DNA from: a phage
Sequence record: OZ413487.1
Direction: 5' to 3' (one strand)
DNA length: 64,000 nt
In this document: in pieces, positions 1 through 64,000 of the stretch
How positions within the stretch are numbered: the stretch's first letter is position 1
How the letters are laid out: each line of letters begins with the position of its first letter
The notes under the pieces: model-generated
Told to the model about the DNA's origin: nothing
What the model saw: the letters and a program-made list of their open reading frames with translations, nothing else
Database searches by the model: none
Position numbers and translations under genes: made by a program

Positions 1-422
1 TCTGGACCCGATCTAAACACTCTTTACTTAATGCATACCAACAAAATGGCGGTGCATCGTTGTGTGACTTAGTTGGAATACTCATGCACCACCAGATGGT
101 GAAGCGTGGGTGGTACGATGAAGGTGTTCGTCGTATTATTTATTACCATAAATAACATTGTGGCTTCATAGAGTAATCTATGTCGAATAACCTCTTTAAC
201 TGCGGGAAGCCTAAACCTTATGGCAAGGTAATCCGCAACGAAGCGCTCAAAAGAGCGAACGCTCAGAGGCCATTCCGAAAGGAAGTAGACCAGCAAGTGC
301 GGTCGAAATGGGAGGATTCCTGTGGTTGCTTATCATAGGAATATGAGATGGTCCGATCCTACGTGAAAACGTATGGCTATGCACGTAATGGTGCGGGGTA
401 GCTTAACGACCTACCTGAACTA

Positions 423-779
423 TTGGATGAGTACCAACTTCAAGTGCCTGACACACCGAAGTATAAGACTGTGTACACCTTCGACACAATTGAAGAACTG
501 GAAGCATTTAAGGCAGAGCAGGAAGCCAAACTTCATGTGTTCGACGGTCATAAGTACAAAAAGGCACGCAAGGATGAGGACGGAAACGAAGTGGTTGACA
601 GAGACGGAAACACGGTGTACGATCCTATCCTGAACGATGACGGAAAGCTTGAACTTATCTGGAGCCCTGTGGGTGAAATGGTGGTACATTGCTTCTGGCA
701 AGCTTCTAAAATGATGGGAGTCCCGTTCCAGATCACAGGTGAATACTTGTGTGGTCGTAATTGGGGTGATTGTCACTAA
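423..779 (+). CDS. hypothetical protein
   Basis: 118-aa track ORF; TTG start, no clear SD; protein-like composition. Confidence 0.3.
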   Translation: MDEYQLQVPDTPKYKTVYTFDTIEELEAFKAEQEAKLHVFDGHKYKKARKDEDGNEVVDRDGNTVYDPILNDDGKLELIWSPVGEMVVHCFWQASKMMGVPFQITGEYLCGRNWGDCH

Positions 780-828
780 TGTAAACTATCAACACATGGA
801 AGTGTTGTTGAGCAAAGAGGAGACTTTT

Positions 829-1113
829 ATGGTAGTAGAACCAACAAAAACATTTACATCCATGACTATCCCTGTTATTATGCAGGTGGAGTGTGTTCAG
901 GTATCTCAAGTGTGGCCTGGCACCAAAATCCCAACAGGGCCTGATTTCTTTCAGGTTGGGAAAGTGTACAATGTCTGGAAGGCACCAGATTGTTACCCTT
1001 TCATTAAAGATGACCGTGGGATGCTGTGGTACCTTGGAAATGACTTGACACTGCACCTTGGGAATACTATTATTGCAGTATTCAGACTTAACAAGAAGGA
1101 GACCGATCAATGA
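829..1113 (+). CDS. hypothetical protein
   Basis: Start trimmed to ATG 829 after GAGGAG SD (track ORF 739..1113, same frame). Confidence 0.5.
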   Translation: MVVEPTKTFTSMTIPVIMQVECVQVSQVWPGTKIPTGPDFFQVGKVYNVWKAPDCYPFIKDDRGMLWYLGNDLTLHLGNTIIAVFRLNKKETDQ

Positions 1114-1337
1114 CGACTTTGGTTAAAGCTACCTTTGTAGAAGAAAAGATGACAGACCTGTCATTCTTTAAAGAAGGAAAGACCTACGAGGTTTATTACG
1201 ATAAAGCTCGTGCAAACAAAATGATTAAAGACGAGGAAGGGGTTGCCTGGTATATCTCTCACCTGGCAAACGGTGAGTATCATATCTACGGAACCACTTT
1301 GCTTGCCAAGTTTGTAGTTGTTGAAGAGGACCTATGA
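1110..1337 (+). CDS. hypothetical protein
   Basis: 75 aa; AAGGAG SD; start overlaps upstream stop (ATGA coupling). Confidence 0.55.
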   Translation: MTTLVKATFVEEKMTDLSFFKEGKTYEVYYDKARANKMIKDEEGVAWYISHLANGEYHIYGTTLLAKFVVVEEDL

Positions 1338-1528
1338 AAGTAAAGTATCTTGCTGAAGGTATGAATAGGTATTTTACCCTTGGTGAAGAATATTGGCCCT
1401 TTACAAACAACGGCGATGTCTACGTGAAAGATAATTTCGGCACGCCGTGGTTTCTGCACTCTAATGGGCTGGGATACTCCATTTACTGCGGTGCAGTGAA
1501 CAACACAACTCTTGCAGAGTTCGTTTAG
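1334..1528 (+). CDS. hypothetical protein
   Basis: 64 aa; GAAGAGGA SD; start overlaps upstream stop. Confidence 0.5.
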   Translation: MKVKYLAEGMNRYFTLGEEYWPFTNNGDVYVKDNFGTPWFLHSNGLGYSIYCGAVNNTTLAEFV

Positions 1529-1538
1529 AGGAGGTAGG

Positions 1539-1910
1539 ATGTTAGTAAAAGGTACCCACACAGTCAAACAACGTATTGAAGTTGAGATTGATGATTGTGA
1601 GCTGAAGCATATTTTACGGTCATGCTCCAACGTTTTGCTCCTTAGTATTCTTCAGGAGCGAGCGGAGAACGAGTTCTTAAATGCATTGGCAGGCCGTCCC
1701 GGTGACTTCTGTGTGCGTAAGCGTGGTGACAACAAGTCGTGGTTGTGGGAGATCGATGCCGACTGGGATTACCACAAAAATGAGGGTATAGATGAGCCTA
1801 TTCGTGAACTGACGGACAAAGAGATTCAGATGTACAATGAAGTTTGTCATTGGGCAACACGCCAACAAATTTACCTAGACCCTGTGTGGCTGATTGAAAA
1901 TAGTCGTTGA
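1539..1910 (+). CDS. hypothetical protein
   Basis: Start trimmed to ATG 1539 after GAGGAGG SD (track 1512). Confidence 0.55.
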   Translation: MLVKGTHTVKQRIEVEIDDCELKHILRSCSNVLLLSILQERAENEFLNALAGRPGDFCVRKRGDNKSWLWEIDADWDYHKNEGIDEPIRELTDKEIQMYNEVCHWATRQQIYLDPVWLIENSR

Positions 1911-1986
1911 CAAGAAGTAAGGCTAGATGTAAGATACTCCCCACAAACAGAGTATTGATTGTTAAATAATTAAGGAGACCTCTAAG

Positions 1987-2241
1987 ATGAAAATCATGTT
2001 GAAACCAGAATGCGTTGCAAACGACCGAGCTTTTAAAGATTGCACACTTGGCGCTACTTATGAAGCAGAGTTTTGTGAGAACCCTTTGGTAAAAGCCCTT
2101 TTGGAAGAAGGGGCCCCTCTATCACAAGAAGAGCTTGATGAGCTGGAAAACTCAGCACAGTGCCTTACCTTTAAAGATGATGAAGGAGACTCTGTCTGGT
2201 GCACTGTTAATGAAGTAGTTTTTGTAAAACCTGAACATTAA
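1987..2241 (+). CDS. hypothetical small protein (paralog family A)
   Basis: 84 aa; AAGGAGA SD; promoter 1907-1935 upstream; shares AF(K/R)DCT and DxxW-C-T motifs with 2305..2565. Confidence 0.6.
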   Translation: MKIMLKPECVANDRAFKDCTLGATYEAEFCENPLVKALLEEGAPLSQEELDELENSAQCLTFKDDEGDSVWCTVNEVVFVKPEH

Positions 2242-2304
2242 TACTTGACAACAGTGATGGGGCCTAATATAATGGCCCTATCAAAACGAAAGGGGACCAC
2301 AGCA

Positions 2305-2565
2305 ATGACCAAACAATATCAACGAATTAAAGCCAAGGTTAAGCCAGACTATCTGGAGAAAGACTCTGCTTTTCGGGACTGCACAGCCGACAAAGTTTAC
2401 ACAGGGGCTGTCCTGTTGAACGATAAACTTGAAGTAGATGTGCTGGGTAAAGAGGCCGTTATCGAGGATGACAACGGTGACTGGGTTTTCTGCACCACAC
2501 GAGAGCTAGAAGTCTTAGAATATTTCGGTGAAATCTTCAACTCCTTAGACGACGAGGAAGCGTGA
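2305..2565 (+). CDS. hypothetical small protein (paralog family A)
   Basis: Track start 2245 is the -35 TTGACA of a consensus promoter; real ATG 2305 after AGGGGA SD; paralog of 1987..2241. Confidence 0.6.
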   Translation: MTKQYQRIKAKVKPDYLEKDSAFRDCTADKVYTGAVLLNDKLEVDVLGKEAVIEDDNGDWVFCTTRELEVLEYFGEIFNSLDDEEA

Positions 2566-2954
2566 TGAAAAATATTTGGGATATCGATATCTTTGAAGCC
2601 TCTAAGCTTGACGGTGCTGATGGAGTGATTATGGTGTCTGATGGCAAGGCAACACTAACTTCCGGAGATATCATCTATGCCTTGGACGAGCTGGCGCTTC
2701 TGAAATCTACCGGTAACACTTTGGAGGAGCGTCTTCAAGGATTCGCTTTCAAAGAAGGTACAAATACAGCCATGATGTGCACCACACGGACAGTTCAGGT
2801 TGGTAACGGTGTCTATATGATTATTGCTGTGTGTCCTAAATTCAGCAACGTCAACAAAGATGATGCTGACGCGGTCAACGATGTGGTTGTTCTCTTCGTG
2901 GGTGACGCTATGGCAGATCTGATGAATGCAGGAGAAGCAGCAAATGAAGACTGA
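2565..2954 (+). CDS. hypothetical protein
   Basis: 130 aa; ATG overlaps upstream TGA; GAGGAAG SD. Confidence 0.55.
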   Translation: MKNIWDIDIFEASKLDGADGVIMVSDGKATLTSGDIIYALDELALLKSTGNTLEERLQGFAFKEGTNTAMMCTTRTVQVGNGVYMIIAVCPKFSNVNKDDADAVNDVVVLFVGDAMADLMNAGEAANED

Positions 2955-3246
2955 AAACATCACCCCAGCAGGGTTCTTAAAAGTATACCGTGAACTGCTA
3001 TATACTACAGAGGACAGTGTTCTAGAGTATCCAGAATATCTTTTGCTGTATAAGTATCTGCAGGAGGCTGGTGAAAATCTGCCAGTTAGTGCAGAAGGTG
3101 GTCCAAACTGGATATACAGCGCATGGAGAAAGGTTGACATTCTCCCAGACCCAGGTAAAGATATGGTAGTTTGGCAGCTTATCAACAACATCGGGATTCC
3201 AATCTTTGATGAAGCTGTTAAAATCTATTTTGAACTTGACGATTAA
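2944..3246 (+). CDS. hypothetical protein
   Basis: ATG 2944 after AGGAGA SD (track 2926, same frame). Confidence 0.5.
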   Translation: MKTENITPAGFLKVYRELLYTTEDSVLEYPEYLLLYKYLQEAGENLPVSAEGGPNWIYSAWRKVDILPDPGKDMVVWQLINNIGIPIFDEAVKIYFELDD

Positions 3247-3263
3247 TATCAGGAGACCTTAAG

Positions 3264-3509
3264 ATGACTGAAGCAGTTGCTCGCGCAGGACAGAAAGTAC
3301 GTTGTGTTGAAGTAGGTTTTGGTGGCAAAGGGTGTCAAAACTTGACTCAAGGTAAGGAATACGCTGTTATCTCTGGGGGTGGAGACGAAAGTATTGTGTT
3401 CGAGGGCCACATCCTGGATGCTGAAAACTTTGAAATCTTTGACGACGATGGGGACCCGATCACCTGCCTGCTGGACGGGAATTGGGGAACTTTCGAAGTG
3501 ATTGGCTAA
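3264..3509 (+). CDS. hypothetical protein
   Basis: 81 aa; CAGGAGA SD; Gly-rich acidic product. Confidence 0.55.
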   Translation: MTEAVARAGQKVRCVEVGFGGKGCQNLTQGKEYAVISGGGDESIVFEGHILDAENFEIFDDDGDPITCLLDGNWGTFEVIG

Positions 3510-3592
3510 CAAATACCTATTGTAATTTACAGAAGGGGATGCTAAAATAGTGTCTCCTTCTATGTTGTTCAAATAAAATCGGAGATTCCATA

Positions 3593-3958
3593 ATGGAACA
3601 AATGAACGATCAAGCGTCGGTTGCGATGAACGAGCAAGAACAACCTCAAGAATTTTTCTTAGGGTTAAGTAAAGATCAAGTGTCTCTTCTGCTAGTGCTT
3701 TCTTCTTTCATGGGAAGACTTCAGGAGCTTACACAACAGCCAGAGGCTGAACAATTATTCCAGGCTCTGCGTGAAGAAGAAAAATATCGTCGTTTGGACT
3801 ATGCCTTAGGTTGGGTAGCTCAACAACGAGATATGCTGATGGCCCTCTCTGGGACCACAAGTTTTGCAATGGGCCTGTTGGCTCAAGTTCAGGACAAATT
3901 AATTCAAGCAGGGTTTGCACACACGGCAAACACTAACGAAGAACAAGGAGATAAATAA
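3593..3958 (+). CDS. hypothetical protein
   Basis: 121 aa; GGAGA SD; Q/E-rich. Confidence 0.55.
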   Translation: MEQMNDQASVAMNEQEQPQEFFLGLSKDQVSLLLVLSSFMGRLQELTQQPEAEQLFQALREEEKYRRLDYALGWVAQQRDMLMALSGTTSFAMGLLAQVQDKLIQAGFAHTANTNEEQGDK

Positions 3959-5184
3959 TGAGCGTTATTCAACAATTCGCTAACCCGATGAATCCGCGTG
4001 AAACTGTTTTACTAGCTCACGGCATGATTAAACGTGTCAGCATCAAGCCTATCAAAGGTGCTGATCCTACAACAGGTATTAAAACCACTGTGTGGCAAGG
4101 TAAGAAAATTGAATCCAGCCACACCATCTCTTTACTGATTTCTGAACTGGATTCCTCTGATAACCTACTTCAAGGTGGTGAAGAAGTTTGGATCAGTATG
4201 GGCGATAAGCTGCTTAAACCAGGTCATCAAGACTCTGTCTCTGTTAAAATTGATGACAAGTGGGAAACCGTAACGCCAGGATGGATCGTAAATATCCCTT
4301 TGAAGGCAAACGAGCATAACGGTAAGACCTACTACAAAGGCTCACTGGCTAAGATGGTTAAGCTGGGTGCAGGAGAGGCTCCAGCAGCGACTCAGCAGCA
4401 AAAACAGCAACAAGGTGCACAATCACAAGGCCAGAAGCAGAAACCTCAGCAGAATGCCAATCAGGACGTTTTACGCATCTATGGTGATGTGACTCAGATT
4501 GTTGGCAACGTGGTTACTGTTAATGACCACAAGATTGGCGAAGGTGCTATGGTTGTCACTGATGAGCAGCTTAAAGACCTGGTGGTAGGTGGTCGTGTTG
4601 CAGCCATTGTTGACAAAGACACCGGAAACATTATCAGTGGCTTCAAGGCCTATCCTCCTAAGGCAGAGAACGGCACTCAAGGCTCTGGTGGCAAGCGTAA
4701 ATCCTCTTACGACCCTATCGGTGTGGAGACGGGACATAGCATCAATGCGTTGCAGATCATCCTGGATCGCGGGTTTAAGGTGGACGACCCACTAGGCGTG
4801 GCTAAAACACTGCACGTAGTCACCATTGAGCTTAAGAAAGAGTATGCTCAAGCCACCAACCGAACTGAAGATGAAGTAGGTGCCAGTGTCGGCAATGCGG
4901 TGTTGAACGCTTGTCGCCGTATTGACAAGAAAACGAAAGTTGATGATTTTGCAGCGGCAATTACTGCAGAAGCAAAAGATGTCTTGACTAATCTGGCTGA
5001 GCCGTTGTACGATTGGATCAAGAACGGTGCTGGGTCCACTGACCATCAAGAACCTCAAGCTGCCAAACAGGAAGCAGCTCCACAGCAAAACACTGTAGAC
5101 GCTCCTCCTGTAAATGACGAGGAAGATGACCCGATGGATCAGAATCCAGCACAGTATGAGTTCGATGACTCGATCCCTTTCTGA
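3958..5184 (+). CDS. single-stranded DNA-binding protein-like (SSB-type acidic C-terminal tail)
   Basis: 408 aa; AAGGAGA SD; C-terminus ...EFDDSIPF matches the canonical SSB tip (D-D-D-I-P-F); Q-rich linker; OB fold not verified. Confidence 0.5.
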   Translation: MSVIQQFANPMNPRETVLLAHGMIKRVSIKPIKGADPTTGIKTTVWQGKKIESSHTISLLISELDSSDNLLQGGEEVWISMGDKLLKPGHQDSVSVKIDDKWETVTPGWIVNIPLKANEHNGKTYYKGSLAKMVKLGAGEAPAATQQQKQQQGAQSQGQKQKPQQNANQDVLRIYGDVTQIVGNVVTVNDHKIGEGAMVVTDEQLKDLVVGGRVAAIVDKDTGNIISGFKAYPPKAENGTQGSGGKRKSSYDPIGVETGHSINALQIILDRGFKVDDPLGVAKTLHVVTIELKKEYAQATNRTEDEVGASVGNAVLNACRRIDKKTKVDDFAAAITAEAKDVLTNLAEPLYDWIKNGAGSTDHQEPQAAKQEAAPQQNTVDAPPVNDEEDDPMDQNPAQYEFDDSIPF

Positions 5185-5192
5185 GGTCAGTT

Positions 5193-5771
5193 ATGAAATG
5201 CAAACGTTGTGGAGAGGACAAGGAGGCCTCCGACTTCTACACCAGTAACAAATCAACGTGCAAAGAGTGTTGCAAGAAGGCCAGCAGGGAGGCTGACCAA
5301 TTTGCTAAAGACTCTTCAGAAAAAGGTGTAATACGTGTGTTGTACAAGGCTCAAAAGTGCAACAGCAAGCAAAGAGGTCACCCTCCTCCGACTTACACCA
5401 AAAAAGAGTTTAAGGAGTGGCTATACCTTAACGGTTACAAAGAGTTGTATGATCAGTGGGTAGCCAGCGGATACGACAAAAGGAAAAAGCCTTCTTGTGA
5501 CAGGATAGATGATTTCAAAGGGTACTCTTTTGATAATATCCGTTTAACGACTTGGGGAGAAAATAAAGACAAGCAGACAGAGGATATTCTGTTACATAGA
5601 AGCACCAGCGGTAGACGGTGCAAAAATGTAAGGAGGTTGGACATGAATGGTAACGTTCTTAAAGAATGGGTATCTCACAACTCTTGTAGCAGAGAAACCG
5701 GAATATATATTGGTTACTACATTCATGAAAAAATTCCAGCTCCAGATGGATACTTATACGAATACTTTTAA
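5193..5771 (+). CDS. zinc-ribbon protein with degenerate HNH-like segment (possible homing-endonuclease relative)
   Basis: 192 aa; N-terminal CxxC..CxxC; central C-D-R-I-D...N...N spacing resembling an HNH motif with the His replaced. Confidence 0.35.
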   Translation: MKCKRCGEDKEASDFYTSNKSTCKECCKKASREADQFAKDSSEKGVIRVLYKAQKCNSKQRGHPPPTYTKKEFKEWLYLNGYKELYDQWVASGYDKRKKPSCDRIDDFKGYSFDNIRLTTWGENKDKQTEDILLHRSTSGRRCKNVRRLDMNGNVLKEWVSHNSCSRETGIYIGYYIHEKIPAPDGYLYEYF

Positions 5772-5786
5772 CACATAACTAACATA

Positions 5787-5816
5787 GCCCTGCCCGAAAG
5801 GGTGGGGCATTTTTGT
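5787..5816 (+). terminator. rho-independent terminator
   Basis: GC-rich hairpin (gccctgccc-gaaa-gggtggggc) followed by ATTTTTG. Confidence 0.55.
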
Positions 5817-5833
5817 ATAAGGAGATCTGAAAA

Positions 5834-6250
5834 ATGACATTAGAAGATATCATTGTTAAACCTGAGAACTATGACCAATACAACCTGTCAACTCAATCTG
5901 TAGACCTTGGATGCGCCACAGTTAGTGCGTGGCTGGTTAATGGAAAAGAGCTGGACAAGTGCTTAGAAGCTCACATGTCTGTTAACAAGTTTCTGGATGA
6001 AAATACTCACTGGCTTGAGGGTGCTGGAGTATATGCTTCATGGTTGGAGAGCATGGGCTTTGACTATCAATCTGATGAAGGGTGGTGGAGCTATCTGGCT
6101 ATCTGTCCAGAAACACTGCAATGCTTCATGAAATACTCTGAAGATCTTGAGTACCGAGCGGTGGTTGATAGTGCTATTGCCCGTTATAGCCGTAAACCTT
6201 TTTCCCATGACATTAAAACTGTGGAAGAATTTGTTGAAGTTTTCTGTTGA
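5834..6250 (+). CDS. hypothetical protein
   Basis: 138 aa; AAGGAGA SD. Confidence 0.55.
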   Translation: MTLEDIIVKPENYDQYNLSTQSVDLGCATVSAWLVNGKELDKCLEAHMSVNKFLDENTHWLEGAGVYASWLESMGFDYQSDEGWWSYLAICPETLQCFMKYSEDLEYRAVVDSAIARYSRKPFSHDIKTVEEFVEVFC

Positions 6251-6346
6251 CACAGGTTGAAAGGTGTGCAATTATAACTTCATAAAACGGGAGGACGCGA
6301 TGAACGAAGAAAACTGGGATGTATAACTAACAGGAGACCACTGCCC

Positions 6347-6544
6347 ATGATTTATCGAATCCGTGTAAGAGAAGATGCACCAGGCTGTTACTTTGACTGG
6401 CGTGGGTGGTGGTTTCTCCACCCGATGGATGGACTCACAGATAGAATGCTGGATGCTGCCCTTTATACAGATACCGACATAGAATATAATCTTTATCTGA
6501 AGGACGGTATAGATAACGGCCTATTTGAAGCAATTCCTGTGTAA
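6347..6544 (+). CDS. hypothetical protein
   Basis: 65 aa; CAGGAGA SD; promoter-like TTGACA at 6247. Confidence 0.5.
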   Translation: MIYRIRVREDAPGCYFDWRGWWFLHPMDGLTDRMLDAALYTDTDIEYNLYLKDGIDNGLFEAIPV

Positions 6545-6612
6545 GAGACTGCGATAGCCATGTTTTATGATCTTCCTGTAGCACCACCACCTATTGAACC
6601 CGGAGAACCAAG

Positions 6613-7032
6613 ATGATCTATGAAATGCCAAAATTGATCCGTGACGATGCCCAAAACCACACCATTATTATGGGTAAACGCATGAATATCCTTTGCCGTA
6701 ACGATTTCTGTGGTGGAGAATACGTTGCAGACTACTTCGGTGAGAATGGTAAACACCCTGTTCAGTTCTTCCTTGACCATGAGGATAACATTATCTGGGA
6801 GTTTGAAACTGAAGATATCCGCAACCTCTTCATCTTCCTCGGTGTCAAGGTTAAGGCCAATTTCGCAGAAGGTGAGTGCGACGATTGTGGATTTTATGAG
6901 GTGACAGACTTTTATCTCCCGAGTGGCAAGAACCTTTACTATGAGAGTCACTTCGGAAACACCAACATGCCTCAAAGCTGGGAAGAATTTTTCAGTATCG
7001 TAGAAGAGGAGCTGGCATACCGTGATTATTGA
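6613..7032 (+). CDS. hypothetical protein
   Basis: 139 aa; CGGAGAA SD; directly upstream of and overlapping the macro-domain gene. Confidence 0.55.
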   Translation: MIYEMPKLIRDDAQNHTIIMGKRMNILCRNDFCGGEYVADYFGENGKHPVQFFLDHEDNIIWEFETEDIRNLFIFLGVKVKANFAEGECDDCGFYEVTDFYLPSGKNLYYESHFGNTNMPQSWEEFFSIVEEELAYRDY

Positions 7033-7480
7033 TACTGTAAAGGGAGATTTAATCTCCCTTTTTAAGAGCGGTGCTGGTCACCTGATCCACGGTTGTAACT
7101 GCTTCCACACAATGGGTAAAGGTATAGCAAAACAGATTGCCCGTGAGTTCCCTCAAGCATTGGCAGCCGACAAAGAGACGAGACACGGTTGCCTAAGTAA
7201 ACTGGGTGCGTTCTCCCGATGGGAGCACTTATCTCCGATAGGTATTGTCTACGGAATCAATCTGTATACTCAGTTCTACCCAGGGCCTAATGCTGAATAT
7301 TTCTCAATCCTGAAAGGCTTTGAGCTAGTCAATGAGGTATTCAAGGGATCGACTTTACCATTCTACATCCCTAAGATCGGGTGCGGCATAGGCGGTTTGA
7401 AGTGGGAGCACGTAGAGGACGTTATTAACCTCGCCACTTTTGATATAGATATTATCGTGGTGGAGTACAAAGAGTGTTGA
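7022..7480 (+). CDS. macro-domain protein (TARG1/OARD1/DarG-type ADP-ribose hydrolase-like)
   Basis: 152 aa; GTG start overlapping upstream stop; N-terminus GDL..(8)..AGHLIHGCNCFHTMGKGIA follows the TARG1-type pattern GDLF...LAHCIS.DC.MGAGIA. Confidence 0.65.
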   Translation: MIIDTVKGDLISLFKSGAGHLIHGCNCFHTMGKGIAKQIAREFPQALAADKETRHGCLSKLGAFSRWEHLSPIGIVYGINLYTQFYPGPNAEYFSILKGFELVNEVFKGSTLPFYIPKIGCGIGGLKWEHVEDVINLATFDIDIIVVEYKEC

Positions 7481-7533
7481 CAGCTGGCTTTTGAGATGGT
7501 ATAGTCACCACAACGATTGAGAGAGGGAGCACT

Positions 7534-7734
7534 ATGGAGACTAAAATCTTAATTCTGGCTGTGATAGATACGACCGAAGGGGCCGTGTTCGAATCTGCAG
7601 GAGGGTATTTCTACCTGCCCTACGGAAAAAGAACTTCCGAACCGAGTAAAGATTCAATCCTTAAAGTGTTCCCTTGTGCTTTCTGGCTGGAGATTCTGGT
7701 AGAAGATTGCAGAGGATTGGGGAGAGAATTATGA
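7534..7734 (+). CDS. hypothetical protein
   Basis: 66 aa; GAGGGAG SD; promoter 7477-7505. Confidence 0.45.
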   Translation: METKILILAVIDTTEGAVFESAGGYFYLPYGKRTSEPSKDSILKVFPCAFWLEILVEDCRGLGREL

Positions 7735-7925
7735 GAAACAAGAAAGAGCTTTACTCTGGCGAGTGGATCAACGATCAACAGGTCGGAGAGGTAACCTGCT
7801 TCCGATGTTTTACCAGGTACAATCTTAAAACTGCACCAAAAAGTGTTCCAAAGACTGATGGTTATTATATAAAAGAACCTCATTGCCCAAAATGTAAATG
7901 CCGATTGTACTGGAGCAATCTGTAA
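7731..7925 (+). CDS. small zinc-ribbon protein
   Basis: 64 aa; ATG 7731 after GGGGAGAG SD; CxxC...CPKCKC. Confidence 0.45.
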   Translation: MRNKKELYSGEWINDQQVGEVTCFRCFTRYNLKTAPKSVPKTDGYYIKEPHCPKCKCRLYWSNL

Positions 7926-7988
7926 GAGGTTGACATCTGAAAACTGCAGTGTATAATATACGCATAAACTAACAGAGAGCGATGTATT

Positions 7989-8180
7989 ATGGTAATTTTT
8001 AACCGGGATGGTATCATAGTTAGACAGCACCCGTTCCTTGAATACTATCAAATTGAGCAATGGTGCTACGGGGATTGCAGTCACTCCTATGGGCAAAGTT
8101 GGGGATACCGTACAGTTTTTGAATCCACAGACCTTGACAAAGTAAGACAGAAAGTTTTAGAACTTATTAACAACAAGTGA
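7989..8180 (+). CDS. hypothetical protein
   Basis: 63 aa; consensus promoter 7930-7958 upstream. Confidence 0.5.
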   Translation: MVIFNRDGIIVRQHPFLEYYQIEQWCYGDCSHSYGQSWGYRTVFESTDLDKVRQKVLELINNK

Positions 8181-8187
8181 GTATGAT

Positions 8188-8520
8188 ATGGTAACATTAG
8201 AAAGACGTAAAGCTATTGCCGCCACACTGGCAGACATCTTTTGGGATTGTAATTTAAAATCTACCCGAAATTGTGGCGCATCTGTAGATGTATTATTCCC
8301 ACGGCCTACTATTGTTGCAATGGGCAACCTTCTTGATGTGGTATATGGAGCATGGGACAAGGAAGGTGGATTCTATATCTGGCAACCTGACTACGGGACT
8401 TGGAAAGAGGTTAGTGGTTCTACGGACTTCACTCCTGCAGTGGCTAAAATGGATGGCTGGAAAATCTATGTCGGTAACGACATGGAACTGAAAGGCGAAA
8501 TTGTTTACTGGTTACCTTAA
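8188..8520 (+). CDS. hypothetical protein
   Basis: 110 aa track ORF, ATG start. Confidence 0.5.
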   Translation: MVTLERRKAIAATLADIFWDCNLKSTRNCGASVDVLFPRPTIVAMGNLLDVVYGAWDKEGGFYIWQPDYGTWKEVSGSTDFTPAVAKMDGWKIYVGNDMELKGEIVYWLP

Positions 8521-8541
8521 GAGAATGCAGGAGATAAAGTT

Positions 8542-8787
8542 ATGAACAAAGGGTGGACATTTGTAGACGGCGTTAAAAACATGCCTCTAGGAAAGTATAT
8601 TGTAGCCATGGCTGATGAGGATGGCAATGTGGATTTCGGAGCTTGCGAGGTTGTTCTTGCAGGATCTGGTAACTATGTGGACAAAACCGGGATAATTAAC
8701 GGTCAGTTCTACTTTGATCACAACCCTGTTGTAGCGTATATGGCTATGCCAGAGTTTAAGTTCCCAAAGGATGGTGCTGATGTTTAA
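8542..8787 (+). CDS. hypothetical protein
   Basis: 81 aa; CAGGAGA SD. Confidence 0.5.
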   Translation: MNKGWTFVDGVKNMPLGKYIVAMADEDGNVDFGACEVVLAGSGNYVDKTGIINGQFYFDHNPVVAYMAMPEFKFPKDGADV

Positions 8788-8977
8788 GCTTAAATCCGCA
8801 TGGAGCATTGCTGTGGGTGATGAGATCCGTATCCCCGGTGGGAAGACCATTATGAAGATATCTCGTATTGAGTACGAAGGTGACCGTGTATTCCACATCT
8901 TCGCAGAAGATGGTCGAGAAATTTATATACAGGCAGGTTCTCACATTTATATCCGTAAGAAAGGGGACGACAAATGA
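8780..8977 (+). CDS. hypothetical protein
   Basis: ATG 8780 after AAGGATGG SD (track 8771). Confidence 0.45.
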   Translation: MFKLKSAWSIAVGDEIRIPGGKTIMKISRIEYEGDRVFHIFAEDGREIYIQAGSHIYIRKKGDDK

Positions 8978-9303
8978 CAGAAATCATCATTTCAACTGCA
9001 GGGTATGTGTTCCTGACAATCATTGCACTGACTATTTTGGTGACAGTGTATGGGTTTGTTATCCTTCCTATCCTTGAGACATTTAGTTTGTGTCGGTGTT
9101 GGAGAAAAGCTTACGGTCCACAACCATGGAAGGACTGGCCCCACCTGGTGCGCTTAGCGTTCTCTTATGCTTACGATCACTCCAGTAGTGCATGCATAAC
9201 CGGATACCACGCCCACAACTGGAGCTGGGAAGGGTTGAGGAAATGGAATGTTACAAAGACCATACCTCTGCGCATGTACAAACCTAAAAACAAAGACAAC
9301 TGA
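8974..9303 (+). CDS. membrane protein (N-terminal TM helix)
   Basis: 109 aa; AAGGGGA SD; hydrophobic N-terminal segment. Confidence 0.5.
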   Translation: MTEIIISTAGYVFLTIIALTILVTVYGFVILPILETFSLCRCWRKAYGPQPWKDWPHLVRLAFSYAYDHSSSACITGYHAHNWSWEGLRKWNVTKTIPLRMYKPKNKDN

Positions 9304-9611
9304 TACTTGAAAATTCTTGGCATATCAAGTATAAGGGGGATTTCTAAAATGGATTTCCTCCTTTTGATATTTCACCGGGCCGGATATTTTAAAATTCTTA
9401 GAAAATCAGAAAATGGATCGAAAACTAAAATGGATTTTTCAGAGTAGGCGCGACAAGCTGAATAACTCATCCTATCGTTTGCACCATATTCCAGGCCACC
9501 ATTATAGATTTCCCACACATGCTAACCTCCCTCTACTAGAACTTCCTCCACTTACCCTTGACCTTCTATGGTAACAATCTAACCGCTATCTTGAAGTTGC
9601 TGTGCAGCTTT

Positions 9612-9760
9612 CCAGGTACTCGATCTACTTTTCATTTCAGGGCTTGGATTTTCTGAAAATTTTTCTCGATAAATTTCTCAGTACTCGATCTGTTTTTCGT
9701 TTTCTGAATCGGATTTTCTGGAAATCGTTCCGGCTCTCGACCTGAAATTTTTGGGGACGA
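9612..9760. repeat. degenerate tandem repeats (about 70-bp unit x2) in non-coding region
   Basis: gtactcgatct, ggattttctg and tttttcgttttc motifs recur in the same order; aaaatggattt recurs 4x across 9340-9790. Confidence 0.5.
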
Positions 9761-9941
9761 AATCGATTTTTCGTTTTCAGAAATGGATTTTTAAAATTTC
9801 TATATGGGAATATTTTATGGGATACTGTTTTATAGGAAATTGTTACGGAGGGTAATTAGCGTGCTAATTAAATTTATTAAATGCGAGGAGTTCTCATTTA
9901 GAATTTTGAATGATAATCATTCTCGTTTGCAGAATAACGGG

Positions 9942-9961
9942 CAGGCCCGGTGATTGTCTCC
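9942..9961. repeat. GC-rich 20-mer, left copy of an exact inverted repeat pair
   Basis: caggcccggtgattgtctcc; exact reverse complement at 17381-17400; degenerate direct copy near 10077-10100. Confidence 0.6.
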
Positions 9962-10319
9962 CGGCCCCTACTGCCCCGGCTTGTTATTATAGTATCACAC
10001 AGGACAAAGAAAGCAAGGATTTTTTGCATAAATTTTTAAATGATAATGATAACCGTTCTCATTTTATGCAGCGCCCATCCCCGGTGGTTGTCTCCCCCGT
10101 CACCGGTGCCTGCCGTCCTTTCGATAGGTATATCGTGCCACCTGGCGGGGCCGCTGTCAACACTTTTCAAAAAATTTTTCTAACCTGATGCGCTAACCGC
10201 TGCAACCTGGCGGGGTCAGCCTGGCAGGACCTAACTGACCGGGTAGGAGAGAATGAAGGCTTGTAAACCTGGTGGGCCTATGCTACAGGATAGGTAACAA
10301 TTGAAGAGGAGGTACAAAA

Positions 10320-10487
10320 ATGAAAGGTAATATGATCCCCCTAGAAAATGTAGCTATTAATGACGCTGAGGCTATCGCCCTGGTTGAAAAGGCTATGGCG
10401 GGAGCGTTGGAACATAAAGAAGAGTACGAAAAATGGTGGTTAACCTGGCGGGGGCGGCAGGTGGATTCTATCATAAAAATAATTTAA
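10320..10487 (+). CDS. hypothetical small protein
   Basis: 55-aa ORF below the track cutoff; ATG after GAGGAGG SD; translated by hand to TAA. Confidence 0.4.
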   Translation: MKGNMIPLENVAINDAEAIALVEKAMAGALEHKEEYEKWWLTWRGRQVDSIIKII

Positions 10488-10495
10488 AATAGTCG

Positions 10496-10523
10496 TTGAC
10501 AACAAGGTTAATCATGGTATTAT
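10496..10523 (+). promoter_or_regulatory. sigma70-like promoter
   Basis: TTGACA-N16-TATTAT with upstream aaaatagtcgttgaca motif also present at 1899-1912. Confidence 0.5.
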
Positions 10524-10573
10524 TACCCTACAAGGTGAACAACACCGCACTAACCAGTAAAGAGGATAAATTT

Positions 10574-10771
10574 ATGAACGCATACGGGATCAAAGTACGT
10601 CGCAACACTCGCCAGGTGGTCACCAATCAAGTGATTTGCCGGGTGGATGTAACCATCAACAACGGGCAAGGCCTTTATAAATTTCGTCGCGGTCATAGCT
10701 ATACCCTGCAACAGCTTAATCGTTGCGCCCTGACAAAAGGTCAGATCAACCATTGGTTTAATAAAAAATAA
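10574..10771 (+). CDS. hypothetical protein
   Basis: 65 aa; ATG 10574 after AAGAGGA SD; track start 10496 lies in the -35 box. Confidence 0.5.
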   Translation: MNAYGIKVRRNTRQVVTNQVICRVDVTINNGQGLYKFRRGHSYTLQQLNRCALTKGQINHWFNKK

Positions 10772-10835
10772 GTATTGACATACAGTCCGACACCAAATAC
10801 ACTAAAAGCACAAAAGACACTAAGAGGATAAAATC

Positions 10836-11234
10836 ATGAAAACCACTACCTTTAATTTTGATAATGCAGACTTTTCTTTTTCTGATGTCAAGAACTGCCG
10901 CCGTGATCGTGGATTTTACAAGGCTTATAATCTGGTGGGCCTGGACGATGACAATAATTTGCACGAAGTAGCTGAGATCCGGTATTATGCCGCCGCCAGC
11001 GGTAACACTAACTACTGCGTTTTTTGGATACACGACAACAAGAACAATAAGTACGGTTATACTGGTGGCAAGGCTAGCGGTCACGGTTATGATAAAGCCA
11101 ACGCTGCACTTGAAAGCGCATTAAATGCCATGGGAATCACTGCCGACGGCTGGATCTATGAAGAAGAGTTTTTGGCGGCACTTGCTGCCCACCTGGGCTA
11201 TAAAAAGCACATTGTAACATGCGCCCACGAATAA
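10836..11234 (+). CDS. hypothetical protein
   Basis: 132 aa; AAGAGGA SD; TTGACA at 10775. Confidence 0.55.
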   Translation: MKTTTFNFDNADFSFSDVKNCRRDRGFYKAYNLVGLDDDNNLHEVAEIRYYAAASGNTNYCVFWIHDNKNNKYGYTGGKASGHGYDKANAALESALNAMGITADGWIYEEEFLAALAAHLGYKKHIVTCAHE

Positions 11235-11321
11235 AAAAAAAATTATTGACACGCTGCAAAATTCAAGTAAACTAGGCACAAAAGGCGGGAATGTTTCCCG
11301 CCAACACGAAGGAAAAAGATC

Positions 11322-11717
11322 ATGAATAAAAACGTACGCCGCATCATGAACGAACTGGCAAACGATGAAAAAATTATTGATATGCATTTGGTCAACATTT
11401 GCCGCCGTTGTGTAACATATAACAACCGCGCCGCAAAAGCGCGTGAGATGAACGCAAAAGGCACCTTAAAGCCCTTTCAGGTGGTTGTAAAATCTATGAC
11501 CAGTGCAGCAGGCCAGGCGCATGACCACAACAACGGGAGCACTAATATTGATCCATCTTACGTAATGAAACGGATCCGGACTTGCAAGAATAAAGAGCAG
11601 GTGTATAACGTCATAGATTGGCTGGACTCCCTGGGTGACGTGGTTTACAATAGGTTTTCTGCAGCTATTGAAATTCAGTTAGACAGGTTGGACGGGAAAG
11701 TACTGAAAACTTACTGA
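11322..11717 (+). CDS. hypothetical protein
   Basis: 131 aa; GAAGGAAA SD; TTGACA at 11246. Confidence 0.55.
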   Translation: MNKNVRRIMNELANDEKIIDMHLVNICRRCVTYNNRAAKAREMNAKGTLKPFQVVVKSMTSAAGQAHDHNNGSTNIDPSYVMKRIRTCKNKEQVYNVIDWLDSLGDVVYNRFSAAIEIQLDRLDGKVLKTY

Positions 11718-11764
11718 GTTTATTTTTAGATGGCCTTGACTCCAGGGCCATCAATAAAGTAAAC
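11717..11764 (+). repeat. intergenic stem-loop element, copy 1
   Basis: tttttagatggccttgactccagggccatcaataaagtaaac; 7-bp stem gatggcc/ggccatc with 10-nt loop; contains TTGACT..TAAACT. Confidence 0.6.
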
Positions 11765-11994
11765 TAATCCCAGTTAAGCGAAAAAGGAGGCTTGAAGATG
11801 AGCACTACACGCCAGCACACAAAGGTAACTATTATCGTTTGCATCATTGGTTATATCCTGGCGCAAATGTTGATGGGTAGCGCTAACGGTGTCGCAAAAT
11901 TTTTCTTAAACTTTTAATTGACAAGCTAACTTAGATCAGTATACTAAACACATAAACGGGAAAACTTCCCAGAACACCAAAAGGAGAAAACATT

Positions 11995-12345
11995 ATGAAT
12001 ACTTCCATCACTATGACCGCCGAAGAAAAAGCCCTGCAGATCGCCGCTCTGAAAAAACAGATTGCAGAACTTGAAGACAAGATCGACAATTTTGAAATCG
12101 ACGAAGACAAATACGACGATAAATATGATGAATGGTTGGACGAGATCTACGGCGAAATTATGATCGGAAACATTTCTTTTCTTCCGTCGCGTATCCTCAA
12201 GGAGCTAGATCCTATCGCTTACCGCTGCGGATTTAGCGACTACATCGACAGCCTGGATATTGAGGACGATGAAGAATACCAGGAATTGCAGACAGAGCTT
12301 GAAGAAGTGAAAGAAGAGCTTGCAGAACTGGAAGAAAACGAGTAA
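11995..12345 (+). CDS. highly acidic small protein
   Basis: 116 aa; AAAGGAGA SD; promoter 11917-11944; D/E-rich with heptad-like segments. Confidence 0.6.
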   Translation: MNTSITMTAEEKALQIAALKKQIAELEDKIDNFEIDEDKYDDKYDEWLDEIYGEIMIGNISFLPSRILKELDPIAYRCGFSDYIDSLDIEDDEEYQELQTELEEVKEELAELEENE

Positions 12346-12392
12346 GATTATTTTTAGATGGCCTTGACTCCAGGGCCATCAATAAAGTAAAC
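12346..12392 (+). repeat. intergenic stem-loop element, copy 2
   Basis: Identical to copy 1 over the hairpin and flanks. Confidence 0.6.
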
Positions 12393-12434
12393 TTTATACT
12401 GTTAACACTGAACTAATGCATAGGAGTTAAAACC

Positions 12435-12680
12435 ATGGCAGCACTAATCACCAAATATTATGCCCCTACCAACACCAAAAGCGCCCGTATCATGGTAAAA
12501 GGCTTCGGACGTAAAAAGGTTTACACTTGGGATTATTCCCTAGACATGGAAGACAACTACACCAACGCGATGACCGATTTTATTAATGAACTAAATAAGC
12601 AGATCTTAACCAATTATAAGGTGACCGACATCGCCTATGTTGGGGAAGGTGGGATCTGTTTTGTCGGTATTGTCAAATAA
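12435..12680 (+). CDS. hypothetical protein
   Basis: 81 aa; TAGGAG SD. Confidence 0.55.
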   Translation: MAALITKYYAPTNTKSARIMVKGFGRKKVYTWDYSLDMEDNYTNAMTDFINELNKQILTNYKVTDIAYVGEGGICFVGIVK

Positions 12681-12755
12681 GCTGTTTTTTCGGTGGTCCT
12701 GGTGGCAGGGCCATCTATAAAGATAGTTTATTAACACCATGAAAGGAGAAAGTAC

Positions 12756-13109
12756 ATGATCAGCGGGGCTAGTTTTATTATTGGCGCTATTGCTACAGCT
12801 TTAATTGTAAACAAGATCCAGGATAAAAAGGAAAGAGGAAGTACCGCCCTTGCAGAATATCCATTTTGGACATTCAACGATAACGAAGATTATATTATAA
12901 AGTATAAAAATAAAGAAGGTGACCAAGTAACACCGCGACCGATCCCGGCTTACAAGATGCAGGAAACACTATACCGCTTGGAGGCAGGGGGCGCAAAAAT
13001 TGTGGACTTTTGGGGATACGATCACACAGATCAGGAAGTTATAAAGCGCCGTATCCGGGCTATTCAGGCCAATATTGAAGTTAGCAAGGGGGGAATATAT
13101 GAAGATTAA
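12756..13109 (+). CDS. hypothetical protein (N-terminal hydrophobic helix)
   Basis: 117 aa; AAAGGAGA SD. Confidence 0.55.
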   Translation: MISGASFIIGAIATALIVNKIQDKKERGSTALAEYPFWTFNDNEDYIIKYKNKEGDQVTPRPIPAYKMQETLYRLEAGGAKIVDFWGYDHTDQEVIKRRIRAIQANIEVSKGGIYED

Positions 13110-13296
13110 TTTTGAGAAAATTGTAAAGCGATCTCATGATTCCGAAGAGCTGCCGGAACGCCGCCAGCGTAACAATAAACTGAATAAGCCAAAAAGATTT
13201 GGGAAGATCTGGCGGAATCATTATGATCGTAAATTGCCGGGCCTCCTTTTGGAACGTGAACGGCAGGCGGAACGATACCGCCACAAAGGCAACTAA
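13099..13296 (+). CDS. small basic protein
   Basis: 65 aa, R/K-rich; ATG 13099 after GGGGGG SD. Confidence 0.4.
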   Translation: MKINFEKIVKRSHDSEELPERRQRNNKLNKPKRFGKIWRNHYDRKLPGLLLERERQAERYRHKGN

Positions 13297-13303
13297 CAAC
13301 CAA

Positions 13304-13331
13304 CGCCCCGCCATCGTGCGGGGCTTTTTAT
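13304..13331 (+). terminator. rho-independent terminator
   Basis: cgccccgc-catcgt-gcggggc hairpin followed by TTTTTATTT. Confidence 0.6.
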
Positions 13332-13454
13332 TTCTACCCTACGAATAGCGCCCCTGGTTGGCCCCACAACGCCCTAAAAGCCCCCTACCCATGCAATCCC
13401 ATTTCTTAACCTGAAAACATCGTCAAAGGCTGTTTTAAAGCGTTAAAAATATTG

Positions 13455-13482
13455 TTGACATCTAAAATATTCTAGATATACT
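13455..13482 (+). promoter_or_regulatory. sigma70-like promoter
   Basis: TTGACA-N16-TATACT. Confidence 0.5.
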
Positions 13483-13517
13483 AATCACATCAAAGCGAGA
13501 AGTAAGGAGTAAACGCC

Positions 13518-13778
13518 ATGCGTAAATTAAAAAATTTTGATAAAGTTGATATTGTCCTGAATAATTTTTACTACTGCAATAACAAGGCCGTTTGGTGGCG
13601 TGATAGTTCCACCGATAAAGTCAAGGCGCGCTTTCTCCAGGGGCACTGGCAAGGCCGCCCAGTGATTAAAATCATGGGGCAATTGGTAGCGTTTAAAAAT
13701 TGCCGCCGTGTTGATGACGTTGAAGAGATTTTAAACATTTTGCGCCACAATAATTTAAAAAATAGTGTTGACAAGTAA
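13518..13778 (+). CDS. hypothetical protein
   Basis: 86 aa; AAGGAG SD. Confidence 0.55.
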   Translation: MRKLKNFDKVDIVLNNFYYCNNKAVWWRDSSTDKVKARFLQGHWQGRPVIKIMGQLVAFKNCRRVDDVEEILNILRHNNLKNSVDK

Positions 13779-13795
13779 ATCTCAATAAGTATAAT
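13768..13795 (+). promoter_or_regulatory. sigma70-like promoter
   Basis: TTGACA-N16-TATAAT preceded by aaaatagtgttgaca. Confidence 0.55.
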
Positions 13796-13852
13796 TAAAA
13801 ACACAGGCGGGAAAACTTCCCGCCACTAACAAAGAAAACAGGAGAAAATATC

Positions 13853-14476
13853 ATGACCACCGTTAACATTACCACAGGTTACAATTTATCTTTCGACGTG
13901 CTGACCGACGAACAAAAAGAAAAAGCCGTGGAAATGGTCCGCGAAAGAGAAGAACACAGCGGGGATAACTTTTTTGCAGAAAGTGTAATTGAGTACTATA
14001 AAGAATATGTTTTTCCAGAGTACGGCCTTGAAGATACCGATGTACATTGGTCAGGCTTTTGGTGCCAGGGTGACGGCGCGTCAATCAGTGCGGAAAACGT
14101 GGATTTAGAAAAATTCTTGCGTAAAGTCAAGTCTCTGACTAAATTCCGCTCAATTCGTCACTTGTTCGGCACAATGCACGATGGCGAGTTATCCGCAAGT
14201 GTTGAGCGTGATCCATATAGCCGCTATAGTCACGAAAACACTGTAAACGGATACATCGATACTACATGGCTAGACCTGACCACCAAACAAGAAAACAAAG
14301 TGGAAGATCTGGAAGAGCTGATCACCGAGACGGTACGGGAGTTATCCCGCAAGGTTTACGTAGACCTGGAGGAGGCCTATCTTGAACAATTCACCGCCGA
14401 AAACTTGATCGGCCTTATCGAGGCCAATGATTGGCGGTTTGATGTCGATGAACACGGTAAGATGACTTTTTCATAA
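13853..14476 (+). CDS. hypothetical protein
   Basis: 207 aa, largest ORF of the module; CAGGAGA SD. Confidence 0.6.
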   Translation: MTTVNITTGYNLSFDVLTDEQKEKAVEMVREREEHSGDNFFAESVIEYYKEYVFPEYGLEDTDVHWSGFWCQGDGASISAENVDLEKFLRKVKSLTKFRSIRHLFGTMHDGELSASVERDPYSRYSHENTVNGYIDTTWLDLTTKQENKVEDLEELITETVRELSRKVYVDLEEAYLEQFTAENLIGLIEANDWRFDVDEHGKMTFS

Positions 14477-14564
14477 ATAAAGTGTTGCAATAACCTAAAA
14501 ACCTGCTATATTAAAACTCAAGGGGCAAGACGTTTGCCCCACACAAAACAAAGAGGTAAACATT

Positions 14565-14945
14565 ATGAAAAACACTACTAAAGCTATTGACACCGTTATG
14601 TTTAACCTGGTTACATTCCGTGAAGATATGAAAGATCTTCCACGTGAAACAGTGTGCGATCACATTGAAAACTATCGCAAACTAATCAAAGAGTTGCCTT
14701 TAAAACGTGACCAGTATGCGGCTAACGCTATGCTTAACGCCATGATCAAAAAGATGATTCAGTGTGATTTAACTCTGGCCTATGATTATGCAGGTGGTCG
14801 TTTTGCAGTATACAATCAGCCCGTGCCTGGTATGAGCACCACCGAAGAATTGCACGCGTTAAATCTGAAACAAGATGTATGGGATAACATGCCCCGCGTG
14901 GTGGTGTGGGCAGAAAGCGGAAAGATTTACGGCGATAATTTTTAA
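14565..14945 (+). CDS. hypothetical protein
   Basis: 126 aa; AAGAGG SD; TTGCAA..TATATT promoter-like at 14485. Confidence 0.55.
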   Translation: MKNTTKAIDTVMFNLVTFREDMKDLPRETVCDHIENYRKLIKELPLKRDQYAANAMLNAMIKKMIQCDLTLAYDYAGGRFAVYNQPVPGMSTTEELHALNLKQDVWDNMPRVVVWAESGKIYGDNF

Positions 14946-15009
14946 TCAGGTAACAGGCGGCATATTTGCCGCCTTATTGTTAAACAGAACTGCAAAAGAG
15001 GTACATAGA

Positions 15010-15381
15010 ATGGAATTTATTATTTTGGCTGTAGTAGTTGCCTTGTTCAACGCCTGGATCGCTGGCAAGATAGGTAGATCCGCTTTTCTATGGTTTGTTA
15101 TATCTATTTTCCTGGGAGTGGTTGCAACTATTGTATTGGTTATCCTTGCAATTGTTGACAAGGGCGATAATAGAAAGGGTAAAGTGTTTTCCGACCTGTA
15201 TGACGCACAAACGTTTGTCAACGCCTATTATAGTGATCTTCCAGTCTCCCTACGCTGCAGCCTGGCACAACAGGTTTTTGATGAGGCTAAAACCAGAGAC
15301 CAAGCCCATGAGATATGTTTAACTGAAGCGGATCGCCTATTTGAGAGGAATAGAAAATATGTGGACCAGCCGTTTAAATAA
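15010..15381 (+). CDS. membrane protein (two TM helices)
   Basis: ATG 15010 after AAGAGG SD (track 14875); hydrophobic stretches. Confidence 0.5.
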   Translation: MEFIILAVVVALFNAWIAGKIGRSAFLWFVISIFLGVVATIVLVILAIVDKGDNRKGKVFSDLYDAQTFVNAYYSDLPVSLRCSLAQQVFDEAKTRDQAHEICLTEADRLFERNRKYVDQPFK

Positions 15382-15580
15382 CGCCACGTTAATTAATCCC
15401 TTTAGTGAAGATTTGAAGCCAGCCGCCTGGCGTGACGGATTCAATAACGAACGCTTTATTTTCAGGCCTGATCTTGAGGAATTTTATAACAATGGATCGA
15501 ACAACAGCGGAGATAATTTTTCTTGTGGTGTGCGTGGTGATAGGACTCCTGGGGGCCATTGTAAACCACGTCACTACTAA
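15359..15580 (+). CDS. hypothetical protein (doubtful)
   Basis: GAGAGGAA SD but N/G-rich low-complexity product; competing TM micro-ORF in another frame (15492..15617). Confidence 0.25.
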   Translation: MWTSRLNNATLINPFSEDLKPAAWRDGFNNERFIFRPDLEEFYNNGSNNSGDNFSCGVRGDRTPGGHCKPRHY

Positions 15581-15600
15581 CAGGAGGGAAGGGGGAGACG

Positions 15601-15720
15601 ATGACAACCAAAGATAAGCCATGCGCTGATAAGGTGCGCCGTGTTATGGTATGGCTTGAGATTATCGCCCTTGAAATATTGTTAGGCGTAGGGATGTACT
15701 TTATCGCTGTAAGTAACTAA
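15601..15720 (+). CDS. 39-aa hydrophobic peptide
   Basis: Below track cutoff; ATG after GGGGGAG SD; single TM-like segment; followed by terminator. Confidence 0.35.
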   Translation: MTTKDKPCADKVRRVMVWLEIIALEILLGVGMYFIAVSN

Positions 15721-15723
15721 GAG

Positions 15724-15752
15724 CGGCCCCCGATCATGGGGGCCTATCTTTT
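15724..15752 (+). terminator. rho-independent terminator
   Basis: ggccccc-gatcat-gggggcc hairpin then TATCTTTT. Confidence 0.6.
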
Positions 15753-15858
15753 AAAAAATTTTTCTTCCGGGGTGTTGCAATCCGGTCCGGAATGTGGATA
15801 ATAACAATCAACGGGGAGCTAATCCCCACCACCACAAAAACCAGAAAGGAGAAACAAA

Positions 15859-16059
15859 ATGAGCAACAATATCCGCGTTATTAACTTCAAAAAAGAAGAA
15901 AAAATTGCCGTGCTGATTGACGGTCAAGAAATCTTCAAGGGCGACTATGAAGATCATCAAACGGCGATTAGTATCACTCGCGTGATTGGTTATCATAATT
16001 TCTACCCCCAAGGCGCTGAGGCAGCAGTTAAACGAATCAAAGAGATTGTAGGCCTGTAA
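15859..16059 (+). CDS. hypothetical protein
   Basis: 66 aa; AAAGGAGA SD. Confidence 0.55.
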   Translation: MSNNIRVINFKKEEKIAVLIDGQEIFKGDYEDHQTAISITRVIGYHNFYPQGAEAAVKRIKEIVGL

Positions 16060-16060
16060 A

Positions 16061-16108
16061 ATTTATTTTTAGATGGCCTTGACTTCAGGGCCATCGATAA
16101 AGTAAATT
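16061..16108 (+). repeat. intergenic stem-loop element, copy 3
   Basis: Same 7-bp stem gatggcc/ggccatc; one loop and one flank substitution (compensation-free stem conservation). Confidence 0.55.
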
Positions 16109-16152
16109 TAAACCCTGTTAAAATACCACGCAGTTAACAAGGAGTGATAGAC

Positions 16153-16452
16153 ATGTTTATCCAGGCTAATAATCTTTATTTCTTTGATGGTCAGATCGTA
16201 GATGGTGTGGAAGTGGAGATCACCGGGTGCCCTGGCGGTCAGGCTATGACTTTTCGGAATAATGCCTTTGATGATTCTCATATCGTTATAAGAATGGAAG
16301 TTACGAAGCTGGACGACAAGAAAACACTTATTGACTATTCTGTGAAAGATCATCCAGACTACCGCATGATCCATGGTGATTTGTGCATTGTTGACCGTGA
16401 CAAGGTGGGCGGCATTGTGATCGCTATTGTGAACGATGTTTTCTCAAACTAA
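16153..16452 (+). CDS. hypothetical protein
   Basis: ATG 16153 after AAGGAG SD (track 16144 GTG). Confidence 0.5.
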   Translation: MFIQANNLYFFDGQIVDGVEVEITGCPGGQAMTFRNNAFDDSHIVIRMEVTKLDDKKTLIDYSVKDHPDYRMIHGDLCIVDRDKVGGIVIAIVNDVFSN

Positions 16453-16469
16453 TTTCAGCAGGCGATTTT

Positions 16470-16820
16470 ATGAAAGTCAAACTATATTACCTTAATGAGC
16501 TTAACCCCCTTGCCCAGGTCCGCGCCCTAGCTAATACCTTGATTTGTGAGAAATCTGTATATTGTGTTGAGCTTAACGCCATGCGTGAACGTCTCAAAGG
16601 TGGTTACTTTGACATCCATGCTGCAATCAACGGCCTGAATATGGAATTTATACGCTTACGTAACAGCCGCCGGAATCTGGCAAGAATGGAACAAGATCCG
16701 GCCCACCTTCGTAAACTGGTTATTGAAAATCATCTGATGTTTAATGCCGAGGGGGATTATTACCATTTTCACCGCAAACGCTGGTACCGTGGCGGCAATA
16801 CAGGCAAGAATGCAAAATAA
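16470..16820 (+). CDS. hypothetical protein
   Basis: 116 aa; weak SD. Confidence 0.5.
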   Translation: MKVKLYYLNELNPLAQVRALANTLICEKSVYCVELNAMRERLKGGYFDIHAAINGLNMEFIRLRNSRRNLARMEQDPAHLRKLVIENHLMFNAEGDYYHFHRKRWYRGGNTGKNAK

Positions 16821-16856
16821 GGCCCCTAGCAGGGCCTGCAGCAATATAATCACATA

Positions 16857-16889
16857 AAGGCCATGCGGTTGCATGGCCTTTATTATTTT
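16857..16889 (+). terminator. rho-independent terminator
   Basis: aaggccatgc-ggtt-gcatggcctt hairpin then TATTATTTT. Confidence 0.65.
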
Positions 16890-17380
16890 GGCGTTACAAC
16901 GGCATACGGGGCGCTTAAAAAATTTTTAAAGAAGTACTTGCATCATTCCCGACAATATGGATAATAAGAGTTGTCGAGGGGGAGGCCCCCAATCGTTGAC
17001 CAGATAGATAGGAGTTAAAATCATGGCTATTGTTACCGCTGGCTATCTTCAAAGATGCGGAAGCAAAACAACGCCGGATCTCAATACATGAGATCATCAA
17101 CCTTAACGCTGGAGGCACACCATACCGCCCAGGACCTGGCCGTGAGATGGACAATACGCTAGCGATCCTGAAGATACGCCGTAAACGGTCCTCCCTTACT
17201 CTGGACTCATTACACACAATGCAGCCTCCGTTCCAGGTGACCGGGAAACGGATCGCCAGGTCCTGGACAAAGGCCAATGATCGGACCGTATAAATAAAAG
17301 TGTTTTGGTACTGATTTTGGGGTTGACTTGTTCGGCCCCTTTTGCTATTCTTATTAAACGGGCGGCACTTGGGAACAGGG

Positions 17381-17400
17381 GGAGACAATCACCGGGCCTG
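17381..17400. repeat. GC-rich 20-mer, right copy of the exact inverted repeat pair
   Basis: ggagacaatcaccgggcctg is the exact reverse complement of 9942-9961. Confidence 0.6.
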
Positions 17401-17510
17401 CCTGTCATATAAGAACTATAAAAACCGTTGACATCTGCCATGGGGTGGGGTAACATTTATCTTGAAGGGGCAAAAGTGCCCACACAACAACCAAGAGAGA
17501 GGAAAACACT

Positions 17511-17783
17511 ATGTCAAACTGGATTAATCAAGAAGTCGAATCACGTTTTAATGCTATTTGGGATCTCATCGAAAAAGAAGACGGCACATCAAGCCCCTAC
17601 CTCAACAATTTGGAATTCCATTTTGTGGAAGCGATGAACGCAGAACATGATCACGAAGGTGGCGCGGATGAGTTCGCTAAAGGTTATGGCTTTAACAATG
17701 CCAACGAAATGATCGAGGCGGTAGTACTCCAGGCTGAGGAAGATTATCAACTAAAAACGCTTGAATTCTGCCGCCGCAAGTAA
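17511..17783 (+). CDS. hypothetical protein
   Basis: 90 aa; AGAGAGGAA SD; TTGACA at 17428. Confidence 0.55.
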   Translation: MSNWINQEVESRFNAIWDLIEKEDGTSSPYLNNLEFHFVEAMNAEHDHEGGADEFAKGYGFNNANEMIEAVVLQAEEDYQLKTLEFCRRK

Positions 17784-17843
17784 TAAGATAATGACACGGG
17801 CCAAAAGGCCCACTAATCAGAACCGCACAAAGAGGTAAACATC

Positions 17844-18107
17844 ATGAAACGTCTTGATCAGCTCAAATTAGTTCAATATATGGCTTATCGTGTTCTTGAA
17901 GTCCAGAAAGGTAGCAAAAAAGAGGTTTGCGAGAAAGCTTATAAGATCTTCACTCGCAAAAAAGATGACTGGATGCTACGCCAGACTAAAAAGGCTGACA
18001 TCTTGGGGTACCTGGAAGAAGAGATCCGCCTTGAAGAGCAAGAAGAGATCCGCCGTAGTGAGGCAGATTATCAGGCAGCTTGGGAAAACTGGATGAGCAA
18101 CAAATAA
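17844..18107 (+). CDS. hypothetical protein
   Basis: 87 aa; AAGAGG SD; K/E-rich. Confidence 0.55.
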   Translation: MKRLDQLKLVQYMAYRVLEVQKGSKKEVCEKAYKIFTRKKDDWMLRQTKKADILGYLEEEIRLEEQEEIRRSEADYQAAWENWMSNK

Positions 18108-18126
18108 TACAACAAGGTGCACGGTC

Positions 18127-18151
18127 AGGGGCTTAAAGCCCCTTTCTTTTT
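18127..18151 (+). terminator. rho-independent terminator
   Basis: aggggc-ttaa-agcccct hairpin then TTCTTTTT. Confidence 0.65.
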
Positions 18152-19019
18152 GTCTCCTCTTTTCCTACCACAAATGGCCCCGCCTGGCAAATGGAATAAT
18201 CAACAAGCCAGCAATTAACCCCACTGTACAAACATACATATAAAATAACTATTGCATAATTTTTCATTGTGTGGTAGCAGTGCCATTTTTACACGTTTTT
18301 CCTTCCAAAATTGCACGTAATGCAGCATTTGCACAAAATTTAACCTGATGCATATCTTCAATAGCTTGTCAACAACTAAAAATCTTTATAAGTCATACAC
18401 TTACATAACTACAAAAACGTTTTCTACGTGAAAAATCGAGTATAACTATAGCCGCCAGATCTCAGAATTTACGTACGCTCGCCATTCTATAGCCTGCTAA
18501 GCATTTATTCCAACCATAGAATAACGGAATAGTCAATACCTGCATAAAATAATTATTCGTGTAAACTGCATAACATAAATCGGCCCAGGTGTCAACATTT
18601 TTCGTAAACAGTCTGGAATTGTCACGTTAGGTTACCATAAGCAGAGAAATCTTTAGTCGTCTAATGTTTACTGTACATTACTATACTGACTGGAATCATT
18701 AGATGACTAAGAGAAAGATAAGAAATAATTAATAATGTAATTATTTTACCTGTAACAATAAGGCAACTATGCAAACGAATGGCATGGCGCGACGGAGTCG
18801 CGACATAATATAAAAGCAGTAACCATCACCCCCGTGATAGTTTGTCTGCAAACTATTAATCAGATCATAGTTGCCTTGTATTTAGTTAATCATGACATGA
18901 CAAGCAAGGCAACTATAGATCTGCTAATAGTTGCCCTGCTTTTATATTATGTCATGCTAATTATAATCAGTGCGATTATTGTCATGTATAATTATTGTCA
19001 TGCAAACGAATGGCATGGC

Positions 19020-19160
19020 TGATTATCGGTGTGTAAACAGTCAATCATGTAAATGGTTAGCATGTGAACAATCAGGAATGTAAACAATCCAGTGTGTAAA
19101 CTAATAGGTGTGTAAAAGTGTCATGTTGTGTCAGTTAGGTCACATTATGTCAGACAAGTT
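19020..19160. repeat. iteron-like array of (g)tgtaaac(a) motifs
   Basis: At least six tgtaaaca/tgtgaaca/gtgtaaaa variants within about 140 bp, flanked by 18-bp direct repeats gcaaacgaatggcatggc at 18771 and 19002. Confidence 0.5.
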
Positions 19161-19395
19161 TTTCTCCTCTTTGTCAAGTGCTGCATGAAAAATTTACAAG
19201 CTTGTATGGTAGCATTTTTGCGGCCCTGTTTACATTCAGTAATGTATGTATAATCCTTGTTGTGTGGGCGTTTAGACGTCTAGACGGTTGGAAGTCCACA
19301 GGTCAATATCTAATCTATCGGCTGCTAACTATATCCCACACAAATAGTAAGAAATATGATTGTTATATGCGTAAACTGTAACTCATGTTATCAAT

Positions 19396-19765
19396 CCCTG
19401 TATGGATCGCCAGTGGTGCGCATAATAGGTATTATGTTAAATTGCCCGTAATGATAACAGTTCTCACAATGATAGGTATTCTCATTCATCCACACAAAAT
19501 AGGTTGCAAATGTTGTGCCACTGTGTGAACGGCCTGGCCTATTAATTTCTCTCACTGCCTCGATATTTGAGAATTGTTATCCCTGTATGGATCGCCAGTG
19601 GTGCGCATAATAGGTATTATGTTAAATTGCCCGTAATGATAACAGTTCTCACAATGATAGGTATTCTCATTCATCCACACAAAATAGGTTGCAAATGTTG
19701 TGCCACTGTGTGAACGGCCTGGCCTATTAATTTCTCTCACTGCCTCGATATTTGAGAATTGTTAT
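19396..19765. repeat. perfect tandem duplication, 2 x 185 bp
   Basis: Unit ccctgtatgg...gagaattgttat at 19396-19580 repeats identically at 19581-19765. Confidence 0.85.
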
Positions 19766-20823
19766 AAGAATGAGAAGTATTCCCATTCCGTCCGCCTGGC
19801 AGCACTCCTGTAGGTCCTGCAAGGACTCTAGCTGAAAGCTAGACCCTTCGGGCCTCCCTGTAGGTCAGGTCAAAATCGTGGTAGAATTGGGCCTGTTCAG
19901 ATATTTCTGGCTGACTCTTCAGGTCTGTGTGGGAAAAGCCAACCTCTCCGGCGGGGCAGGGGGTCATGACGGGAAAATTGCAGGTCAATTAAAAAATTTA
20001 CGTGGTGTATGAAGCGCTCTTCAGGTAAGGCATGTATTATGGGATGAAACCCTCTTCAGGCAATGATATTTGTGGGTGTGATATTTGCTGGAAAGCCAGA
20101 TATGACGGGACTCCCGGCGGGGATGGGGTAGTACAGACAGGGAAAATATGAGAATGTAGTTGGGGAAATTGATCAGACAGGTAGAGTATGGAATATGTTA
20201 CAAGTATGTTAAATATGGAGGTTGAATATCTGTAGGATTTGTGTGTAAAATCAAAGACTTAAGGGGTGTTGTGGTATTTTCTATAAATAATTCAAGTTTA
20301 ATAGGCAATATTTGTCTCTATCCGCTTTGTGTGGTAAACAGATTCAGATTAGATTGGTTTACAAGTGTATACATAATATACAAATTAAAGATACAAGAAA
20401 CCCCCCTCCCCCTTCGGCTACCATTCACCTTTTCCTCTGACTGGTACTTAAACACTTATTCAGACTCTTCAGGTTATCACCCATATATCATATGGCAGTG
20501 ACTGGTGTCCTCCGGCCCCTCTTTCGTCACCCGTCCGCTTCGCCATGCTAATGCCATAGCCAATGGTTCGGTTGTTCACTCTGTTCACTCAGGTGTATCT
20601 CCATACCCCTTCAAACCGAAGAGAACAGAAAACCCGAATTACTCGGTAAAAGAAAAGAGAAGAACTTAATTTTATCAGGATAGGCAAGAATGTCAAGGCA
20701 TGACTGCTCACTAAACAAGCAAACAGTCATGTGTGGAAGGTAAGTGATTGTGGTGGTGGGAAATTTAGTTGAAAGATGTGTTATAGGTGCTCCCAGCACT
20801 TTAGCCGGGTAGCTAATTGTGTG

Positions 20824-21039
20824 TCAGTCCAGTGGTTCATCACCTACTTCACTGAAATCAATGTTCATGGTCTCCTCCCAACCATCAATCTCAGCACCAG
20901 AGTAGAGATCTTTAGGACTTACTCCCAAAGCATCAGCAACAGAGTCCATATTTAACACCTCTGGCAGGTATGATTCATCGAATTCAAGGTAAATCAGGCC
21001 ACGAGTGTTGTCAGCTCCACCAAATATTTCTATCTTCAT
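20824..21039 (-). CDS. hypothetical acidic protein
   Basis: Start trimmed to ATG 21039 after GAGGAG SD (track 21105). Confidence 0.5.
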   Translation of the reverse strand: MKIEIFGGADNTRGLIYLEFDESYLPEVLNMDSVADALGVSPKDLYSGAEIDGWEETMNIDFSEVGDEPLD

Positions 21040-21159
21040 GAAATCTCCTCTGGGAATGAGAGTGTGAACAGGGTTTATACGTTCCAATGCGCTGGAATTA
21101 TGCACGTTTGCCTCTTCAGGCCATGCTTCAGCATGAGGAACCTGTGTGGGCTCGGTGCT

Positions 21160-21372
21160 TCATAGTCTACCACCCCTGAACTCTTCGTGCTCAGGCATAA
21201 TAGAGAACCAGATATCTACGATGTCTTCCCACGTCAGGTCATCAGCCTCAGGATCTACCTGGAGCGAAGATGAAGAATCTTCAGAATCGAAGTTTTCCTC
21301 TTGCACTGGCTCAGTCAAGGGACATATAGTCACTCCTTTGGATGTCTCTTCAGATGCATGTGTGTTTATCAT
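21160..21372 (-). CDS. hypothetical acidic protein
   Basis: 70 aa; start overlaps the stop of an upstream micro-ORF (ATGA). Confidence 0.4.
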   Translation of the reverse strand: MINTHASEETSKGVTICPLTEPVQEENFDSEDSSSSLQVDPEADDLTWEDIVDIWFSIMPEHEEFRGGRL

Positions 21373-21458
21373 GTTCCACCCGTGAGTATTCCGGCAACAG
21401 CTGCTATGGACGTAATGATCATCAGGATCACCACTAAAACTTCGGACAATGTTCTCAT
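21369..21458 (-). CDS. 29-aa hydrophobic peptide
   Basis: Below track cutoff; GGAG SD 9 nt upstream; coupled to 21160..21372. Confidence 0.3.
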   Translation of the reverse strand: MRTLSEVLVVILMIITSIAAVAGILTGGT

Positions 21459-21732
21459 TGTGTACTCCATATTCTACAAACTATGTGTGGATACTATCAC
21501 TGGATCGGTAATGTGTCAACAGAAACGCCGCGAGGGTTTGGTTAAAATCCGAGCGTATGGTGATTTGGGTCAAAACGGACGTGCGTTCTCGCTACGCTCG
21601 AAATATGGAGTTGTTTGTAGGGAGCTCTTAAACGCTCTGTAATGAAATTAACTACCCAAGGTATGCAATCGTGCACCAGACAAAGAAAAGGACGCCACAG
21701 AGCGTCCTAGGTGTCTTAAATTTGATATTTTG

Positions 21733-22032
21733 CTATACCCACGAGGGCTTATCAAGGTTGGAGTAGCTGAAAGGTGTCAAAAGGTGACTGTCAAAATCTC
21801 TCAAACTATCCAAATCTTTTTCCTCGTCCTGACACCATCTGTGCCTACATTTGTTGTTGTAGTGCATGGAATGCATAGCGTTCTGCAACTTAACAGGCAC
21901 AAGTGATTCAGGAGTAGATAGTATTGTTGGGTATGCCAGAACCACCTCAAACAGTGGAAACACATCGAAACTAAAGTCTACCTCTGCAGAGGTTGATGGC
22001 ATATAGGAGTATTTAGCCGCCTTTGTAGACAT
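21733..22032 (-). CDS. hypothetical protein
   Basis: ATG 22032 after GAGGTGG SD (track 22044). Confidence 0.45.
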   Translation of the reverse strand: MSTKAAKYSYMPSTSAEVDFSFDVFPLFEVVLAYPTILSTPESLVPVKLQNAMHSMHYNNKCRHRWCQDEEKDLDSLRDFDSHLLTPFSYSNLDKPSWV

Positions 22033-22040
22033 AATCCACC

Positions 22041-22373
22041 TCACACAGGTTTGATAATACCTTCACCGAATAGCTCTTCGTATCTAATCTTGTCCGGATC
22101 CCACTCCTGTATAATTTCGAAGACAATATCCAACCCAGGAACAATCACTTCTCCAGTGTCAAGCTTAGCAAGAACAAAACCGGAAGGTTGAATGGTTTCC
22201 CAGTTACGGCGATCAGAATAAAATACTTCGAAAATATCACCAACCTCAATCCGTTTCTGTTGCTCAAGATGCTGAAGGTTCTCTTTCATACGGATGCAGC
22301 GTATTTTTCGTGCAGGCCATAGACCACCTGCATCACGTTCATTCAATTCTTTTACAGTGATCGGTATACCCAT
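22041..22373 (-). CDS. hypothetical protein
   Basis: 110 aa; GAAGGAGA SD. Confidence 0.55.
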   Translation of the reverse strand: MGIPITVKELNERDAGGLWPARKIRCIRMKENLQHLEQQKRIEVGDIFEVFYSDRRNWETIQPSGFVLAKLDTGEVIVPGLDIVFEIIQEWDPDKIRYEELFGEGIIKPV

Positions 22374-22394
22374 CTCAAGTCTCCTTCATGGATA

Positions 22395-22424
22395 GTAAAA
22401 AGAGGGGCCTAAGCCCCCCTCTTT
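22395..22424 (-). terminator. rho-independent terminator
   Basis: agagggggg-ctta-ggcccctct hairpin followed by TTTTT on the minus strand. Confidence 0.6.
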
Positions 22425-22428
22425 GTCA

Positions 22429-22734
22429 TTATTCTACAGAGCGTTTGAACAGAATGTCTGCCTCAGACATGTGCTCAACCTCTTCTTCGATTTTAGCTCG
22501 ACGTTTTTCAGCCTCATATCGAATATCGAACTCGGTAGCCACCAGAGATTTGATGAATTTAGGAGAATACAGATGATCCTGCTTCTCAACAAGAATGATA
22601 TCCTTGATGGCATCTTTCAAATCTTTAATCTGAAGCTGGAGTTCCACCAGTTCTTCAATTGTTTTGCGAAGGCGATCACGTTCTGCAGTGTCAGAAGGAA
22701 GAGAGGTGAACAGTTCAACTTTAGATTTAGCCAT
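22429..22734 (-). CDS. hypothetical protein (coiled-coil-like)
   Basis: 101 aa; AAGGAGA SD. Confidence 0.55.
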   Translation of the reverse strand: MAKSKVELFTSLPSDTAERDRLRKTIEELVELQLQIKDLKDAIKDIILVEKQDHLYSPKFIKSLVATEFDIRYEAEKRRAKIEEEVEHMSEADILFKRSVE

Positions 22735-22762
22735 AGTAAGAGTCTCCTTATGTTGTTTTAAA

Positions 22763-23014
22763 TTAACGTTCTACAAAAATACCGTTCAGTTCAATAACCA
22801 GGAATTTCTGGTCTTCACTATCGTCTCGTGCCAGCACCTCACAGACGTATCGGTCATCCCCATCATCATCGCAGTCAAATACAAGACTGAGGACTTTATC
22901 ATGGTAAACCTTCGCCACTACCGCCTCGTAAGTATTGCCGATTGTGAATCCAAGATAATCTCCGATGCATTTGACAACAACATGGTCTCCAGCATTTAAG
23001 TCAATCTTCGTCAT
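22763..23014 (-). CDS. hypothetical protein
   Basis: ATG 23014 after AAGGAGCG SD (track 23080). Confidence 0.5.
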   Translation of the reverse strand: MTKIDLNAGDHVVVKCIGDYLGFTIGNTYEAVVAKVYHDKVLSLVFDCDDDGDDRYVCEVLARDDSEDQKFLVIELNGIFVER

Positions 23015-23169
23015 TACTGCGCTCCTTGGGTAATAATACTGTATGTAAAACTTTAACCAGAGATGTGAATAACGCCCCAAAACACACCGATAGCGCTAAA
23101 ACAGACAAGGCCATCATTAAAGCTTCAGTAAAATCCGTCATTCCTCACCTCTTGTTAGTCACTATACTA

Positions 23170-23433
23170 TCATTTATCCTTGTCGTCAAGAACTTTTTTA
23201 AATCTTTCAGGGATATCTCCCGTTCTTAGATAGTTCATGACCTCGCAAGGTTCCCACTTGAATTTCTTACAGAGCAGGGCGGCTGAGATTGTTTCATTGC
23301 GAAAAGAAAGGATATTAATATCCCACTCTGAGAACCCCAACTTCCGAAGGGTAGCTACAGAAATCCTCACCGCAACCCAGCAGCAAAAACATGCAACAAA
23401 CGCCACTGCTACAACCCACATCAGGATGTTCAT
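23170..23433 (-). CDS. membrane protein (N-terminal TM helix)
   Basis: 87 aa; TAAGGTG SD. Confidence 0.5.
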   Translation of the reverse strand: MNILMWVVAVAFVACFCCWVAVRISVATLRKLGFSEWDINILSFRNETISAALLCKKFKWEPCEVMNYLRTGDIPERFKKVLDDKDK

Positions 23434-23522
23434 ATAAGCACCTTACTGAAATACAAGACACAGTGTTAAGGTTACTGACCAGCAAATAATTAACAGTGCC
23501 GTTGCAACCTTGGCAAGATTTA

Positions 23523-23810
23523 TCATAGTGCCTCTAAGATTTCATATCCTTCGGGTCGGAATACAAGCCACTCCGTGGCTCCGTTTGGTCGATACGCTTT
23601 ATACAGAACAACCTGATCTCGGCACATGCACATGGCTACATAGTTTTCATCCACACCTGCAGCCTGCATTGCATCTTCTTCTCCGGCAACCGCTTTGCTT
23701 ACAACTTCCTTGGTAGGCAGGTGTGCGATCAGCTCGTCACCATCATTAATTCCAAAATGGCTGAGTTCTCCATTGGTATCTTTGATCTTAATCTTAACCA
23801 GATCTTTCAT
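23523..23810 (-). CDS. hypothetical small acidic protein
   Basis: 95 aa; GGAGAAAG SD. Confidence 0.55.
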   Translation of the reverse strand: MKDLVKIKIKDTNGELSHFGINDGDELIAHLPTKEVVSKAVAGEEDAMQAAGVDENYVAMCMCRDQVVLYKAYRPNGATEWLVFRPEGYEILEAL

Positions 23811-24139
23811 TAGTCTTTCTCCAGGTTCAAAGGTCCTAAGATTTCATATGCCAGATTAGAAGTTACAAGAGGGTCTTCTGCGTCTTTAGTATTATACCAC
23901 CCGTGAATAACCAGAGTCCCACTTTGTTTCATGTCCAACTGTAACTCTTCTGCCGTTTCCTCATCCAGCTCCAAGATTTCCATAAGGTATTTGATGTTAG
24001 GGAGGTATGCAGCTGTTACAGTCCCCTCTACCAGACCTTCAGGCCAACCTACATCTGGATGACAAGTAGGAACCAGGTTGGTCAGCTTAATGGTGTACGC
24101 TTTTTCTGCACGAGCCTTCAGTAACGGGTCAATCTTCAT
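23810..24139 (-). CDS. hypothetical small acidic protein
   Basis: 109 aa; GAGGAGG SD; overlapping stop/start. Confidence 0.55.
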   Translation of the reverse strand: MKIDPLLKARAEKAYTIKLTNLVPTCHPDVGWPEGLVEGTVTAAYLPNIKYLMEILELDEETAEELQLDMKQSGTLVIHGWYNTKDAEDPLVTSNLAYEILGPLNLEKD

Positions 24140-24489
24140 TATTCGTCCTCCTCTTCGGTACCTGCTTCCAGTAATAAGTTAAGAATATCTTCTGCACAAG
24201 GCTCATAGAACTCTTGGCCTTCATTATCGATGATTTTATAGTCATCTCCACGAATAATCAGGGGATCACTCTCAAAATTATCGAGACCTTTAACAACGAC
24301 AACACGATCGATTGCCATCATTGTAAGAACTTTATCGACATCTTCCTCTGCTACACCATACTGCAGCAGAATGTCTTTGGTAGGAGGAACAGCATCCACC
24401 ACAACGCCGTTACCAAAACCTTCTGGAAGTTTAGCTAAAATATCTTCCGGAACCACATTCACATCAAAACCGGTAATTTCTACTTTCAT
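24139..24489 (-). CDS. hypothetical small acidic protein (family B)
   Basis: 116 aa; GAGGTG SD; MK(V/I)(E/K)... N-terminus and acidic C-terminus shared with 24490..24750 and 25914..26183. Confidence 0.55.
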   Translation of the reverse strand: MKVEITGFDVNVVPEDILAKLPEGFGNGVVVDAVPPTKDILLQYGVAEEDVDKVLTMMAIDRVVVVKGLDNFESDPLIIRGDDYKIIDNEGQEFYEPCAEDILNLLLEAGTEEEDE

Positions 24490-24750
24490 TTACAGCACCT
24501 CTTCGTCAACTACTTCATAAAAATGGCCTGGGATTGCAATAGCGTTCTCACCTTCACCTACAAACACAGTTCCGTCAAGAATCAACATCATAAGAATTTC
24601 TGTAATATCCTCTTCCGGAACGTTGCCAAAACCTTTAATCAGCTCGTAGGTTGGAATATTTACCTCTAAGATGTCACCATCTTTAGAACGGAAATCAACA
24701 CCGTCCTGAATCTCTGCCGTTTCAAGGTTTTTCAATTTAATCTTCATCAA
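24490..24750 (-). CDS. hypothetical small acidic protein (family B)
   Basis: 86 aa; CAGGAGA SD. Confidence 0.55.
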   Translation of the reverse strand: MMKIKLKNLETAEIQDGVDFRSKDGDILEVNIPTYELIKGFGNVPEEDITEILMMLILDGTVFVGEGENAIAIPGHFYEVVDEEVL

Positions 24751-24779
24751 TCGGTCTCCTGTCTTGTTAAGATGAAGGT

Positions 24780-24817
24780 ATTATTTCACACAGGGTTGGC
24801 GTTGTCAACACCTGTGT
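24780..24817 (-). promoter_or_regulatory. sigma70-like promoter flanked by inverted repeat
   Basis: Minus strand TTGACA-N17-AATAAT; inverted repeat cacacagg/cctgtgtg brackets the -35 box. Confidence 0.5.
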
Positions 24818-24826
24818 GCAAGAAAA

Positions 24827-25222
24827 TTACTGAAACAGTGCGGATAAATTACCTTCTGGTGGGAACTTATCTGCCAAAAACGGTGTTAGCACAGTAGCCC
24901 TCTGAAGATCTGGGGTCCACTCGTTGTTCAGAACATCCCAGTAGTACGCAATGTTGCTGTGTGGGTGCCGCATTACGAACTTTTTCCCTTCGTAGTCATC
25001 TGAAACCTCTACAGAAGAAATAACAACAGAATCTTCAAGGGTTTCTTCATAGAAAGATCCACCTTCAAATTTCCAACGAGATGCAAGAGCCCCTGCCTTG
25101 AACGCTGCAGATAACGGACTGTCGGCAAGAACATACATTTCTTGCACTCTGTCGCTGCGATCTTTGCTTCTTACGTTGTATACAGTATCTGAGCTATACT
25201 CAACACGGTATAGGCTTACCAT
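24827..25222 (-). CDS. hypothetical protein (family C)
   Basis: 131 aa; C-terminal region FVMRHPHSNIAYYWD..WTP aligns with FVIVHPDSRVKHYWN..WTP of 27029..27427. Confidence 0.55.
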   Translation of the reverse strand: MVSLYRVEYSSDTVYNVRSKDRSDRVQEMYVLADSPLSAAFKAGALASRWKFEGGSFYEETLEDSVVISSVEVSDDYEGKKFVMRHPHSNIAYYWDVLNNEWTPDLQRATVLTPFLADKFPPEGNLSALFQ

Positions 25223-25554
25223 TACCGAACCTCCTCAATAACTTCCACATCTGAACCTACCACAAATGCAAAAGGACAGGTTTCATGAAAGATATCCGGA
25301 TCGCCGCCAAGCTTGCTAACAATTTCTCCACCACTAATAAACACAAGCTCACCGATATTCATCAGATTGCTGAAATAGTACCCATAATGATTAAAGAATG
25401 CAGCAGGGTCAGGTAGACTAGTAGCCTCAAGCACTACATCGGTTGAGGTTACTTTCTTATCATAACCTCTCGCCTTTTGAGATGCAAGATCTGCAGAATC
25501 CTCAGGCGACCGGAGATGCACAGGAATTGTTTCACCAATAAAGCGTACTTTCAT
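25222..25554 (-). CDS. hypothetical small protein (family D)
   Basis: ATG 25554 overlapping upstream stop; MKV(R/K)(F/I/V)... family. Confidence 0.5.
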   Translation of the reverse strand: MKVRFIGETIPVHLRSPEDSADLASQKARGYDKKVTSTDVVLEATSLPDPAAFFNHYGYYFSNLMNIGELVFISGGEIVSKLGGDPDIFHETCPFAFVVGSDVEVIEEVR

Positions 25555-25558
25555 ATTA

Positions 25559-25822
25559 TCACCCAACAACCATAGCTTCAAAAGGAGTCATGAACGAATA
25601 AACGGCATCATCATCTGCTTCAGGGAATGCTCCCAAAGACTTCATATCTGAGCCCTTGACAAATACAAGGTTTTGATCAAAGGCTTCTTGGGGGTCAATC
25701 CGATACATATTTCGTAAAATATCGCTTACCTCCTCATCAAGAGGTGAGTATGCTGTGCACGTTTTTCCGATCAAGCTTTGAGAATCAGGGTATCCACCTG
25801 AAGTTTTAAAATAAACAATCAT
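25559..25822 (-). CDS. hypothetical small protein (family D-like)
   Basis: 87 aa; GAGGTGA SD. Confidence 0.5.
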   Translation of the reverse strand: MIVYFKTSGGYPDSQSLIGKTCTAYSPLDEEVSDILRNMYRIDPQEAFDQNLVFVKGSDMKSLGAFPEADDDAVYSFMTPFEAMVVG

Positions 25823-25913
25823 ATAGTATCACCTCTGGTAAGAGATTGGGACTCCTTTCCCACAAATAATTACAAATCTTCCTTAGCGAGGAAGTATGCT
25901 AATCCAAGCAGGA

Positions 25914-26183
25914 TTATTCCTCTACAATCTCATACACATCAGGAGTTACAATCAACTCTTCTCCGTTACCCGGTGCAACAAACACCACCAAACCTTCAGG
26001 TGTGTGCTTTTTAGCCATCTCGATAACATCTTCTCGCAGAGCTGGCTCCATCAGATCAAAACCTTCACCTAGGGCATCACGAACCACCTTCATATAGTCC
26101 ACTGGTTGTGCTTCAACAATCATGCCTTCAACCAGTCCACAATTTTTGTCTGCCAGCTCAGTTTGGAATAATTTAATTTTCAT
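25914..26183 (-). CDS. hypothetical small acidic protein (family B)
   Basis: 89 aa; GAGGAGA SD; hairpin downstream. Confidence 0.55.
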   Translation of the reverse strand: MKIKLFQTELADKNCGLVEGMIVEAQPVDYMKVVRDALGEGFDLMEPALREDVIEMAKKHTPEGLVVFVAPGNGEELIVTPDVYEIVEE

Positions 26184-26209
26184 TTAGAGGTCTCCTCAAT
26201 TATTTGATA

Positions 26210-26311
26210 TTAATAGCCGTAACCTAACACATTAACTACAACTGCGATTGCAAACATAATTTCAAAGCATGCAATCTCTACATTTGGGACTAATTTCTTA
26301 ATCACACCCAT
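26210..26311 (-). CDS. 33-aa hydrophobic peptide
   Basis: Below track cutoff; GGAGAATGAGGTG SD; immediately downstream of the HPF-like gene. Confidence 0.3.
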   Translation of the reverse strand: MGVIKKLVPNVEIACFEIMFAIAVVVNVLGYGY

Positions 26312-26320
26312 TGTAGCACC

Positions 26321-26638
26321 TCATTCTCCAAAGTCAATCTTTACTTTGCCTTTCCCCTTACCTTTCTTTCCACCGCATTTAGCCAGCTGACGTGCTGCAA
26401 CATCTACCATACGGTCAGTTGCCTCGTAAGCATCACTGCCTTTAGCCTTGGCAATAACTTCTTTTCCAGAATTGTCAAAAATGAACGCCATAACTTCCTG
26501 GTGATCATTTTCAACTTTTACACTCACACGTGCATAGTTGGCAGAGGGATGCAAACGCTCCAACTTAGACATTTTGTGGGAAATGAAAGACACCATACCT
26601 TCAGTGATTTCTACGTTGCCAGTGATTTCAATTTGCAT
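26321..26638 (-). CDS. ribosome hibernation promoting factor / RaiA-family homolog
   Basis: 105 aa; MQIEITGNVEITEGM...KLE...VSVKVE...ARQLAK follows E. coli HPF MQLNITGNNVEITEAL...KLE...VVLKVE...ARQLTK; K/G-rich C-terminal tail; AAGGAAC SD. Confidence 0.7.
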   Translation of the reverse strand: MQIEITGNVEITEGMVSFISHKMSKLERLHPSANYARVSVKVENDHQEVMAFIFDNSGKEVIAKAKGSDAYEATDRMVDVAARQLAKCGGKKGKGKGKVKIDFGE

Positions 26639-26685
26639 AACGTGTTCCTTTTAAAGAAGAGGGAACCGAACCCTCTTTGAAAACA

Positions 26686-26714
26686 ATGATACTAAATCTG
26701 AAGCGTTGTGTCAA
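26686..26714 (-). promoter_or_regulatory. sigma70-like promoter upstream of HPF-like gene
   Basis: Minus strand TTGACA-N17-TATCAT; 5' UTR contains hairpin aagaggg-ttcggtt-ccctctt. Confidence 0.5.
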
Positions 26715-26720
26715 CAGTTT

Positions 26721-27011
26721 TTACAGATTGTTGTCGATAGTTTTTAAAATATCCACAGCAAGATCTGCCATTTTTCGAACATACTCTGCAAACTCAACAG
26801 GATCCTTGATCAAAGAATTCACAGGGTCGTACCCTAGAGCGTTCAAAATGGCTGCAGCATCTACAACCTTCTCATCATTTGCGAAGATCTCTCCATCAAA
26901 CTTGTAGGTCCATTTTGAGTCAATCTTGGCAGGGAATGATTGGTCAACGCTTGTTACACCATCCTTTTTAAACGCTCCGGTGTTATCAGTGTCTAGAACT
27001 AAATCCATCAT
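26721..27011 (-). CDS. hypothetical protein
   Basis: 96 aa; GGTGAGGT SD. Confidence 0.5.
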   Translation of the reverse strand: MMDLVLDTDNTGAFKKDGVTSVDQSFPAKIDSKWTYKFDGEIFANDEKVVDAAAILNALGYDPVNSLIKDPVEFAEYVRKMADLAVDILKTIDNNL

Positions 27012-27028
27012 GTTAGTACCTCACCGTT

Positions 27029-27427
27029 TCAGTTTAGCTTTTCTTCAACAACCCCATAGCTCGGGACAGAGTCAAGAGCTTTCTGGTTTAAAAGTGGTGT
27101 AGCAGAATCTGCAAACGGTGTCCAAGTTTTTGTTCTGGCGTTCCAGTAATGCTTCACTCTGGAATCTGGATGCACTATAACAAAAACTTTTTCACTTGTC
27201 AACACATTAATTTCTTCCACACCCCTGCTGATAATTTCTCCGTCATATCCCCCGGTCTGGTATCCTTCGTACCAGGTTCTTGCATAGGCATAGCCAGCCT
27301 GCCAGCATGCAGCCTCCTCCGAGGTGGAGACTACGTAGAAGTCTTTCTCAAATTCTGGGATACGCCCTTGCTTTACGCTCCAAGCTCCGCGAATTTTCAT
27401 TGTAACTTTGAATAGTTTATTTTTCAC
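27029..27427 (-). CDS. hypothetical protein (family C)
   Basis: 132 aa; GTG start; paralog of 24827..25222. Confidence 0.55.
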   Translation of the reverse strand: MKNKLFKVTMKIRGAWSVKQGRIPEFEKDFYVVSTSEEAACWQAGYAYARTWYEGYQTGGYDGEIISRGVEEINVLTSEKVFVIVHPDSRVKHYWNARTKTWTPFADSATPLLNQKALDSVPSYGVVEEKLN

Positions 27428-27439
27428 AACGGTTACCCA

Positions 27440-27694
27440 TCACAGTTCTACAATATCTGCATCTGACCCTGCCCCAAAGGCATAATAGGACTCTTCCCCG
27501 AAATAATATTCCGGTGCACCAGCAGCGATCAGGTCTGATCCCAAAATGAATACCACGTTGTGGCCTACATAGCTGTGATTTTGCCGCACAGGATCATCCC
27601 ACGGCAACCCTTCGAAGTATACCGCAGGGACGACCTTTCCTTTCAGGAAGGATTGCCCCAAGTAGACGTTAGAATCAAGAATTTTAACCTTCAT
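27440..27694 (-). CDS. hypothetical small protein (family D)
   Basis: 84 aa; MKVKILDS...LIAAGA motif; GGAGGACG SD. Confidence 0.55.
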   Translation of the reverse strand: MKVKILDSNVYLGQSFLKGKVVPAVYFEGLPWDDPVRQNHSYVGHNVVFILGSDLIAAGAPEYYFGEESYYAFGAGSDADIVEL

Positions 27695-27908
27695 GATCGT
27701 CCTCCACTATCTCTACATCCTCACCTAGGGCAAAGTTGTAGGTCCACTGACTGTCAAAGCATTCCTGAGATGCACCAGCGGCAATAAGATCTGCCCCTTT
27801 TATTTTTAAAAGGTCAGGGTAATCTTCGTTAGGGACAGCAGTAAACACTTTCCCTACTAAAGGCTCCTGACCAATATAGAAGCTTGAATCTAAAACTTTA
27901 ACTTTCAT
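27684..27908 (-). CDS. hypothetical small protein (family D)
   Basis: ATG 27908 (ATGA coupling); MKVKVLDS...DLIAAGA. Confidence 0.55.
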   Translation of the reverse strand: MKVKVLDSSFYIGQEPLVGKVFTAVPNEDYPDLLKIKGADLIAAGASQECFDSQWTYNFALGEDVEIVEDDHEG

Positions 27909-28195
27909 CAACGGTCTCCATCAGGTGGTTGTGGGACGTAAACACTGTTACGAATATCGTCCGCAGTATAGTAATAAGTGTCTCCAACCCTATCTCTGGC
28001 TGCAATGTACTCTGCTATACCAATAAGTGCCATTGATTTGGTGGCGTATCTTCCCCACTCGTTAGCTCCCCAGTAGAATTTAGACCAGTAGGGAATAATA
28101 CCGAACAAATATACCTTTTGACGAACTTCCCAGTAAGTGCCTTTTCCGACAAGTTTAAACTCTACTTCACTACTGTTAATCTTTTTCATTATCAA
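27908..28195 (-). CDS. hypothetical protein
   Basis: 95 aa; GAGGGAG SD. Confidence 0.5.
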   Translation of the reverse strand: MIMKKINSSEVEFKLVGKGTYWEVRQKVYLFGIIPYWSKFYWGANEWGRYATKSMALIGIAEYIAARDRVGDTYYYTADDIRNSVYVPQPPDGDR

Positions 28196-28488
28196 TCTCC
28201 CTCTACCGTGGTCGGATTGTCAGTAAGAAATTGAGCATTGGCTGGAGGCACGCCTGACATTTTCCACACAACCATAAGTTTGTAACCAGGAACTCTATTA
28301 AGTGCAGATCGAGTAGAGTTTGTGCACGTATACTTTCGCTTTCCAAACCCGTTCTCCATCATAATCCAGTACCCAGTATCTTTGTCACCAGGTATCGGTA
28401 GACCACCTTCATCAACCCACTGAATGGACCACGGCACGATGGCTACAGCTTTATATTTAAACTTTTTAAACCACTCAAAAAGTTTCAT
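28192..28488 (-). CDS. hypothetical protein
   Basis: 98 aa; GCGAGGCTG SD. Confidence 0.5.
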   Translation of the reverse strand: MKLFEWFKKFKYKAVAIVPWSIQWVDEGGLPIPGDKDTGYWIMMENGFGKRKYTCTNSTRSALNRVPGYKLMVVWKMSGVPPANAQFLTDNPTTVEGD

Positions 28489-28491
28489 AAT

Positions 28492-28581
28492 TCAGCCTCG
28501 CATAGACATAATCACTATAAACAGGCAAACAATGAATCCGAATGCCACGCCACCCATAAACGTTAATATTGATGCAATCAT
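28492..28581 (-). CDS. 29-aa hydrophobic peptide
   Basis: Below track cutoff; GCGAGGCTG SD; stop overlaps next start. Confidence 0.3.
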   Translation of the reverse strand: MIASILTFMGGVAFGFIVCLFIVIMSMRG

Positions 28582-28583
28582 AG

Positions 28584-28769
28584 TCAATCAGCCTCGCTTG
28601 GCAACTCTTCTACCTTAACATGCCGAAAAGTGTTACCGTAATGGTTGATCCATGACATCAGCTCGCTTTCTTGCTCTTCCTCTGGGATGAACTCTCGAAT
28701 GCTGACAAGTTTTAAGAAAACCCAATCACAATCTGCACCCATTCTACCAGACAGGCAATAGTGCTTCAT
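28584..28769 (-). CDS. hypothetical protein
   Basis: 61-aa track ORF. Confidence 0.4.
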   Translation of the reverse strand: MKHYCLSGRMGADCDWVFLKLVSIREFIPEEEQESELMSWINHYGNTFRHVKVEELPSEAD

Positions 28770-28787
28770 AAAAACCCCCCGCCTGGT

Positions 28788-28982
28788 TTAGAATATTGCT
28801 TCTTCCATTGCACCTGAGAGCAACAAAGAGGTGATCTGGCTAACATTCATCTCAGACTCTACTTCCTCCCCTTTGAAAGGTTCGCGGCAGAATAGGACTG
28901 TTTCAGGACTTTTACTTCGAACAATATAATACAAATCATTCAATGTGTTGTAGTAATAAGTGTTAAAACGTAAGTTTTTCAT
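28788..28982 (-). CDS. hypothetical protein
   Basis: 64 aa; AAGGGGA SD. Confidence 0.45.
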   Translation of the reverse strand: MKNLRFNTYYYNTLNDLYYIVRSKSPETVLFCREPFKGEEVESEMNVSQITSLLLSGAMEEAIF

Positions 28983-29266
28983 TTTCTAGTCCCCTTCTTA
29001 GATTTTTGTGTAGAAACGCTTTCTGCAATACGAGACAAACGTTCTTCTGAAGCCTTGCCTATTCCAGGTTTTTTGAGTGGGTTATCTTTATGACCACAAT
29101 CCAATTGGATATTGGATACCTCTCCAACCTTGTAAGTCAATTCTAGCAAAAGGTTGTCGTCCTTGTCAAATGTTCTTACGATAAATTTTTTATCGTTCTC
29201 CTGAACTTCGTATCGGGTACCCGCAGTATACAGCATGGTGCCATCCGCATAGGATATCCAGATCAT
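28979..29266 (-). CDS. hypothetical protein
   Basis: 95 aa; GAAGGAGG SD. Confidence 0.5.
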   Translation of the reverse strand: MIWISYADGTMLYTAGTRYEVQENDKKFIVRTFDKDDNLLLELTYKVGEVSNIQLDCGHKDNPLKKPGIGKASEERLSRIAESVSTQKSKKGTRK

Positions 29267-29610
29267 TGAACCTCCTTCTGCTGCAACAGCATTAACTCTT
29301 TGTTGGAGATTTTTACTGCTGTTTTTATTGTTCCATCTTCACGAAACCACGACCAGAACTCTACAGTGTCCCCACTGTCAAGCAAAGCATACCCGTGGTA
29401 GAAGTCTTTGTCCTTAGACAGTTTCTCATCTATGTCTGCATCGACACATTCGTGATCCATAGCATTTTGCCTGAATGCATCGGTTATACCAATGCACGCC
29501 TTGCTCTCAAGACTGGTATATCCGATATCTTTTAATTCAGTTTCCCAAGTCCAGTACCCTATAAAAGCTAAAACAGCTACCCACATTAATAACGTTTTAA
29601 TCTTTGGCAT
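29263..29610 (-). CDS. putative secreted/membrane-anchored protein
   Basis: 115 aa; N-terminal hydrophobic segment; AGAGGTAGAGAG SD. Confidence 0.5.
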   Translation of the reverse strand: MPKIKTLLMWVAVLAFIGYWTWETELKDIGYTSLESKACIGITDAFRQNAMDHECVDADIDEKLSKDKDFYHGYALLDSGDTVEFWSWFREDGTIKTAVKISNKELMLLQQKEVQ

Positions 29611-29672
29611 TCTCTCTACCTCTTTCTTAGTTTATTTCACTATGGCACATCCTTTGTGCCATATCTCAACCA

Positions 29673-30134
29673 CTACTTAAATAGTAGTCCAAAATAGTGC
29701 AAAATTAACAGAAGTTGAACTACACCTAGTGCAACGGCGAGTATGTTAATCTTAGAATCGAAAAACTTCTTAACTTTTACTCTAAAAGGTTCCTTAATGT
29801 CCTTTACGATCCTATTTATAGATGATTTCATATCCCTGATTACCATCCTAAACATTAGAGACGGATCTTCCTTCTCTGTAATAGAATCGAAAACATACTC
29901 TCTTCGGTCATAAGGACCTCCAGATCTGCGTATTAACCTCTCCACAGAGACCTCGTACGACACACCTGTAACGTAATCATCTATGATAAGTAGTGACGGG
30001 TCTTTATCGTCCAAGGGTATTAAAGTTATCTTTCCAGATTTTGTTAAAATTTCTCCTTTTTCAAGCAAGGTGTACCAATGCTCTCTACCAAGATTGTTGA
30101 GGCACGTTTTTACATATTTAACAAACATCGTCAC
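29673..30134 (-). CDS. hypothetical protein with C-terminal TM helix
   Basis: 153 aa; GAGGGGTG SD. Confidence 0.5.
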   Translation of the reverse strand: MTMFVKYVKTCLNNLGREHWYTLLEKGEILTKSGKITLIPLDDKDPSLLIIDDYVTGVSYEVSVERLIRRSGGPYDRREYVFDSITEKEDPSLMFRMVIRDMKSSINRIVKDIKEPFRVKVKKFFDSKINILAVALGVVQLLLILHYFGLLFK

Positions 30135-30334
30135 CCCTCATCGCACGTCTGATATAACCACTCTATGAAATCTTGATACCATTCGCCCTCTGAGCGCTCC
30201 GTAGGCCAATAATCTTCACCCTCTCGTGCATTAAAATCTGAGTATTCAACTTTCCACTCCTTTACCAGCTCGTGGAGAAGGTTTTCAGCCTGCTCTAAAG
30301 ATTTATTTTTTGCCATTGCTGTCTCCTTTTTCAA
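30131..30334 (-). CDS. hypothetical protein
   Basis: 67 aa; AAAGGAGA SD. Confidence 0.5.
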   Translation of the reverse strand: MKKETAMAKNKSLEQAENLLHELVKEWKVEYSDFNAREGEDYWPTERSEGEWYQDFIEWLYQTCDEG

Positions 30335-30399
30335 GATAGTTATACATCAGAACTGCACCACCTAAGATGGCTACCAGTAACAATATCCCAGATAGCATC

Positions 30400-30552
30400 T
30401 CAATAAACATGGCTTGAAACACTGGAAGGTCTCCCTAAATTAACGCACCATTTTAAATACATGCTCTTTTCCCATAAAGGTGCCTGGCTAAGATCTGCGT
30501 AGAACGCAATCTCTTTAAGAACAGTATAGATAGTTTTAGGTGCGGTCTCCAT
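30400..30552 (-). CDS. hypothetical protein (doubtful)
   Basis: ATG 30552 after AGGAAGGAGAG SD (track 30588); overlaps a competing micro-ORF. Confidence 0.3.
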   Translation of the reverse strand: METAPKTIYTVLKEIAFYADLSQAPLWEKSMYLKWCVNLGRPSSVSSHVY

Positions 30553-30763
30553 CCCTACTCTCCTTCCTGATATTCTTGTAGTAATCAACTAGGCACATTG
30601 TTACGATGAAGATAACAACAGGCCAAAAAGGTGCAGCAGTGATGATGGTGATAAAATCATCAAACTTCACCCTTCGTCTGGACACGATGCATACACCTGT
30701 CAAGAATGCCGCTGTTATAACGGACATTACCAGGTAACCTATTAGCACAACATTTATACTCAT
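30536..30763 (-). CDS. small two-TM membrane protein (holin-like topology)
   Basis: 75 aa; two hydrophobic helices plus charged C-terminus; AGGGAGG SD. Confidence 0.5.
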   Translation of the reverse strand: MSINVVLIGYLVMSVITAAFLTGVCIVSRRRVKFDDFITIITAAPFWPVVIFIVTMCLVDYYKNIRKESRDGDRT

Positions 30764-30793
30764 TGGTCCTCCCTTTGTAGGTTAAATTGTATA

Positions 30794-31318
30794 CTACAAA
30801 TGGTCGCTGAGGGTGTCAAGAAAATTATCCCGTTCTTTCTCAGAGTTTTCATGTGTGTAGCTGAAAAACATATCGAGAATAACCTTATTGATATATTCCA
30901 GCTCCTCTGTGTTCAGATGCTTAGCAGGATCTACAATGACATCCCAAATATCATACAGACCACACTCATGATACCCATAACGCCACTCAATTGTCAAGCT
31001 GAGCGGCAAATCTTTACCTTCACAAACAACCTTCCATCTACATATGTTGGTATCTGGTCGTACCTGTGCACGGTACACCTGCACAAAATCCAATTTGAAT
31101 TTGAGGTACTCGTCATACAATTTAAGCACAAAGCTCTCGATTTGTGGAGACACTTTTGCAGCAAACTGTGCGTATTTGTACTTGCACTGGATGATCTTTC
31201 TACGTTTTGCAGTTAAATTTTTTGCCGCCAGTTGTTCTTCAGTGTATCTCCACCTACGATCAACAAACGCAACAGGGTCTTTGTCCCCATAGAGGTCTTC
31301 CCAGTTAATCAGAAGCAT
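30794..31318 (-). CDS. hypothetical protein
   Basis: ATG 31318 after GGAGGAG SD (track 31327). Confidence 0.55.
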   Translation of the reverse strand: MLLINWEDLYGDKDPVAFVDRRWRYTEEQLAAKNLTAKRRKIIQCKYKYAQFAAKVSPQIESFVLKLYDEYLKFKLDFVQVYRAQVRPDTNICRWKVVCEGKDLPLSLTIEWRYGYHECGLYDIWDVIVDPAKHLNTEELEYINKVILDMFFSYTHENSEKERDNFLDTLSDHL

Positions 31319-31323
31319 ACCTG

Positions 31324-31557
31324 TCACTCCTCCACAACTTCAAGGCCTTTACCGCCTCGCTCTGGCAGATTACTTAAAGATAGGTAATACATATAATCAG
31401 GAGAGATCCTGCCAGACTCTGCACCTGCAGCTAGTAAATCCTTCCCTTTAACCAGGACAACATTCTCGTTTGCAGATAGCCGTTTTGCTTCCACAATTTT
31501 ACCAACACAGTCAACCAAGGAAGGGTACCCTAAATCTGTAAGAAATTTAACTTTCAT
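31324..31557 (-). CDS. hypothetical small protein (family D)
   Basis: 77 aa; MKVKFL...DLLAAGA; GGTAGGAGG SD. Confidence 0.55.
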   Translation of the reverse strand: MKVKFLTDLGYPSLVDCVGKIVEAKRLSANENVVLVKGKDLLAAGAESGRISPDYMYYLSLSNLPERGGKGLEVVEE

Positions 31558-31594
31558 GCTACCTCCTACCTACCGTCCCTGGTAAGATAAATTA

Positions 31595-31993
31595 TTACTG
31601 AACAGAGCGCGGTGCTGGGAAGGATAACTCCTCTAAAGAGAAGATTTCATTTCCTACCACCCAAGTTGCTGGGTCATCTGGATCAACAGGTTGGATAATC
31701 ATTACCTCATCCGCCTCGCACACACGTTTCCCACCCATAGTAGCGTCAGCCACTAACATACGCGGCTCTTCAGAAATGCACAGGTAGCCACCTCGGCCCA
31801 CTGTTCCTTCCACGGGATCCTGCCCTTTGACCACAATGAATACCTTCTCTCCTGTGGAGATATTACTTTTCACACTAACAGTTTGACCAACTTTAGATGT
31901 ACCGATCTTGGTGGCTTCAAACATTAAATCCCGAATTACTGTTGCATAGTTGCCGGACACTTTCTTACCTTCTTTAGTAATCTCAATCTTCAT
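31595..31993 (-). CDS. hypothetical protein
   Basis: 132 aa; AAGGAGC SD. Confidence 0.55.
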   Translation of the reverse strand: MKIEITKEGKKVSGNYATVIRDLMFEATKIGTSKVGQTVSVKSNISTGEKVFIVVKGQDPVEGTVGRGGYLCISEEPRMLVADATMGGKRVCEADEVMIIQPVDPDDPATWVVGNEIFSLEELSFPAPRSVQ

Positions 31994-32229
31994 AATCTAG
32001 GCTCCTTAAATGAATCTATGTAATCAATTAAATCCCAAGCATCGCGATGGGCTGTCAGAGGGTATACTTCTCCGAGAGGGATCATAGCAATAAGTCTATC
32101 AAAAACCCAGTCTGGACGCAACATTTTATGGTGATATTCCCACTCACCTTCCACAGATTTTTTCTGAGTTATCAGGATCTCTGTGTAGTGTTTCTCCTGT
32201 CTTGAGTAGATTGAAAATGACTTGTACAT
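31990..32229 (-). CDS. hypothetical protein
   Basis: ATG 32229 after AGAGGGGG SD (track 32265 TTG). Confidence 0.5.
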   Translation of the reverse strand: MYKSFSIYSRQEKHYTEILITQKKSVEGEWEYHHKMLRPDWVFDRLIAMIPLGEVYPLTAHRDAWDLIDYIDSFKEPRL

Positions 32230-32265
32230 AAATGACCCCCTCTTGTTGAAAACAACAATACACAA

Positions 32266-32550
32266 CTACCAGGTTACTGTCAAGTAGGCAACCGTATTAT
32301 TTTTCTCTGGGGAGATGCCAACAACATCTACCTGCAGACCTCCTGCCCTTAAATCTCCAACAATGTGAGGGAAGTAATCTGAGAGATGCGAGGGTAGATT
32401 TATCGAAAATCCGCACCCCAGAAAGCCTGCTAACGCTTTATTTTGTATCTCCCCCACAATCGCATCATAAATGGAGTTAAGCTCGTCAGGGAGCGTTACA
32501 GGACGTTTTAGCGCTAACTGGTGTAATTTGTCCTTAGCACTCATTTTCAT
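32266..32550 (-). CDS. hypothetical protein
   Basis: ATG 32550 overlapping upstream TGA (track 32580). Confidence 0.5.
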   Translation of the reverse strand: MKMSAKDKLHQLALKRPVTLPDELNSIYDAIVGEIQNKALAGFLGCGFSINLPSHLSDYFPHIVGDLRAGGLQVDVVGISPEKNNTVAYLTVTW

Positions 32551-33080
32551 TTCAGGTCTACCTCTGGAGGTGCCAACCACATAAACGGCGGCAAGTCTAA
32601 ACGGTTTTTCTTATCCCACACAAAATATGCATATGCTTGCCCGTCAGTTCTGCCGTTTGATTGAAATGATGGACGCTTAGATATTGTGATCACAGTAGTA
32701 GGTGCATTATCAAGCCACCATTCAAATCTGGCTTTGCTTTCCAGAAAATTAAGACGCAAAAGCATAATAACTACGTCAGCATCTTTCAACGCCTTGTCTA
32801 CAAACTCACGAGCCAGGCTGTATGGTGGGTTGGTGATAATACAGTCAACATGGTTGTATTCTGTATTCAGATAGTCAACACCTTCTTGTATTTCTCCCCA
32901 TGCAGATCCTAACGGCATACGGGAGTAGAACACACCTGAGGCACTATTCCTGCAAGGCTCTAAGTAGGTCCAGTCTTCTGGGAACGGAATAAGGTCATAC
33001 AGCCCTTCTGCACACCACTCCGGTGTCACATACTCATCGTAGGCGTTACGTTGTTCATCAGGTTTTCGAGCACAAGTCAT
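32547..33080 (-). CDS. DNA methyltransferase (amino-methyltransferase, NPPY motif)
   Basis: 177 aa; DCIITNPPYS catalytic motif IV typical of N6-adenine/N4-cytosine MTases; no adjacent restriction gene. Confidence 0.6.
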   Translation of the reverse strand: MTCARKPDEQRNAYDEYVTPEWCAEGLYDLIPFPEDWTYLEPCRNSASGVFYSRMPLGSAWGEIQEGVDYLNTEYNHVDCIITNPPYSLAREFVDKALKDADVVIMLLRLNFLESKARFEWWLDNAPTTVITISKRPSFQSNGRTDGQAYAYFVWDKKNRLDLPPFMWLAPPEVDLK

Positions 33081-33096
33081 GCAAATCTCCAGATCA

Positions 33097-33121
33097 TAAA
33101 AGCCCTCCGAAGAGGGCTTTA
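33097..33121 (-). terminator. rho-independent terminator
   Basis: aaagccctc-ttcg-gagggcttt hairpin followed by TTATGAT on minus strand. Confidence 0.6.
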
Positions 33122-33131
33122 GAATTAATGT

Positions 33132-34181
33132 TTAAGCTTCTTCGACAATTCCTGCACCCAGGATTTTTTCATTGAGCTCTTTTGCTGTTTTAATAATATT
33201 GTCCACCAGACGCTTGCGAGTCTTATCTTTTACCTTAACCTCTTCACCGCCGTTTAGGGTTGTCTTCAATTGGGACAAAATGTCTTGAAGTTCAACGACA
33301 GAGAATCGCTGCAGATCTTCTGAGGTAATCTCACCTAAGGCAATCTTAACGGTCTCACCACTTTCCATCTGCAGGTTCAGGAACACAGTGTGAACATCCC
33401 CTTTCGAACCACCCGCTTTTGCAGATTCAACAGCATGAACTAACTCATCTAAAGATGTGCACTGGTGAATCTCCGGAAGACCTGCTTCACCTAACACGCC
33501 TTCTTCATCACCTTTTGCCAGAAGCTTTTTCGGTTTTTGTCCGTTCTGGATGCGTTGTATGTTGCCTTCATCCAGAATAATAGCTCCAGTGCGTGCTGCC
33601 AGCTCTTCTCCGTCCAACCACACTTCGCCACCAGCTGTGATGGATGCGATCTCATCTTCTGTCAGCACCCCACCGTAGTATTTTTCGATCAGGCGTTCAA
33701 AACGTTTTTTCCAGTAGCTGACCTGAGTATTCATGTTCACACCGTTACCATAAGTGCCACCTTGATAGTAGTGGAACATAAACTCTGTGTCCGGAGCCAC
33801 AGTACGTTCTTTGCAACCCAGCCATAAGATTGTTCCCGCAGAGCAGCACATCCCTTCCGCATGTGCAACAACGCTTGCCTGAGACTCGCGGAATGCCTGC
33901 AGATAAGCCATCGCAATGTGCACGCAACCACCAGGGCTGTTAATGATCACTCGAATGCTTTCTTCAGGCTGAGCCATACGGATCGTCTGCAGGCGAGACA
34001 TATGATCCTGCAGGTCTTCCAAATCGTCGATATAAAGAACGTGGTCAACAACAGGTGTTGGGTAGCTGTATGTTTCCATGATACCGCCCGGCATACCAAA
34101 CATTTTATTACTCATAGGTTCGAAACCGTTCTGTTTCTCTTTCATGCCGTGTACCATGGTGCTGCGAGGTGTTAAATTCAT
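33132..34181 (-). CDS. ClpP-like serine peptidase (S14 family)
   Basis: 349 aa; INSPGG and GMCCSAG motifs resembling ClpP LNSPGG / GQAASMG; long C-terminal extension. Confidence 0.6.
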   Translation of the reverse strand: MNLTPRSTMVHGMKEKQNGFEPMSNKMFGMPGGIMETYSYPTPVVDHVLYIDDLEDLQDHMSRLQTIRMAQPEESIRVIINSPGGCVHIAMAYLQAFRESQASVVAHAEGMCCSAGTILWLGCKERTVAPDTEFMFHYYQGGTYGNGVNMNTQVSYWKKRFERLIEKYYGGVLTEDEIASITAGGEVWLDGEELAARTGAIILDEGNIQRIQNGQKPKKLLAKGDEEGVLGEAGLPEIHQCTSLDELVHAVESAKAGGSKGDVHTVFLNLQMESGETVKIALGEITSEDLQRFSVVELQDILSQLKTTLNGGEEVKVKDKTRKRLVDNIIKTAKELNEKILGAGIVEEA

Positions 34182-34241
34182 GAGAAATCCTTAATATTGG
34201 AAGTTGAAAGCTATTTATTTAAACCTGATTCACATTTACCT

Positions 34242-34553
34242 TTATTTAGCAATCACTATGGAATACTTACGATTGTCAGAAGCATCACAGCTCAATGATT
34301 GCCAGTCTACCACATACCACGTATCATTGTCAACAATTACTTTATCGCCTGTTCTGTAGCAAGTGCTGCTTTCAATAATTCGAGACTCGATAAAGAATCT
34401 GTGTCGGCGCTCACGTAGCAACGCTAAGTTAATTATATTACCACCGCTGTCCTTGGTCCACACATTCTTGGATCCCTTATTTGCCAAAATTGTCTCGCCG
34501 TTATAGACAAACAGGCAGTATATTTTATTCAGTTTCTCTTGTATTGTAGCCAT
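34242..34553 (-). CDS. hypothetical protein
   Basis: 103 aa; AGAGAGAAGGA SD. Confidence 0.5.
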   Translation of the reverse strand: MATIQEKLNKIYCLFVYNGETILANKGSKNVWTKDSGGNIINLALLRERRHRFFIESRIIESSTCYRTGDKVIVDNDTWYVVDWQSLSCDASDNRKYSIVIAK

Positions 34554-34571
34554 ACTGTCCTTCTCTCTGTT

Positions 34572-34600
34572 TTGTCCGATAATAATATCTAAAGCTTACC
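34572..34600 (-). promoter_or_regulatory. sigma70-like promoter
   Basis: Minus strand TTGACA-N17-TATTAT; preceded by bidirectional hairpin 34620-34650 after PhoH stop. Confidence 0.5.
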
Positions 34601-34654
34601 TATTTGTCAACAACTGTTTTAGATATTTAAGGGTGGAATAACCACCCTTCTGTA

Positions 34655-35443
34655 TTACTCGGAAACAGGGGTCCAAATATGATTTGCACGATCCTCAATA
34701 AGATTGAGTGCGATCTGACGACCCAACCCAGAACGAACGACATCGTCTGGACTATCAAAGCTGATCATTCCAACCTCAGGATCTGGATGACGAGTAAAGA
34801 AATCCGTCACCCATGCAAGGCCAGATTTACCAGGGATGTCACGTTGGCTATTATCACCCATAATTACAAGGGTGGCTTGATCAGAGATCCTTGTGATAAT
34901 TGACAACATTTCTTCAGGGTTAGTTTGCTGTGCCTCGTCAATCAGGACAAAGCATCGCTCATCGAAACTACGACCACGAATGCTTTCAACTTCACAAATC
35001 TCGATACGACTGTTCTGACCGTCTCCCAGCATTGCGGCAAAAGCACCTTTGCCAACACGACGACAAATCGTGTCCATCATGCTTCGAAGATAGGGCCACA
35101 GTTTCTGCATTGCATTTCCGGGTTTAAATCCTGAAGTCTTTCCTGTCTGGACGTAAGGACGTGCAACAATGATCTTATCAATCTCATTCTTACGCAGAAG
35201 ATCACCTGCATATGCAGATGCCATGAATGTCTTACCGGATCCAAACACACCGTTTACAATAATAATCTTACGTGACCCTAGATAATCAAGATACTTTTGC
35301 TGCTTTTTATTCATTGGTCGGAGAGCTGGAGCGGTGTGCTCTCGTTCGTCAGCAAATTTCTCAGCAGCCTTACGCAGGCGATCAGATTTGCGAGCCTCTC
35401 TAGCTTCATCACGCATGCGTTTTGTTTCTTTAGCTCGACCCAT
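34655..35443 (-). CDS. phoH: PhoH-like ATPase
   Basis: 262 aa; Walker A GVFGSGKT and overall PhoH-like layout; AAAGGAG SD. Confidence 0.7.
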   Translation of the reverse strand: MGRAKETKRMRDEAREARKSDRLRKAAEKFADEREHTAPALRPMNKKQQKYLDYLGSRKIIIVNGVFGSGKTFMASAYAGDLLRKNEIDKIIVARPYVQTGKTSGFKPGNAMQKLWPYLRSMMDTICRRVGKGAFAAMLGDGQNSRIEICEVESIRGRSFDERCFVLIDEAQQTNPEEMLSIITRISDQATLVIMGDNSQRDIPGKSGLAWVTDFFTRHPDPEVGMISFDSPDDVVRSGLGRQIALNLIEDRANHIWTPVSE

Positions 35444-35481
35444 GTTGGGACTCCTTTCAGATTGAGATGTGCCAAGTACTT

Positions 35482-35832
35482 TTACTGCAACAGTTTTTCA
35501 ATAGCCGCTTCCATGCTGCTTGCAACAGCCTGAACTCGGATATTCATCTCTTCTTGGTGGATCAGCTCCTTAAGCTCTTTAATGGTAAATTCTTTAGAGA
35601 AACCTTCCACCATAATCTTGTGCAAGGCTTCTTGCGTGTCTACTTGCAAGAACTTTTCCAGTTTGTTGGCAGAGGCTTCTAAATCAGCCCGAATACGAGG
35701 GTCATCTGTGCGATTCAGCATTAGGCGTAAGCCATCAAGATTAGTAGAAATAGCGTCTGCATGTTGAGTAACTAACCGTGGCAAAATGAGATCTACAAAC
35801 TTATTAGCCAAATCGATACGTTCTTGTGTCAC
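35482..35832 (-). CDS. hypothetical protein
   Basis: 116 aa; GTG start after AGAGGGGG SD. Confidence 0.5.
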   Translation of the reverse strand: MTQERIDLANKFVDLILPRLVTQHADAISTNLDGLRLMLNRTDDPRIRADLEASANKLEKFLQVDTQEALHKIMVEGFSKEFTIKELKELIHQEEMNIRVQAVASSMEAAIEKLLQ

Positions 35833-35942
35833 TGTTGCACCCCCTCTTCATCCTCATGATATTTCTTTTCACGCTTGTGTTTTTTCTTAAGCTCAAGCGC
35901 AATCTCTTTTTTGTACGCCTTCTTCAAGGCTTTTTTAGCCAT
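35829..35942 (-). CDS. 37-aa basic peptide
   Basis: Below track cutoff; strong GAGGAGGTG SD; K-rich; stop overlaps next GTG start. Confidence 0.4.
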   Translation of the reverse strand: MAKKALKKAYKKEIALELKKKHKREKKYHEDEEGVQQ

Positions 35943-36004
35943 TTGGCACCTCCTCTGCTCTCATTACGCTAATTATAACCAACTTAACAAAGCTTTGTCA
36001 ACGA

Positions 36005-36478
36005 TTAGTCAACCTGAACCCAACCATCTGCTACCTTTTTAAACATTCTTTGGTTATCACTACCTCTGAATGGTTTTTTGGTGGGGTTATCTTTTTCGTA
36101 CTTACCATCCATAATGTAATCGACACTATCTTTAATATAATCTGGGACTTCTTCAAACAAATACCCTGTGTACACCCAGATAGTTTTTGTGTTGCCGAAG
36201 CGTTCACGGATAGCGAGAATGATCGAGTACATACCATCGATATTGTAAGGCGCTAAAGGTTCGCCACCACACAATGTAACTCCGGTAATATGTTTCGGCT
36301 CTATAGAGTGAAGTATACTCTCAATTGTGTCATTTGTTAACGGTTCCCCTTTAGCGGGTGACCAAACACTTTTGTTTTGGCAACCAACACAGTGATGTGG
36401 ACAACCAGAACAGAACACCGTTGTCCTAATGCCTGGGCCGTCAACCATGCTACACTCTATAATATTAACAACATTCAT
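36005..36478 (-). CDS. nrdG: anaerobic ribonucleotide reductase activating protein (radical SAM)
   Basis: 157 aa; CSGCPHHCVGC radical-SAM cluster motif; same operon as nrdD. Confidence 0.75.
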   Translation of the reverse strand: MNVVNIIECSMVDGPGIRTTVFCSGCPHHCVGCQNKSVWSPAKGEPLTNDTIESILHSIEPKHITGVTLCGGEPLAPYNIDGMYSIILAIRERFGNTKTIWVYTGYLFEEVPDYIKDSVDYIMDGKYEKDNPTKKPFRGSDNQRMFKKVADGWVQVD

Positions 36479-36711
36479 TCCTTACCCTCTTTGAGGTAGG
36501 GATATTCAGGCCCACAATAAGCTCTATCTAAGAAAACAGCTTCTTCCCCTCTGGAATCAGTAGATCTATAATACCCATCACCCTGGTAACTAACGAACCA
36601 GTAGCACCCATCATCGCTTTCTACTGTTGTGGCTCTGTCCGAATGAAAGATAATTTCGTAATCCTTGCCGAATGTAAACCATCTGTTAGCTTTTACACAG
36701 ACACCTACCAT
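36475..36711 (-). CDS. hypothetical protein
   Basis: 78 aa; AGAGAGG SD; overlaps nrdG start. Confidence 0.5.
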   Translation of the reverse strand: MVGVCVKANRWFTFGKDYEIIFHSDRATTVESDDGCYWFVSYQGDGYYRSTDSRGEEAVFLDRAYCGPEYPYLKEGKE

Positions 36712-36861
36712 AAGGAACCTCTCTTCTGTGGTGTGCTTCTATTCAAGATAAACTTATAAAAGTCCATTTGATGAAGCCGTATAACTTTTTATACTTACGC
36801 TTCAGTGCTAACAATTTTATCTTGAGTTTCTTGATAGATTTCCGCATTTCGACCCCTTATG

Positions 36862-36978
36862 CTTATAAGTACTCTGCATCGCATTCAGGACAATGCCAAA
36901 TAAAATCGTCCAGTGCCTTGCACCAACGAAGATTGCAACGACAACCACACTTGCAAATTTTATAAATACCTTTAGACA
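36862..36978 (-). CDS. 38-aa cysteine-rich peptide
   Basis: Below track cutoff; AGGAGGT SD; 8 Cys in CKCGCRC...CPEC pattern (zinc-binding-like). Confidence 0.35.
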
Positions 36979-37042
36979 TACTGTACCTCCTAGCTCACTG
37001 TGTGTCAATAATATGCCACATCCTTGTGGCTTTTGTCAAGTA

Positions 37043-39166
37043 TCAGCAAATACAACTTCCATAGTGCTTAACTCGCTCGATAACTTCCGCTTGCTTACCT
37101 TTATTGTAAGGACGGGAGTTAGGACTGGAAAGGTATCCAGACACACGTCGAATTACACTGATCGTTCCCTCTTCATGGTTTCCACACTCTGGGCATACAA
37201 AGCCTTTAGCTGTTGCACTGAACTCACCAGAGAAACCACACTTGAGACATTTATCCACAGGTTGGTTAATACCAAAATACATAATATGTTTATATCCGAA
37301 ATCAACAAGAGTTTCCAAAGCATCTAAGTTGTTTTTCAGATTTGGTGTCTCTACGTATCCGATGTTGCCACCAGAGGAGATCATAGCAAAACCTTCCTCA
37401 TACTCCCACTTATCAAAAGGAGAGCTACTGATCCATACTGGCTGATGGAAACTGTTGGTGAGATATTCATGCTCGTGCTTCAACACTTCCGGATATTCAC
37501 GATCCAGACAGGTTGCAGCTTTATAGCATAGACTTTCAGAAGGGGTGCCGTACAAGCTAAATGCTAGTCTACTTTCCTTCTTGTATCTCTCACAAGCATC
37601 TCTCATGTGCTGAAGGATTCCAAGAGCTAAAGCCTTGTCACCCTCTCTGCCCAAAATCTTACAGGTTTCATACACACCAATATACCCAATACTGATGGAA
37701 GCGTACCCGTCATAGAAGAGTTTATCAATACTCTCTTCAGGATCCAGGCGAGCAAGAGCGCCTTCACACCACATGATAGGGTTCTGCCCTGCCTTGGTGC
37801 CTTTCAGACGGTTAACCCTTACAAGGTGAGCTTCATATGCCAAATCCAGATACTCGTCAAGAACGGCAAAGAAATCAACACCTTCCGTCTTAGCTTTTGC
37901 CGCAATCATTGGTAGGTTAAGGCTAACAACACCCAAGTTGAATCTGCCGAGGTATTTCTCCTCACCTGTTTCCAAGTCATTGTATTTGCTAAGAAAACTC
38001 CGGCAACCCATACTCGTTACTTTGCCATCTGTCGAGCCTGTCACTTTACGATTTAGTGGAACAGAAACAAAGTCAGGATAAATCCGCTCTGCAGAGCATT
38101 CCAGAGCTAATCGTTTCAAATCATAGTTGGGATCTCCAGGGTTCATGTTGACACCCTCTTCTAGGAAGAACAGCACTTTAGGGAACACAGGTGTGATACG
38201 TTCTTCACCAAGACCCATTTTGTGGACTTTCAAGTAGTTTTTGGTAATCATTCTACCAAAGACTGAGGTGTCCAAACCTAAACTCAATGTGATGAATGGA
38301 GTTTGCCCGTTGACAGAAGTTAACGTATTGATTTGATAGAGCAAAGTCTGCATGCTGTCAAATACGTCTTTATCTGTCATTTGCATTGCAACAGTCTCAG
38401 CATCTGGCAACCAATGTTCCTGGCAAAATTTAAGGTTCTTCTCATAAGTCGCCTCAACATACTGTGCCAAATAATGGTCAATATGGCTCATAGTCTGACC
38501 CCCATATTGAGCACTAGCTACTGCACTAGAGATTTGGCTAAGGATTGTTGTTGCAACCCCTATTGACTTCGGCTTACTGACATGGGCGTTACCAATGTTG
38601 AATCCGTTTTCCAACATATCTGGATAATTTACCAAACAACAGTTTGTTAACGGACTGATCAAGTAGTCAAGATCATGCACATGGATGAAGCCTTTATTGT
38701 GCTCTTCTGAGACACGGTCTGGCAGGATCTGTGTTGATGCAAGGTGTTTGCTAAGGATGCCTGCAAGCAGGTCACGATGAGTGTGTACATGATTGGTAGG
38801 CTTATTTGCGTTTTCTTTTGTAAATTCATCACAAGTTCGATCCAAGAAGCCACTAATATCTGCAAGCAGTTTTCCACCTGCCTCTCTGTTATTATCTCTT
38901 GTCTGTCTATACTGGATGTATTCTCTGGCTGCACATTTTAAACCCATATCCATAAGAGCATCTTCAACAAGGATATGGATATTTTTTACAGAGATCGTGC
39001 ACTGGTCGGTTGGTAGATTGTTAGCAACAACTTCATTAACCGCACAAGCGATCCGGTAAGCTTCTTCTTCAGTATGTCCAGACTCAAGTAAGGCGGACTC
39101 TGCCGCCTTGATCACCTTAATTCCGTTATAGACCTCTTCTCTACCGTCCCGTTTTACAACTTTCAC
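37043..39166 (-). CDS. nrdD: anaerobic ribonucleoside-triphosphate reductase (class III)
   Basis: 707 aa; C-terminal glycyl-radical motif RRVSGYL; GTG start overlapping nrdH stop. Confidence 0.85.
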   Translation of the reverse strand: MKVVKRDGREEVYNGIKVIKAAESALLESGHTEEEAYRIACAVNEVVANNLPTDQCTISVKNIHILVEDALMDMGLKCAAREYIQYRQTRDNNREAGGKLLADISGFLDRTCDEFTKENANKPTNHVHTHRDLLAGILSKHLASTQILPDRVSEEHNKGFIHVHDLDYLISPLTNCCLVNYPDMLENGFNIGNAHVSKPKSIGVATTILSQISSAVASAQYGGQTMSHIDHYLAQYVEATYEKNLKFCQEHWLPDAETVAMQMTDKDVFDSMQTLLYQINTLTSVNGQTPFITLSLGLDTSVFGRMITKNYLKVHKMGLGEERITPVFPKVLFFLEEGVNMNPGDPNYDLKRLALECSAERIYPDFVSVPLNRKVTGSTDGKVTSMGCRSFLSKYNDLETGEEKYLGRFNLGVVSLNLPMIAAKAKTEGVDFFAVLDEYLDLAYEAHLVRVNRLKGTKAGQNPIMWCEGALARLDPEESIDKLFYDGYASISIGYIGVYETCKILGREGDKALALGILQHMRDACERYKKESRLAFSLYGTPSESLCYKAATCLDREYPEVLKHEHEYLTNSFHQPVWISSSPFDKWEYEEGFAMISSGGNIGYVETPNLKNNLDALETLVDFGYKHIMYFGINQPVDKCLKCGFSGEFSATAKGFVCPECGNHEEGTISVIRRVSGYLSSPNSRPYNKGKQAEVIERVKHYGSCIC

Positions 39167-39441
39167 TTTTTCTCTCCAAAACCATTCTTAACAAAAGAGA
39201 TGAAATCGTCGGCACCGCCTATATGGACACTTTCAAGATTGCTTTCTAAGAAGATCTGCGGCAACGTTCTGGGTACGATTGGACTGCACTTCTCAATAAG
39301 CTCTTCTTTTGTGTAACCCTCGCCAAGTGTCTTATATACAAAAGGCAGACCTTTACTGACTGCAAATTCTTTTGCTCTTACACAATGTGGGCAGTTATCT
39401 TTACCGTAAATAATAAAGAAAAAAGATTTTTCACAGCTCAT
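39163..39441 (-). CDS. nrdH: glutaredoxin-like protein (NrdH-type)
   Basis: 92 aa; CPHC redox motif; sits between nrdB and nrdD. Confidence 0.6.
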   Translation of the reverse strand: MSCEKSFFFIIYGKDNCPHCVRAKEFAVSKGLPFVYKTLGEGYTKEELIEKCSPIVPRTLPQIFLESNLESVHIGGADDFISFVKNGFGEKK

Positions 39442-39444
39442 GTA

Positions 39445-40533
39445 TTAAAACTCCCAAATTTCTTCTTCAGCGTCATTAACAGTTGTGTTGACGCGGTAGT
39501 CAGTGTTCGACATTTCTTGGTTCGCCGTCTGTTGCAATGAAGGTTTCATCCACACCTGCATAAACGGTAGAGGGTCCTTTGTTGGCGGCACAAAGTCTTT
39601 GTCGATGCCGTAGTAATCATAAATCGGTGAGCAGTTATAGTCAACCCATTCTTTAAGCAACGGTGAGTTAAGACCTATAATCGCTCTTCCTTCGCTGAAA
39701 ATATAGTCACTCCAACCGTACTCTTTGGTTCGTACTTCATCAAGAATCTCTTTTAACTCCCCTTTTATCTCAAGGAAGCTTTTCTCCCATGCCGGATCAT
39801 TAAGCAGGATATCAATGATGGCAAAATCACCTTTCGAGTGTAGCATTTCGTCAAGCATGATTTTTTGAACAAGCTGCGCCACCTGAACAAAAATACCCTG
39901 TTCAGCTACTGCGAAAGTGCATGCAAAACTTGCAATAAACTCAATACTTTCCAGGGCTAAAAGTGCAAAAAGCGCTCTAAGAATGCATTTCCGCACAATA
40001 TCTTCTTCAACACTAGAAGGATCCAGTCGGTATTTTGCACCAATAACCTCAAGCTCTTGCATGTATTTGACAATAACGCCAGATCTGCTCAGAACGTTTT
40101 GGTTTTCCTGAATCTCTTCTATAATCTCACGGGCATTGGGGAGGCATTGTCTAACAATCTCTGAGTAAGTTAGTGCGTGAAGAACTTCAATCTCTGACTG
40201 TTTCATCAATAGAGTGAAAAGCTCACTATTAGTGATGAATGGTGAAAAGAGGCAGATGATCGATCTTGCCGCAACGCTATCAGCCTCCCATTGCCACATC
40301 AAGGTCTGCACCATCACGTCATAAGTTGACTTGGAGCATGTTACAAAATCTGAAATAGATTGCGACAAATCCACTTCATCCTCTGCCCAATCTTGCTCTT
40401 TTTGTTTTTTGTATAGTTCAAACAGTTGTGGATATTTTTTGTTGATAGAGTCATACATACCCATTTGCTGTCCTAGAAACAGCGGATAGTCACCAGTTTT
40501 ATGAGCGGTGTTCTCAGCATTAAATACAGCCAT
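39445..40533 (-). CDS. nrdB: ribonucleotide reductase small subunit (class Ia)
   Basis: 362 aa; SFACTFAVAE...DEMLHS segment matches NrdB SFACSFAFAE...DEALH iron-ligand region. Confidence 0.85.
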   Translation of the reverse strand: MAVFNAENTAHKTGDYPLFLGQQMGMYDSINKKYPQLFELYKKQKEQDWAEDEVDLSQSISDFVTCSKSTYDVMVQTLMWQWEADSVAARSIICLFSPFITNSELFTLLMKQSEIEVLHALTYSEIVRQCLPNAREIIEEIQENQNVLSRSGVIVKYMQELEVIGAKYRLDPSSVEEDIVRKCILRALFALLALESIEFIASFACTFAVAEQGIFVQVAQLVQKIMLDEMLHSKGDFAIIDILLNDPAWEKSFLEIKGELKEILDEVRTKEYGWSDYIFSEGRAIIGLNSPLLKEWVDYNCSPIYDYYGIDKDFVPPTKDPLPFMQVWMKPSLQQTANQEMSNTDYRVNTTVNDAEEEIWEF

Positions 40534-40547
40534 TATTCTAACCTCTA

Positions 40548-40570
40548 AAATGGGGCCGAAGCCCCTTTAA
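40548..40570 (-). terminator. hairpin between nrdA and nrdB (terminator/attenuator)
   Basis: ggggcttcggcccc hairpin followed by ATTTTAG on minus strand. Confidence 0.45.
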
Positions 40571-40572
40571 AA

Positions 40573-42888
40573 TTATAGTGCACAACTTTCGCAATACGGA
40601 TCTTCAACCGAACTATCTGCAATCAAAGGGTAGTTCTTTCTGGTTTCATCTTCAGCCTGTTTCTTGGCATGAAGTTCCTCTGCCAATGAGTCACCAGCAC
40701 CAACCCTGGAGTTTAAATAATACCATGTCTTCATCCCGAATTTAGTGGCACGGATAAGGTACCCTAGCTGCTCCTTCATTGAAATTTTACCATCTTTCAA
40801 CTTGGTGTAGTCTATGTATAAATCCGCGCTGATTGCCTGACCTGTAAATTTTTGAATCACAGCATACATATCGATCATGTCGTTAGTATCAACGTCCCAA
40901 GCCGAGGTGTAATACTCTTTCAACTCATCATAGTCAGGAACGATAAACAGCACCTGCCCTTGTGGCGACTTTTTAAAGATAATGTGCTCACGGACAGGAT
41001 AAACCCCGTTAGTGGTGTTTGTTGCCAGCGAAGAGCTTTCATTAGGCATATATGCTTCAAGAACGCTATTACGTAGCCCACCATTTTCAATGATTTCTTT
41101 ACGTAACCCTTCCCAATCCTGTTTAAGAGAAGGATCTTTCACCACGCTATCGACCTCTTTGTTATAGGTGTCGATTGGTAACCAACCTTCTGGATATTTT
41201 GTTTTATGCATCCACTCGCAGACACCACGCTCTTTTGCCAACCGTAAACTTGCCTTATGCAAGCTGTAGCTGTGAAGTTCTGCAAGATCGTGAACAAGCT
41301 GTTTACTTTCAGGAGATCCGTAAGTAACCTTGTGGCTGGCAATAAAATGTGCAACATTGGTAAGGCCAACCCCGATGGATCTGCGTTTTTTAACTGTGCT
41401 TTCCATATTTTCATACGGATATGTCATGATTTCCATAACATTGTCAATCATAAGCACCGTGTAGTATGCAACATCCTCATACTCCTCTGGAGTAACCCTT
41501 CCAGCTACAAGAGATGACAGGAAGCACAATGCAACCTCTCCATCATCAGCATCGTACTTGAAGATATTACGCATATCTGAATAGCCTTTTGTAGGGAGGG
41601 CTATTTCTGCACACAGGTTACTTGAATAGATCACATCTTTAAAAGGTGTATGTCTATTCATCTCATCTGTCCAGTATACATACAGCCTTCCCACCTCAGT
41701 ACGCTGCGTGATCAGTTCAACAGCAAGATCTCTGGCTCGGATCCATGTTTTAGGAATACTGTCATCTTTAGCAATACGATCAACCTCTGCATCAAACTCC
41801 TCCATAGACATGGTGAAGATACCCTCATGCAGTTGAGGAGCGTGCTTATAAGAAACAAGCATCCAATCTAAATTCTTAGCCACACGGTTGATAAACGACC
41901 TATTAATACCGATGGAGTAGTCCATGGTGTTGATTCTTTTTGAAGCAACAGTCATAGGGTTTCTCAAGCGGATTAGCTCATCAATCTGCGGGTCTAGTGC
42001 AAGGAATGATACTGTTGCAGAACCGCCACGTGATTGTTGTCTGTTCTCCTTAACACCAGCATCAATACCTCGATAATATGGAATCTTACCCATGTGTTTA
42101 ATAGTGTTACCGCGAACACCATCACCTGCAGATCTTGATGATAAATAGTAGCCGATACCTGCTTGGTTAACCGTCATTGTGTACGCAACTTCACGTGCCA
42201 CACCAATAGATTTTGCTGTATCGTCAGCTTTTATTACACAACAAGATGCATACCCTGTCTTACCTGTGCGCAGCCCGTTTAAGTACGGTGTCGGGGCATT
42301 GATCTTTAAGTCGGACAGATAAGTGTATAATTTTACAACATCGTTGATACGACGTTCTTTTGGCATATTCTTCATGACAGCCATTGCTATCCCCATAAAC
42401 ATCATCTGGGGAGATTCAAACAAGGTGTCTTTAAGAGTATCCTTGATCCCGTATTTGTCGCGAAACTGTTTAAGGACTGCATAGCCATAACCGAGATCTT
42501 TACTGTGGTCAATAACAGCGTCTAAAGTGTTTAGCTCGGTAAAGCTATATCCCATATCCTCCCAATACCCTTTCTCAACCATGTCGTTGTAAAATGATGG
42601 TAAGGAAGGGATCTTTGTAAACCCTCCAAAAGCCTCTTTATAAATCTGACCAATAAGAACACGACCAGCCATACGGGAATGTGCTTCGTCTTTACGGCTA
42701 ACACAGGAGTCTATGATAGCTTGGTTAACTTCTTTGGTTGTACATCCATCATACAGTCGTTTGTATGCATCCAGTGCAATATGTGACCAATTGCCGTTAC
42801 CGTCGTCACCGAAAATAGCTGCCTTATTTAAACGTTCTGGATCGAATGCCACTTCACATCCGTTGCTTTTAATTACCTTGGTGATCAA
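40573..42888 (-). CDS. nrdA: ribonucleotide reductase large subunit (class Ia)
   Basis: 771 aa; N-terminal ATP-cone-like region, NLCAEI active-site motif; TTG start after GGAGGAAG SD. Confidence 0.85.
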   Translation of the reverse strand: MITKVIKSNGCEVAFDPERLNKAAIFGDDGNGNWSHIALDAYKRLYDGCTTKEVNQAIIDSCVSRKDEAHSRMAGRVLIGQIYKEAFGGFTKIPSLPSFYNDMVEKGYWEDMGYSFTELNTLDAVIDHSKDLGYGYAVLKQFRDKYGIKDTLKDTLFESPQMMFMGIAMAVMKNMPKERRINDVVKLYTYLSDLKINAPTPYLNGLRTGKTGYASCCVIKADDTAKSIGVAREVAYTMTVNQAGIGYYLSSRSAGDGVRGNTIKHMGKIPYYRGIDAGVKENRQQSRGGSATVSFLALDPQIDELIRLRNPMTVASKRINTMDYSIGINRSFINRVAKNLDWMLVSYKHAPQLHEGIFTMSMEEFDAEVDRIAKDDSIPKTWIRARDLAVELITQRTEVGRLYVYWTDEMNRHTPFKDVIYSSNLCAEIALPTKGYSDMRNIFKYDADDGEVALCFLSSLVAGRVTPEEYEDVAYYTVLMIDNVMEIMTYPYENMESTVKKRRSIGVGLTNVAHFIASHKVTYGSPESKQLVHDLAELHSYSLHKASLRLAKERGVCEWMHKTKYPEGWLPIDTYNKEVDSVVKDPSLKQDWEGLRKEIIENGGLRNSVLEAYMPNESSSLATNTTNGVYPVREHIIFKKSPQGQVLFIVPDYDELKEYYTSAWDVDTNDMIDMYAVIQKFTGQAISADLYIDYTKLKDGKISMKEQLGYLIRATKFGMKTWYYLNSRVGAGDSLAEELHAKKQAEDETRKNYPLIADSSVEDPYCESCAL

Positions 42889-43115
42889 TTTGCTTCCTCC
42901 ACTTCATCAACGTATTTATCAAGGCAGGTATCAGTATCTTGCTGGATAAAGGTATCCTCTTCTACAGAGATATTTATAATTTTGCCTGTATACTCGTCAT
43001 AATAAACATCATCATACATTTTAATATCGTTTGTCAGGCCGTTGAACCAAAGCCAACCAACATACTCTGACCGACTTGCAAAACCAAGATCCTTCCACTT
43101 GGAGTTATGACTCAT
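42885..43115 (-). CDS. hypothetical protein
   Basis: ATG 43115 after AAGGTGG SD (track 43193). Confidence 0.4.
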   Translation of the reverse strand: MSHNSKWKDLGFASRSEYVGWLWFNGLTNDIKMYDDVYYDEYTGKIINISVEEDTFIQQDTDTCLDKYVDEVEEAN

Positions 43116-43125
43116 CTTCACCACC

Positions 43126-43626
43126 TTAGCTTTCAATACCGAATAATTTTTCCAGGCGATGCAGATCTTCAAAATTGAAAGGTTCATCAACAATATGAAT
43201 ATCTTCAGCCTTTTCAGATTGTTTTGTATACTTTCTTACATTAACACGATCCTCTACAGGAATATCATACGGAAGATCTTGAACAAGCATTGCCTCACCA
43301 GGTGCTTTATCCACATCTAAAATATCTACACCGTTATACATTTGCGGGTATCTAAAGTCTGCACGCATGACACCAGCAAATACATCTGCCTTTCGATAAT
43401 GTGTTGGCTTATTTTTGCATCGAACGTTTTTTCCACGAAGAACATCAATACTTTTTAAATCAAACCCTACGGCAAAGAGTGCAGCTCGGAGACCGTTTCG
43501 TGTGCGAACGTTAAACCCGGGAACGGTAGATAGGAAATCCAAAGTAACTGAAATAAATGTCTTTTTAGGAATCATAACATTACTCATATCTGTCTCCATT
43601 TCTGGCTCACCAACAAAGTGAGCCAT
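43126..43626 (-). CDS. hypothetical protein
   Basis: 166 aa; no SD before first ATG, GGTGAG SD before an in-frame ATG 27 nt downstream. Confidence 0.45.
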   Translation of the reverse strand: MAHFVGEPEMETDMSNVMIPKKTFISVTLDFLSTVPGFNVRTRNGLRAALFAVGFDLKSIDVLRGKNVRCKNKPTHYRKADVFAGVMRADFRYPQMYNGVDILDVDKAPGEAMLVQDLPYDIPVEDRVNVRKYTKQSEKAEDIHIVDEPFNFEDLHRLEKLFGIES

Positions 43627-43685
43627 TATTATAGATTATCTAATACTATTAGTCAACACAAAAGTTACCTATCGCTGTGATAGGA

Positions 43686-44669
43686 TTAACCTTTCACGAA
43701 GTGGTTATTAAGCAGTTGTCTGTGCTGAACCCACCCACAAAAGTTGGCAGACCAGAATTTACCATCACGGTCTTGATGGGTTACACCTTCCTGCCAAGTA
43801 CTGATGTCTTGTGTGATTTCACATGAAGACAGGTAGTAGTTTAAACGTTCCATTGCGTTATCGTGATCCATAGGTGTTGCCTGGTGCTCGTAAGGGCTTG
43901 CATGAATACGATCCCCACCAATCAATTTTTTAGCAACACTATCTGCCTTTTCAAACGTGCTGTCAATATTTCGATAAGATACTTGTGCACAGCAACTAGC
44001 ACTGATAGACAGAGCTTCTTTAGTATCGAGAATGCAAAGCTTTCCTTCTGTGTCACGTACAGCGTAGTTAAACTCTCCGTCCAAATAAACGTGCTCTACA
44101 TATGGGGTGTGCCATTGACCCGGTTTAAGGATTTCAGGAGTGCTATTCTCAAGAGCCTCCCACATACAATTAGCTAACATCTGAATCGTAGGATCCGCAT
44201 CGTGCCAGCAACGGAGGTGGAAAAAATTATTCCACTCGGTGCTTGTTACAACTGTTTTCATGCGCTGGAACGGCTCCACTAAGCGGTTACATACTTGCTT
44301 ATGGTAACCAGCAAGGGCGAACTTCTCTGCATGCCAAGCGGCGTTTTTTGCAGCTTCTTTCCAAAACTCTTCAGGAGTTAGCTCCATGTCAGTGTACTCT
44401 ACACGGATCTTTTGATCGTGTTCCCCACCATCTTCCATTCCTCGCTTATTTACACCGAAGCGAACTGGCATTGCCGGATTCTCCACAATCTGTTGCAGCA
44501 TCTTTCCGACAGGCACTGCACGGGAAGACATGGCGTTTCGGCTGAACACTCGGTGCGTCATAAGCTCTGAGTGAATAATTCGAGGATACTCTAGCTCAAA
44601 AGTGGTGATGCGCTTACCTTTCTCGGAAATGCTGTCAGCAATGATCTTTGCAGTGCACAGTTTTAGCAT
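43686..44669 (-). CDS. thyX: flavin-dependent thymidylate synthase (ThyX-like)
   Basis: 327 aa; HRVFSRNAMSSR fits the ThyX RHRxxxxxxS signature; AAGGAGAG SD. Confidence 0.7.
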   Translation of the reverse strand: MLKLCTAKIIADSISEKGKRITTFELEYPRIIHSELMTHRVFSRNAMSSRAVPVGKMLQQIVENPAMPVRFGVNKRGMEDGGEHDQKIRVEYTDMELTPEEFWKEAAKNAAWHAEKFALAGYHKQVCNRLVEPFQRMKTVVTSTEWNNFFHLRCWHDADPTIQMLANCMWEALENSTPEILKPGQWHTPYVEHVYLDGEFNYAVRDTEGKLCILDTKEALSISASCCAQVSYRNIDSTFEKADSVAKKLIGGDRIHASPYEHQATPMDHDNAMERLNYYLSSCEITQDISTWQEGVTHQDRDGKFWSANFCGWVQHRQLLNNHFVKG

Positions 44670-44869
44670 TATTTAGCTCTCCTTGTTTTAATTTTGGAAA
44701 TTTCGTCTGGGTTTATGTTGGCCTTAAATGCAAGGTATCTGTTGAACATATCGGAGCACATGTCTTGGGTGATCCTAGAGGCATACACTAGCTTACCTCC
44801 TAGATCATACACCTCTAGCCAGTCACCGTATCTGACTACAGGATCGCCACCTTTAGAACATCTGCCCAT
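44669..44869 (-). CDS. hypothetical protein
   Basis: 66 aa; AGAAGGT SD. Confidence 0.45.
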   Translation of the reverse strand: MGRCSKGGDPVVRYGDWLEVYDLGGKLVYASRITQDMCSDMFNRYLAFKANINPDEISKIKTRRAK

Positions 44870-44870
44870 T

Positions 44871-45464
44871 TCAAATACCTTCTAAAAATTTTCCTATTTT
44901 ATACCAGCTATTAGCGGTATAGTCAACACTGACCTTTAACTCCTCGAATTGCTCATAAGGCGTATCTTTTAGGATTTTAATAACTTCAGGTCGTGAAGCG
45001 AATTGGTTCAGGTATTCATGCCTGTCATCAATTATAACATCTACAGCCACATTTCCTTTGAAATGTGTGGCGTAGAATCCGTGGCCCTGGGTGTGATCGT
45101 CCAGATCCATAAAATCACTGGTCCAACGCTTTAAGAACCTTGATTTAGATGCAAGGTGACCTTTCTTGCATACCGAGATAAATGCAAGCTTGTGACCACG
45201 AGCCACCAAATCTTTCATAACCTCAATAGCCCCCTCTTCAGGCTTAAGGAAGTCGTAGAGGGACGGATCACTCCAGAAATCAAAAGGTCCTATGATGTTT
45301 TCTTTGGGACGATCAGGCCAATACTTTGACAGATCGTAATACATTAGCCCATTAGAAGGTTTAGCTACTGTCTTACTGGCTGGACCATACAAACGCTCCA
45401 ACCACTCCCACCATGCTGTTCCTGAATCTACCAGTGTCAGATCTACATCAATTCCGATTAACAT
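44871..45464 (-). CDS. HAD-superfamily hydrolase (possible 5'-deoxyribonucleotidase)
   Basis: 197 aa; N-terminal DVDLT matches HAD motif I DxDxT. Confidence 0.5.
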   Translation of the reverse strand: MLIGIDVDLTLVDSGTAWWEWLERLYGPASKTVAKPSNGLMYYDLSKYWPDRPKENIIGPFDFWSDPSLYDFLKPEEGAIEVMKDLVARGHKLAFISVCKKGHLASKSRFLKRWTSDFMDLDDHTQGHGFYATHFKGNVAVDVIIDDRHEYLNQFASRPEVIKILKDTPYEQFEELKVSVDYTANSWYKIGKFLEGI

Positions 45465-46072
45465 TCTTCTTGGGCCTCTTTAGCATCAATATACTTGCAC
45501 ACAATCTCCGATGCACACTCCCAAGGTGCACCTTCAGGGTTTACAACATCAAACTCAACCCCTTTTATTCCGTTCTTTTCCAGACTTAGATAGGTTCTGG
45601 AATCATTTCCCCAGTCATATCCTACACGGTGAATACGGAACAACAACAGATCTCCACCTGTGCTGTATGCGTACTCGCTAAGGCATGCCAGCTCCTCTTT
45701 GAATCCCCCATCGGAGTAAACAATAACCCCTTTACCTTCAGGGAAATCTTTCTTCAAAGATGCGACTGCGGCTTTACCGAAAGCATCTTCACCAAAGATA
45801 GGTTTAATCAGATTTTCACTACAATGGATCATCCATTCTCGCGGAGAAACATGCTTGCCGTCTATCATTAAGAAAGGGCAAGGCTCTTCTTTGTAGTGAC
45901 GGTCATAAAGTGCATTCCAGAGTTGAGGAGTTACACCAGCTGCCTTAATTGCCACACTGAAGAGCATTTCCTTAACCTCGCGGTGGTGTGAGTTAGGAAT
46001 AGCTTCCAACAAGAGATCTGCAATGTGATCCTTACCACTGCTGGGTGGGGCGTTAAGAACAATAATATCCAT
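45458..46072 (-). CDS. P-loop kinase (dNMP-kinase-like)
   Basis: 204 aa; MDIIVLNAPPSSGKDHIADLL resembles T4 dNMP kinase N-terminus ...SGVKRSGKDTTADFI. Confidence 0.55.
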   Translation of the reverse strand: MDIIVLNAPPSSGKDHIADLLLEAIPNSHHREVKEMLFSVAIKAAGVTPQLWNALYDRHYKEEPCPFLMIDGKHVSPREWMIHCSENLIKPIFGEDAFGKAAVASLKKDFPEGKGVIVYSDGGFKEELACLSEYAYSTGGDLLLFRIHRVGYDWGNDSRTYLSLEKNGIKGVEFDVVNPEGAPWECASEIVCKYIDAKEAQEEC

Positions 46073-46275
46073 TAAAAACCTCCGTGGTATTCTTCAACTG
46101 CATCAATAATACTTTTACACTTATCTACCAGCTCGTTAGCCACTACAGAATCGTCTTCCCAAACAGCCTCCTCAATCTGATCAAGCAATGATCGCATCTT
46201 ACTCATCATTTCTGGGATAAAGTTTTCTGAAAAGTTGTCTGGAATTGTTAACTCTAGTGTCATTTCGGTCTCCAA
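46072..46275 (-). CDS. hypothetical acidic protein
   Basis: 67 aa; GGAGACC SD. Confidence 0.45.
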   Translation of the reverse strand: METEMTLELTIPDNFSENFIPEMMSKMRSLLDQIEEAVWEDDSVVANELVDKCKSIIDAVEEYHGGF

Positions 46276-46290
46276 TCATACTATGCGTTA

Positions 46291-46749
46291 TTAGAAGTTT
46301 GTTTTTACACGTCCCTTCTCATCAACCTCGTTGTTAGCTAAAAGCGTTACAAAGTCTGTGAAACGAACATGAAGAACCCTTTTCTTATCAAGGTATCCTA
46401 AAGCCACCCCTGAGAAATTTAGCATCAAAGGGGCTAAAGAAGCTCTGGCACTGAAATGCTGTTGTTCTACCCTTCCAACACCCTTAGTGTAGGATGGGTT
46501 AAGATTGTAAGTTCTGAATCCCAGTTTTGTTGGAGCTTTAGAATTAAAAACGACTTTATAGCGTTTCTTACTCAACTTATGCTCCAGGATAAGCATTCCC
46601 TTATCACCTTTGATAAGTTGAAAATCTGTAAAGTGCTCTTTTAAGACGAAAGGTAGTGCCAGTCCCATCGCCTGTCCTCTTTGTACCGCTGTCTCACCAA
46701 AAGCTTTTGCATCAGTAAGTTCTTTGGTCAAGTCTATGCTTTTGATCAT
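46291..46749 (-). CDS. hypothetical protein
   Basis: 152 aa; GGAGACC SD. Confidence 0.5.
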   Translation of the reverse strand: MIKSIDLTKELTDAKAFGETAVQRGQAMGLALPFVLKEHFTDFQLIKGDKGMLILEHKLSKKRYKVVFNSKAPTKLGFRTYNLNPSYTKGVGRVEQQHFSARASLAPLMLNFSGVALGYLDKKRVLHVRFTDFVTLLANNEVDEKGRVKTNF

Positions 46750-47530
46750 ACCTGGTCTCCAAAATGTATTGTAGTTCTTTCTTACCTATACTCTTCATTC
46801 CAGCAGTCTTACCTGCTTCTTCTTGAAAAGAAGAATAGCATTCAGCAAACACTCTGTCAACACCGTTAACTAAAGATTTTATGAAATATGTTGATTCTTC
46901 AGATTTTGGGTCATCATCCCCCAATACTTTTCCAGCATTATACCCAACACGTCTTACACAGAAGTCGTAGTCATCTGGTGTGCTAAAAGAAAATAACTTA
47001 TTCTCTCCAATCTCTACAGGATCCCTATTGCACGCCTTTTTCTCCCAAATTTGGAAAACACATGGCACGTCATAAGGTTTGCCATTAAGTAAAAACGAAT
47101 TCTTAGGGCACCTTTCGCTGTAGACAAGGTGCATCGACATGTCCAGTTTGTTTGCAAAAAATATTTTTTCAAATGTCCGTGGCAAGATGAAGGCTATAGC
47201 CCCTCCAAGCTCTAGCAATGATGCACAATGGTTAAAGAATTTGCAAGCTAAGGATGAATTCTTGCCAAATGGTGGGTTACCTATGAAGACATCTGCCTTG
47301 GGATGCACCTCCAAGAAGTTTGCCTGAATGCACGGTGTTGGTCCTTCAAATTCAGGATCTGGTACTAAATCGTACGACAGTATCTCTGAAAATAGTTTTG
47401 AAAAAGAACCCCTTCCAGCAGAAGGCTCAACGTATGCACAATTCCCATACTTATCTTTTACTTTACCAACAAGATATTCTGCATACTCAGGGTTTGTGTA
47501 GTATTTGTCGTTGGACTCTTTCTTGCTCAA
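46712..47530 (-). CDS. DNA N6-adenine methyltransferase-like
   Basis: EPSAGRGSF (motif I-like) and IGNPPFG (motif IV); TTG start after a terminator hairpin at 47552-47569. Confidence 0.6.
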   Translation of the reverse strand: MSKKESNDKYYTNPEYAEYLVGKVKDKYGNCAYVEPSAGRGSFSKLFSEILSYDLVPDPEFEGPTPCIQANFLEVHPKADVFIGNPPFGKNSSLACKFFNHCASLLELGGAIAFILPRTFEKIFFANKLDMSMHLVYSERCPKNSFLLNGKPYDVPCVFQIWEKKACNRDPVEIGENKLFSFSTPDDYDFCVRRVGYNAGKVLGDDDPKSEESTYFIKSLVNGVDRVFAECYSSFQEEAGKTAGMKSIGKKELQYILETRYDQKHRLDQRTY

Positions 47531-47575
47531 AGTGCCTCCAAAAGGAAAAGGGAGGCGCAAGCCTCCCTATAATTG

Positions 47576-48559
47576 TTAGATTATCTGAATCAGGGTATTT
47601 TTCATTTCTTCTCTGGTTCGGATGTTGTTACGGTCACGAACAACAGATCCACAACCTTCGCAGCGGTATGTTTTAAATGCACTCAGTTGAGTATACGCCA
47701 AAGCTTCTTCCTCGTGAAGGTGTTCTCCACCACAGCGTGGGCAACGAACTTTTGGCTCCTCATCCTGGTAGTACAATGACATGTTGGGGTGCTGCTTAGC
47801 AAACGGGCGAGCCAGCAAATACAGGCCTTCCAGAGATAGGATATCGCCAACATTGTACTCCCGCATCTGTTTAAACGCCTCAAGATCACCGTGAACACAC
47901 TTGATCCACATTTCAAATGTGTGGTCAATCAGTTTCTGTCGGGCAAGTTGGAAGTATTTGCATGCATACTCCAAAGTGTTTGCATTCAAACGGAATGCCT
48001 TCTTGATCATTTTAAGGGTGTCAACCTCTTTGTAGGGGCTTGTTGGAGGCAATCCGTGAAATGCAAATCGTTGGTTGGCCCACCCACAGTCAAAACCTGA
48101 ATTGTGGGCTACTGCGACATCACATTTATCCAGATAATACCACAAATCCTGAATCAATTCGAGATCATTGTGAATATCCTCATCCCACATTTTGTAATCA
48201 GGAAGAGCGCAGTCAACCACACTAGGACTGTCTAACCACTTACCTGCGAAAGTTAGCATGTAGGGCATAATTTCAATACCACAGGTTTGAATGTTGGTCT
48301 TATAGTGCCCAAAGAACCAGCCGTTTGTTGGGGATGTCTCTGTATCATACACCCAAACTTTAGCACCTTTGTGCTCCTCAAGGAAGCGCTCCGTTGCCTC
48401 TCCTACAATCTCTGACATATTCTCTTGTGCACGTTTAAGCTGTAGTCGGATCCAGCTCTCACGTGACTCACGGCCTAAAAATTCACGAGCAATTTGTCTA
48501 TTAGTGTATCCCTGTTGCTTTAGTGTTAAAATTTGCTCAAGAGTTAACTTTGTCATCAT
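47576..48559 (-). CDS. DEDD-family 3'-5' exonuclease
   Basis: 327 aa; Exo I VYDTET, Exo II VAHNSGFD, Exo III YNVGD; C-terminal CxxC..CxxC. Confidence 0.65.
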   Translation of the reverse strand: MMTKLTLEQILTLKQQGYTNRQIAREFLGRESRESWIRLQLKRAQENMSEIVGEATERFLEEHKGAKVWVYDTETSPTNGWFFGHYKTNIQTCGIEIMPYMLTFAGKWLDSPSVVDCALPDYKMWDEDIHNDLELIQDLWYYLDKCDVAVAHNSGFDCGWANQRFAFHGLPPTSPYKEVDTLKMIKKAFRLNANTLEYACKYFQLARQKLIDHTFEMWIKCVHGDLEAFKQMREYNVGDILSLEGLYLLARPFAKQHPNMSLYYQDEEPKVRCPRCGGEHLHEEEALAYTQLSAFKTYRCEGCGSVVRDRNNIRTREEMKNTLIQII

Positions 48560-48571
48560 CGTTAAGATTCC

Positions 48572-48793
48572 TTAGTAAAACTGAAGAATGTCTTTTAAAG
48601 CGAAGTCACGATATTCGCCCTTGTCTACATCGAAGGCACGCATCAACCACTGCTCTTCTTTATGATACTCTGTAGAGCCAAACCATAAATTAGGCTCAGT
48701 AACGCAGCGATCTGCAACAACACCTTTCCAGTTACGGTATTTCATCCTGATCAGGACTGAGTCGCAAGGATTGAATACCTTTTTCATCCCCAT
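48572..48793 (-). CDS. hypothetical protein
   Basis: 73 aa; GAGGAGAGAG SD. Confidence 0.4.
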   Translation of the reverse strand: MGMKKVFNPCDSVLIRMKYRNWKGVVADRCVTEPNLWFGSTEYHKEEQWLMRAFDVDKGEYRDFALKDILQFY

Positions 48794-49337
48794 AGAAATC
48801 TCTCTCCTCAGTTTTCTTTATAAACTCTTGCATGTAGGACTCAATAGCCTCATGCTTGGTGCACTCCGGATCAATGACAAGATTGAGATCTGATTCTGCT
48901 CGTGCAATAATCGTAGCTTTAGAGCATCTCCTCAAGAACTTTGTCATATCATCTCTGTAGTTTTTGTGGAGCGGGAAGTCGCTGTAGTCTTTCTCCAAAT
49001 AGTCAGCCATCCGGCGCAACGCCTCTGATAAACTGCAATCTGTATACTCGTTACAGTATTTCATCCAGTATTTAAGCACATACCCCTCAAAGGTATTAGT
49101 GCATTGAGACAAAACACCCCTGCAACGACCAGTCAGATGATCATGATCTAAACAAGGCTTACGAAGTGGCTCGCACAAGATCGGATCAAGACCATCCTGC
49201 TCCTCTGACAATTCTTTTCGAAAGTTGGCTATGTCCTTAGAATCTTTTAACCACCCGTTATGAACTGGGGCTTTGACAGCTTTCTTTCTTATTTTACGCT
49301 TTGCGATAATCCCTCCAGATGAGCCCTGCCTATCCAA
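48732..49337 (-). CDS. recombination endonuclease VII-like
   Basis: 201 aa; C..C...LDHDHLTGRCRGVL..C.N matches the endo VII family signature. Confidence 0.55.
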   Translation of the reverse strand: MDRQGSSGGIIAKRKIRKKAVKAPVHNGWLKDSKDIANFRKELSEEQDGLDPILCEPLRKPCLDHDHLTGRCRGVLSQCTNTFEGYVLKYWMKYCNEYTDCSLSEALRRMADYLEKDYSDFPLHKNYRDDMTKFLRRCSKATIIARAESDLNLVIDPECTKHEAIESYMQEFIKKTEERDFYGDEKGIQSLRLSPDQDEIP

Positions 49338-49918
49338 TAAGCATCTGCGAGATCGGCCTTACCTTGTACCAAATTGATCCCGTCTAGGAACCCAGGTTCA
49401 GATACTTCGCAGGCCTTAACCATCAACTTTTTATCCATTGTAACAGGTTTCTTCACAGTATGCTCTTTACCTGTCTTTTTGTCAAGCTTTTTCTTCTCCT
49501 CAAAAGCAAGTTCTTCAGGAAGATGACTACGAGCAAACTTTTTGGCAGTTGTTGGTGTCACTGTGTGGACCTTAAACAGGCCGTCATTTTCACAATCAGC
49601 TAAGGCATCCCAAAGCATAATTTCAAGACCGTAAAACAACCCAGCCAGTTCACGTGTGGCATCCCCGCGTGATCCAAAGGAAAGCCCTTCCATAACCACG
49701 GTGTCAACGTGATGCGTGTGGATATAATATCTGACCTGTTTGCAGATCCAGTCAATACGCTCAGCAGCTGTTGCAAAAGAAACCGTCCCTGGTTTCTTCT
49801 CTTTTGCAGATGAGCTTTGAGTTCGTAACACAACCTTATGAACAGGCTTTCCATCGTCCCATACAACGCAAGCTGTGTGTGTCAACGACTGGTCTATGGA
49901 TAATAGACGCTCTCTCAT
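49289..49918 (-). CDS. RuvC-like Holliday junction resolvase
   Basis: 209 aa; LSIDQSLTHTA (RuvC GIDPGS-like), VVMEGLSF, and ADLADAYWIG (RuvC ADAADALAIA-like). Confidence 0.55.
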   Translation of the reverse strand: MRERLLSIDQSLTHTACVVWDDGKPVHKVVLRTQSSSAKEKKPGTVSFATAAERIDWICKQVRYYIHTHHVDTVVMEGLSFGSRGDATRELAGLFYGLEIMLWDALADCENDGLFKVHTVTPTTAKKFARSHLPEELAFEEKKKLDKKTGKEHTVKKPVTMDKKLMVKACEVSEPGFLDGINLVQGKADLADAYWIGRAHLEGLSQSVK

Positions 49919-50250
49919 ACTTCCTCATCCTCCTCTCCTTCATCAGGAGCATAAGCCTTATCTTTGAACAAGACGAGAGAGCAAAGCTTAACATCTGTTT
50001 CCACACTGGTGAACATGCATAACCGCTCGCCCTCAATCAGTTCACAATCCTCTTTTAAAACAGCAGACCATACACGGTCATCTGCGTAATCATCAGTGTA
50101 CAGGATGTATGAAATGGTGTCATCTTCATACAACCGCCACATACCTGTGGCAACAACGAATGTATTTTTTGTTTTAAGTGTCCCTGTTGTATGATCATCC
50201 TCAAAAACAGCTTCCATAATTGCACTATCTACAGAATTTTTAGTCATCAA
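49915..50250 (-). CDS. hypothetical acidic protein
   Basis: 111 aa; TGGAGC SD. Confidence 0.45.
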   Translation of the reverse strand: MMTKNSVDSAIMEAVFEDDHTTGTLKTKNTFVVATGMWRLYEDDTISYILYTDDYADDRVWSAVLKEDCELIEGERLCMFTSVETDVKLCSLVLFKDKAYAPDEGEEDEEV

Positions 50251-51386
50251 ATTGCTCCAACATTTCTAAGAACGTTAACAAGTTTTGTTTGATCATTGAA
50301 TGTTCGCTTCATATACAAACAGTCAAAAATTATACTCATCCATTGACCTACGGAAATTCTACGATCAACACCATTGAAGTCAGTATACTTAACAACACCT
50401 TTCGGGAACCACTTCTTGTACTGATCAATAATAGCCACCCACATCTCCTTTGGAGTGCTGCACTGAGACAGTAGGTAGAATGCTGAGGCATCTCCGAACT
50501 TACCCTTACCGATAAGTCCCTGATACGGCTTGATGTTGTCAGCAGAGTCACCACACAGCATTTGGTATCCGAAGAACAGCATTCCGTAACCACCAACCTC
50601 TCCATTAGGCTTCATGAAGATGTTCCCCATACCGTTATCGATCAGCATAGGGGTTTCTCTTACAAAATCTCCCTTATCGTTTCGCATGGGATCGAACACA
50701 AGCCCCGGTAGTGTTCTTTGGTCCTTATCAATAGAGATAATAAACTTGTTGAACTTACCTGTTTTTTGGTAGTGGTTCCAACCTTCAAATTGCTGGATAG
50801 CTAACCAGTCGTCAGCCTCGATACCGTTGATCACTTGAGCATTATACTGCTTTTGGAGATACTGTCTTGCATCTCCAAGCAGCAGTGGTCGAAGAGTATT
50901 GTTACGGTTGGCTTTATATCTTTCCGGCATGGGAAGATCTAGTCTGAAATTACCTGTGCCTCCAAGTACCCCCACGCACCGATCTTCCGGAATACCGAGA
51001 TAATTAAGGACTGCATTAGCTTTACACTTAATTGTGTGCAAGCAGTTCTCTACAGGATCAGGGGTTTGGATATCCAAGACATCGAAATCTTCTCGTGTCC
51101 ACGGAATAAACTCCTTGCCAGCCTTTTTACATGCAGCTTCACGGTTGGTATTCTCAGCTTTTAACCAACCACCAACGGTGTTCTTCTGCCGCCCCCAGAA
51201 CTCTGTTCGTGTTTTAAACATCTTCTTACGTCCGGAGGCTTTGTGTGTTACCTCAATTGTCCTTTTTTCACAACTTGCTGCAGCTTGATATGCAACCTGA
51301 TCGAAGTCATAATAAACTATAGCGTCAGGTTCAAGAAGATCAGCCAGACAATCTATGGACTCAATAAGTGGATATTCTCTACTCAA
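50247..51386 (-). CDS. 5'-3' exonuclease / flap endonuclease (RNase H-like, FEN family)
   Basis: 379 aa; GIEADDWLA and GDSADNIKPYQGLIGKGK match FEN motifs GVEADDMAA / GDLGDNIRGVEGIGAKRG; TTG start after AGGAGGG SD. Confidence 0.7.
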   Translation of the reverse strand: MSREYPLIESIDCLADLLEPDAIVYYDFDQVAYQAAASCEKRTIEVTHKASGRKKMFKTRTEFWGRQKNTVGGWLKAENTNREAACKKAGKEFIPWTREDFDVLDIQTPDPVENCLHTIKCKANAVLNYLGIPEDRCVGVLGGTGNFRLDLPMPERYKANRNNTLRPLLLGDARQYLQKQYNAQVINGIEADDWLAIQQFEGWNHYQKTGKFNKFIISIDKDQRTLPGLVFDPMRNDKGDFVRETPMLIDNGMGNIFMKPNGEVGGYGMLFFGYQMLCGDSADNIKPYQGLIGKGKFGDASAFYLLSQCSTPKEMWVAIIDQYKKWFPKGVVKYTDFNGVDRRISVGQWMSIIFDCLYMKRTFNDQTKLVNVLRNVGAI

Positions 51387-51687
51387 AGACCCTCCTGTTA
51401 GTTATTCTGCAAGATGGTTGGATGCTGTAATGGAAGGCATCATCACTCTCTGCAATAAGTGACTCAACATCCCAATACTTTTCAAAAAGGAACGGATTAG
51501 ACCCCCAGTGGTGGGTTATTTTCATCAAGGAGTCTGGTATCATATAACCACAGATCTTAATTACATCGCCAGGTTGAATTGTGTTTTCATGAAGGTTGCT
51601 TGCCTTCTTCAGAATCATACCTTTATGATTCTCGTTTGCATACAACTGGACAATATCTTTATCTTCAACAATAAAAATTTTAAGCAT
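51379..51687 (-). CDS. hypothetical protein
   Basis: 102 aa; TAGGAGAA SD; promoter 51721-51750 upstream. Confidence 0.5.
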   Translation of the reverse strand: MLKIFIVEDKDIVQLYANENHKGMILKKASNLHENTIQPGDVIKICGYMIPDSLMKITHHWGSNPFLFEKYWDVESLIAESDDAFHYSIQPSCRITNRRVFE

Positions 51688-51720
51688 ATCTAGTTCTCCT
51701 AGTTTATAGATATCTTACCG

Positions 51721-51750
51721 ATAATATCAGATTAATAACACTTTTGTCAA
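51721..51750 (-). promoter_or_regulatory. sigma70-like promoter
   Basis: Minus strand TTGACA-N18-TATTAT. Confidence 0.5.
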
Positions 51751-52040
51751 GACTTTTTAGTCTTTCTTGGAGAGCTTTTTGTTGATCTTTTCCTTTTGTG
51801 GTAGATTCCAAGTGCAGCGTTTTCTTGGGCGCACGTTTTAACAGTTCTCAGACAAGAACTTTCAGCTTTAGGCAGGTTTAACTCCCACCAACCAAGCCAG
51901 TAAAGTTCTGATTCAGACAACTGCTCAGATTCAGCCTTCCGATACAAGGCTTGCATACCTCTGATGATATCGTCCAGAGGTGTATCGAATACAAAAGCTG
52001 TCTTATCGAATTTCTCTTTTACAGGTTTCTTAGCCATCAA
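51747..52040 (-). CDS. hypothetical basic protein
   Basis: 97 aa; GAGGGTT SD. Confidence 0.45.
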   Translation of the reverse strand: MMAKKPVKEKFDKTAFVFDTPLDDIIRGMQALYRKAESEQLSESELYWLGWWELNLPKAESSCLRTVKTCAQENAALGIYHKRKRSTKSSPRKTKKS

Positions 52041-52494
52041 GGTAACCCTCTATCCACGAAAAGTCAGTCTTCCACTCTGGAACTTTACTAAGCTCACGCC
52101 ACTCTGCAAAGCAGTCTCGGTAATACTCCTCTGCCATACCTTTGGTGATCTTATTCACCTTAGCCAACTGATTAACTGCCTGAGCATACTTTCCACGGAT
52201 ATTTGCTAACCCAGGGTGCACCGATGTGTGACAATCCGGGCACAACGCTATCAGTCCGACAAGCCGGATCACTCCCTCTTCGAAAGTGTAAAGTTCATGA
52301 CACTCCACTGGGTGTTTGCTGCCTTTACCGCCGCACACCTCACAGGTGTAGTTGGCTTCTCTATAGCACTTCTTGCGGATCTTATCCCACTCACTCTTCT
52401 TTACAGCGTTTCGGAGGTTATTATACCAAGCTGTTTCTGGGATCAGTTGCACAATAAGCCTGCGTTCAGACTTCATTAAACGTCCGTCTTCCAC
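52030..52494 (-). CDS. zinc-binding protein (possible HNH-like nuclease)
   Basis: 154 aa; CEVCGGKGSKHPVECHELY and CPDCH metal-binding pattern; GTG start after GAGGAGG SD. Confidence 0.4.
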   Translation of the reverse strand: MEDGRLMKSERRLIVQLIPETAWYNNLRNAVKKSEWDKIRKKCYREANYTCEVCGGKGSKHPVECHELYTFEEGVIRLVGLIALCPDCHTSVHPGLANIRGKYAQAVNQLAKVNKITKGMAEEYYRDCFAEWRELSKVPEWKTDFSWIEGYLDG

Positions 52495-52503
52495 GTATCC
52501 TCC

Positions 52504-52710
52504 TCATTCAAAGAAATGGGTACGAGGGCAGGAACCTGCCTCTCCTTGTTTCACAAGTTCGTAGAGCTCACCTTGGCTTGTCTCATAAAGGCAAATACGT
52601 TTACCATTGTCCCGATATACATCGACAAGATACGCTGTTTCACCTGCAAACACTACACCACAGGCCAGACATGCCGCCATGAACAAAATTGCCAACAGAA
52701 AATCTTTCAT
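52504..52710 (-). CDS. small secreted/lipoprotein-like protein
   Basis: 68 aa; N-terminal signal-like segment MKDFLLAILFMAACLACG with Cys after hydrophobic core (non-canonical lipobox). Confidence 0.45.
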   Translation of the reverse strand: MKDFLLAILFMAACLACGVVFAGETAYLVDVYRDNGKRICLYETSQGELYELVKQGEAGSCPRTHFFE

Positions 52711-52778
52711 GGTTAAACCCTCTCAAACATTTTATGAGGTGACAATACCACGTCCGTGTGGTTATGTCAATGATACTG

Positions 52779-53462
52779 TTACAAGCTTTCAGTAAGAGCC
52801 TTTGCGTAACACGCTTCAGCAGACTCTTTGGTGTCAAACCTGCCTAACGTTTTTCCTCTGAAAGTTACTTTCCATTTGCCCCTGTCTGCTTCAAATCTGA
52901 CACCTCTAGATTTATCCCTCCCTAAAGGCTGTCCACGATATTCCCTGACAAACGTGCCACTTTCAAAAGACTTTTGAGCAGCAATGGCCTCTTCTAAGGT
53001 ATCGTATTCTCCTAAATCTTTCTTATAGTAATGACCTACCTTACCAAAAGCAGCATACCTTCCAGATCTAGCATGAAAATATACACCCAAATGTCCAGTA
53101 TTGGATTTAGGTATCTTGCGTGCCAGGCATCCGTCATCTGCCGCCTTTTTTGCATTTTCTTCTGGTGTTAACAGTTGTAGGTTTTCTACCCTATCATCCG
53201 CAACACCATCGGAATAGAAAAGTGGCTTTATGTGATCAACTTCGTACCCTTCTGGGATTGGTCCATAGTGCATCTCCCACACCAATCTATGCCTGTAGTA
53301 ATGCACGCCACAATAGACTATATCCCTGTACCCGTCCATGTTAGTACATCCAGCCTCCTTTCCCAGTAGTTGAGGTTTGTTTTTTGGCGGGGACTTCCAA
53401 AACAACCTTCCAGTTCCTGTATCGTATCTAAAGACACTCCACCAGTTAATCCCGTTACTCAT
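52779..53462 (-). CDS. HNH homing endonuclease with AP2-type DNA-binding domain
   Basis: EVDHIKP...NLQLLTPEEN HNH motif; C-terminal GVYFHARSGRYAAF AP2-like repeat; ATG 53462 after AGGTGGAG SD. Confidence 0.7.
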   Translation of the reverse strand: MSNGINWWSVFRYDTGTGRLFWKSPPKNKPQLLGKEAGCTNMDGYRDIVYCGVHYYRHRLVWEMHYGPIPEGYEVDHIKPLFYSDGVADDRVENLQLLTPEENAKKAADDGCLARKIPKSNTGHLGVYFHARSGRYAAFGKVGHYYKKDLGEYDTLEEAIAAQKSFESGTFVREYRGQPLGRDKSRGVRFEADRGKWKVTFRGKTLGRFDTKESAEACYAKALTESL

Positions 53463-53943
53463 CTGTAACAACTCCACCTGCCTTCTTAAAGATATCCAGC
53501 ATCTTGTCTATACTTTCTGCTCGCTGATTGTACAGCTTTCCAGCTCCTGGCGGTGGTGGGAAGCTTGCCCAGCGGCTGCGGCATTTATAAATGGCCTGAT
53601 GAATACGCCCTTCGTCAATGTCAGCGAGAGCCTTGCACTCACGGATCAGTTGCAACGCAATCTTGTCCTGACTGGCAGGGCCAAAATCTGGTAATCCTAA
53701 CTGTTTCATGTAGTGTTTAGCAAACTTCTCCAAAACCTGGTAACGACCAGCAGCGGAGGAGGTAAGTTTAGCATTTAGCTTAACGTAAACACCTGGATGC
53801 TTGCTGTAATCGCTGAACAGCTTGCCGCCGACTATGACATCGTACCCCCGATCCTTGGTAGGTTGTCTACCATTATCTGTTCCTTCCGAATATGCGATCA
53901 TATCCAAGAAAGCTTTTCGTTGAACATTTTTATCAAGTTTCAT
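53455..53943 (-). CDS. endolysin (lambda R-type lytic transglycosylase)
   Basis: 162 aa; QRKAFLDMIAYSEGTDNGRQPTKDRGYDVIVGG nearly identical in pattern to lambda R N-terminus. Confidence 0.85.
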   Translation of the reverse strand: MKLDKNVQRKAFLDMIAYSEGTDNGRQPTKDRGYDVIVGGKLFSDYSKHPGVYVKLNAKLTSSAAGRYQVLEKFAKHYMKQLGLPDFGPASQDKIALQLIRECKALADIDEGRIHQAIYKCRSRWASFPPPPGAGKLYNQRAESIDKMLDIFKKAGGVVTDE

Positions 53944-54067
53944 TTTTCATACTCTCCAGTTTGCTCATAACTAACCCGATCAACAACACTGCATAGTGTG
54001 GTTATGTAGGTGCCAATTGAAAAACCATCATTCAATTGGCTACCGTTACCTACTAAACCATCCTACA

Positions 54068-55351
54068 TCATTCCAGAACCTCCCAAGTGTCTGGGTCAAC
54101 ATTTCGGACGCAGATACCGACAGGGAATTGGTAGTTGTTGTCTTCTGTCCTTGATTGATATTTGAAGGTGACAAACTTGCCGATCATTTCCTGCATCCTG
54201 TCATAGCTACGCTCCTCGTGCGTGCCTTTCATCTTCATTTTAACAATAACACCTTCCTTGTCAACACAGATAAGAACACCTTCATCATTCTTATCTTTCT
54301 CAACGTCAATAACTTTCACCTCTGCGTCGTTGAACTTTTTCCATTTCAATGCTTCAGATGTTCGCTGACCGTACTCGTATTTACCGCAGAAATTACGCAT
54401 GATAGTACCTTCATATCCTTCGGACATGAATATACCAACAGATTCTTCGCAATGATCAACTGTGTACGCAAGCTCTGCGTCAACAACCTTGATATGGTCA
54501 AGCATCAGAGTGGTAACGGTATCCTCTGCATCCATAAGATCCTTGCAGCGTCCAGACTCTGTTTCTGGATCCCACCACACCTTGTCGCTAGGAATATCAA
54601 AAATGTGATACTCCAGATCGTAGCTACAGTACCCACCGTAACGCAAATCATCACGAACAGGCTCAACATCGACAGGAATATCTACCTTGTTGAAGTTTTT
54701 GTATGTTGATAAGCCTGCCTTAATTGCTGCATGACGGCGTTTTTTATCTGCCTCATAGTCTTTATCGATCTCGGCCTGAATTTCTTCCTGTGTGCGCCAC
54801 CGTTTAGCAAGAGACACTATTTTCTGCAGAGGAAGACCATGAATATAGAGCTCTCCGTCGAGCTGTTTAATCCCGGTGGTTAGGTGGAAAGAGCGAAGTT
54901 GCTCCAGAAGCTTTCCTTGAATAGGGTAGGACTTATTACCACGGGAAATAAATTTAGGCTCACCATTTTGGAAAACAACAAGCAGACGAAGGCCATCTAA
55001 CTTACGCAAGATCCAGCAAGGTAATTTAAGTGCCTTGCCACGCTTCAGGTAGTCATGCACCAGCATGGGTAAAAGATCAACACCCTGCTCGCAATCTTCC
55101 ATGTTTTCAACATACCCCAGACGGACTTGTTTTTCCCACTTGCTGATAGCCTCAAGCTCGGCCTGTTGCTCAGCTGTAGTCTCGTTGGCACGACCTACGT
55201 TCTTAGGTGTGCATACCGTCTCTTTGTACTGCAGTTTACCATCAAGCTTGCCAAACTCTACGATAACCTTATCACCATCCGTGAATACTTTCCACTGTTG
55301 GTAGCTGCCATCTTTATTCAGTGCGTACAGTGTTGTTTTGATCTGATGCAT
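54068..55351 (-). CDS. DNA ligase (nucleotidyltransferase, KxDG motif)
   Basis: 427 aa; PML...KLDGLR motif I, EGYEGTIMRN and KWKKF downstream motifs; hairpin terminator after stop. Confidence 0.7.
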   Translation of the reverse strand: MHQIKTTLYALNKDGSYQQWKVFTDGDKVIVEFGKLDGKLQYKETVCTPKNVGRANETTAEQQAELEAISKWEKQVRLGYVENMEDCEQGVDLLPMLVHDYLKRGKALKLPCWILRKLDGLRLLVVFQNGEPKFISRGNKSYPIQGKLLEQLRSFHLTTGIKQLDGELYIHGLPLQKIVSLAKRWRTQEEIQAEIDKDYEADKKRRHAAIKAGLSTYKNFNKVDIPVDVEPVRDDLRYGGYCSYDLEYHIFDIPSDKVWWDPETESGRCKDLMDAEDTVTTLMLDHIKVVDAELAYTVDHCEESVGIFMSEGYEGTIMRNFCGKYEYGQRTSEALKWKKFNDAEVKVIDVEKDKNDEGVLICVDKEGVIVKMKMKGTHEERSYDRMQEMIGKFVTFKYQSRTEDNNYQFPVGICVRNVDPDTWEVLE

Positions 55352-55620
55352 TACTCGGCCTCTTCCTTAAAAATTTTAAACATCTCTTCTTTACTCATTA
55401 CCAACCAGTCTCCCATAAAGTCAACTAGCCAATCTCCCTGGTACAAGACAAGGTTACCAAAAGGCTCGACAAGCTCACACATGCGACGAAGATCTCTGGT
55501 CCGAACAGGTGACGATGTAAACACACCTGTATCAATCCACCGTTGCAGATCAGATACTGATGAAGAGCTTCCGTCAAACTGATGTGCTTCTACAGGTTTA
55601 GCAAGATTAAATAACGGCAT
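55351..55620 (-). CDS. hypothetical protein
   Basis: 89 aa; GAAGGAGG SD. Confidence 0.5.
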   Translation of the reverse strand: MPLFNLAKPVEAHQFDGSSSSVSDLQRWIDTGVFTSSPVRTRDLRRMCELVEPFGNLVLYQGDWLVDFMGDWLVMSKEEMFKIFKEEAE

Positions 55621-55936
55621 TGCAGTCCTCCTTCTGTAGTAGGTCTTTTATAGGATAAACAAGTAAGTGTGGGTCGTAATAACGTATAGTCCTATTCTGC
55701 CACACTATGAACTTTATTACAACCAAATTTACAATATCTTTATCACCATGTAGCCCAACACACACATTTGTCCATATTTTGTGGTTGAAGACCTTGCTAT
55801 CGATGTAGATTTTAGTGTCAAACTTATCCTCCATTCTACCAATAAGTTTAACCAACTCTTTCATCTGATCCCCAAACACAGCATCGTTTTCAAGATCTCT
55901 AGAGTGCTTGTACATAACTATCTGCCTCACTTGCAT
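55607..55936 (-). CDS. hypothetical protein
   Basis: ATG 55936 (track 55945 GTG); terminator hairpin agccgggattacccggct upstream. Confidence 0.45.
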   Translation of the reverse strand: MQVRQIVMYKHSRDLENDAVFGDQMKELVKLIGRMEDKFDTKIYIDSKVFNHKIWTNVCVGLHGDKDIVNLVVIKFIVWQNRTIRYYDPHLLVYPIKDLLQKEDCNAVI

Positions 55937-55978
55937 ACTTTCCACAACAAGTAAAGCCGGGTAATCCCGGCTATGTTG

Positions 55979-56692
55979 TTAAATATACTCTGTTACATCC
56001 TTGAAGCTCGAAGGCTTCATGATCTTACCTTTACTGTCAAGGAATATGATAACTTTATTACCGTTGTAGAATTCTTCCTTAGCAACAAAACCTTCATATC
56101 GACCATCAAAGCGTCGTTCAAGATCTTTAATCTCCAACTCGATGAGTTGTTCAGCAGGCATATCTGCACTGGCACCGTGTGAATACCGTAGATGGTTGAC
56201 CCGTGCAAACTTGCTGTCATTCGATTTGAGAACCTTACGCATCATCCCGCACACATCGCCGCGAAGCTGGAACAGCAAAGCTGTTGACAACTCTGCTAAG
56301 CGGTAAGCGGATGCTCTTTGCTTAGAGGTGTTTTTCGCAGCGATCAGTGTATCATAGAACTCACCGATCTTGAACTTAAGACCTCGTGGATTATCAAACA
56401 GGTTTGACCACTTTTCGTGATTGTCATTAACAAGATAAGCGGCATAACTTGTGACAACGTGAAGATCGCAGGCCTCTTTTAGCAGGTGATCTCCACCATC
56501 CCCTTTCTCCAGCTCTTCCAAAACTTCATTGAACTCTTCCTCAATGAAGCTAAGCTGTAATTCGAACGGTATGTATGATTTTTTCACTTTAGCTGCCACA
56601 CGGTTCCAGTTTTCCACCCAGTTGGCAGACCAAAGGTAGTTTTCAGGTTGGGACAGTTTTTCCAGGTTGTCAATTAATTTGGTATTCAGCAT
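55979..56692 (-). CDS. hypothetical protein (possible MazG-like NTP pyrophosphohydrolase)
   Basis: 237 aa; EEEFNEVLEELEKGD...ACDLHVV resembles MazG EExxE...D motifs (weak); AAAGGAGA SD. Confidence 0.35.
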   Translation of the reverse strand: MLNTKLIDNLEKLSQPENYLWSANWVENWNRVAAKVKKSYIPFELQLSFIEEEFNEVLEELEKGDGGDHLLKEACDLHVVTSYAAYLVNDNHEKWSNLFDNPRGLKFKIGEFYDTLIAAKNTSKQRASAYRLAELSTALLFQLRGDVCGMMRKVLKSNDSKFARVNHLRYSHGASADMPAEQLIELEIKDLERRFDGRYEGFVAKEEFYNGNKVIIFLDSKGKIMKPSSFKDVTEYI

Positions 56693-56705
56693 TAAAGGTC
56701 TCCTT

Positions 56706-57467
56706 TTAAAGTTCCATAAAGTTTTCTACGGTCTCAATGAATGTTTTATCAGAGAAGGCATCAACCGCACCGTTAAACCAAACTGGGATGCCGCGATCCT
56801 CATACTGGTAAATATCACTACGTGAAATGCCATTCTCCTCTAGATGCTGTGAGTCGTATTTATTAACGATCAGTAGTTTGGTTCCCTTATTGCAGGCAGG
56901 GAATAGCTCCCAGTTAAAATTGATAACTGTGTTGGAACACCCTACAAGGATAACCATATCATTGCTTGTAAGAGAAGTCAACAGGTCATACATGTCTGTA
57001 TACTTCGGAGCTACTTCTCCGAAGAACACCACATTAGGTTTAACCCAGGTATACTTTCCTGCATCTACCTCAGAGTATCCAATGTCCTTAATGACGTCAC
57101 TTCCTTCATCGTCCTCATAGACTATTTCTGGCAAATACCCGTGAACATGTAAAATATCTTCATGTTTTACACCAGCACGCTCCAGCAAATCATCTACATT
57201 GGTGGTAAGGTTGATCACACGACCAGACCAGCGGGAATACCACTCAGCGATCCGAAGATGTGCAAGGTTAGGCTCAACACCGCCTAGAGCTACACGACGT
57301 GCATTGTAAAAGTCATGCACCTTGTAGTAGTTCTTGGCAAAGGTGTGGATGTTGCACACCTCATCGATGCTGAAATTCTCCCACATTGCAGTGCTACCAG
57401 ATCGGAAAGTGGGAATACCAGATTCAGCGCTCAAACCAGCACCGGAGATAATAATCAGTCGTCGCAT
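56706..57467 (-). CDS. Sir2-family NAD-dependent protein
   Basis: 253 aa; ISGAGLSAESGIPTFRS matches the Sir2/CobB GAGIS..SGIPxFR signature; HG catalytic pair present; no CxxC zinc ribbon seen. Confidence 0.75.
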   Translation of the reverse strand: MRRLIIISGAGLSAESGIPTFRSGSTAMWENFSIDEVCNIHTFAKNYYKVHDFYNARRVALGGVEPNLAHLRIAEWYSRWSGRVINLTTNVDDLLERAGVKHEDILHVHGYLPEIVYEDDEGSDVIKDIGYSEVDAGKYTWVKPNVVFFGEVAPKYTDMYDLLTSLTSNDMVILVGCSNTVINFNWELFPACNKGTKLLIVNKYDSQHLEENGISRSDIYQYEDRGIPVWFNGAVDAFSDKTFIETVENFMEL

Positions 57468-57475
57468 AAGTGTCC

Positions 57476-57826
57476 TCAGTAGATGTTTTGTTTAATCTCT
57501 ATTCCAAACTTTTTAAACGAGTCAGCTGCAAGCATGAATTTACGAGCCGCTGATGGGTTAGAAGTATGCACGAAAATCTTCACGTTGTCAACTACAGGGG
57601 GCTTACCAAATACAAATTTTTCCTCCAACATAGATAGGCAATCGTACCCTTCGAACACCTCTCCAAGGTCGTTGTCCATGTGCCACTCAGAAACGCGTCT
57701 GTAGAGCTTTCCCCTATCGTTAATAAAATCTATAAACTCGGAGGAATTCTTTAGCCAAATAGCGTCTGGGAGCCCATAATTTGACGGATCTCTCAAGTCA
57801 TCCAGCCACACAATCAACTTCTTCAT
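57476..57826 (-). CDS. hypothetical protein
   Basis: 116 aa; weak SD. Confidence 0.45.
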   Translation of the reverse strand: MKKLIVWLDDLRDPSNYGLPDAIWLKNSSEFIDFINDRGKLYRRVSEWHMDNDLGEVFEGYDCLSMLEEKFVFGKPPVVDNVKIFVHTSNPSAARKFMLAADSFKKFGIEIKQNIY

Positions 57827-58740
57827 TGCATATAGTTCTCGTTGTGGAAATAGTAATCAAGTATCTCACGGCGTTCCTGCTCCAGGAGGCAGTTCCACAC
57901 ATCTTCTGTGTAATTGTTACGAATGAAGTTTACCATGCCGTAAAACTCTTCGTCAACACGTTTAAAGATATCATCATCCCAAATCCTCCAAGCTTTACCC
58001 CTCATTACGGCCTTCCGTGCCAGGTAGTATGGAGACTTGATCTTCAGCTGCAGGTCATAAGGGTAGTAAGGCTTACGGATCATATACCCTTCGCCCCTTG
58101 TTTCTGCGGCTAATTCTTTTGCATAGCTGAACGGGATTTCACGCACAGTGTGAGGACGTTTTGCACCAAGGTATTTGGCAATCCCATCTAAAGCTGCTTC
58201 TGGTAGCATTATTCCAGAATCATTATATCTGCAACCTATCAAATATGCGCCATGGTCTTCTTGAACAATATGCGGATCTGAAGGGTGACAAATTTCAAAC
58301 ATGAATGTCATGTTTTCATTGCCCATAACCTTCTTGATAAGATCTAAATTACCACATTGCTCTTGGATGGTTTCCTTTGCAAGGTTACAATATGGAGAAT
58401 CAAGAGACCCGGTTGTTGAGAACAATAGGTCACCTTTATGAGATGATACCACACCAAGGAATCCGTTCTTTTTCTCTACCGCAGTCACAAGCTTATTGTC
58501 AGGCAGGTTGGTGGAGTTTTCTCCCAAGTTAAACACTTTTGTGAAGGGCCATGCCACAACATTTCCTTCATTACCTACAACAATGCCTCGACACTCCAGT
58601 AAACGAGGGGACAAATGCCATAAATTGTTGTAAAATACTTTTCTAGCATATTTATAGATCTTTAACCCAAGATCCGGGTAATATCTACTGGTTACAAGAC
58701 CTTTGTCAACTAGGTCGTCTGCATTAAAATACTTCATCAT
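57823..58740 (-). CDS. rnlA: RNA ligase (T4 RnlA/Rnl1-like)
   Basis: ECRGIVV, KVFNLGEN, AVEKKNGFLGVVS, LFSTTGSLDS align with T4 RnlA ECRGIMF, KFFNLNEN, ILTKEDGSLVSTY, LFKSKGSIKS; ATG 58740 after GAGGAA SD. Confidence 0.75.
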   Translation of the reverse strand: MMKYFNADDLVDKGLVTSRYYPDLGLKIYKYARKVFYNNLWHLSPRLLECRGIVVGNEGNVVAWPFTKVFNLGENSTNLPDNKLVTAVEKKNGFLGVVSSHKGDLLFSTTGSLDSPYCNLAKETIQEQCGNLDLIKKVMGNENMTFMFEICHPSDPHIVQEDHGAYLIGCRYNDSGIMLPEAALDGIAKYLGAKRPHTVREIPFSYAKELAAETRGEGYMIRKPYYPYDLQLKIKSPYYLARKAVMRGKAWRIWDDDIFKRVDEEFYGMVNFIRNNYTEDVWNCLLEQERREILDYYFHNENYMQ

Positions 58741-58801
58741 ACGTTCCTCATTTGTCATTTTGTCAGTCTATCCTGCCACACAAATAACCTAGTGTCAACA
58801 C

Positions 58802-58830
58802 TTGAAATTAACAAAACAGTTAGGTATACT
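58802..58830 (+). promoter_or_regulatory. sigma70-like promoter (divergent from rnlA)
   Basis: TTGAAA-N17-TATACT; track ORF start 58802 is this -35 box. Confidence 0.5.
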
Positions 58831-58858
58831 ATCGTTGAAATTAAAACGGAGTATTACT

Positions 58859-59269
58859 ATGTCTAAAATGCTATATATCGTGCGTGGTCTACCAGGGTCT
58901 GGCAAATCAACACTGGCAAATGCGCTATCTTTAGAAGGTCTGTATCCACATTTTGAGAACGACATGTTCTGGTACGACGATGATGGAAATTACAACTGGG
59001 ATGCAAGTAAAGTAACACTTGCAGCAAAATGGTGCAAAGATAACGTAGAAGATATGATGCGTATGGGATACGACCGTATCGTGGTAAGTAATACGTTTAC
59101 AAAAGAAAAATATGTGCAAGAATATATTGACATGGCGATCAGTCATGGGTATAGTTATACCGTGATCGTGGTTGAAAACCGCCATGGTAATAAAAGCATT
59201 CATGATGTTCCAGACAGGGTTGTGGATCGTATGGAACGCCAGCTTAAAAACTGCATTAAACTTAAATGA
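58859..59269 (+). CDS. polynucleotide 5'-kinase-like P-loop kinase
   Basis: 136 aa; GLPGSGKST Walker A, VVSNTFT, HDVPDRVVDRM parallel the T4 Pnk kinase domain (GCPGSGKST, ISDTNL, VPIDVLRSM). Confidence 0.6.
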   Translation: MSKMLYIVRGLPGSGKSTLANALSLEGLYPHFENDMFWYDDDGNYNWDASKVTLAAKWCKDNVEDMMRMGYDRIVVSNTFTKEKYVQEYIDMAISHGYSYTVIVVENRHGNKSIHDVPDRVVDRMERQLKNCIKLK

Positions 59270-59276
59270 GGAATGT

Positions 59277-59831
59277 ATGAAATACTTTGTAACAAGCGAC
59301 ACACACTTTCTCCACCAGCGGGTCATGGAGTTCGATTCATGTCAAAAACACAGATCTCAGTATGATCACAATCTTGACAGTATGAATGCGGGAATCATCG
59401 CCGAGTGGAACTCTGTTGTGTCACCTGCAGACACTGTGTTCCACTTGGGAGATATTGCGTGCACTAATGATAAGAATATCAACAACTTACTTCCAGATAT
59501 TCTAAATATGTTGAACGGACATATTATTCTTGTTCGTGGCAACCATGACACAAGGACGACTGTCAGAATTATGAAAGAGTTCGGTCATGAGGTTGTAGAT
59601 TATTACGAGCTTCGCCACAACAAGAATTTGATCTGTATGAGCCATTACCAATTTGCAAAGTGGAACAGAAAGCCTCACGGATCAGTCCAACTGTTCGGTC
59701 ATGCTCACGGAACCACACAACAGTTGTTTGGCAGGCAGCTTGATGTCGGTTGGGATGTGTGGGGGAGACTCTTACCATTAGAAGAGGCATACCGTATTGC
59801 AATGAGTTTTGCTATTGACAGCGGGGAGTAA
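59277..59831 (+). CDS. calcineurin-like metallophosphoesterase
   Basis: ATG 59277 after GAGGAA SD; FHLGDI, RGNHD, GHAHG metal-ligand motifs. Confidence 0.7.
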   Translation: MKYFVTSDTHFLHQRVMEFDSCQKHRSQYDHNLDSMNAGIIAEWNSVVSPADTVFHLGDIACTNDKNINNLLPDILNMLNGHIILVRGNHDTRTTVRIMKEFGHEVVDYYELRHNKNLICMSHYQFAKWNRKPHGSVQLFGHAHGTTQQLFGRQLDVGWDVWGRLLPLEEAYRIAMSFAIDSGE

Positions 59832-59878
59832 TCCCTGCTATTTTAAAGAAAATTGCCACACAAGGAGAATCAGGAGAT

Positions 59879-60229
59879 ATGAAAGATGGGGATAAGCTGC
59901 TATATCTTAAAGTCCCCCTTGAAATACTGTCTATGTCAAAAGTTTTGAATGACACAACTGGAGAGGTTGTTGTTCTTGACTTGTATGACAAGATCGTATA
60001 CTGCTACCTGCACAACTGGTATAAGCTTGGAGGAAATTCACGCTTCACACCCAGCACAAGGAAAATTGCAGCAGATGTTGGGATAAAGAAAACAAAAGCA
60101 GCAGCGTGCGTTAAAACTTTAGAGTGTGCAGGGGTGGTTGAAACATCCACACAAGGGAGAGGTAAAAGATGCACATTTTCCAAAGTTTTGCCACCAGAAG
60201 AAGTTATTCGGATGTCAACAACTGGTTAG
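59879..60229 (+). CDS. hypothetical protein (possible DNA-binding)
   Basis: 116 aa; AAGGAGA..GGAGA SD; immediately upstream of palindromic site array. Confidence 0.5.
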   Translation: MKDGDKLLYLKVPLEILSMSKVLNDTTGEVVVLDLYDKIVYCYLHNWYKLGGNSRFTPSTRKIAADVGIKKTKAAACVKTLECAGVVETSTQGRGKRCTFSKVLPPEEVIRMSTTG

Positions 60230-60299
60230 ACCAGTAAAAACTTAAATATCTGTACTATAAGGATTCGTATGTTTTATGTTCGCCATGGAACGGATACTA

Positions 60300-60386
60300 T
60301 TAACTGTCCGTGATACGGACACTACTGTCCGTCACGCGGACACATCTGCCCGTAATACGGACACTAACTGTCCGTGATACGGACAC
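60300..60386. promoter_or_regulatory. array of four phased palindromic sites GTCCG-N5-CGGAC
   Basis: Sites at 60306, 60327, 60348, 60370 (gtccgtgatacggac x2, gtccgtcacgcggac, gcccgtaatacggac), spacing 21-22 bp. Confidence 0.6.
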
Positions 60387-60889
60387 ATAAAGAATATAAC
60401 TAAAATAACTAAATAATAAAAAATAAAAGATCTAGTACTTATGGTACTAAGTACATATACTTAACTTATGTAGAATATACTAGATCCTAAGTACCATGTT
60501 TTAAATTTATTACTTACTATGGGCAGTGTCGGCCCTTCATTGGCACTCGCCTACGAGGGGCGAGATGCCGTGCCTCCTTGGTGTACACAATAACAGAAGT
60601 GCATACATGCAGGTCTGTTAACATGTGTGGGAGCGAAGCGATAGCGCAGGCCAAAGGCCGAGCACTGCTGTGGACCACCGACGAAAGCTTGCCAGCGCCG
60701 TAAGGAGTCGGTTGAGAGTCTCCCGCGCGAGCTTGGATGAAGTTTATGTGTGGAAACTGACAAGAAGGTCCCTAAATCGCTCCACAGCCATGTAAACTAT
60801 ACCAAGTAAGGCAATCGCACCAGTTTGATAGAAAAGCTCGTTACAAAGCGATACAGTGAGTTTTTCTATAACTTGAAGAGGAGGCAGCT

Positions 60890-61468
60890 ATGAGTCCACG
60901 CAAAGATGACCGTGAAAAGATTGCAAAACGTTATCAGAATGAAGAACAGATGGAGAAAACTTTCAAGTGGAAGCCAGGTTTCCAGCGTAATCATTCTAAC
61001 GCTCGTGATCGTAAGCATCCGGATAAGTGGTTAACACCGCCAAATGATGGCATGCAGGTTGGGGATGAGAAGGAGCTGTCACCTGGAAAAGATGGCAACT
61101 ACATTCGCACTAAGGAAGCAGGTCCAAAGGATGACAGCTATCTTGTAGATAAGGTTCTTGATGGTATTGATGTAGATGTTGACACTGCACGAAACCTTTT
61201 TCTTGGTTGGTATCGTACAGGGTTTTTCGACATCAAGGCTATTCGTCGTGTTTGTGATATTAAAAAGTCTGCATATGATGATGACTCTCTACATCGCACT
61301 CTGAGACAATGCTCAGAGAGATACGGTCATCCAGTTATCACTCTTGACGATATTAACGAAGTGATGTATCATGCAGAGGTTGTTGCAGGTAGATTCGGTG
61401 ATGCATATCTCGGTATTCTTTCTGCAAAAGATGAGGTAATGTTAAATAAAATTTACTATGAACGCTGA
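60890..61468 (+). CDS. hypothetical protein
   Basis: 192 aa; GAAGAGGAGG SD; preceded by about 350 nt GC-rich leader. Confidence 0.55.
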   Translation: MSPRKDDREKIAKRYQNEEQMEKTFKWKPGFQRNHSNARDRKHPDKWLTPPNDGMQVGDEKELSPGKDGNYIRTKEAGPKDDSYLVDKVLDGIDVDVDTARNLFLGWYRTGFFDIKAIRRVCDIKKSAYDDDSLHRTLRQCSERYGHPVITLDDINEVMYHAEVVAGRFGDAYLGILSAKDEVMLNKIYYER

Positions 61469-61478
61469 GGAGCGCTTA

Positions 61479-61667
61479 ATGAACAACCCGGTAGCAAAGA
61501 ACTGTAATAAGTTCAACAAGTCTGCAATTCACACTGACAGGAAAAAGAGCTGGTCTCCTGACATTGACGAGGAGCTTGAGAGTTACTTTGAAGACCTGGT
61601 CACTAATGCAGATGAGGTTGCGATTAAAGAATACGCAGACAGGAAGGATAAGGCCGGAATCTGTTGA
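61479..61667 (+). CDS. hypothetical protein
   Basis: ATG 61479 after GAGGAGCG SD (track 61458). Confidence 0.4.
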   Translation: MNNPVAKNCNKFNKSAIHTDRKKSWSPDIDEELESYFEDLVTNADEVAIKEYADRKDKAGIC

Positions 61668-61743
61668 CAAAAATAGTGTTACCTGATAAGATCTGCAATA
61701 TGATGTGATGCAATTTTAACTTACGAGGTCTACAGGTAATGCT

Positions 61744-61986
61744 ATGTTTAAGGTTAAGCTCGTTTTTCGTTCCATGAATGAGGATTATTTAGAAGATGAA
61801 GGTGAATTTCGTGCACTGGATGATGCAATAGATTTTGCCAACGACTTAGCTTGTATGAATACAGGTTATGGGCTATGTTGTTGGGATGGTGGTGTTCAGA
61901 TCGGTGATAGCAAGATCTTCTACTTCTACCCTGAGCCTGATAACAAACAAATTAAGTATGTTTTATTTATTTGTGCTTTACAATGA
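61744..61986 (+). CDS. hypothetical protein
   Basis: 80 aa; promoter-like TTGACA-N17-TAAGAT at 61655. Confidence 0.45.
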   Translation: MFKVKLVFRSMNEDYLEDEGEFRALDDAIDFANDLACMNTGYGLCCWDGGVQIGDSKIFYFYPEPDNKQIKYVLFICALQ

Positions 61987-62275
61987 GGTTGTTTTCGTGT
62001 ATCATGATGAATATCCAATTTAAAGATGAATTTGATGGCTTTATCTCTGGATGCTTTGAAACAGGGTTCGGAGAAGACTGAGTTCCCCTTAGAGGGCTTG
62101 ATAGTGCACCACACTTAAAATGGTAGGGGCAGCCAGCACATGACGATGTGACCCCAGCCAACCTGTAACAAGGTCGAGCCGAAGCGCGGGTAATAGGCCT
62201 CTGGTAACCCACTTGTTGGGTCTTGCTGGCCCAGGACGCTGGACAAGTCGCAGGGAATACCACCCTGCGGCGAAC

Positions 62276-62304
62276 TTGACAATCAGTATTTGCTATGATA
62301 AAAT
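62276..62304 (+). promoter_or_regulatory. sigma70-like promoter
   Basis: TTGACA-N17-TAAAAT. Confidence 0.55.
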
Positions 62305-62332
62305 CCACCTATCACGTGATAATGGAGGAAAC

Positions 62333-62671
62333 ATGGCGGATACAACTAAAAAGCGTCGCCGTAGAGGCAGACCTCTGAAAGAGGAGTCCAACGCCATTCA
62401 GCTAGAGAAGAACATCCTTGATATGAAGGAATCTTTTATAGCGATGGTTCCAGAAGCTCACAAAGTTTTAAGAGAGCTGATGTTGGACCCGAAAACCAAA
62501 CAAAATATTCGTCAAAGCATTGCAGAGTATGTTCTTGATAAGGCAGACCGAATGCAGGAAGAATATGATGAGATGTTTGGTGAAGAGGAAGAGGTGGTAG
62601 TGGAAGAGGCTGAAAAACCAGCACCTTTTATGCCATTTACTACAGAAATACAGCCTGTTAGCAATAGCTAA
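62333..62671 (+). CDS. small DNA-binding-like protein with AT-hook motif
   Basis: ATG 62333 after GGAGGAA SD (track 62213); N-terminal KKRRRRGRP (RGRP AT-hook core), acidic C-terminus. Confidence 0.55.
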   Translation: MADTTKKRRRRGRPLKEESNAIQLEKNILDMKESFIAMVPEAHKVLRELMLDPKTKQNIRQSIAEYVLDKADRMQEEYDEMFGEEEEVVVEEAEKPAPFMPFTTEIQPVSNS

Positions 62672-62680
62672 AATATTTTC

Positions 62681-62709
62681 TTGACAAACTTTGCTTAACA
62701 GTGTAATAT
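62681..62709 (+). promoter_or_regulatory. sigma70-like promoter upstream of tRNA cluster
   Basis: TTGACA-N17-TAATAT about 60 nt before first tRNA. Confidence 0.55.
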
Positions 62710-62767
62710 TGTAAACATGGTCTCCCACCTTTTCTGGCGGCTAAGGTGTAAAAGAAAGCCACCCAGT

Positions 62768-62842
62768 GCCCTGTTAGCTTAGTGGATAAAGCAGCGGCCT
62801 TCTAAGCCGTTGACACTGGTTCGAGTCCAGTACGGGGTGCCA
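62768..62842 (+). tRNA. tRNA-Arg (anticodon TCT)
   Basis: Cloverleaf folded by hand: 7-bp acceptor (two G-U), loop CTTCTAA, T-loop TTCGAGT, encoded CCA. Confidence 0.7.
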
Positions 62843-62846
62843 AATT

Positions 62847-62933
62847 GGGGAGTTATCCCGTAGAGGTAGCGGTGTAGACTGTAAATCTATTGTCATTGCG
62901 ACTCGGGTGGTTCGACTCCACCACTCCCCACCA
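62847..62933 (+). tRNA. tRNA-Tyr (anticodon GTA), type II
   Basis: Acceptor ggggagt/actcccc, anticodon loop CTGTAAA, long variable arm, T-loop TTCGACT, CCA. Confidence 0.7.
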
Positions 62934-63047
62934 AATTTATATTTTTAGATGCATAAATAATACAGATAATGGCATTGATATTTATCGTCGTTTATACTAG
63001 TCACTAACTGCTCGAAAATCAGTGTCATTATCAGTATAATTTATAAA

Positions 63048-63138
63048 GGAGGGTAGGGAGCAATGGTGCTCAAGCGGTCTTGAAAACCGTCCCGTTGAGG
63101 ATGACTCGATGATGGTTCGATTCCATTACTCTCCGCCA
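63048..63138 (+). tRNA. tRNA-Ser (anticodon TGA), type II
   Basis: Acceptor ggagggt/actctcc, anticodon loop CTTGAAA, long variable arm, T-loop TTCGATT, CCA. Confidence 0.7.
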
Positions 63139-63236
63139 CATTGTTGACCTTGTAATTAAGCGAAAGCCGGAAGCAGAACCGGATTATCAAATGTTACAGT
63201 CGTCATCGCCGACTAGCAACATGGTCAACATGCTGA

Positions 63237-63335
63237 GCTAGGTAAGCCCTTTGGCAAGGGCGAGGATTTTTAATCCTGAAAATAGACGAGGTAGTCGTTG
63301 AATACATAGGTGGTTCGATTCCATCACCTAGCACC
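63237..63335 (+). tRNA. atypical tRNA-like element (possible tRNA-Lys TTT with long insertion, or pseudo-tRNA)
   Basis: Perfect 7-bp acceptor gctaggt/acctagc, good D-arm and T-arm (TTCGATT), but weak anticodon stem and about 30-nt insert before T-arm; no complete CCA. Confidence 0.3.
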
Positions 63336-63340
63336 TTTTT

Positions 63341-63416
63341 GCTGATGTAGCACAATCGGTAGTGCAATTGATTTGTAATCAATAGGTTGTAGGTTCAAAT
63401 CCTGCCATCAGCACCA
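63341..63416 (+). tRNA. tRNA-Thr (anticodon TGT)
   Basis: Acceptor gctgatg/catcagc, anticodon stem attga/tcaat, loop TTTGTAA, T-loop TTCAAAT, CCA. Confidence 0.8.
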
Positions 63417-63417
63417 A

Positions 63418-63492
63418 GGCCCTGTAGCTGGAAGGTTCAAGCAAGCGACTCATAATCGCCAGACGGTGGTTCAATTCCACCCAGGGCCACCA
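63418..63492 (+). tRNA. tRNA-Met (anticodon CAT; Met vs Ile2 not distinguishable)
   Basis: Acceptor ggccctg/cagggcc, loop CTCATAA, T-loop TTCAATT, CCA. Confidence 0.75.
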
Positions 63493-63503
63493 AATAGTAA
63501 ATA

Positions 63504-63581
63504 CTCCGCGTAGCTCAGCTTGGTAGAGCGCCTGATTTGGGATCAGGAGGTCGAGTGTTCGAATCACTTCGTGGAGACCAC
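63504..63581 (+). tRNA. tRNA-Pro (anticodon TGG)
   Basis: Acceptor ctccgcg/cgtggag, D-stem gctc/gagc, anticodon stem cctga/tcagg, loop TTTGGGA, T-loop TTCGAAT, CCA. Confidence 0.75.
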
Positions 63582-63626
63582 TTTCAGTTATACTTTAAAC
63601 ATATATAAACAAAAGGAACCTTTAAA

Positions 63627-63896
63627 ATGTATACACTTAAAATTGTAGAGCGTGTAAATCCAACCCATACTGTAGATTTTCGTGACGATTTCAATCCTCT
63701 GGCTGTAAATCTTCGAGAGTCATATCATGAACTCAGCTGCGATGCAGTGGTGGTCTTTTTTGAAGACAACTCTGAAGGGGCGGTAGCTTGTGTTGTTGAT
63801 AGTGAGCAGAAGTTTTATATTTACAGAGATGTAGATGCATACTTGATGAATGAAAACGCAGTTACTGTTAGAATCATCCACCGAGTGCCTCGATAA
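63627..63896 (+). CDS. hypothetical protein
   Basis: 89 aa; AAAAGGAA SD; followed by hairpin plus T-run. Confidence 0.5.
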   Translation: MYTLKIVERVNPTHTVDFRDDFNPLAVNLRESYHELSCDAVVVFFEDNSEGAVACVVDSEQKFYIYRDVDAYLMNENAVTVRIIHRVPR

Positions 63897-63949
63897 GTAT
63901 TAGTCTCCTTTTAGTTAGTTTCGATCTATTTAGGTTACTCAATTTTAAC

Positions 63950-63986
63950 CCGCCCCGTTAGCTGTATAGCTGCGGGGTTTTTTCGT
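63950..63986 (+). terminator. rho-independent terminator
   Basis: ccccg...cgggg hairpin followed by TTTTTTCG. Confidence 0.5.
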
Positions 63987-64000
63987 TTCTGGAGCCTTAA

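Follow-up and report, generated by a model that had tools for sequence, protein, structure and literature searches.

Predicted RNA end-healing and sealing module in a six-gene locus of an rV5-like coliphage

Does a phage locus in which an RNA ligase is transcribed divergently from a kinase and a phosphoesterase encode an RNA repair system, and what would such a system repair? We addressed this question in a 64,000-nucleotide stretch of phage DNA (record OZ413487.1; here called the window), which comes from an rV5-like coliphage and is 98-99% identical to rV5-like genomes. An initial annotation had proposed that three genes form a split heal-and-seal module. We found all three open reading frames where it had placed them, each of the three belongs to its expected family, and the heal-and-seal logic holds.

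Layout of the locus

As had been described, the ligase and kinase genes are divergent; they are separated by an intergenic region of 118 bp (58741..58858), whose sequence we read directly. A sigma-70-like site lies upstream of the kinase at 58802-58830 on the plus strand (TTGAAA-17-TATACT; 10/12 consensus matches), and no comparable minus-strand site was found within the spacer. The kinase gene (58859..59269, plus strand; 136 aa) has a GGAG sequence 8 nt upstream of its start, and the phosphoesterase gene (59277..59831, plus strand; 184 aa) starts 7 nt past the kinase stop. For the ligase (57823..58740, minus strand; 305 aa), a longer ORF begins at 58758; a GAGGA Shine-Dalgarno sequence stands 4 nt ahead of the ATG at 58740, and the family alignments also start at this ATG.

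The module extends beyond three genes to six: behind the ligase, in its orientation and closely spaced, come three more. The start codon of the gene for cREC, a "cyclic-phosphate processing receiver" domain protein (57476..57826, minus strand; 116 aa), shares bases with the stop codon of the ligase (an ATGA visible in the sequence itself), and translation of cREC is coupled to that of the ligase. A sirtuin of the Sir2 family (56706..57467, minus strand; 253 aa) is encoded 8 nt downstream of cREC, followed by a candidate MazG-like nucleotide pyrophosphohydrolase (55979..56692, minus strand; 237 aa), whose gene is the final one of this minus-strand unit. Apart from the ligase/cREC overlap and the ligase/kinase spacer, the intergenic gaps in the module are 7-13 nt. 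Just beyond the MazG-like gene is a putative terminator hairpin (55955..55972; GC-rich, 7 bp, 6 of them G-C), which is terminator-like on both strands, as a consensus match only, and which likely ends the ligase-cREC-Sir2-MazG transcription unit. An ATP-dependent DNA ligase gene (54068-55351, minus strand) lies 0.6 kb past this operon.

The module had also been placed about 3 kb upstream of seven tRNA genes, and the cluster (62768..63580, plus strand; Arg-UCU, Tyr-GUA, Ser-UGA, Lys-UUU, Thr-UGU, Met/Ile-CAU and Pro-UGG, by ARAGORN and Rfam) does begin 2.9 kb past the phosphoesterase. It has a promoter-like site of its own at 62681-62709, and its tRNA-Lys-UUU bears a long extra arm, not an intron. 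Nearby tRNA genes are seen again in distant relatives, though not as a rule: of 54 distant loci, 14 have a tRNA or tmRNA no more than 6 kb from the ligase, and one locus has 34 tRNAs around it. We regard the seven tRNAs as context only, possibly as substrates or as replacements for cleaved host tRNAs.

Family assignments of the encoded proteins

The ligase matched PF09511 (RNA_lig_T4_1; E=1e-14) and phrog_562 (E=3e-66), and T4 Rnl1 was the sole match of its family profile in the PDB (E=3e-13). Residues R51, K68/F70, K90-x-N-G93 and E149 align to T4 R54, K75/F77, K99..G102 and E159, while E217-G218 and K233/K235 align to T4 E227-G228 and K240/K242. The Rnl1 nucleotidyltransferase motifs I, III, IV and V, whose absence had been named beforehand as a reason to reject the assignment, thus align to T4 Rnl1, and their catalytic residues are invariant across the family. 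An AF2 model of the protein (pLDDT 91.5) gave Trl1-LIG, Rnl3 and T4 Rnl1 as top folds (E~1e-12). The description "RnlA-like" is apt for motifs and fold, but it does not extend further: the protein scored 38.6 bits against the RnlA equivalog model, far below the cut-off of 242 bits, and its C-terminal region past motif V is about half the size of that of T4 (~65 aa versus ~130 aa), with no alignment between the two. In addition, all members of this family have a Thr where T4 Rnl1 has K119. We conclude that the ligase is a member of a distinct subfamily of ~300 aa with a short helical C-terminal region. Because this region is short and cannot be aligned to T4, tRNA specificity is not transferable from T4 Rnl1.

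The kinase matched AAA_33 (E=3e-10), phrog_2071 (E=2e-58) and phrog_505, "polynucleotide kinase" (E=3e-10). Its family profile ranks polynucleotide kinases, rather than adenylate or dNMP kinases, at the top, in agreement with the identity first assigned to it: the top PDB matches were Pnkp1 (4XRP; 3.5e-9), T4 Pnk (1LY1/1LTQ, full length) and CthPnk (4GP7). Full-length matches comprised Pnkp1, T4 Pnk, the Trl1 kinase, PSTK and CthPnk, whereas adenylate kinases matched at the P-loop only. An invariant D35 is aligned with the catalytic D35 of T4 Pnk; T4 Pnk R38 and R126 are not conserved, with W38 and K111 in their place here and a deletion at this site in part of the family. Judged by sequence, polynucleotide kinases and tRNA-end kinases are the nearest relatives of this enzyme.

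The phosphoesterase matched Metallophos_2 (E=1e-6) and phrog_547 (E=1e-51). Its binuclear metal site is intact and the metal ligands are invariant (invariant residues D8, H10, G58-D59, G88-N89-H90, H123 and G141-H142-x-H144), which bears out its identity as a calcineurin-type metallophosphoesterase. The comparison with bacterial Pnkp stands at the superfamily level and fails at the level of the clade: the nearest solved structure is Aquifex aq_1665 (1XM7; E=2e-10 with the single sequence, 2e-22 with the profile), and the profile retrieved no Pnkp or lambda-phosphatase chain from the PDB at E<=1. These searches place the protein in an aq_1665-like clade, one without a characterised member, and not with Pnkp and lambda phosphatase. 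It also weakly matches the ligase-associated PdeM family (E=3e-4, far below the cut-off). Work on CthPnkp and lambda phosphatase has shown that a binuclear metallophosphoesterase can be both a 2',3'-cyclic phosphodiesterase and a phosphomonoesterase (PMC2190708); our protein is a candidate for a putative 2',3'-cyclic phosphodiesterase and 3'-phosphatase.

Among the accessory proteins, cREC matched PF20274 above the Pfam cut-off (E=1e-14). All of 38 homologues share D51, D53, H87 and K96, with D9/D10 close to invariant as well, and the best PDB folds for its AF2 model (pLDDT 90.9) are receiver domains (E~2e-3, TM~0.6). The sirtuin matched PF02146 (E=6e-27) and phrog_2162 (E=3e-109); its sequence is without zinc-ribbon cysteines, and its matches to NCBIfam deacylase models are all under their cut-offs. 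The MazG-like protein matched phrog_671 (E=2e-21), had no Pfam or PDB match, and was named a MazG-superfamily protein by Iyer et al. 2022 (PMC9503650).

Conserved linkage of ligase, kinase and phosphoesterase

We surveyed 85 phage loci containing a relative of the ligase, counting partners within 6 kb, and de-replicated them at 70% ligase identity to 41 lineages. A kinase was present in 69/85 loci and a phosphoesterase in 68/85, and both occurred in 31 of the 41 lineages. The adjacency of the three genes is beyond chance, and kinase and phosphoesterase are the constant partners across the wider ligase family (~80% of loci). All six gene orders were seen (MPE-RNL-KIN, KIN-RNL-MPE, KIN-MPE-RNL, RNL-MPE-KIN, MPE-KIN-RNL and RNL-KIN-MPE); a divergent kinase/phosphoesterase arm was found only in the single rV5-type locus among the 85 examined. 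The Sir2 and MazG-like genes are near the ligase in 10 and 12 of these loci, respectively, and Sir2, cREC and MazG-like are lineage-specific additions (10-12/85). Other recurrent neighbours in the phage loci encode HD_4, a DSP-type phosphatase with a "Swiss-army-knife" match and an Rv2179c-like 3'-5' exoribonuclease.

The kinase and the RNA ligase are particularly close, with a median gap of ~0 nt and a single-ORF fusion in 11 phage loci. In bacteria they are fused in 63/80 loci, 48 of which have a phosphoesterase of the same family ~1 kb downstream, and in Leptolyngbya a single protein of 712 aa combines a kinase, a Metallophos and an RNA_lig_T4_1 domain. The bacterial loci adjoin Ro60 (TROVE + vWA) in 30/80 cases and a Thg1-like tRNA-end repair enzyme in 6/80, and none of the 80 has an ATP-dependent DNA ligase nearby. 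Such a DNA ligase lies within 6 kb in 26-35/85 phage loci, the present window included; given these nearby genes, a shared nucleic-acid-metabolism block could lie behind part of the synteny.

Proposed function, alternatives and known systems

Anti-phage host RNases are often metal-independent (the PrrC and RloC anticodon nucleases, colicin-type tRNases, HEPN toxins and Cas13), and such enzymes leave 2',3'-cyclic phosphate ends together with 5'-OH ends. In the mechanism we propose, the metallophosphoesterase would open and remove the cyclic or 3' phosphate to yield a 3'-OH, the Pnk-like kinase would phosphorylate the 5'-OH, and the Rnl1-like ligase would self-adenylate at Lys90, move AMP onto the 5'-phosphate and seal the break. 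The substrates would likely be tRNAs or other structured RNAs of both host and phage. A nucleic-acid heal-and-seal function is very likely, and we hold with good confidence that its target is RNA rather than DNA. Taken as a whole, the locus is likely a phage-encoded RNA end-healing and sealing module, an assignment drawn from the enzyme families, catalytic motifs, folds, operon anatomy, conserved linkage and fusions, and its use is probably counter-defence RNA repair; we infer the catalytic activities, the RNA substrate and the counter-defence role alike. As to the narrower proposal of the initial annotation, tRNA repair specifically against anticodon nucleases, we consider the chances even, with both the tRNA substrate and the nuclease target presumed. 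An NAD+-linked branch has been proposed in print in which cREC linearises the cyclic phosphate, the sirtuin strips the 2'-phosphate in the manner of KptA/Tpt1 and other hydrolases clear by-products (PMC9503650); its operation in that form seems doubtful.

We weighed RNA repair against four other explanations. A housekeeping role, in which phage tRNAs (including the long-arm tRNA-Lys) or other transcripts are matured or circularised and no host damage is repaired, is improbable. It would fit the position of the kinase and phosphoesterase, 2.9 kb upstream of the tRNA cluster on the same strand with no predicted terminator between, the tRNA-bearing distant loci, and the fact that the bacterial homologues adjoin RNA quality-control genes (Ro60, Thg1-like) and not defence genes. 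However, most ligase loci are without a nearby tRNA, the cluster has its own promoter-like site, and the odd tRNA-Lys has an extra arm and no intron. Moreover, on E. coli K-12 the relative Bas54 tolerates transposon insertions in each of its six orthologues, so these genes are not required for any essential step of maturation; in the Bas54 comparisons examined, depletion of the module genes was not significant, and this tolerance on K-12 is as expected for conditionally useful genes. We likewise see little prospect that the phosphoesterase, cREC, Sir2 and MazG-like proteins mainly degrade nucleotide- or NAD-derived immune signals (cyclic oligonucleotides, cADPR variants), the ligase and kinase being mere neighbours in an anti-defence island. 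The phosphoesterase accompanies ligase and kinase in bacterial chromosomes without Sir2 or cREC, a metallophosphoesterase domain lies between kinase and ligase in the fused cyanobacterial protein, and cREC is coupled to the ligase. These observations stand against the definition of cREC amid NAD/ADPr-processing enzymes, with frequent Nudix fusions, the NAD-salvage genes within 6 kb of the ligase (NAMPT in 29/85 loci, PRPP-synthetase in 25/85), and the mention of phage calcineurin-like phosphodiesterases as possible signal degraders.

Every fusion that we saw joins the kinase to an RNA ligase, never to a DNA ligase, which argues against healing of DNA ends (5'-OH, 3'-phosphate) by kinase and phosphoesterase for the nearby ATP-dependent DNA ligase, in the style of eukaryotic PNKP. 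The near-zero kinase/RNA ligase gap and the bacterial neighbours, Ro60 and not DNA ligase, point the same way and leave this explanation quite improbable, although the DNA ligase gene is close to the operon here and recurs in phage loci, the phosphoesterase has its weak PdeM match, and T4 Pnk is active on DNA as well. Attachment of tail fibres, as by T4 gp63, with unrelated neighbours, is scarcely credible as the main role of the ligase. PHROG and several GenBank names do read "RNA ligase and tail fiber protein attachment catalyst", and the N-terminal part of T4 rnlA is intolerant of insertions; yet the name is inherited from T4, insertion levels in the Bas54 ligase orthologue are similar to those of its neighbours, the catalytic residues are invariant, and the conserved partners are RNA-end enzymes.

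The initial annotation implied novelty, but the RNA repair module is not new, because its genes already carry names in GenBank records, and Iyer, Burroughs, Anantharaman & Aravind (2022, Viruses 14:1977, section 3.7.3; PMC9503650) have published both the neighbourhood, taking phage V5 as the prototype, and the same reading of it. Our locus does not differ in kind from their "type 2" sirtuin-cREC-tRNA ligase neighbourhood (prototypes Escherichia phage V5 and Proteus phage Mydo), with which it shares phage group and genes: sirtuin, T4-like tRNA ligase, cREC, nucleotide kinase, MazG-superfamily pyrophosphatase and calcineurin-like phosphoesterase (PMC9503650). In those sirtuin-centred neighbourhoods, the phosphoesterase was called "occasional" (PMC9503650).

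With T4 Pnkp (PseT) and Rnl1 (RnlA/gp63), which act against PrrC, the locus shares the heal-and-seal logic, the Rnl1 motifs and fold, and the Pnk P-loop and catalytic Asp. As had been pointed out, the kinase stands alone, without the HAD phosphatase of T4, and a metallophosphoesterase, possibly together with cREC, takes its place as the candidate for 3'-end healing. The ligase also differs from T4 Rnl1 in lacking a full C-terminal domain and in its Thr for K119, the repair genes are adjacent in this phage, and an essential tail-fibre role is not evident in Bas54. The triad of kinase, binuclear metallophosphoesterase and ligase resembles Clostridium thermocellum Pnkp/Hen1 and Capnocytophaga Pnkp1-Rnl-Hen1; among PDB entries the kinase profile matches Pnkp1 best, and in the Leptolyngbya relative of the phage ligase a single polypeptide carries the three domains in this order. 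Unlike bacterial Pnkp, the phage has three separate proteins, an aq_1665-like phosphoesterase and an Rnl1-like ligase, and the near-identical segment of a genome that matches the window carries no annotated Hen1 methyltransferase.

Fungal and plant Trl1 (ligase, kinase and 2H cyclic phosphodiesterase) and Tpt1, which then removes the 2'-phosphate in an NAD-dependent step, offer a further parallel: the Trl1-LIG fold match equals that of T4 Rnl1, the kinase search has the Mucorales Trl1 kinase among its best matches, and the operon's NAD-using Sir2 and predicted cyclic phosphodiesterase cREC parallel Tpt1 and the CPD domain. The folds of the latter pairs are unrelated, however (receiver-like versus 2H cyclic phosphodiesterase, sirtuin versus KptA/Tpt1), and the ligase sequence profile reaches T4 Rnl1 only. 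Ro60 was not found in the phage ligase loci, and the ligase is ATP-dependent and Rnl1-like, unlike the RtcB of the rsr-Y RNA-rtcBA cassettes. The likeness to such Ro60/Rsr RNA repair cassettes lies in Neisseria, Alysiella and Cardiobacterium, where a kinase-fused ligase homologue, followed by a phosphoesterase of the same family, adjoins Ro60.

Organization of the locus and its known relatives

The initial annotation had proposed a heal-and-seal module spanning 57823-59831. The three open reading frames (ORFs) on which it rested are present at the positions and on the strands assigned to them: an Rnl1-like ligase (57823-58740, minus strand), a Pnk-like kinase (58859-59269, plus strand) and a metallophosphoesterase (59277-59831, plus strand). 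We place the ligase start at the ATG at 58740, which follows a GAGGA box by 4 nt and is where the homologues begin; the longest ORF runs from 58758. The kinase start is preceded by GGAG 8 nt before it, and the 118-bp spacer between the divergent ligase and kinase genes contains a sigma-70-like site (58802-58830) that faces the kinase. The proposed extent was too narrow, however, as it missed three further genes. A tight minus-strand unit begins with the ligase, whose TGA stop overlaps (as ATGA) the start codon of a gene for a 116-aa 'cyclic-phosphate processing receiver' domain protein, cREC (57476-57826, minus strand; PF20274, E=1e-14). A sirtuin gene follows after 8 nt (56706-57467, minus strand; PF02146, E=6e-27) and, after another 13 nt, a gene for a 237-aa MazG-like protein (55979-56692, minus strand; phrog_671 'nucleotide pyrophosphohydrolase', E=2e-21). 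A GC-rich hairpin (55955-55972) probably marks the end of this unit, and the next gene encodes an ATP-dependent DNA ligase (54068-55351). All six module genes thus lie within 55979-59831.

The module is already known. More than 100 rV5-like coliphage genomes (Vequintavirus), such as A51.2, JohannBauhin and rV5_ev146, match the 4 kb around it at 97.7-99.3% identity, and their GenBank records name its genes 'RNA ligase', 'polynucleotide kinase' or 'AAA family ATPase', 'phosphoesterase', and 'Sir2-like' or 'sirtuin'. The neighborhood is also in print for the rV5 group: the window has the sirtuin, T4-like ligase, cREC, nucleotide kinase, MazG-like protein and phosphoesterase of the type 2 neighborhood of Iyer et al. 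2022, which is defined for a medium-sized proteobacterial phage, with or without the calcineurin-like phosphoesterase (PMC9503650). The initial annotation recognized in outline a real and coherent module, but one that is wider than it supposed, only loosely Pnkp-like and previously described for this phage group. As a discovery the locus adds little, and its interest rests on the predicted biochemistry. Eighteen GenBank records named 'Campylobacter phage' (MG0656xx) match rV5-like coliphages at about 99% identity over the locus and the tRNA-Lys gene described below; they are probably mislabelled, or were isolated on a contaminating host.

The module had also been placed beside a tRNA cluster. 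Seven tRNA genes are indeed found at 62768-63580, but such closeness is not a general trait of ligase loci: tRNA or tmRNA genes occur near the ligase in just 14 of 54 distant loci, a raw count that marks a recurring rather than a defining feature. A search of the 60.2-62.7 kb spacer against Rfam gave no match. At 63237-63333 (plus strand) we found a tRNA-Lys(UUU) whose D stem has 6 bp and whose variable region forms a hairpin of about 26 nt. ARAGORN reports it, wrongly, as a 99-nt tRNA with a 4-base anticodon; Infernal gives it 35.5 bits, and its cloverleaf is the minimum-energy fold (z=-3.7). Infernal and folding together rule out an intron that would need the ligase for its removal: the extra arm is long, and the 7-nt anticodon loop is intact. 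About 120 rV5-like phages share the gene at 95% conservation or more, and their records list it as tRNA-Lys, as tRNA-OTHER or not at all. Because tRNA-Lys(UUU) is the target of PrrC and PARIS, this long-arm form may act as a decoy, or as a replacement that resists the nuclease. The AriB/PARIS paper makes no statement on rV5 or on the repairability of the ends.

Family assignment of the three core enzymes

To characterize the ligase we used a profile built from 27 homologues of about 300 aa, which come from Pseudomonas, Vibrio and uncultured phages and are 41-50% identical. Residues K90-K-N-G93, E149, E217-G218 and K233-I-K235 are invariant among these 27 family members. Against the PDB, the profile matched T4 Rnl1 alone (E=3e-13), and this alignment bears out the presence of Rnl1 nucleotidyltransferase motifs I, III, IV and V: invariant residues R51, K68, F70, K90, G93, E149, E217, G218, K233 and K235 correspond to T4 Rnl1 R54, K75, F77, K99, G102, E159, E227, G228, K240 and K242. 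Of the Rnl1-specific essential residues R54, K75, F77 and K119, the last has an invariant threonine (T110) at its position in this family. PF09511 likewise scores the ligase at 55.3 bits (cut-off, 28.3 bits). Equivalence to T4 RnlA, by contrast, did not hold. The NCBIfam RnlA equivalog TIGR02308 reaches 38.6 bits against a cut-off of 242.25, and a single-sequence phmmer search of the PDB did not find T4 Rnl1, for which the family profile was needed; the ligase is therefore not an RnlA orthologue. The all-helical C-terminal domain of T4 Rnl1, about 120 aa, confers tRNA specificity. This T4-type domain is absent: about 65 residues follow motif V in the ligase versus about 130 in T4 Rnl1, the profile alignment to T4 ends at motif V, and the model has a short helical bundle at residues 237-300. 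With the AF2 model (pLDDT 91.5), the top 20 Foldseek matches were all RNA ligases (E 1e-12 to 1e-8, TM about 0.6), the best being fungal Trl1 ligase domains, archaeal Rnl3 and T4 Rnl1 (all E~1e-12). As modelled, the protein passed as an RNA-ligase adenylyltransferase fold, a level at which Rnl1-like and Trl1-like chemistry are indistinguishable.

The kinase contains the P-loop G10-L-P-G-S-G-K16-S-T, and its invariant D35 aligns with the general base D35 of T4 Pnk. A single-sequence PDB search returned nothing useful. Using a profile of 20 diverse homologues, built from trimmed sequences because fusion proteins had contaminated the first HMM, we found R9, G15, K16, D35, Y45, Y89, H115 and V117 to be invariant. 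The top matches of this profile were polynucleotide kinases, as the initial annotation had anticipated: Capnocytophaga Pnkp1 (3.5e-9) and T4 Pnk (1.8e-8, covering query residues 2-130 of 135), with further matches to the Mucorales Trl1 kinase, L-seryl-tRNA(Sec) kinase (PSTK), C. thermocellum Pnk and mammalian PNKP. The data do not support an identity as a dNMP or adenylate kinase, since adenylate kinases match only at residues of about 3-40, in the region of the P-loop (E>=0.004); the exception, AK9, is a multi-domain protein whose total is summed from several P-loop-only matches. Shikimate and gluconate kinases also match at the P-loop only. Residues R38 and R126 of T4 Pnk are not conserved, being W38 and K111 here, and R107 of the 'ENRHGN' motif aligns to T4 R122 and is missing in a sub-clade with a 2-residue deletion. 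By its sequence, the kinase is closest to the polynucleotide 5'-kinase clade, with predicted activity on 5'-OH ends of RNA or DNA; its fusion to the RNA ligase within one ORF, in 11 phage and 63 bacterial loci, supports this prediction indirectly.

For the phosphoesterase, a calcineurin-type binuclear metallophosphoesterase identity was upheld: the five metal-ligand motifs (D8-T-H10, G58-D59, G88-N89-H90-D, H123 and G141-H142-A-H144) are invariant in 16 diverse homologues, and the protein scores above the Pfam cut-offs for Metallophos_2 (29.0 bits versus 27) and Metallophos (27.9 versus 21.5). An identity as a Ser/Thr protein phosphatase of the PPP type was not supported, as GDxHG, GDxVDRG and GNHE are absent and SDTHF, HLGDIA (no DRG) and GNHD stand in their place. 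The comparison with bacterial Pnkp holds as an analogy at the level of the superfamily but not of the clade. The best relatives are phosphodiesterase-type enzymes: the closest PDB entry to the family profile is Aquifex aq_1665 (1XM7; E=2e-22), followed by GpdQ and other phosphodiesterases, and no Pnkp or lambda-phosphatase chain was matched at E<=1. In addition, CthPnkp is one polypeptide with a Hen1 partner, whereas in the window separate ORFs, on two strands, encode the three enzymes; the annotation of the matching 64 kb of the near-identical phage JohannBauhin includes no Hen1. A literature search found no function for the 1XM7/aq_1665 clade, and the module could supply the first function for metallophosphoesterases of this type.

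Linkage of the core genes in phages and bacteria

We surveyed 85 phage loci with ligase relatives (80 from IMG/VR, four found by exact-protein look-up, and JohannBauhin, itself of the rV5 type), searching their ORFs with profiles seeded from the window proteins. Within 6 kb of the ligase, the kinase was present in 69 of the 85 loci and the phosphoesterase in 68. When ligases were clustered at 70% identity, 34 of 41 lineages had the kinase, 35 the phosphoesterase and 31 both. cREC (12/85), Sir2 (10/85) and MazG-like (12/85) genes were found in smaller numbers of loci. These data add to the published description that the kinase, ligase and phosphoesterase are a conserved core. All orders of the three core genes occur. 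The rV5-type locus alone is divergent, and the others are co-directional except for one contig with two inverted copies; relatives of about 146 kb carry, in one direction and in this order, the genes for the phosphoesterase, ligase, cREC, kinase, Sir2, DNA ligase and MazG-like protein. Kinase and ligase form a single ORF of about 421-432 aa in 11 phage loci (kinase at residues 5-135, ligase at 147-425).

Other genes recur in these 85 neighborhoods. They encode end-processing enzymes (HD_4 in 25 loci, an Rv2179c-like 3'-5' exoribonuclease in 16, and in 15 a DSP-type cysteine phosphatase that also matches the 'Swiss-army-knife' model), NAD-salvage enzymes (NAMPT in 29, PRPP synthetase in 25) and an ATP-dependent DNA ligase (26-35). 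Among six phage contigs with ligase relatives (L042, L044, L045, L053, L058 and L062), three have a tmRNA a few kb from a kinase-ligase fusion, two have a CUA-anticodon tRNA that would read amber codons, and in one 34 tRNA genes surround the ligase.

A scan of bacteria, with one genome per species, yielded 80 loci. The kinase-ligase fusion was found in 63 of them, with a length of about 492 aa, and a phosphoesterase of the same family lies about 1 kb downstream in 48 (Neisseria, Moraxella, Cardiobacterium, Kingella and Eikenella). A Ro60 orthologue (TROVE and Ro60 vWA) adjoins in 30 loci, a Thg1-like enzyme does so in 6, and none of the 80 has a DNA ligase near the RNA ligase. In Leptolyngbya sp. 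PCC 7375 (L141, 3726-5864), one 712-aa protein joins AAA_33 kinase, Metallophos and RNA_lig_T4_1 domains in that order, by its domain content a Pnkp-like architecture around an Rnl1-like ligase family. In Neisseria flavescens (L095, 952-7802) and 29 other loci, Ro60 accompanies a kinase::Rnl1-like fusion and an aq_1665-type metallophosphoesterase, sometimes with a Thg1-like enzyme upstream; this Neisseriaceae/Cardiobacteriaceae cassette looks like an RtcB-independent, Ro-linked RNA repair system. Our survey further contributes a tie between the core and RNA repair, through the fusion proteins and the Ro60-linked homologues of bacteria; no other evidence here argues as strongly that the three activities work jointly on RNA.

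Predicted function and conditional role

From the families, motifs, folds and linkage of these proteins, we infer a set of activities, a substrate and a role in counter-defense. The phosphoesterase would remove a 2',3'-cyclic or 3' phosphate, the kinase would phosphorylate the 5'-OH and the ligase would then seal the break. We consider it very likely that the module heals and seals nucleic acids, and likely, with slightly less assurance, that it acts on RNA rather than DNA; whether it serves specifically to repair tRNAs against anticodon nucleases, as initially proposed, we regard as an even wager. If the function is as inferred, rV5-like phages would repair tRNAs and other RNAs that host abortive-infection RNases have cut. 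Since they are both common and candidates for therapy and biocontrol, RNA repair would then shape which E. coli strains they kill.

Several other explanations were weighed against RNA repair in counter-defense. Given the DNA ligase gene close to the module, its enzymes might heal DNA ends for that ligase; we down-weighted this possibility because only the RNA ligase figures in the fusions and in the bacterial contexts. Another rival is a chaperone role for tail fibres. In the HIDEN-SEQ preprint, which mapped transposon insertions in the V5-like phage Bas54, the six module orthologues (bas54_0206-0211) took a mean of 88-406 insertions per TA site, compared with 0 for essential genes, and showed no significant change in the comparisons presented (adjusted p 0.89 for the ligase) (10.1101/2025.11.20.689424, supplementary tables). 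The module genes are thus dispensable on K-12, which argues against an essential, T4-like tail-fibre role and is as expected for conditional counter-defense genes. Two further rivals are that the module processes the phage's own RNA, and that it clears nucleotide or NAD-derived signals.

In rV5-like phages, a putative branch of cREC, sirtuin and MazG-like protein is added to the core. cREC scores 55.1 bits with PF20274 (cut-off, 27 bits), with D51 and D53 invariant and D9 and D10 present in at least 90% of homologues. A model from 38 homologues (pLDDT 90.9) has response-regulator receiver domains as its top PDB folds (E~2e-3, TM~0.6); sequence searches of the PDB found no relative of cREC or of the MazG-like protein. 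cRec is a receiver-like domain that is never linked to histidine kinases, shows operonic linkage with RNA ligases and has, as its predicted activity, the processing of 2',3'-cyclic or ADP-ribose cyclic phosphates (Iyer et al. 2021, PMC7824862); this activity is described as a prediction for an experimentally uncharacterised domain by Iyer et al. 2022 (PMC9503650), who also proposed that the sirtuin strips 2'-phosphates as KptA does. We observed that the sirtuin (56706-57467, minus strand) retains both the GAGxS...GIPxFR motif for NAD binding and the catalytic histidine of HG. The segment from HG to the FGE motif is free of cysteines, and the usual zinc ribbon is therefore missing; all NCBIfam deacylase models score it far under their cut-offs.

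An NAD-consuming branch was put forward on contextual grounds by Iyer et al. 2022 (PMC9503650). In such a scheme, cREC would leave a 2'-phosphate by opening the 2',3'-cyclic phosphate, the Rnl1-like ligase would seal the break, the zinc-less sirtuin would transfer the junction 2'-phosphate to NAD+ as a functional analogue of Tpt1/KptA, and the MazG-like enzyme and metallophosphoesterase would clear ADP-ribose and nucleotide by-products. That rV5-like phages have rebuilt the ancestral three-enzyme core into this yeast-style, NAD+-consuming pathway from unrelated folds seems to us improbable. The locus offers a compact, genetically tractable setting for two predictions, namely that cREC is a cyclic phosphodiesterase with a receiver domain and that a sirtuin can act on RNA 2'-phosphates.

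Directly after the phosphoesterase lies a gene for a 116-aa HTH protein (59879-60229, plus strand; DUF6945/HTH_36), which PHROG names 'replication initiation protein'. Its orthologue bas54_0212 has ~10-fold fewer transposon insertions than its neighbors, and the HTH protein, unlike the repair genes, may be important for growth. Elsewhere in the window, an ORF-poor stretch (~19390-21900) lies between convergent transcription units and carries 185 nt duplicated perfectly in tandem (19394-19578 and 19579-19763); Rfam gave no match in this 19-22 kb region. The stretch corresponds by position to a ~2-kb intergenic region of Bas54 without transposon insertions (10.1101/2025.11.20.689424), which suggests an essential non-coding element.

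Follow-up and report, generated by a model that had tools for sequence, protein, structure and literature searches.

The four palindromes ending at position 60385 of the window (the whole stretch of phage DNA analysed here, 64,000 nucleotides of record OZ413487.1), taken together with the AT-rich tract that follows them, probably form an iteron-type replication origin of Vequintavirus (rV5-like) phages, a reading to which sequence comparisons lead us to give a probability of roughly 60%. The original prediction had titled the sites operator-like and had listed a repressor array, a partition or packaging site and an origin without ranking them; among these, the evidence favours the origin and speaks less for operator, packaging or partition. 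We favour an origin because the neighbouring gene product is kin to RepA_N initiators, the array abuts the least stable duplex, no consensus promoter is predicted at the array, no further sites occur elsewhere, the terminase gene is distant and no partition ATPase is annotated nearby. The locus most likely represents a classical origin design and not an element of a new kind. Origins built on iterons and winged-helix initiators are textbook knowledge, and what is new is the assignment to this locus, with literature searches returning no description of this origin. The departure from known families lies in the putative initiator, which by its predicted domain content is a DNA-binding domain only.

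The rV5-like phages are common phages of E. coli O157 and candidates for therapy whose origin has so far been undefined, and the locus offers a precise, testable candidate origin of ~300 bp together with a candidate origin-binding protein. It would extend the RepA_N / PLE-RepA origin-binding domain to large lytic enterobacterial phages, where it appears cut to its DNA-binding domain, a form that lends itself to studying how initiators of this type melt DNA and recruit the replisome. On the practical side, the assignment corrects spurious small ORFs placed over the repeats and provides a module for phage engineering, for instance in origin-dependent plasmids and replication reporters.

Anatomy and conservation of the array

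The features of the locus, in window coordinates and with the analyses behind each, are as follows.

59815–59844, plus strand: sigma-70-type promoter driving the winged-helix gene, TTGACA-18-TATTTT plus a TG extension (10 of 12 matches in a consensus scan)
59879–60229, plus strand: gene for a 116-aa winged-helix protein, a putative origin-binding protein with a RepA_N-type N-terminal domain only (PHROG, PDB profile, AlphaFold2, Foldseek)
60281–60304, no strand: hypervariable 24-nt spacer, left boundary of the conserved core (alignment of 12 relatives)
60305–60321, no strand: iteron 1, TGTCCGTGATACGGACA (repeat and palindrome scans, alignment of relatives)
60326–60342, no strand: iteron 2, TGTCCGTCACGCGGACA (repeat and palindrome scans, alignment of relatives)
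60347–60363, no strand: iteron 3, TGCCCGTAATACGGACA, with the C at position 3 present in all relatives (palindrome scan, alignment of relatives)
60369–60385, no strand: iteron 4, TGTCCGTGATACGGACA, identical to iteron 1 (repeat and palindrome scans, alignment of relatives)
60386–60516, no strand: AT-rich putative DNA-unwinding element, 20% GC (stability minimum, inverted repeats, low variation)
60420–60432, minus strand: exact match to the oriC 13-mer consensus GATCTnTTnTTTT, the only one in the window (motif scan)
60517–60790, plus strand: GC-rich conserved non-coding segment adjoining the AT-rich tract (GC content, RNA folding, alignment)

Reading the sequence revealed four sites of the form TGTCCGT-N3-ACGGACA that start at 60305, 60326, 60347 and 60369. 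The original prediction had described four 15-bp inverted repeats (GTCCG-N5-CGGAC) spaced at 21–22 bp, two of them identical, and most of this holds: there are four sites, separated start to start by 21, 21 and 22 bp, and units 1 and 4 do not differ over 22 nt. The symmetry, however, is longer than had been described, at 17 bp, and only three of the sites match the 15-bp motif exactly (at 60306, 60327 and 60370), the third (TGCCCGTAATACGGACA) being near-perfect with one mismatch. Measured against the 17-bp consensus in a scan allowing up to three mismatches, sites 1 to 4 carried 0, 1, 1 and 0 mismatches, and Tandem Repeats Finder described the array as having a period of 21, 4.0 copies and a score of 110. 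A search for further GTCCG-N5-CGGAC sites found none elsewhere in the 64-kb window, and not one of 100 dinucleotide shuffles of the window held even a single match. Full sites are likewise unique to this locus in the 135.6-kb genome of phage JohannBauhin (MZ501083; 99.6% identical), where the best other candidate has two mismatches.

The half-site centres lie 11 bp apart, so a dimer would reach into two major grooves in succession, and the four dimers would line up along a single face of the DNA. As far as can be read from the DNA itself, these 11-bp half-sites, the two-turn spacing of the sites and the selection on their arms agree with the cooperative binding by a dimeric protein on one face that had been proposed.

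The array begins 75 nt past the stop codon of ORF 59879–60229 and is followed, in the order first described, by an AT-rich segment (20% GC from 60386) and then by a GC-rich one (58–65% GC in 60520–60730). Nearest-neighbour duplex stability, computed in windows of 50, 100 and 130 bp, revealed that the least stable duplex of the 64-kb window starts at 60386/60387, the base after the last iteron, and that the same segment is also the stability minimum of the entire 135.6-kb sister genome, at about 4.4–5.8 SD below the mean across the two sequences and the three window sizes (4.7–5.8 SD in the sister genome). The tract opens with an A-rich stretch on the top strand (60386–60428), continues with inverted repeats (I2, I10 and I11 fall within it) and contains two GATC sites (60429–60432 and 60483–60486). 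Its exact oriC 13-mer counts for little alone: one match was found against 0.13 expected, and 11 of 100 shuffles yielded one or more. DnaA boxes are absent from the vicinity of the array, the nearest TTWTNCACA lying at 51264, 9 kb off.

Neither a promoter nor a terminator was predicted at the array, the promoter scan covering the sigma-70 consensus only. The sole plus-strand sigma-70-like site in 59700–61000 is the 116-aa gene's own promoter, which lies 460 nt upstream of the array and is annotated as P76 in the rV5 record. GenBank records label the array merely 'repeat_region' or place a 33-aa ORF over it, and we judge this ORF to be spurious because its part beyond the repeats is the hypervariable spacer.

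An alignment of 12 distinct sequences (GenBank relatives and metagenomic contigs with proteins 89–99% identical), running from the start of the 116-aa gene to the end of the next gene, revealed that the sites are conserved in related phages, as the original prediction would have it. The site arms were variable at none of 48 positions and the linkers between sites at none of 13, giving 0 of 61 for arms and linkers together, and all changes within the sites fell in the central 5 nt, where 4 of 20 positions varied. Against this, third codon positions of the two flanking genes were variable at 32% and 27%, and the 24 nt to the left of the array (60281–60304) at 15 of 24 positions (62%); the AT-rich tract to its right varied at just 7–11% of positions. 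The chance of seeing no change in 61 positions at the third-codon-position rate is about 0.7^61, or roughly 4e-10, and we take the comparison to indicate strong purifying selection on the arms. Beyond the 12, one divergent contig (L011) has a single arm change, TGCCCG in site 1, which is the variant always carried by site 3, and an ortholog at 70% identity retains TGTCCGTCACACGGACA with the next site starting 21 bp later.

The 116-aa protein and its kinship with replication initiators

The ORF upstream of the array had been put forward as encoding a DNA-binding protein, and profile and structure comparisons bear this out, pointing to a winged helix whose closest solved relatives bind semi-palindromic iterons as dimers. 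The protein falls in PHROG 12838 'replication initiation protein' (E = 5e-80) and has weak matches to the opening ~100 positions of several initiator PHROGs that are far longer. Its best PDB sequence match is 4RO3, with E = 3e-6 for the single sequence and 1.5e-10 for a six-sequence profile, and this entry is the N-terminal domain of RepA from the V. cholerae satellite PLE (PMC7145576); the match indicates that the phage protein is homologous to the N-terminal DNA-binding domain of the Vibrio PLE RepA.

The AlphaFold2 model from a 14-sequence alignment (pLDDT 82, pTM 0.76; the single-sequence model, at pLDDT 39, was unusable) shows a helix and a small beta-hairpin followed by a winged helix. 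When this model was compared with the PDB by Foldseek, the top five rows were chains of 4RO3 (TM 0.62), 5KBJ (the pTZ2162 RepA-DNA complex), 4PQL (pSK41 RepA) and 4PT7, all of them RepA_N initiators, with generic winged-helix regulators ranking below. Pfam gave two matches just under threshold (DUF6945 at 27.4 bits against a cut-off of 28, and HTH_36 at 24.5 against 25), no match to RepA_N (PF06970) at E <= 1 and no Rep_3 domain. The protein stops ~25 residues past the wing, with neither a linker nor a C-terminal recruiting domain. Database names for the gene conflict, ranging over 'transcriptional regulator', 'DNA-binding protein', 'replication initiation protein', 'DsrC like protein' and 'hypothetical protein'.

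The family is almost confined to the genus according to tblastn and two very large protein searches, one word-indexed and one exhaustive, and a protein scan of IMG/VR found no relatives. Distant homologs of 182–195 aa are reachable by profile only; they follow a divergent intergenic region and lie near DnaB-type and PolA genes, and no clear iteron array was found near them in their contigs. The idea of a split initiator, with the downstream 192-aa protein supplying the missing C-terminal domain, was unsupported: that protein has no Pfam or PDB sequence match and no recognisable domain, and a 50% homolog of it adjoins a DNA ligase with no winged-helix gene beside it.

Among the solved relatives, PLE RepA is required for PLE replication and binds a semi-palindromic repeat in the PLE origin that is itself required, as EMSA and deletion analysis revealed, and it was assigned to the RepA_N family on structural grounds, having no BLASTP similarity to other RepA_N proteins (PMC7145576). 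PLE replication also depends on an SF1B helicase of the helper phage. In pSK41, the N-terminal domain of Rep is 120 aa long and binds four Rep boxes directly after its coding part, bending the DNA ~30 degrees per box, while the origin-encoded linker is dispensable and the C-terminal domain, which binds DnaG, is essential; in pPR9, a Pfam HTH_36 domain replaces the RepA_N domain in a working initiator (PMC5703833). The staphylococcal RepA_N initiators, which are the next-best fold matches of the phage protein, bind semi-palindromic iterons as dimers.

With the RepA_N replicons (pSK41, pTZ2162 and PLE) the phage locus shares a homologous winged-helix N-terminal domain of ~116–120 aa and semi-palindromic direct repeats that serve as binding sites, in the phage by prediction; with pSK41 it shares four boxes directly after the N-terminal-domain coding sequence, and with PLE a setting that includes a phage with an SF1B-type helicase. 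The phage locus resembles a rep gene of the pSK41 type cut off behind its DNA-binding domain, with four boxes just past the stop. It differs from these replicons in that the protein ends after the N-terminal domain, without the linker and the DnaG-binding C-terminal domain of pSK41, in that the boxes lie outside the gene, unlike those of pSK41, in the lack of a Pfam RepA_N match and of the typical central A-tract in the sites, and in its bearer, a 136-kb lytic myovirus instead of a plasmid or satellite.

The lambda origin, read directly, has four dyad-symmetric 18-bp iterons, the starts of which are separated by 20, 24 and 23 bp, and an A-rich tract after them. The two phage loci therefore resemble each other in having four dyad-symmetric iterons of 17–19 bp placed about two turns apart (21, 21 and 22 bp in the window), an A-rich tract on the same strand directly after the iterons and then a palindrome, transcription through the region, and an initiator, in lambda the O protein, with an N-terminal winged-helix DNA-binding domain. 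They differ in that the lambda origin lies inside the O gene whereas the array here lies outside its gene, and in that O's C-terminal domain recruits P-DnaB. No P-type helicase loader can be recognised beside the array, the next gene having no recognisable domain; the AT-rich tract here also extends over ~3 times the length of lambda's, with a 270-bp GC-rich block after it. BLASTP found no similarity between the 116-aa protein and lambda O (E = 0.29 over 18 residues).

Iteron plasmids (RK2 oriV/TrfA, P1, F, pSC101 and R6K) have an array of initiator sites, then an AT-rich unwinding element with 13-mers of the oriC type and GATC sites, then a GC-rich flank, the RK2 origin having a GC-rich region; the phage locus resembles this plan, although its single exact 13-mer is of a kind that chance also yields. 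The phage locus departs from Rep_3 plasmids in lacking a Rep_3 domain and a nearby DnaA box, and its sites are palindromes, presumably dimer-bound, whereas Rep_3 iterons are asymmetric and monomer-bound.

The same trio of elements was found in two other genera of the Vequintavirinae, at loci located through the syntenic phosphoesterase, whose neighbourhood was then read. Erwinia phage Hena1 encodes a 122-aa winged-helix homolog (hhalign against the family profile, E = 6e-6) whose PHROG matches are a DnaD-like loader and replication initiators. Three copies of TTATTCCC-N3-CGGGTATA abut the start codon of this ORF, and the least stable 50–100 bp of the 8.5-kb locus comes directly past the repeats. 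Cronobacter phage EspYZU08 encodes a 105-aa homolog (hhalign E = 2.6e-13) that falls in PHROG 8102 'replication initiation protein', of which it covers just positions 9–113 of 337; two copies of AGCCTAnnCTCAAATTGATA, 23 bp apart, adjoin it, and the local stability minimum sets in from the last of them. In Hena1 and EspYZU08 the repeats are found immediately upstream of the start codon of the homolog, and in the window downstream of the gene. By these comparisons the three genera share a small protein predicted to be an N-terminal domain only, adjacent tandem repeats that differ between them, and an AT-rich tract that runs from the last repeat. Because repeat sequence and protein change together and the layout is retained, we consider that the protein probably binds the repeats and that the AT-rich tract is probably part of the same device, and this is the strongest comparative argument available.

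Proposed mechanism and competing readings

For an origin, the mechanism that we infer runs as follows. The early gene 59879–60229 would yield the 116-aa winged-helix protein of RepA_N / PLE-RepA N-terminal-domain type, and its dimers would bind the four 17-bp palindromes, with half-sites one turn and sites two turns apart, and so occupy one DNA face. Bending at each of the four sites in the manner of pSK41 Rep would build a curved complex, and such a bent or wrapped complex on supercoiled DNA would help to open the 130-bp AT-rich tract next to it. Transcripts that start at the promoter of the gene and read through may assist this melting, because no terminator is predicted between gene and tract, and the GC-rich block past the tract would limit the bubble. 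Because the 116-aa protein has no C-terminal recruiting domain, the replisome would have to load itself or need another factor. The phage has a DnaB/Toprim primase-helicase and a Pif1/RecD-like (SF1B-type) helicase, and the primase-helicase, possibly together with the SF1B helicase, would either load itself once the DNA is open or be brought in by a further factor.

A more specific and tentative proposal, which we would sooner doubt than adopt, is that the Vequintavirinae use a minimal initiator (105–122 aa in the three genera) that does no more than mark and melt the origin, the phage primase-helicase or its SF1B helicase then loading with no contact to the initiator. Loading of this kind, without initiator-helicase contact, is a route suspected, and unproven, for the satellite PLE. 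If it were true, PLE-type RepA and the phage proteins would share a form of origin activation unlike the textbook model in which the initiator recruits the helicase.

Position within the genome is compatible with an origin. In JohannBauhin the locus (131.9 kb) stands 1.5 kb rightward of the main divergent-transcription point at 130.4 kb. Minus-strand genes extend leftward from that point as far as 93.5 kb, and those on the plus strand extend rightward across the end of the record as far as 47 kb; on this reading of the gene map, forks leaving the locus would run co-directionally with transcription over ~84 kb. Cumulative GC skew turns at the divergent-transcription point, 1.5 kb from the locus, and cannot place an origin alone because skew changes coincide with changes in transcription direction. 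The rV5 genome paper of 2013 similarly reported a skew analysis in which the origin was not placed and the skew shifts were transcription switches (PMC3606486). Counted against an origin are this inseparability of skew from gene orientation, the unmatched Pfam RepA_N model, the likeness to CodY and MarR and the missing DnaA box. A protein that appears to be an N-terminal domain only might, moreover, be a regulator, because the C-terminal domain is essential in pSK41.

That last point leads to the alternative that survives best, although we think it unlikely: an operator array, at which the 116-aa protein would act as a repressor or roadblock on read-through into 60890 onward, or on a hidden promoter in the AT-rich tract, and would have no role in replication. 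Many records name the gene 'putative transcriptional regulator', the winged helix resembles the CodY, MarR and ArsR regulators and the protein is without any recruiting domain, yet its best relatives by sequence and by fold are replication initiators and not regulators. The repeats of Hena1 and EspYZU08 are flanked on one side by the start codon of the homolog and on the other by the AT-rich region, which must hold its promoter, and this placement fits autoregulation; at the array in the window, however, no consensus promoter was found at or near the sites, and the next gene starts at 60890, 500 nt from the array. Also in favour of an operator, no terminator is predicted between gene and array; against it, there is no other site in the 135.6-kb genome and hence no regulon, and an operator leaves unexplained why the least stable duplex of the genome is attached to the array, an arrangement that recurs in three genera.

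We regard as very improbable that the array is some other nucleoprotein site, whether a packaging site of pac or cosB type bound by a small-terminase-like winged-helix protein or a centromere-like partition site. Packaging has a precedent in the winged-helix protein gpNu1 of lambda, which binds the repeated R elements of cosB, but the large terminase gene here lies ~4.4 kb downstream, past tRNA and spanin/lysis genes. For partition, the winged-helix centromere binder TubR is a weak profile match of the 116-aa protein (E = 0.31), and one whole Vequintavirus genome stands in the databases as a circular 'plasmid' from an E. coli isolate; against this, the only nearby P-loop gene (58802–59269) encodes a polynucleotide-kinase-type AAA_33 protein, and no ParA, TubZ or other partition ATPase occurs among the annotated neighbouring genes. 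Four metagenomic contigs end inside the array, as a packaging site might have it, but these ends are probably better explained by branching of the assembly graph where the invariant block meets its hypervariable flank in mixed populations. Among the deposited genomes listed, the locus stands at many different internal coordinates and never at a record end, which fits permuted genomes and not fixed ends at the array. The specific homology of the protein is, again, to initiators.

The chances are similarly slim for an element of replication control or competition, working by handcuffing, by titration or by exclusion of a co-infecting relative or satellite with a full-length RepA-type initiator: initiators reduced to the N-terminal domain bind DNA and cannot recruit (pSK41 needs its C-terminal domain), and the closest solved relative belongs to a phage satellite, but no evidence points to a satellite of this kind in E. 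coli, the sites belong to the phage itself and do not vary, and a purely negative role would have no need of the attached AT-rich tract.

The GC-rich block and the phage setting

Returning to the putative origin, the GC-rich block beyond the AT-rich tract may act as a barrier that limits unwinding or be transcribed into a structured RNA. Its positions are ~16% variable when an rV5-specific deletion is set aside, and it folds better than shuffled sequences (RNA fold z = -3.5). No compensatory base-pair changes were found by RNAalifold in nine sequences (from a source set with columns averaging 93% identical), because sequences of such low divergence vary too little. Rfam gave nothing credible for 60200–60950, a match to rli43 being rejected at 22.9 bits against a gathering score of 100, and no homologs of the block were found outside the 119 matching genomes described below. 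A coding role was rejected as well, the ORFs being broken or evolving with no codon periodicity; a 56-aa ORF that some records annotate in the block stays open, with mostly non-synonymous changes and no codon periodicity.

Matches to the region assign the window to Vequintavirus, the rV5-like coliphages. Positions 59800–60900 match 119 phage genomes at 88–99.6% identity, most of them labelled Escherichia phages, and those whose records were inspected fall in the genus Vequintavirus, made up of rV5-like myoviruses with genomes of ~136 kb; complete E. coli genomes hold nothing that matches the region. Around the locus, the minus strand carries a Sir2-like gene, a small gene and an RNA ligase, and the plus strand a polynucleotide kinase, a phosphoesterase and the 116-aa gene, after which come a 660-bp non-coding stretch, the 192-aa gene, small genes and a tRNA cluster. 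Among the 119 genomes are 18 records named 'Campylobacter phage', whose sequences are nearly identical.

Borders of the iteron array and its counterparts in other phages

At the left border of the iteron array, the four 17-bp palindromes at 60305-60385 that we read as probable protein-binding sites of a putative replication origin, a hypervariable spacer directly abuts the invariant repeats.

60281-60304: hypervariable 24-nt spacer, directly left of the array

In this spacer 15 of the 24 positions vary, and they do so as a few discrete haplotypes, one of which contains the small palindrome CTCTGGAACAGAG. Four independent Logan metagenomic contigs (L011, L017, L018 and L020) end within the array, which probably reflects branching of the assembly graph at the junctions between invariant sequence and its variable flanks; a real DNA end at this place is a possible alternative.

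Evaluating more distant phages revealed tandem repeats adjoining a homolog of the window's winged-helix protein (the putative origin-binding protein), with the homolog having 122 aa in Erwinia phage Hena1 and 105 aa in Cronobacter phage EspYZU08.

Hena1 locus, 2690-2870: tandem repeats, 3 x TTATTCCC-N3-CGGGTATA
EspYZU08 locus, 2467-2610: tandem repeats, 2 x AGCCTAnnCTCAAATTGATA

In both phages the locally least stable AT-rich tract, carrying a GATC palindrome, directly follows the repeats. The EspYZU08 homolog is encoded by an ORF on the minus strand (2136-2453) that is absent from the annotation of its record.

Among distant homologs from other phage contigs, four proteins of 194-195 aa (P0009, P0014, P0017 and P0019) have a C-terminal tail that is acidic and terminates in -PF (DCDEAPF in P0009 and DTGEPF in P0014, for instance), and the 217-aa homolog P0011 ends in DPDAPF. 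The tail of the distant homologs resembles the C-terminal tip of SSB. The gene for P0014 (two loci, L022 and L023) follows a divergent intergenic region, with a DnaB/Toprim gene on one side and a PolA gene on the other.

Small ORFs in the non-coding stretch

Two short ORFs that are annotated in some records overlap the repeats and the GC-rich block, the conserved non-coding segment right of the AT-rich tract.

60276-60377: 33-aa ORF across the repeats
60625-60795: 56-aa ORF with a GTG start, in the GC-rich block

Both look spurious: their variable parts change regardless of coding, and no Shine-Dalgarno-like sequence was seen ahead of either start codon.

Other features of the window and a plasmid deposit

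Away from the array, the window holds a perfect tandem repeat, a group I intron and a tRNA-like gene.

19394-19765: perfect tandem repeat, 185 bp x 2
140-375, + strand: group I intron (Rfam, 64.7 bits; gathering score 50)
63237-63335: tRNA-like gene of 99 nt in the tRNA cluster (ARAGORN call, four-base anticodon atcc)

The tandem repeat lies in about 2.5 kb (window about 18100-20600) that is devoid of annotated genes in the sister genome MZ501083 (at 91.0-93.5 kb) and that coincides with converging transcription and the peak of cumulative GC skew, and it is adjoined by the genome's second least stable duplex (about 18632-18761). Candidate readings of this stretch are a terminus, a second origin and an RNA locus. 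By coordinate offset, the intron would map close to the 3' end of the region that MZ501083 annotates as DNA polymerase. In the same record, the large terminase gene is given as a two-piece join. The tRNA-like gene scores 35.5 bits in Rfam and is labeled tRNA-Lys or tRNA-OTHER in other records.

Finally, an E. coli isolate from cattle has a plasmid record, CP057073.1 ('plasmid pRHB39-C03_2'), that is a complete circular Vequintavirus genome of 137,565 bp, and its deposition as a plasmid suggests either a carrier state or a phage brought along in culture.

Follow-up and report, generated by a model that had tools for sequence, protein, structure and literature searches.

A conserved, structure-bearing non-coding element beside a candidate iteron origin in an rV5-like coliphage and in small Escherichia coli plasmids

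Introduction

What is the function of a GC-rich segment that lies between an initiator-like gene and a gene of unassigned function in a coliphage genome? We address this question for an rV5-like (Vequintavirus) coliphage, using a window that is the whole stretch of DNA analysed (64,000 nucleotides of record OZ413487.1). A preliminary description had marked positions 60530-60890 as a candidate non-coding RNA or cis-regulatory leader. The question is of practical interest, as the rV5-like phages are in wide use for therapy and biocontrol work and no origin is defined for them. For rV5 itself the origin has been approached by skew analysis only and none has been mapped experimentally (PMC3606486). 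The window offers a candidate at 60301-60736. In this work, we show that the segment contains a conserved non-coding element that accompanies iterons in phages and in plasmids of about 13 kb. We think it quite possible, though short of probable, that the segment is the conserved, initiator-independent part of an iteron-type origin, acting as a single-strand priming or replisome-loading signal.

Results

The segment and its neighbours

The features of the locus, in order, are as follows.

59815-59844, sigma70-like promoter, upstream of the initiator-like gene
59879-60229, plus strand, gene for a 116-aa winged-helix initiator-like protein (phrog_12838, near-cut-off Pfam matches)
60301-60386, iterons: four direct repeats of 21-22 bp, TAACTGTCCGTGATACGGACAC, found by repeat search
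60387-60520, AT-rich stretch (GC 0.35-0.36), presumed DNA-unwinding region
60527-60576, plus strand, 5' domain: a closing helix around hairpin 1 (92% identical to contig L004)
60531-60535 with 60570-60574, plus strand, closing helix of the 5' domain, enclosing hairpin 1
60542-60551 with 60559-60569, plus strand, hairpin 1 (7-nt loop; the A at 60565 is bulged)
60577-60624, plus strand, variable spacer (65% identity to L004) containing hairpin 2
60592-60619, plus strand, hairpin 2, inside the variable spacer
60625-60736, plus strand, core (89% identical to L004, 84-85% to the 13-kb plasmids)
60625-60633, plus strand, core motif GTGTGGGAG
60633 and 60638, plus strand, mini-hairpin motifs GCGAAGC and GCGATAGC, in the core
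60649-60659, plus strand, hairpin GGCC-AAA-GGCC, in the core
60669-60676, plus strand, core motif TGTGGACC
60677-60682 with 60707-60712 (feature 60677-60712), plus strand, helix B, enclosing the 24-nt loop GAAAGCTTGCCAGCGCCGTAAGGA
60716-60729, plus strand, core motif GAGTCTCCCGCGCG
60737-60799, plus strand, variable spacer (66% identity to L004), with many substitutions among close phages
60800-60889, plus strand, conserved stretch upstream of the 192-aa gene (90% identity to L004, nearly invariant within the genus)
60826-60872 (approximate), plus strand, long AU-rich hairpin in the MFE fold
60890-61468, plus strand, 192-aa gene, function unassigned (phrog_12226, no Pfam match)

The GC content reaches 0.54-0.565 at 60500-60799 (200-nt windows), against a window mean of 0.428, and the left flank at 60300-60599 is at 0.35-0.36. 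The GC-rich character described for 60530-60890 is therefore real, but its true extent is about 60525-60740, roughly 215 nt. The remark that this segment holds no plausible ORF is borne out, since stop codons and the pattern of substitution leave no conserved ORF in the region; for example, in most relatives the 70-aa minus-strand ORF is broken by stop codons. The strong Shine-Dalgarno sequence noticed earlier is also present (AGGAGG at 60879-60884, 5 nt before the ATG at 60890).

The 116-aa protein matches phrog_12838, 'replication initiation protein', at 5e-80 and more weakly phrog_8102, 428 and 270, with Pfam HTH_36 and DUF6945 slightly below their cut-offs. The four iterons are spaced 21/21/22 with identities of 77-100%. 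The locus thus has the marks of an iteron-type origin, a winged-helix/HTH initiator gene beside the repeats, and phased repeats of about 20 bp followed by AT-rich DNA. DnaA boxes (TTWTNCACA, at most one mismatch) were no commoner than in shuffled sequence in four origin regions.

As aligned among its relatives, the element is a mosaic of two conserved blocks (60527-60576 and 60625-60736) and variable spacers. The blocks can be recognized separately. Model R1, of the core, scores the copies of the window, L004 and the plasmids at 94-99 bits and that of the distant phage contig L033 at 16.2 bits; model R2, of the 5' domain, matches only the window, L004 and plasmid L031. Neither model, nor blastn, finds a second copy within the window. 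The spacers are variable: rV5 and Murica have an 18-nt deletion at 60587-60604 that removes half of hairpin 2. The 24-nt loop of helix B, on the other hand, is near-invariant among the versions compared.

Evidence for structure

The segment had been called highly structured. Comparative evidence upholds this for hairpin 1 and helix B, which show compensatory changes, but fold energies are weak and borderline against shuffled controls. The RNA fold of 60515-60890 has a z-score of -3.98 on the plus strand and -2.94 on the minus strand, and the GC-rich part alone (60525-60740) has z-scores of only -1.5 and -1.9, respectively. When folded as DNA the core (60620-60740) is no better than shuffled sequence, with z-scores of +0.96 (plus) and +0.68 (minus), and the single-stranded DNA folds of the L033 and L030 cores are similar at +0.61 and +0.85. 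With DNA parameters the 5' domain has a z-score of -2.1. Fold energy is consequently weak evidence for structure, and it was discarded as a guide to the functional strand, as the z-scores are alike on both.

The case for structure rests on comparison, because in hairpin 1 and helix B the pairing is preserved by compensatory substitutions, drawn from three lineages only. Hairpin 1 has two compensatory pairs relative to plasmid L031, with 99% of the alignment cells paired against 36-47% in slid controls. In helix B four of the six pairs are changed on both sides across the phage, plasmid and L033 lineages, and L004 supplies one G.U intermediate in a series of A-U, G.U and G-C; all cells are paired, compared with 2-52% in slid controls. 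Two further pairings were rejected. A helix GUGUGGGAG/CUCCCGCGC that closes a multi-branch fold looked attractive in the folds of L029 and L018 but has no partner in L007, L030 or L033, and a long-range pairing of GGACC (60672-60676) with GGTCC (60767-60771) is broken in half of the phage variants.

The element is 89-92% identical to its counterpart in L004, although coding DNA there is 84% identical. This difference, together with the two covarying helices, points to a functional, non-coding and structure-bearing element. To this degree the preliminary description is supported, whereas its suggestions of a riboswitch-like leader or the remnant of an intron are not. In a covariance-model scan against Rfam the region matched no riboswitch, intron, sRNA or ribozyme family. 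At the gathering score the whole window returned only tRNAs and a group I intron (140-375). For 60200-61000 at E<=10 the best hit was rli43, with 22.9 bits against a cut-off of 100 and mostly in the AT-rich part, and nothing relevant was found in plasmids L030 and L031.

An element that accompanies the iterons, not the genes

In the window the order is initiator-like gene, iterons, AT-rich stretch and element, in one orientation. This arrangement recurs. In every case the element lies just 3' of the iterons and of an AT-rich stretch, with a constant orientation and with six different iteron sets: one each in the window phage, L004 and the distant phage contig L033/L034, and one in each of three types of plasmid of about 13 kb. 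In L004 the initiator is 28% identical, the iterons are replaced and homology restarts exactly at 60527/60528. In L033/L034 four AAGGGCCAAATAATGGCCC repeats are followed by an AT-rich stretch and then by a diverged core, and in the plasmids, with their three different iteron sets, the same core is found 280-330 nt downstream. L004, L033 and the plasmids each have comparable AT-rich DNA ahead of the element. The position of the element is constant relative to the iterons and variable relative to the genes.

The core is shared reciprocally and exclusively by the plasmids and 119 Vequintavirus records. Among 5,426 E. coli genomes it matches four small plasmids and no chromosome, and derivation from host DNA was rejected on this basis. 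Exact-pattern scans recovered only the L004 contig and chance matches from IMG/VR, and nothing or one chance match from the GTDB genomes; metagenomes added three rV5-like contigs and two plasmid-like contigs of 13 kb, besides chance matches. Protein searches of GenBank phages with the 192-aa and initiator genes found only Vequintavirus, and the non-coding region of L033 has no match among GenBank phages.

The E. coli hosts of the plasmids were isolated from humans, one chicken and one feral pig. We found no description of them in the searchable literature. They carry capsid, tape-measure and Dit-like tail genes related to those of rV5-like phages, and are probably satellites for this reason. 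The best phage matches of the Dit-like protein (50% identity) are tail tube initiator genes of Vequintavirus. Terminase, portal and phage-type replisome genes are not annotated in them. A 288-aa plasmid protein matches phrog_270 at 5e-12 and Pfam HTH_36; its matches in common with the phage initiator are phrog_270, 428, 8102 and 22534 and HTH_36. The plasmids also share with the window a 24-nt segment at 19747-19770, which lies in an 860-nt ORF-free region of the window, and one genome record ends there.

The downstream gene

It had been proposed that the segment might be a leader of the 192-aa gene. This is contradicted by L033 and by the plasmids, in which gene and element are separated. The L033 homologue of the gene (P0006, 50% identity) has a 60-nt upstream spacer with an unrelated terminator-like hairpin, and some 5 kb upstream of it, adjoining iterons, is the diverged copy of the element. 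In the core-bearing plasmids the gene has no homologue. Judged by this gene order, the 192-aa gene is a neighbour that is not tied to the element. The conserved stretch at 60800-60889 is absent from the plasmids and L033, and probably belongs to the gene as its 5' region and not to the origin-linked element.

Discussion

The element travels with a repeat-type origin, which suggests that it probably helps to start DNA copying and does not regulate the next gene. In the priming or loading scheme introduced above, the initiator would open the AT-rich stretch and the helicase would move rightwards, leaving the plus strand of the element single-stranded. Its hairpins and invariant loop could then form a landing or priming signal for a primase or primase-helicase, with host DnaG or a T7-gp4-like enzyme of the phage as candidates. 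The first chain may be extended back across the origin, as is the role of 'ssi' signals such as the complementary-strand origin of G4. In rV5, gp230 has a helicase domain of the T7 gp4 type (GP4d_helicase) and a DnaB domain, and podovirus primase/helicases are among its homologues (PMC3606486).

Motif content is asymmetric between the strands. The mini-hairpin motifs GCGNAGC/GCGNNAGC occur at 60633, 60638 and 60725 on the plus strand and nowhere on the minus strand of the region. Three of the 16 on the plus strand of the 64-kb window lie in the core, and L004, L033 and plasmid L030 have one each. At the 5' edge of the element are GTGTC/GGGTC, and in the plasmid modules GGGTC/TGGTC, which might be T7-type primase pentamers; they are not universal, as L033 lacks them, and this lead was set aside.

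A structured plus-strand RNA is possible too, at a lower probability. Here the element would be either a stable RNA produced by processing or a fold that acts in cis within the early transcript, which starts at the 59815 promoter, crosses the initiator gene and enters the 192-aa gene. The plasmids and L033 would make the same RNA, and its role could be in processing, stability, antitermination or protein binding. The phage element is almost certainly transcribed inside a plus-strand operon: no terminator- or promoter-like site is found at 60229-60890, hence it should be co-transcribed with its neighbours. In the phage, L033 and the plasmids alike, the genes on either side share its orientation. 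The z-score of the longer region (60515-60890) on the plus strand is in keeping with an RNA, and in seven of seven versions the plus strand is 4-18 kcal/mol more stable than the minus strand. Furthermore, the C(UUCG)G loops of the plasmid modules and the G.U pairs, including the intermediate in helix B, are no less suited to RNA than to DNA. The putative helix GUGUGGGAG/CUCCCGCGC would need two U.G pairs, and L004 changes one of its G-C pairs to G.U; this is the helix that lacks a partner in three versions. Against an RNA stand the Rfam results, the modest z-scores of the GC-rich part and a position that is fixed relative to iterons and not to genes. The plasmids weigh against it as well. In L030 a plus-strand terminator (3013-3033) precedes the 1.8 kb that lead to the element, where only one weak plus-strand promoter-like site (9/12 matches, at 4512) comes before the rep promoter at 5278. 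No plus-strand promoter-like site with at least 10/12 consensus matches was found upstream of the element in the plasmids, and the terminator-like hairpins that adjoin it are on the minus strand. The context of transcription is thus unlike between phage and plasmids, whereas the context of the origin is conserved.

It is improbable, in our estimation, that the element serves as a double-stranded platform for a host or helper-phage protein, such as an accessory origin factor or a regulator, with the paired segments as inverted-repeat half-sites. There are palindromes to consider: AAGCTT lies within the near-invariant 24-nt block, GAG-N-CTC keeps its arms while its centre varies (T, C or A), CCACA(A)TGTGG, GTGCAC and TGCATGCA flank the plasmid cores, and the motif GTGTGGG recurs. 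The poor single-stranded fold energies would also agree with duplex DNA. However, half-sites for one protein should keep their sequence, and in helix B and hairpin 1 it is the arms that vary and the complementarity that stays. Helix B has three different sequences, the asymmetric loop and the bulged A are conserved, and the strand asymmetry of the motifs is equally hard to reconcile with such a platform.

A pac site of a headful-packaging phage, copied by terminase-less plasmids for packaging by a helper, is very unlikely. The rV5-like genomes are circularly permuted and headful packaging has been inferred for them (PMC3606486; PMC13211470), the plasmids have capsid and tail genes with no terminase or portal annotated, and the window and the plasmids have just two non-coding segments in common, of which the core is one. 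However, about 60 kb separate the element from the terminase gene (the group I intron at 140-375 corresponds to introns reported in the rV5 terminase; PMC3606486), every lineage has it next to iterons, and compensatory hairpins are unexpected in a duplex pac site. The other shared segment, at 19747-19770, is the better pac candidate.

That the region encodes a small protein, such as the 56-aa plus-strand 'ORF 78' of rV5 or the small ORFs annotated over it in BASEL phage records, has next to no likelihood, for although the 56-aa frame is open in most close relatives, stop codons interrupt it in L004 and L028, it is not kept in the plasmids or L033, most substitutions alter the amino acid and differences from L004 show no codon-position bias (8/11/10, against 21/10/60 for the 192-aa gene). 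The small ORFs annotated here in several GenBank records are probably spurious.

Returning to the priming or loading signal, the plasmids could plausibly have retained it so that the replisome of a helper phage copies them. A bolder version, which we regard as unlikely but worth stating, is that the element is a cis-acting 'replicate me' signal of an undescribed helper-satellite pair, in which the primase-helicase and terminase of a virulent rV5-like phage copy and package the plasmids. The plasmids would keep their own initiator and iterons, and perhaps also the 24-nt site near 19750, and the phage replisome would recognize the conserved 24-nt loop. If true, such a pair would define the origin of rV5 and a new way for satellites to hijack a helper. 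More generally, the persistence of the element when initiators and iterons are exchanged suggests that it is a signal of general use for priming or replisome entry, possibly portable to vectors. It also links a genus of virulent myoviruses to plasmids with capsid and tail genes, which are candidates for a new kind of satellite.

Comparison with known systems

Origins of the lambda type are a natural point of comparison. The phage and plasmid initiators match 'replication initiation O-like' and HTH_36 families, and, as in lambda with its O protein, directly repeated binding sites are followed by AT-rich DNA. They differ in that the origin in the window lies outside the initiator gene and is followed by a GC-rich structured element; no conserved structured GC-rich element is known to follow the lambda origin.

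The primase-dependent complementary-strand origins of the G4 type (G4, alpha3 and St-1) are likewise non-coding, strand-specific and hairpin-bearing. On the template strand, and there only, the element has words of 8-10 nt in common with the G4 origin: each lineage has 4-5 G4 8-mers on the plus strand, a count reached by 6-8 of 500 shuffles, and 0-2 on the minus strand. Several of these words fall in blocks conserved among G4, alpha3 and St-1, namely CCCA(C)AATGTGG..GACCG, GTGCCTACGG, GAGTCTCC and GACGGCGAAA. The likeness is one of short words that are not colinear, and one of the phage words is peculiar to the window's variant. The best local alignment to the G4 origin is significant for one plasmid only (3 of 500 shuffles). 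Direct homology is not shown: model R1 gives no score on the G4 origin, and blastn of that origin against plasmids finds nothing. The G4 origin has a stable three-hairpin fold of single-stranded DNA (z-score -4.8), in contrast to the core of the element (about +1), and has no counterpart of the invariant 24-nt loop. In G4, CTACTG with its CTG start triplet directly follows hairpin I. The element has no conserved counterpart of this: within about 40 nt 3' of helix B, CTG is absent in the phage and plasmids and occurs in L033 only, at +7. G4 hairpin I does carry mini-hairpin motifs, as the core does, and such motifs have been reported at the priming hairpins of G4, St-1 and alpha3 and near ssiA of RSF1010 (PMC13037366).

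Two plasmid systems resemble the element in architecture. The 'G-site' of plasmids R1 and R100 is a G4-type signal about 400 bp downstream of oriR; like the element, the R1 site lies a few hundred nucleotides downstream of a repeat-type origin. In RSF1010, oriV consists of iterons, an AT-rich segment and then the ssiA and ssiB hairpins, which are read by the plasmid primase RepB'. This order of iterons, AT-rich DNA and iteron-independent hairpins matches ours. RSF1010 has two opposed signals, whereas the element has one orientation, and we saw no gene for a RepB'-like primase in the 13-kb plasmids. As in the element, a motif of the mini-hairpin type lies in a hairpin of RSF1010 (PMC13037366).

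Finally, satellites are known that share or borrow the cis elements of their helpers, e.g. the cos site of P4, the pac or cos sites of the PICIs and the use of the ICP1 replisome by PLE. The plasmids described here differ in being free replicons of about 13 kb with their own capsid, tape-measure and Dit-like genes, and in that the shared element is at the origin and not at a known packaging site. Like these satellites, however, they are small replicons without a terminase that carry structural genes related to those of a putative helper and share a short non-coding element with one phage genus only.

The element and its neighbourhood

The GC-rich patch reported in the preliminary description is real, with a GC content of 0.54-0.565 as compared with 0.35-0.36 in the AT-rich flank and 0.428 across the window. 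However, of the interval first proposed, 60530-60890, only ~60525-60740 is GC-rich; the remainder is not. The absence of a plausible ORF is borne out: no reading frame is conserved among relatives, most of which interrupt the 70-aa minus-strand ORF. The 56-aa plus-strand ORF, which is annotated in rV5, is interrupted in two of them and, unlike the neighbouring 192-aa gene, has substitutions without codon-position bias. The Shine-Dalgarno sequence before the 192-aa gene is present. The element belongs to no Rfam family and is unannotated in the records inspected, where the region is blank or lies under small hypothetical ORFs.

Genes around the element
before the element, minus strand: RNA ligase
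before the element: polynucleotide kinase-like P-loop protein
before the element: metallophosphoesterase
before the element: 116-aa winged-helix protein (PHROG 'replication initiation protein' match, 5e-80)
3' of the element: 192-aa gene, function unknown
2 kb downstream: tRNA cluster

Among GenBank phages, 119 records match positions 60200-60950, with identities of 88-99.5%, and every one is a Vequintavirus, the genus of rV5-like E. coli myoviruses. Over this region 18 records labelled 'Campylobacter phage' (MG0656xx, with C. jejuni as host) show 95-99% identity to Vequintavirus of E. coli, and their labels or hosts look doubtful. The window has several other features of note. A second GC-rich (0.54-0.55) non-coding patch, at 62050-62300 upstream of a 112-aa ORF at 62333, has no similarity to the element. 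At 63237-63335 ARAGORN calls a tRNA-like gene of 99 nt, with a 4-base anticodon; Rfam gives it only 35.5 bits, and its equivalent is tRNA-Lys(TTT) in some GenBank records and 'tRNA-OTHER' in one. A group I intron at 140-375 (Rfam, 64.7 bits) is consistent with the terminase introns reported for rV5 (PMC3606486).

Two conserved blocks

The phage contig L004 (IMG/VR) encodes a protein with 83% amino acid identity to the 192-aa protein, together with an initiator that is only 28% identical and a different iteron set of five copies. Nucleotide homology with the window restarts exactly at 60527/60528, and from there conserved and variable segments form a mosaic.

Nucleotide identity to L004
60527-60576: 5' domain, 92%
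60577-60624: first spacer, 65%
60625-60735: core, 89%
60736-60799: second spacer, 66%
60800-60889: leader, 90%
60890-61465: coding DNA of the 192-aa gene, 84%

In rV5 and Murica 18 nt of the first spacer are missing, which destroys hairpin 2. Given this loss and the mosaic of identities, we take the element proper to be the two conserved blocks, the 5' domain and the core. The last 90 nt (60800-60889), also conserved, form a unit of their own that goes with the 192-aa gene.

Helices and fold energy

When E. coli genomes and a plasmid collection were searched at high sensitivity, the 5' domain and core were found at 84-85% identity in a handful of ~13-kb plasmids, and these allow the helices to be compared. 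In hairpin 1, within the 5' domain, two pairs differ at both partners when phage and plasmid are compared (each time G-C to U-A), with no disrupting changes and a conserved bulged A and loop; 99% of cells are paired, against 36-47% with slid partners. Helix B (60677-60682 with 60707-60712) reads ACCGAC/GTCGGT, GCTGCC/GGCAGC or GACGGC/GCCGTC, one per lineage. Four of its six pairs are changed on both sides across the three lineages, with a single G.U intermediate. Every cell is paired, as compared with 2-52% in slid controls. The 24 nt inside this helix differ at a single position between phage and plasmids. Within the aligned blocks, each phage-plasmid difference in these two helices is half of a compensated pair, and the remaining differences lie in loops or linkers. 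On this comparative evidence hairpin 1 and helix B are real helices, although the changes come from only three lineages and hence represent few independent events. Such Watson-Crick compensation is blind to whether RNA or single-stranded DNA folds, and to which strand does so. At 60571, in the helix that closes the 5' domain, this phage alone has T for G (GGGCC to GTGCC), which leaves the only unpaired cell of that helix among the sequences compared.

By energy, the description of the interval as highly structured is only partly borne out, for 60515-60890 as RNA but not for the core as DNA.

Fold energy z-scores (plus strand, minus strand)
60515-60890, RNA parameters: -3.98, -2.94
60525-60740 (GC-rich part), RNA parameters: -1.5, -1.9
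60620-60740 (core), DNA parameters: +0.96, +0.68

Association with a putative origin

The suggestion of a leader for the 192-aa gene fails in a third lineage, the distant phage contig L033/L034 (Logan). Its homologue of the 192-aa protein (P0006, 50% identical) has an upstream spacer of only 60 nt, while ~5 kb upstream of that gene lie four AAGGGCCAAATAATGGCCC copies, an AT-rich stretch and then a diverged core. This core holds GTGTGGGAG, AATGTGGGA, the stem GACGGC/GCCGTC around a related loop, and a C/G-rich tail, and the core model R1 gives it 16.2 bits (E = 0.002 for the 1-kb stretch). Both this contig (L034 2050-2250) and the window (61458-61667) encode a small DUF7230 protein near the element.

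In every lineage the element has the same side and orientation relative to direct repeats and an AT-rich stretch, with the core ~280-470 nt past the last repeat. The repeat sets themselves differ (three in the plasmids and one each in this phage, L004 and L033/L034), as do the initiators. Transcription context is not conserved. The phage element lies inside a plus-strand operon without a terminator, whereas in the plasmids a plus-strand terminator stands 1.8 kb ahead of the element, no plus-strand promoter-like site with at least 10 of 12 matches was found upstream, and the adjoining terminator-like hairpins are on the opposite strand. Judged from sequence, the element therefore goes with the origin and not with the 192-aa gene or any particular transcript.

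A possible role and its alternatives

Origins that rely on single-strand initiation (ssi) signals have this layout of iterons, an AT-rich stretch and conserved initiator-independent hairpins, and the best known such signal is the complementary-strand origin of phage G4. This likeness of layout led to a comparison with G4. Each lineage has four to five 8-mers in common with it on the strand equivalent to the G4 template strand (e.g. CAATGTGG, GTGCCTACGG, GAGTCTCC, GACGGCGAAA and CAAAGGCCG), although the words are short and not colinear with G4, and one of those in the phage is found only in the variant of this window. Among 500 dinucleotide shuffles only 6-8 reached that count, and the opposite strand has no excess. 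Several of the words fall in parts of the G4 origin that are also conserved in the alpha3 and St-1 origins. Furthermore, the 64-kb plus strand has 16 GCGNAGC/GCGNNAGC motifs, 3 of them within the core; the other lineages have one each. Such 'mini-hairpin' motifs are reported from the priming hairpins of G4, St-1 and alpha3 and from near RSF1010 ssiA (2026 review, PMC13037366). Layout, words and motifs lead us to propose, tentatively, that the element is the single-strand entry or priming part of the origin. Opening of the AT-rich stretch would expose the element's plus strand, where a primase or primase-helicase would enter or prime, and extension of the first chain would then run leftward through the origin.

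A structured RNA is a somewhat less probable explanation. The element is almost certainly co-transcribed in the phage, as RNA its plus strand is the more stable one throughout, G.U pairs are present and the plasmid modules have UUCG loops; against this stands the association with the origin. A duplex platform for protein binding is improbable, since the helix arms vary freely yet stay complementary. A pac site is more doubtful still, as the window has a better candidate elsewhere. This candidate packaging site is a second short non-coding segment, CCTCGATATTTGAGAATTGTTAT, which the phage has in common, at 96%, with each of the five 13-kb plasmids or contigs.

Locations of the CCTCGATATTTGAGAATTGTTAT segment
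window 19747-19770
L030 3698-3721
L031 519-542
L029 8896-8919

GenBank record MT884009.2 ends ~30 nt from this segment. The surrounding 860-nt ORF-free region (19381-20241) is, inferred from coordinates, the 'non-coding' box of the rV5 genome paper (PMC3606486). In it 185 nt are duplicated exactly in tandem (19394-19578 and 19579-19763), a feature missing from other Vequintavirus records, and 3' of this are GC-rich hairpins with a UUCG-type loop and GTGTGGG at 19927, the same 'vocabulary' as the element.

The 13-kb plasmids

The core-bearing plasmids are non-mobilizable and encode major capsid, tape measure, Dit-like and tail-completion-like proteins, with no terminase or portal annotated. Their 288-aa O-like initiator is of the same broad family as the phage initiator. 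One 39.6-kb record is a trimer of the ~13-kb unit, and two metagenome contigs, 13.9 and 15.5 kb long, belong with these plasmids. The best phage matches of the Dit-like protein, at 50% identity, are the Vequintavirus 'tail tube initiator', and in a reciprocal search the plasmid's structured region matched precisely those 119 Vequintavirus records, over the 65-nt core only. We found no description of these plasmids in the literature; they resemble satellites, or miniaturised derivatives, of rV5-like phages and are probably undescribed satellites.

The group (L029, L030, L031, L007, L013 and L018) comprises E. coli plasmids from human, chicken and feral-pig isolates together with metagenome contigs. 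Their best phage relatives are Vequintavirus, and their non-coding region is 2.2-2.9 kb. In L030 4840-4990 and its equivalents (L013, L018, L029 and L031) whole hairpin modules vary from one to four, each preceded by GTGTG(T)GGG. The upstream non-coding DNA has the complementary CCCACA instead, the orientation flipping at a minus-strand terminator-like hairpin (L030 4810-4838).

The rV5 protein gp230 has a T7 gp4-type helicase domain (PMC3606486), which could explain why putative satellites retain such a signal. That small plasmids with capsid and tail genes use the element as a replisome-recruitment site, and so exploit virulent rV5-like phages, is a speculative extension, and we consider it unlikely.

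Comparison with known origins

The G4 origin has a stable single-stranded DNA fold (z -4.8), whereas the core has none, and the CTG start triplet of G4 is not conserved in the element. Neither model R1 nor blastn links the element to the G4 origin, and DnaA boxes are not enriched. As it lacks both stable DNA hairpins and the CTG triplet, the two defining G4-type features tested, we do not file the element as a member of the G4 type. What it would work most like is an ssi or G-site-type component of an origin.
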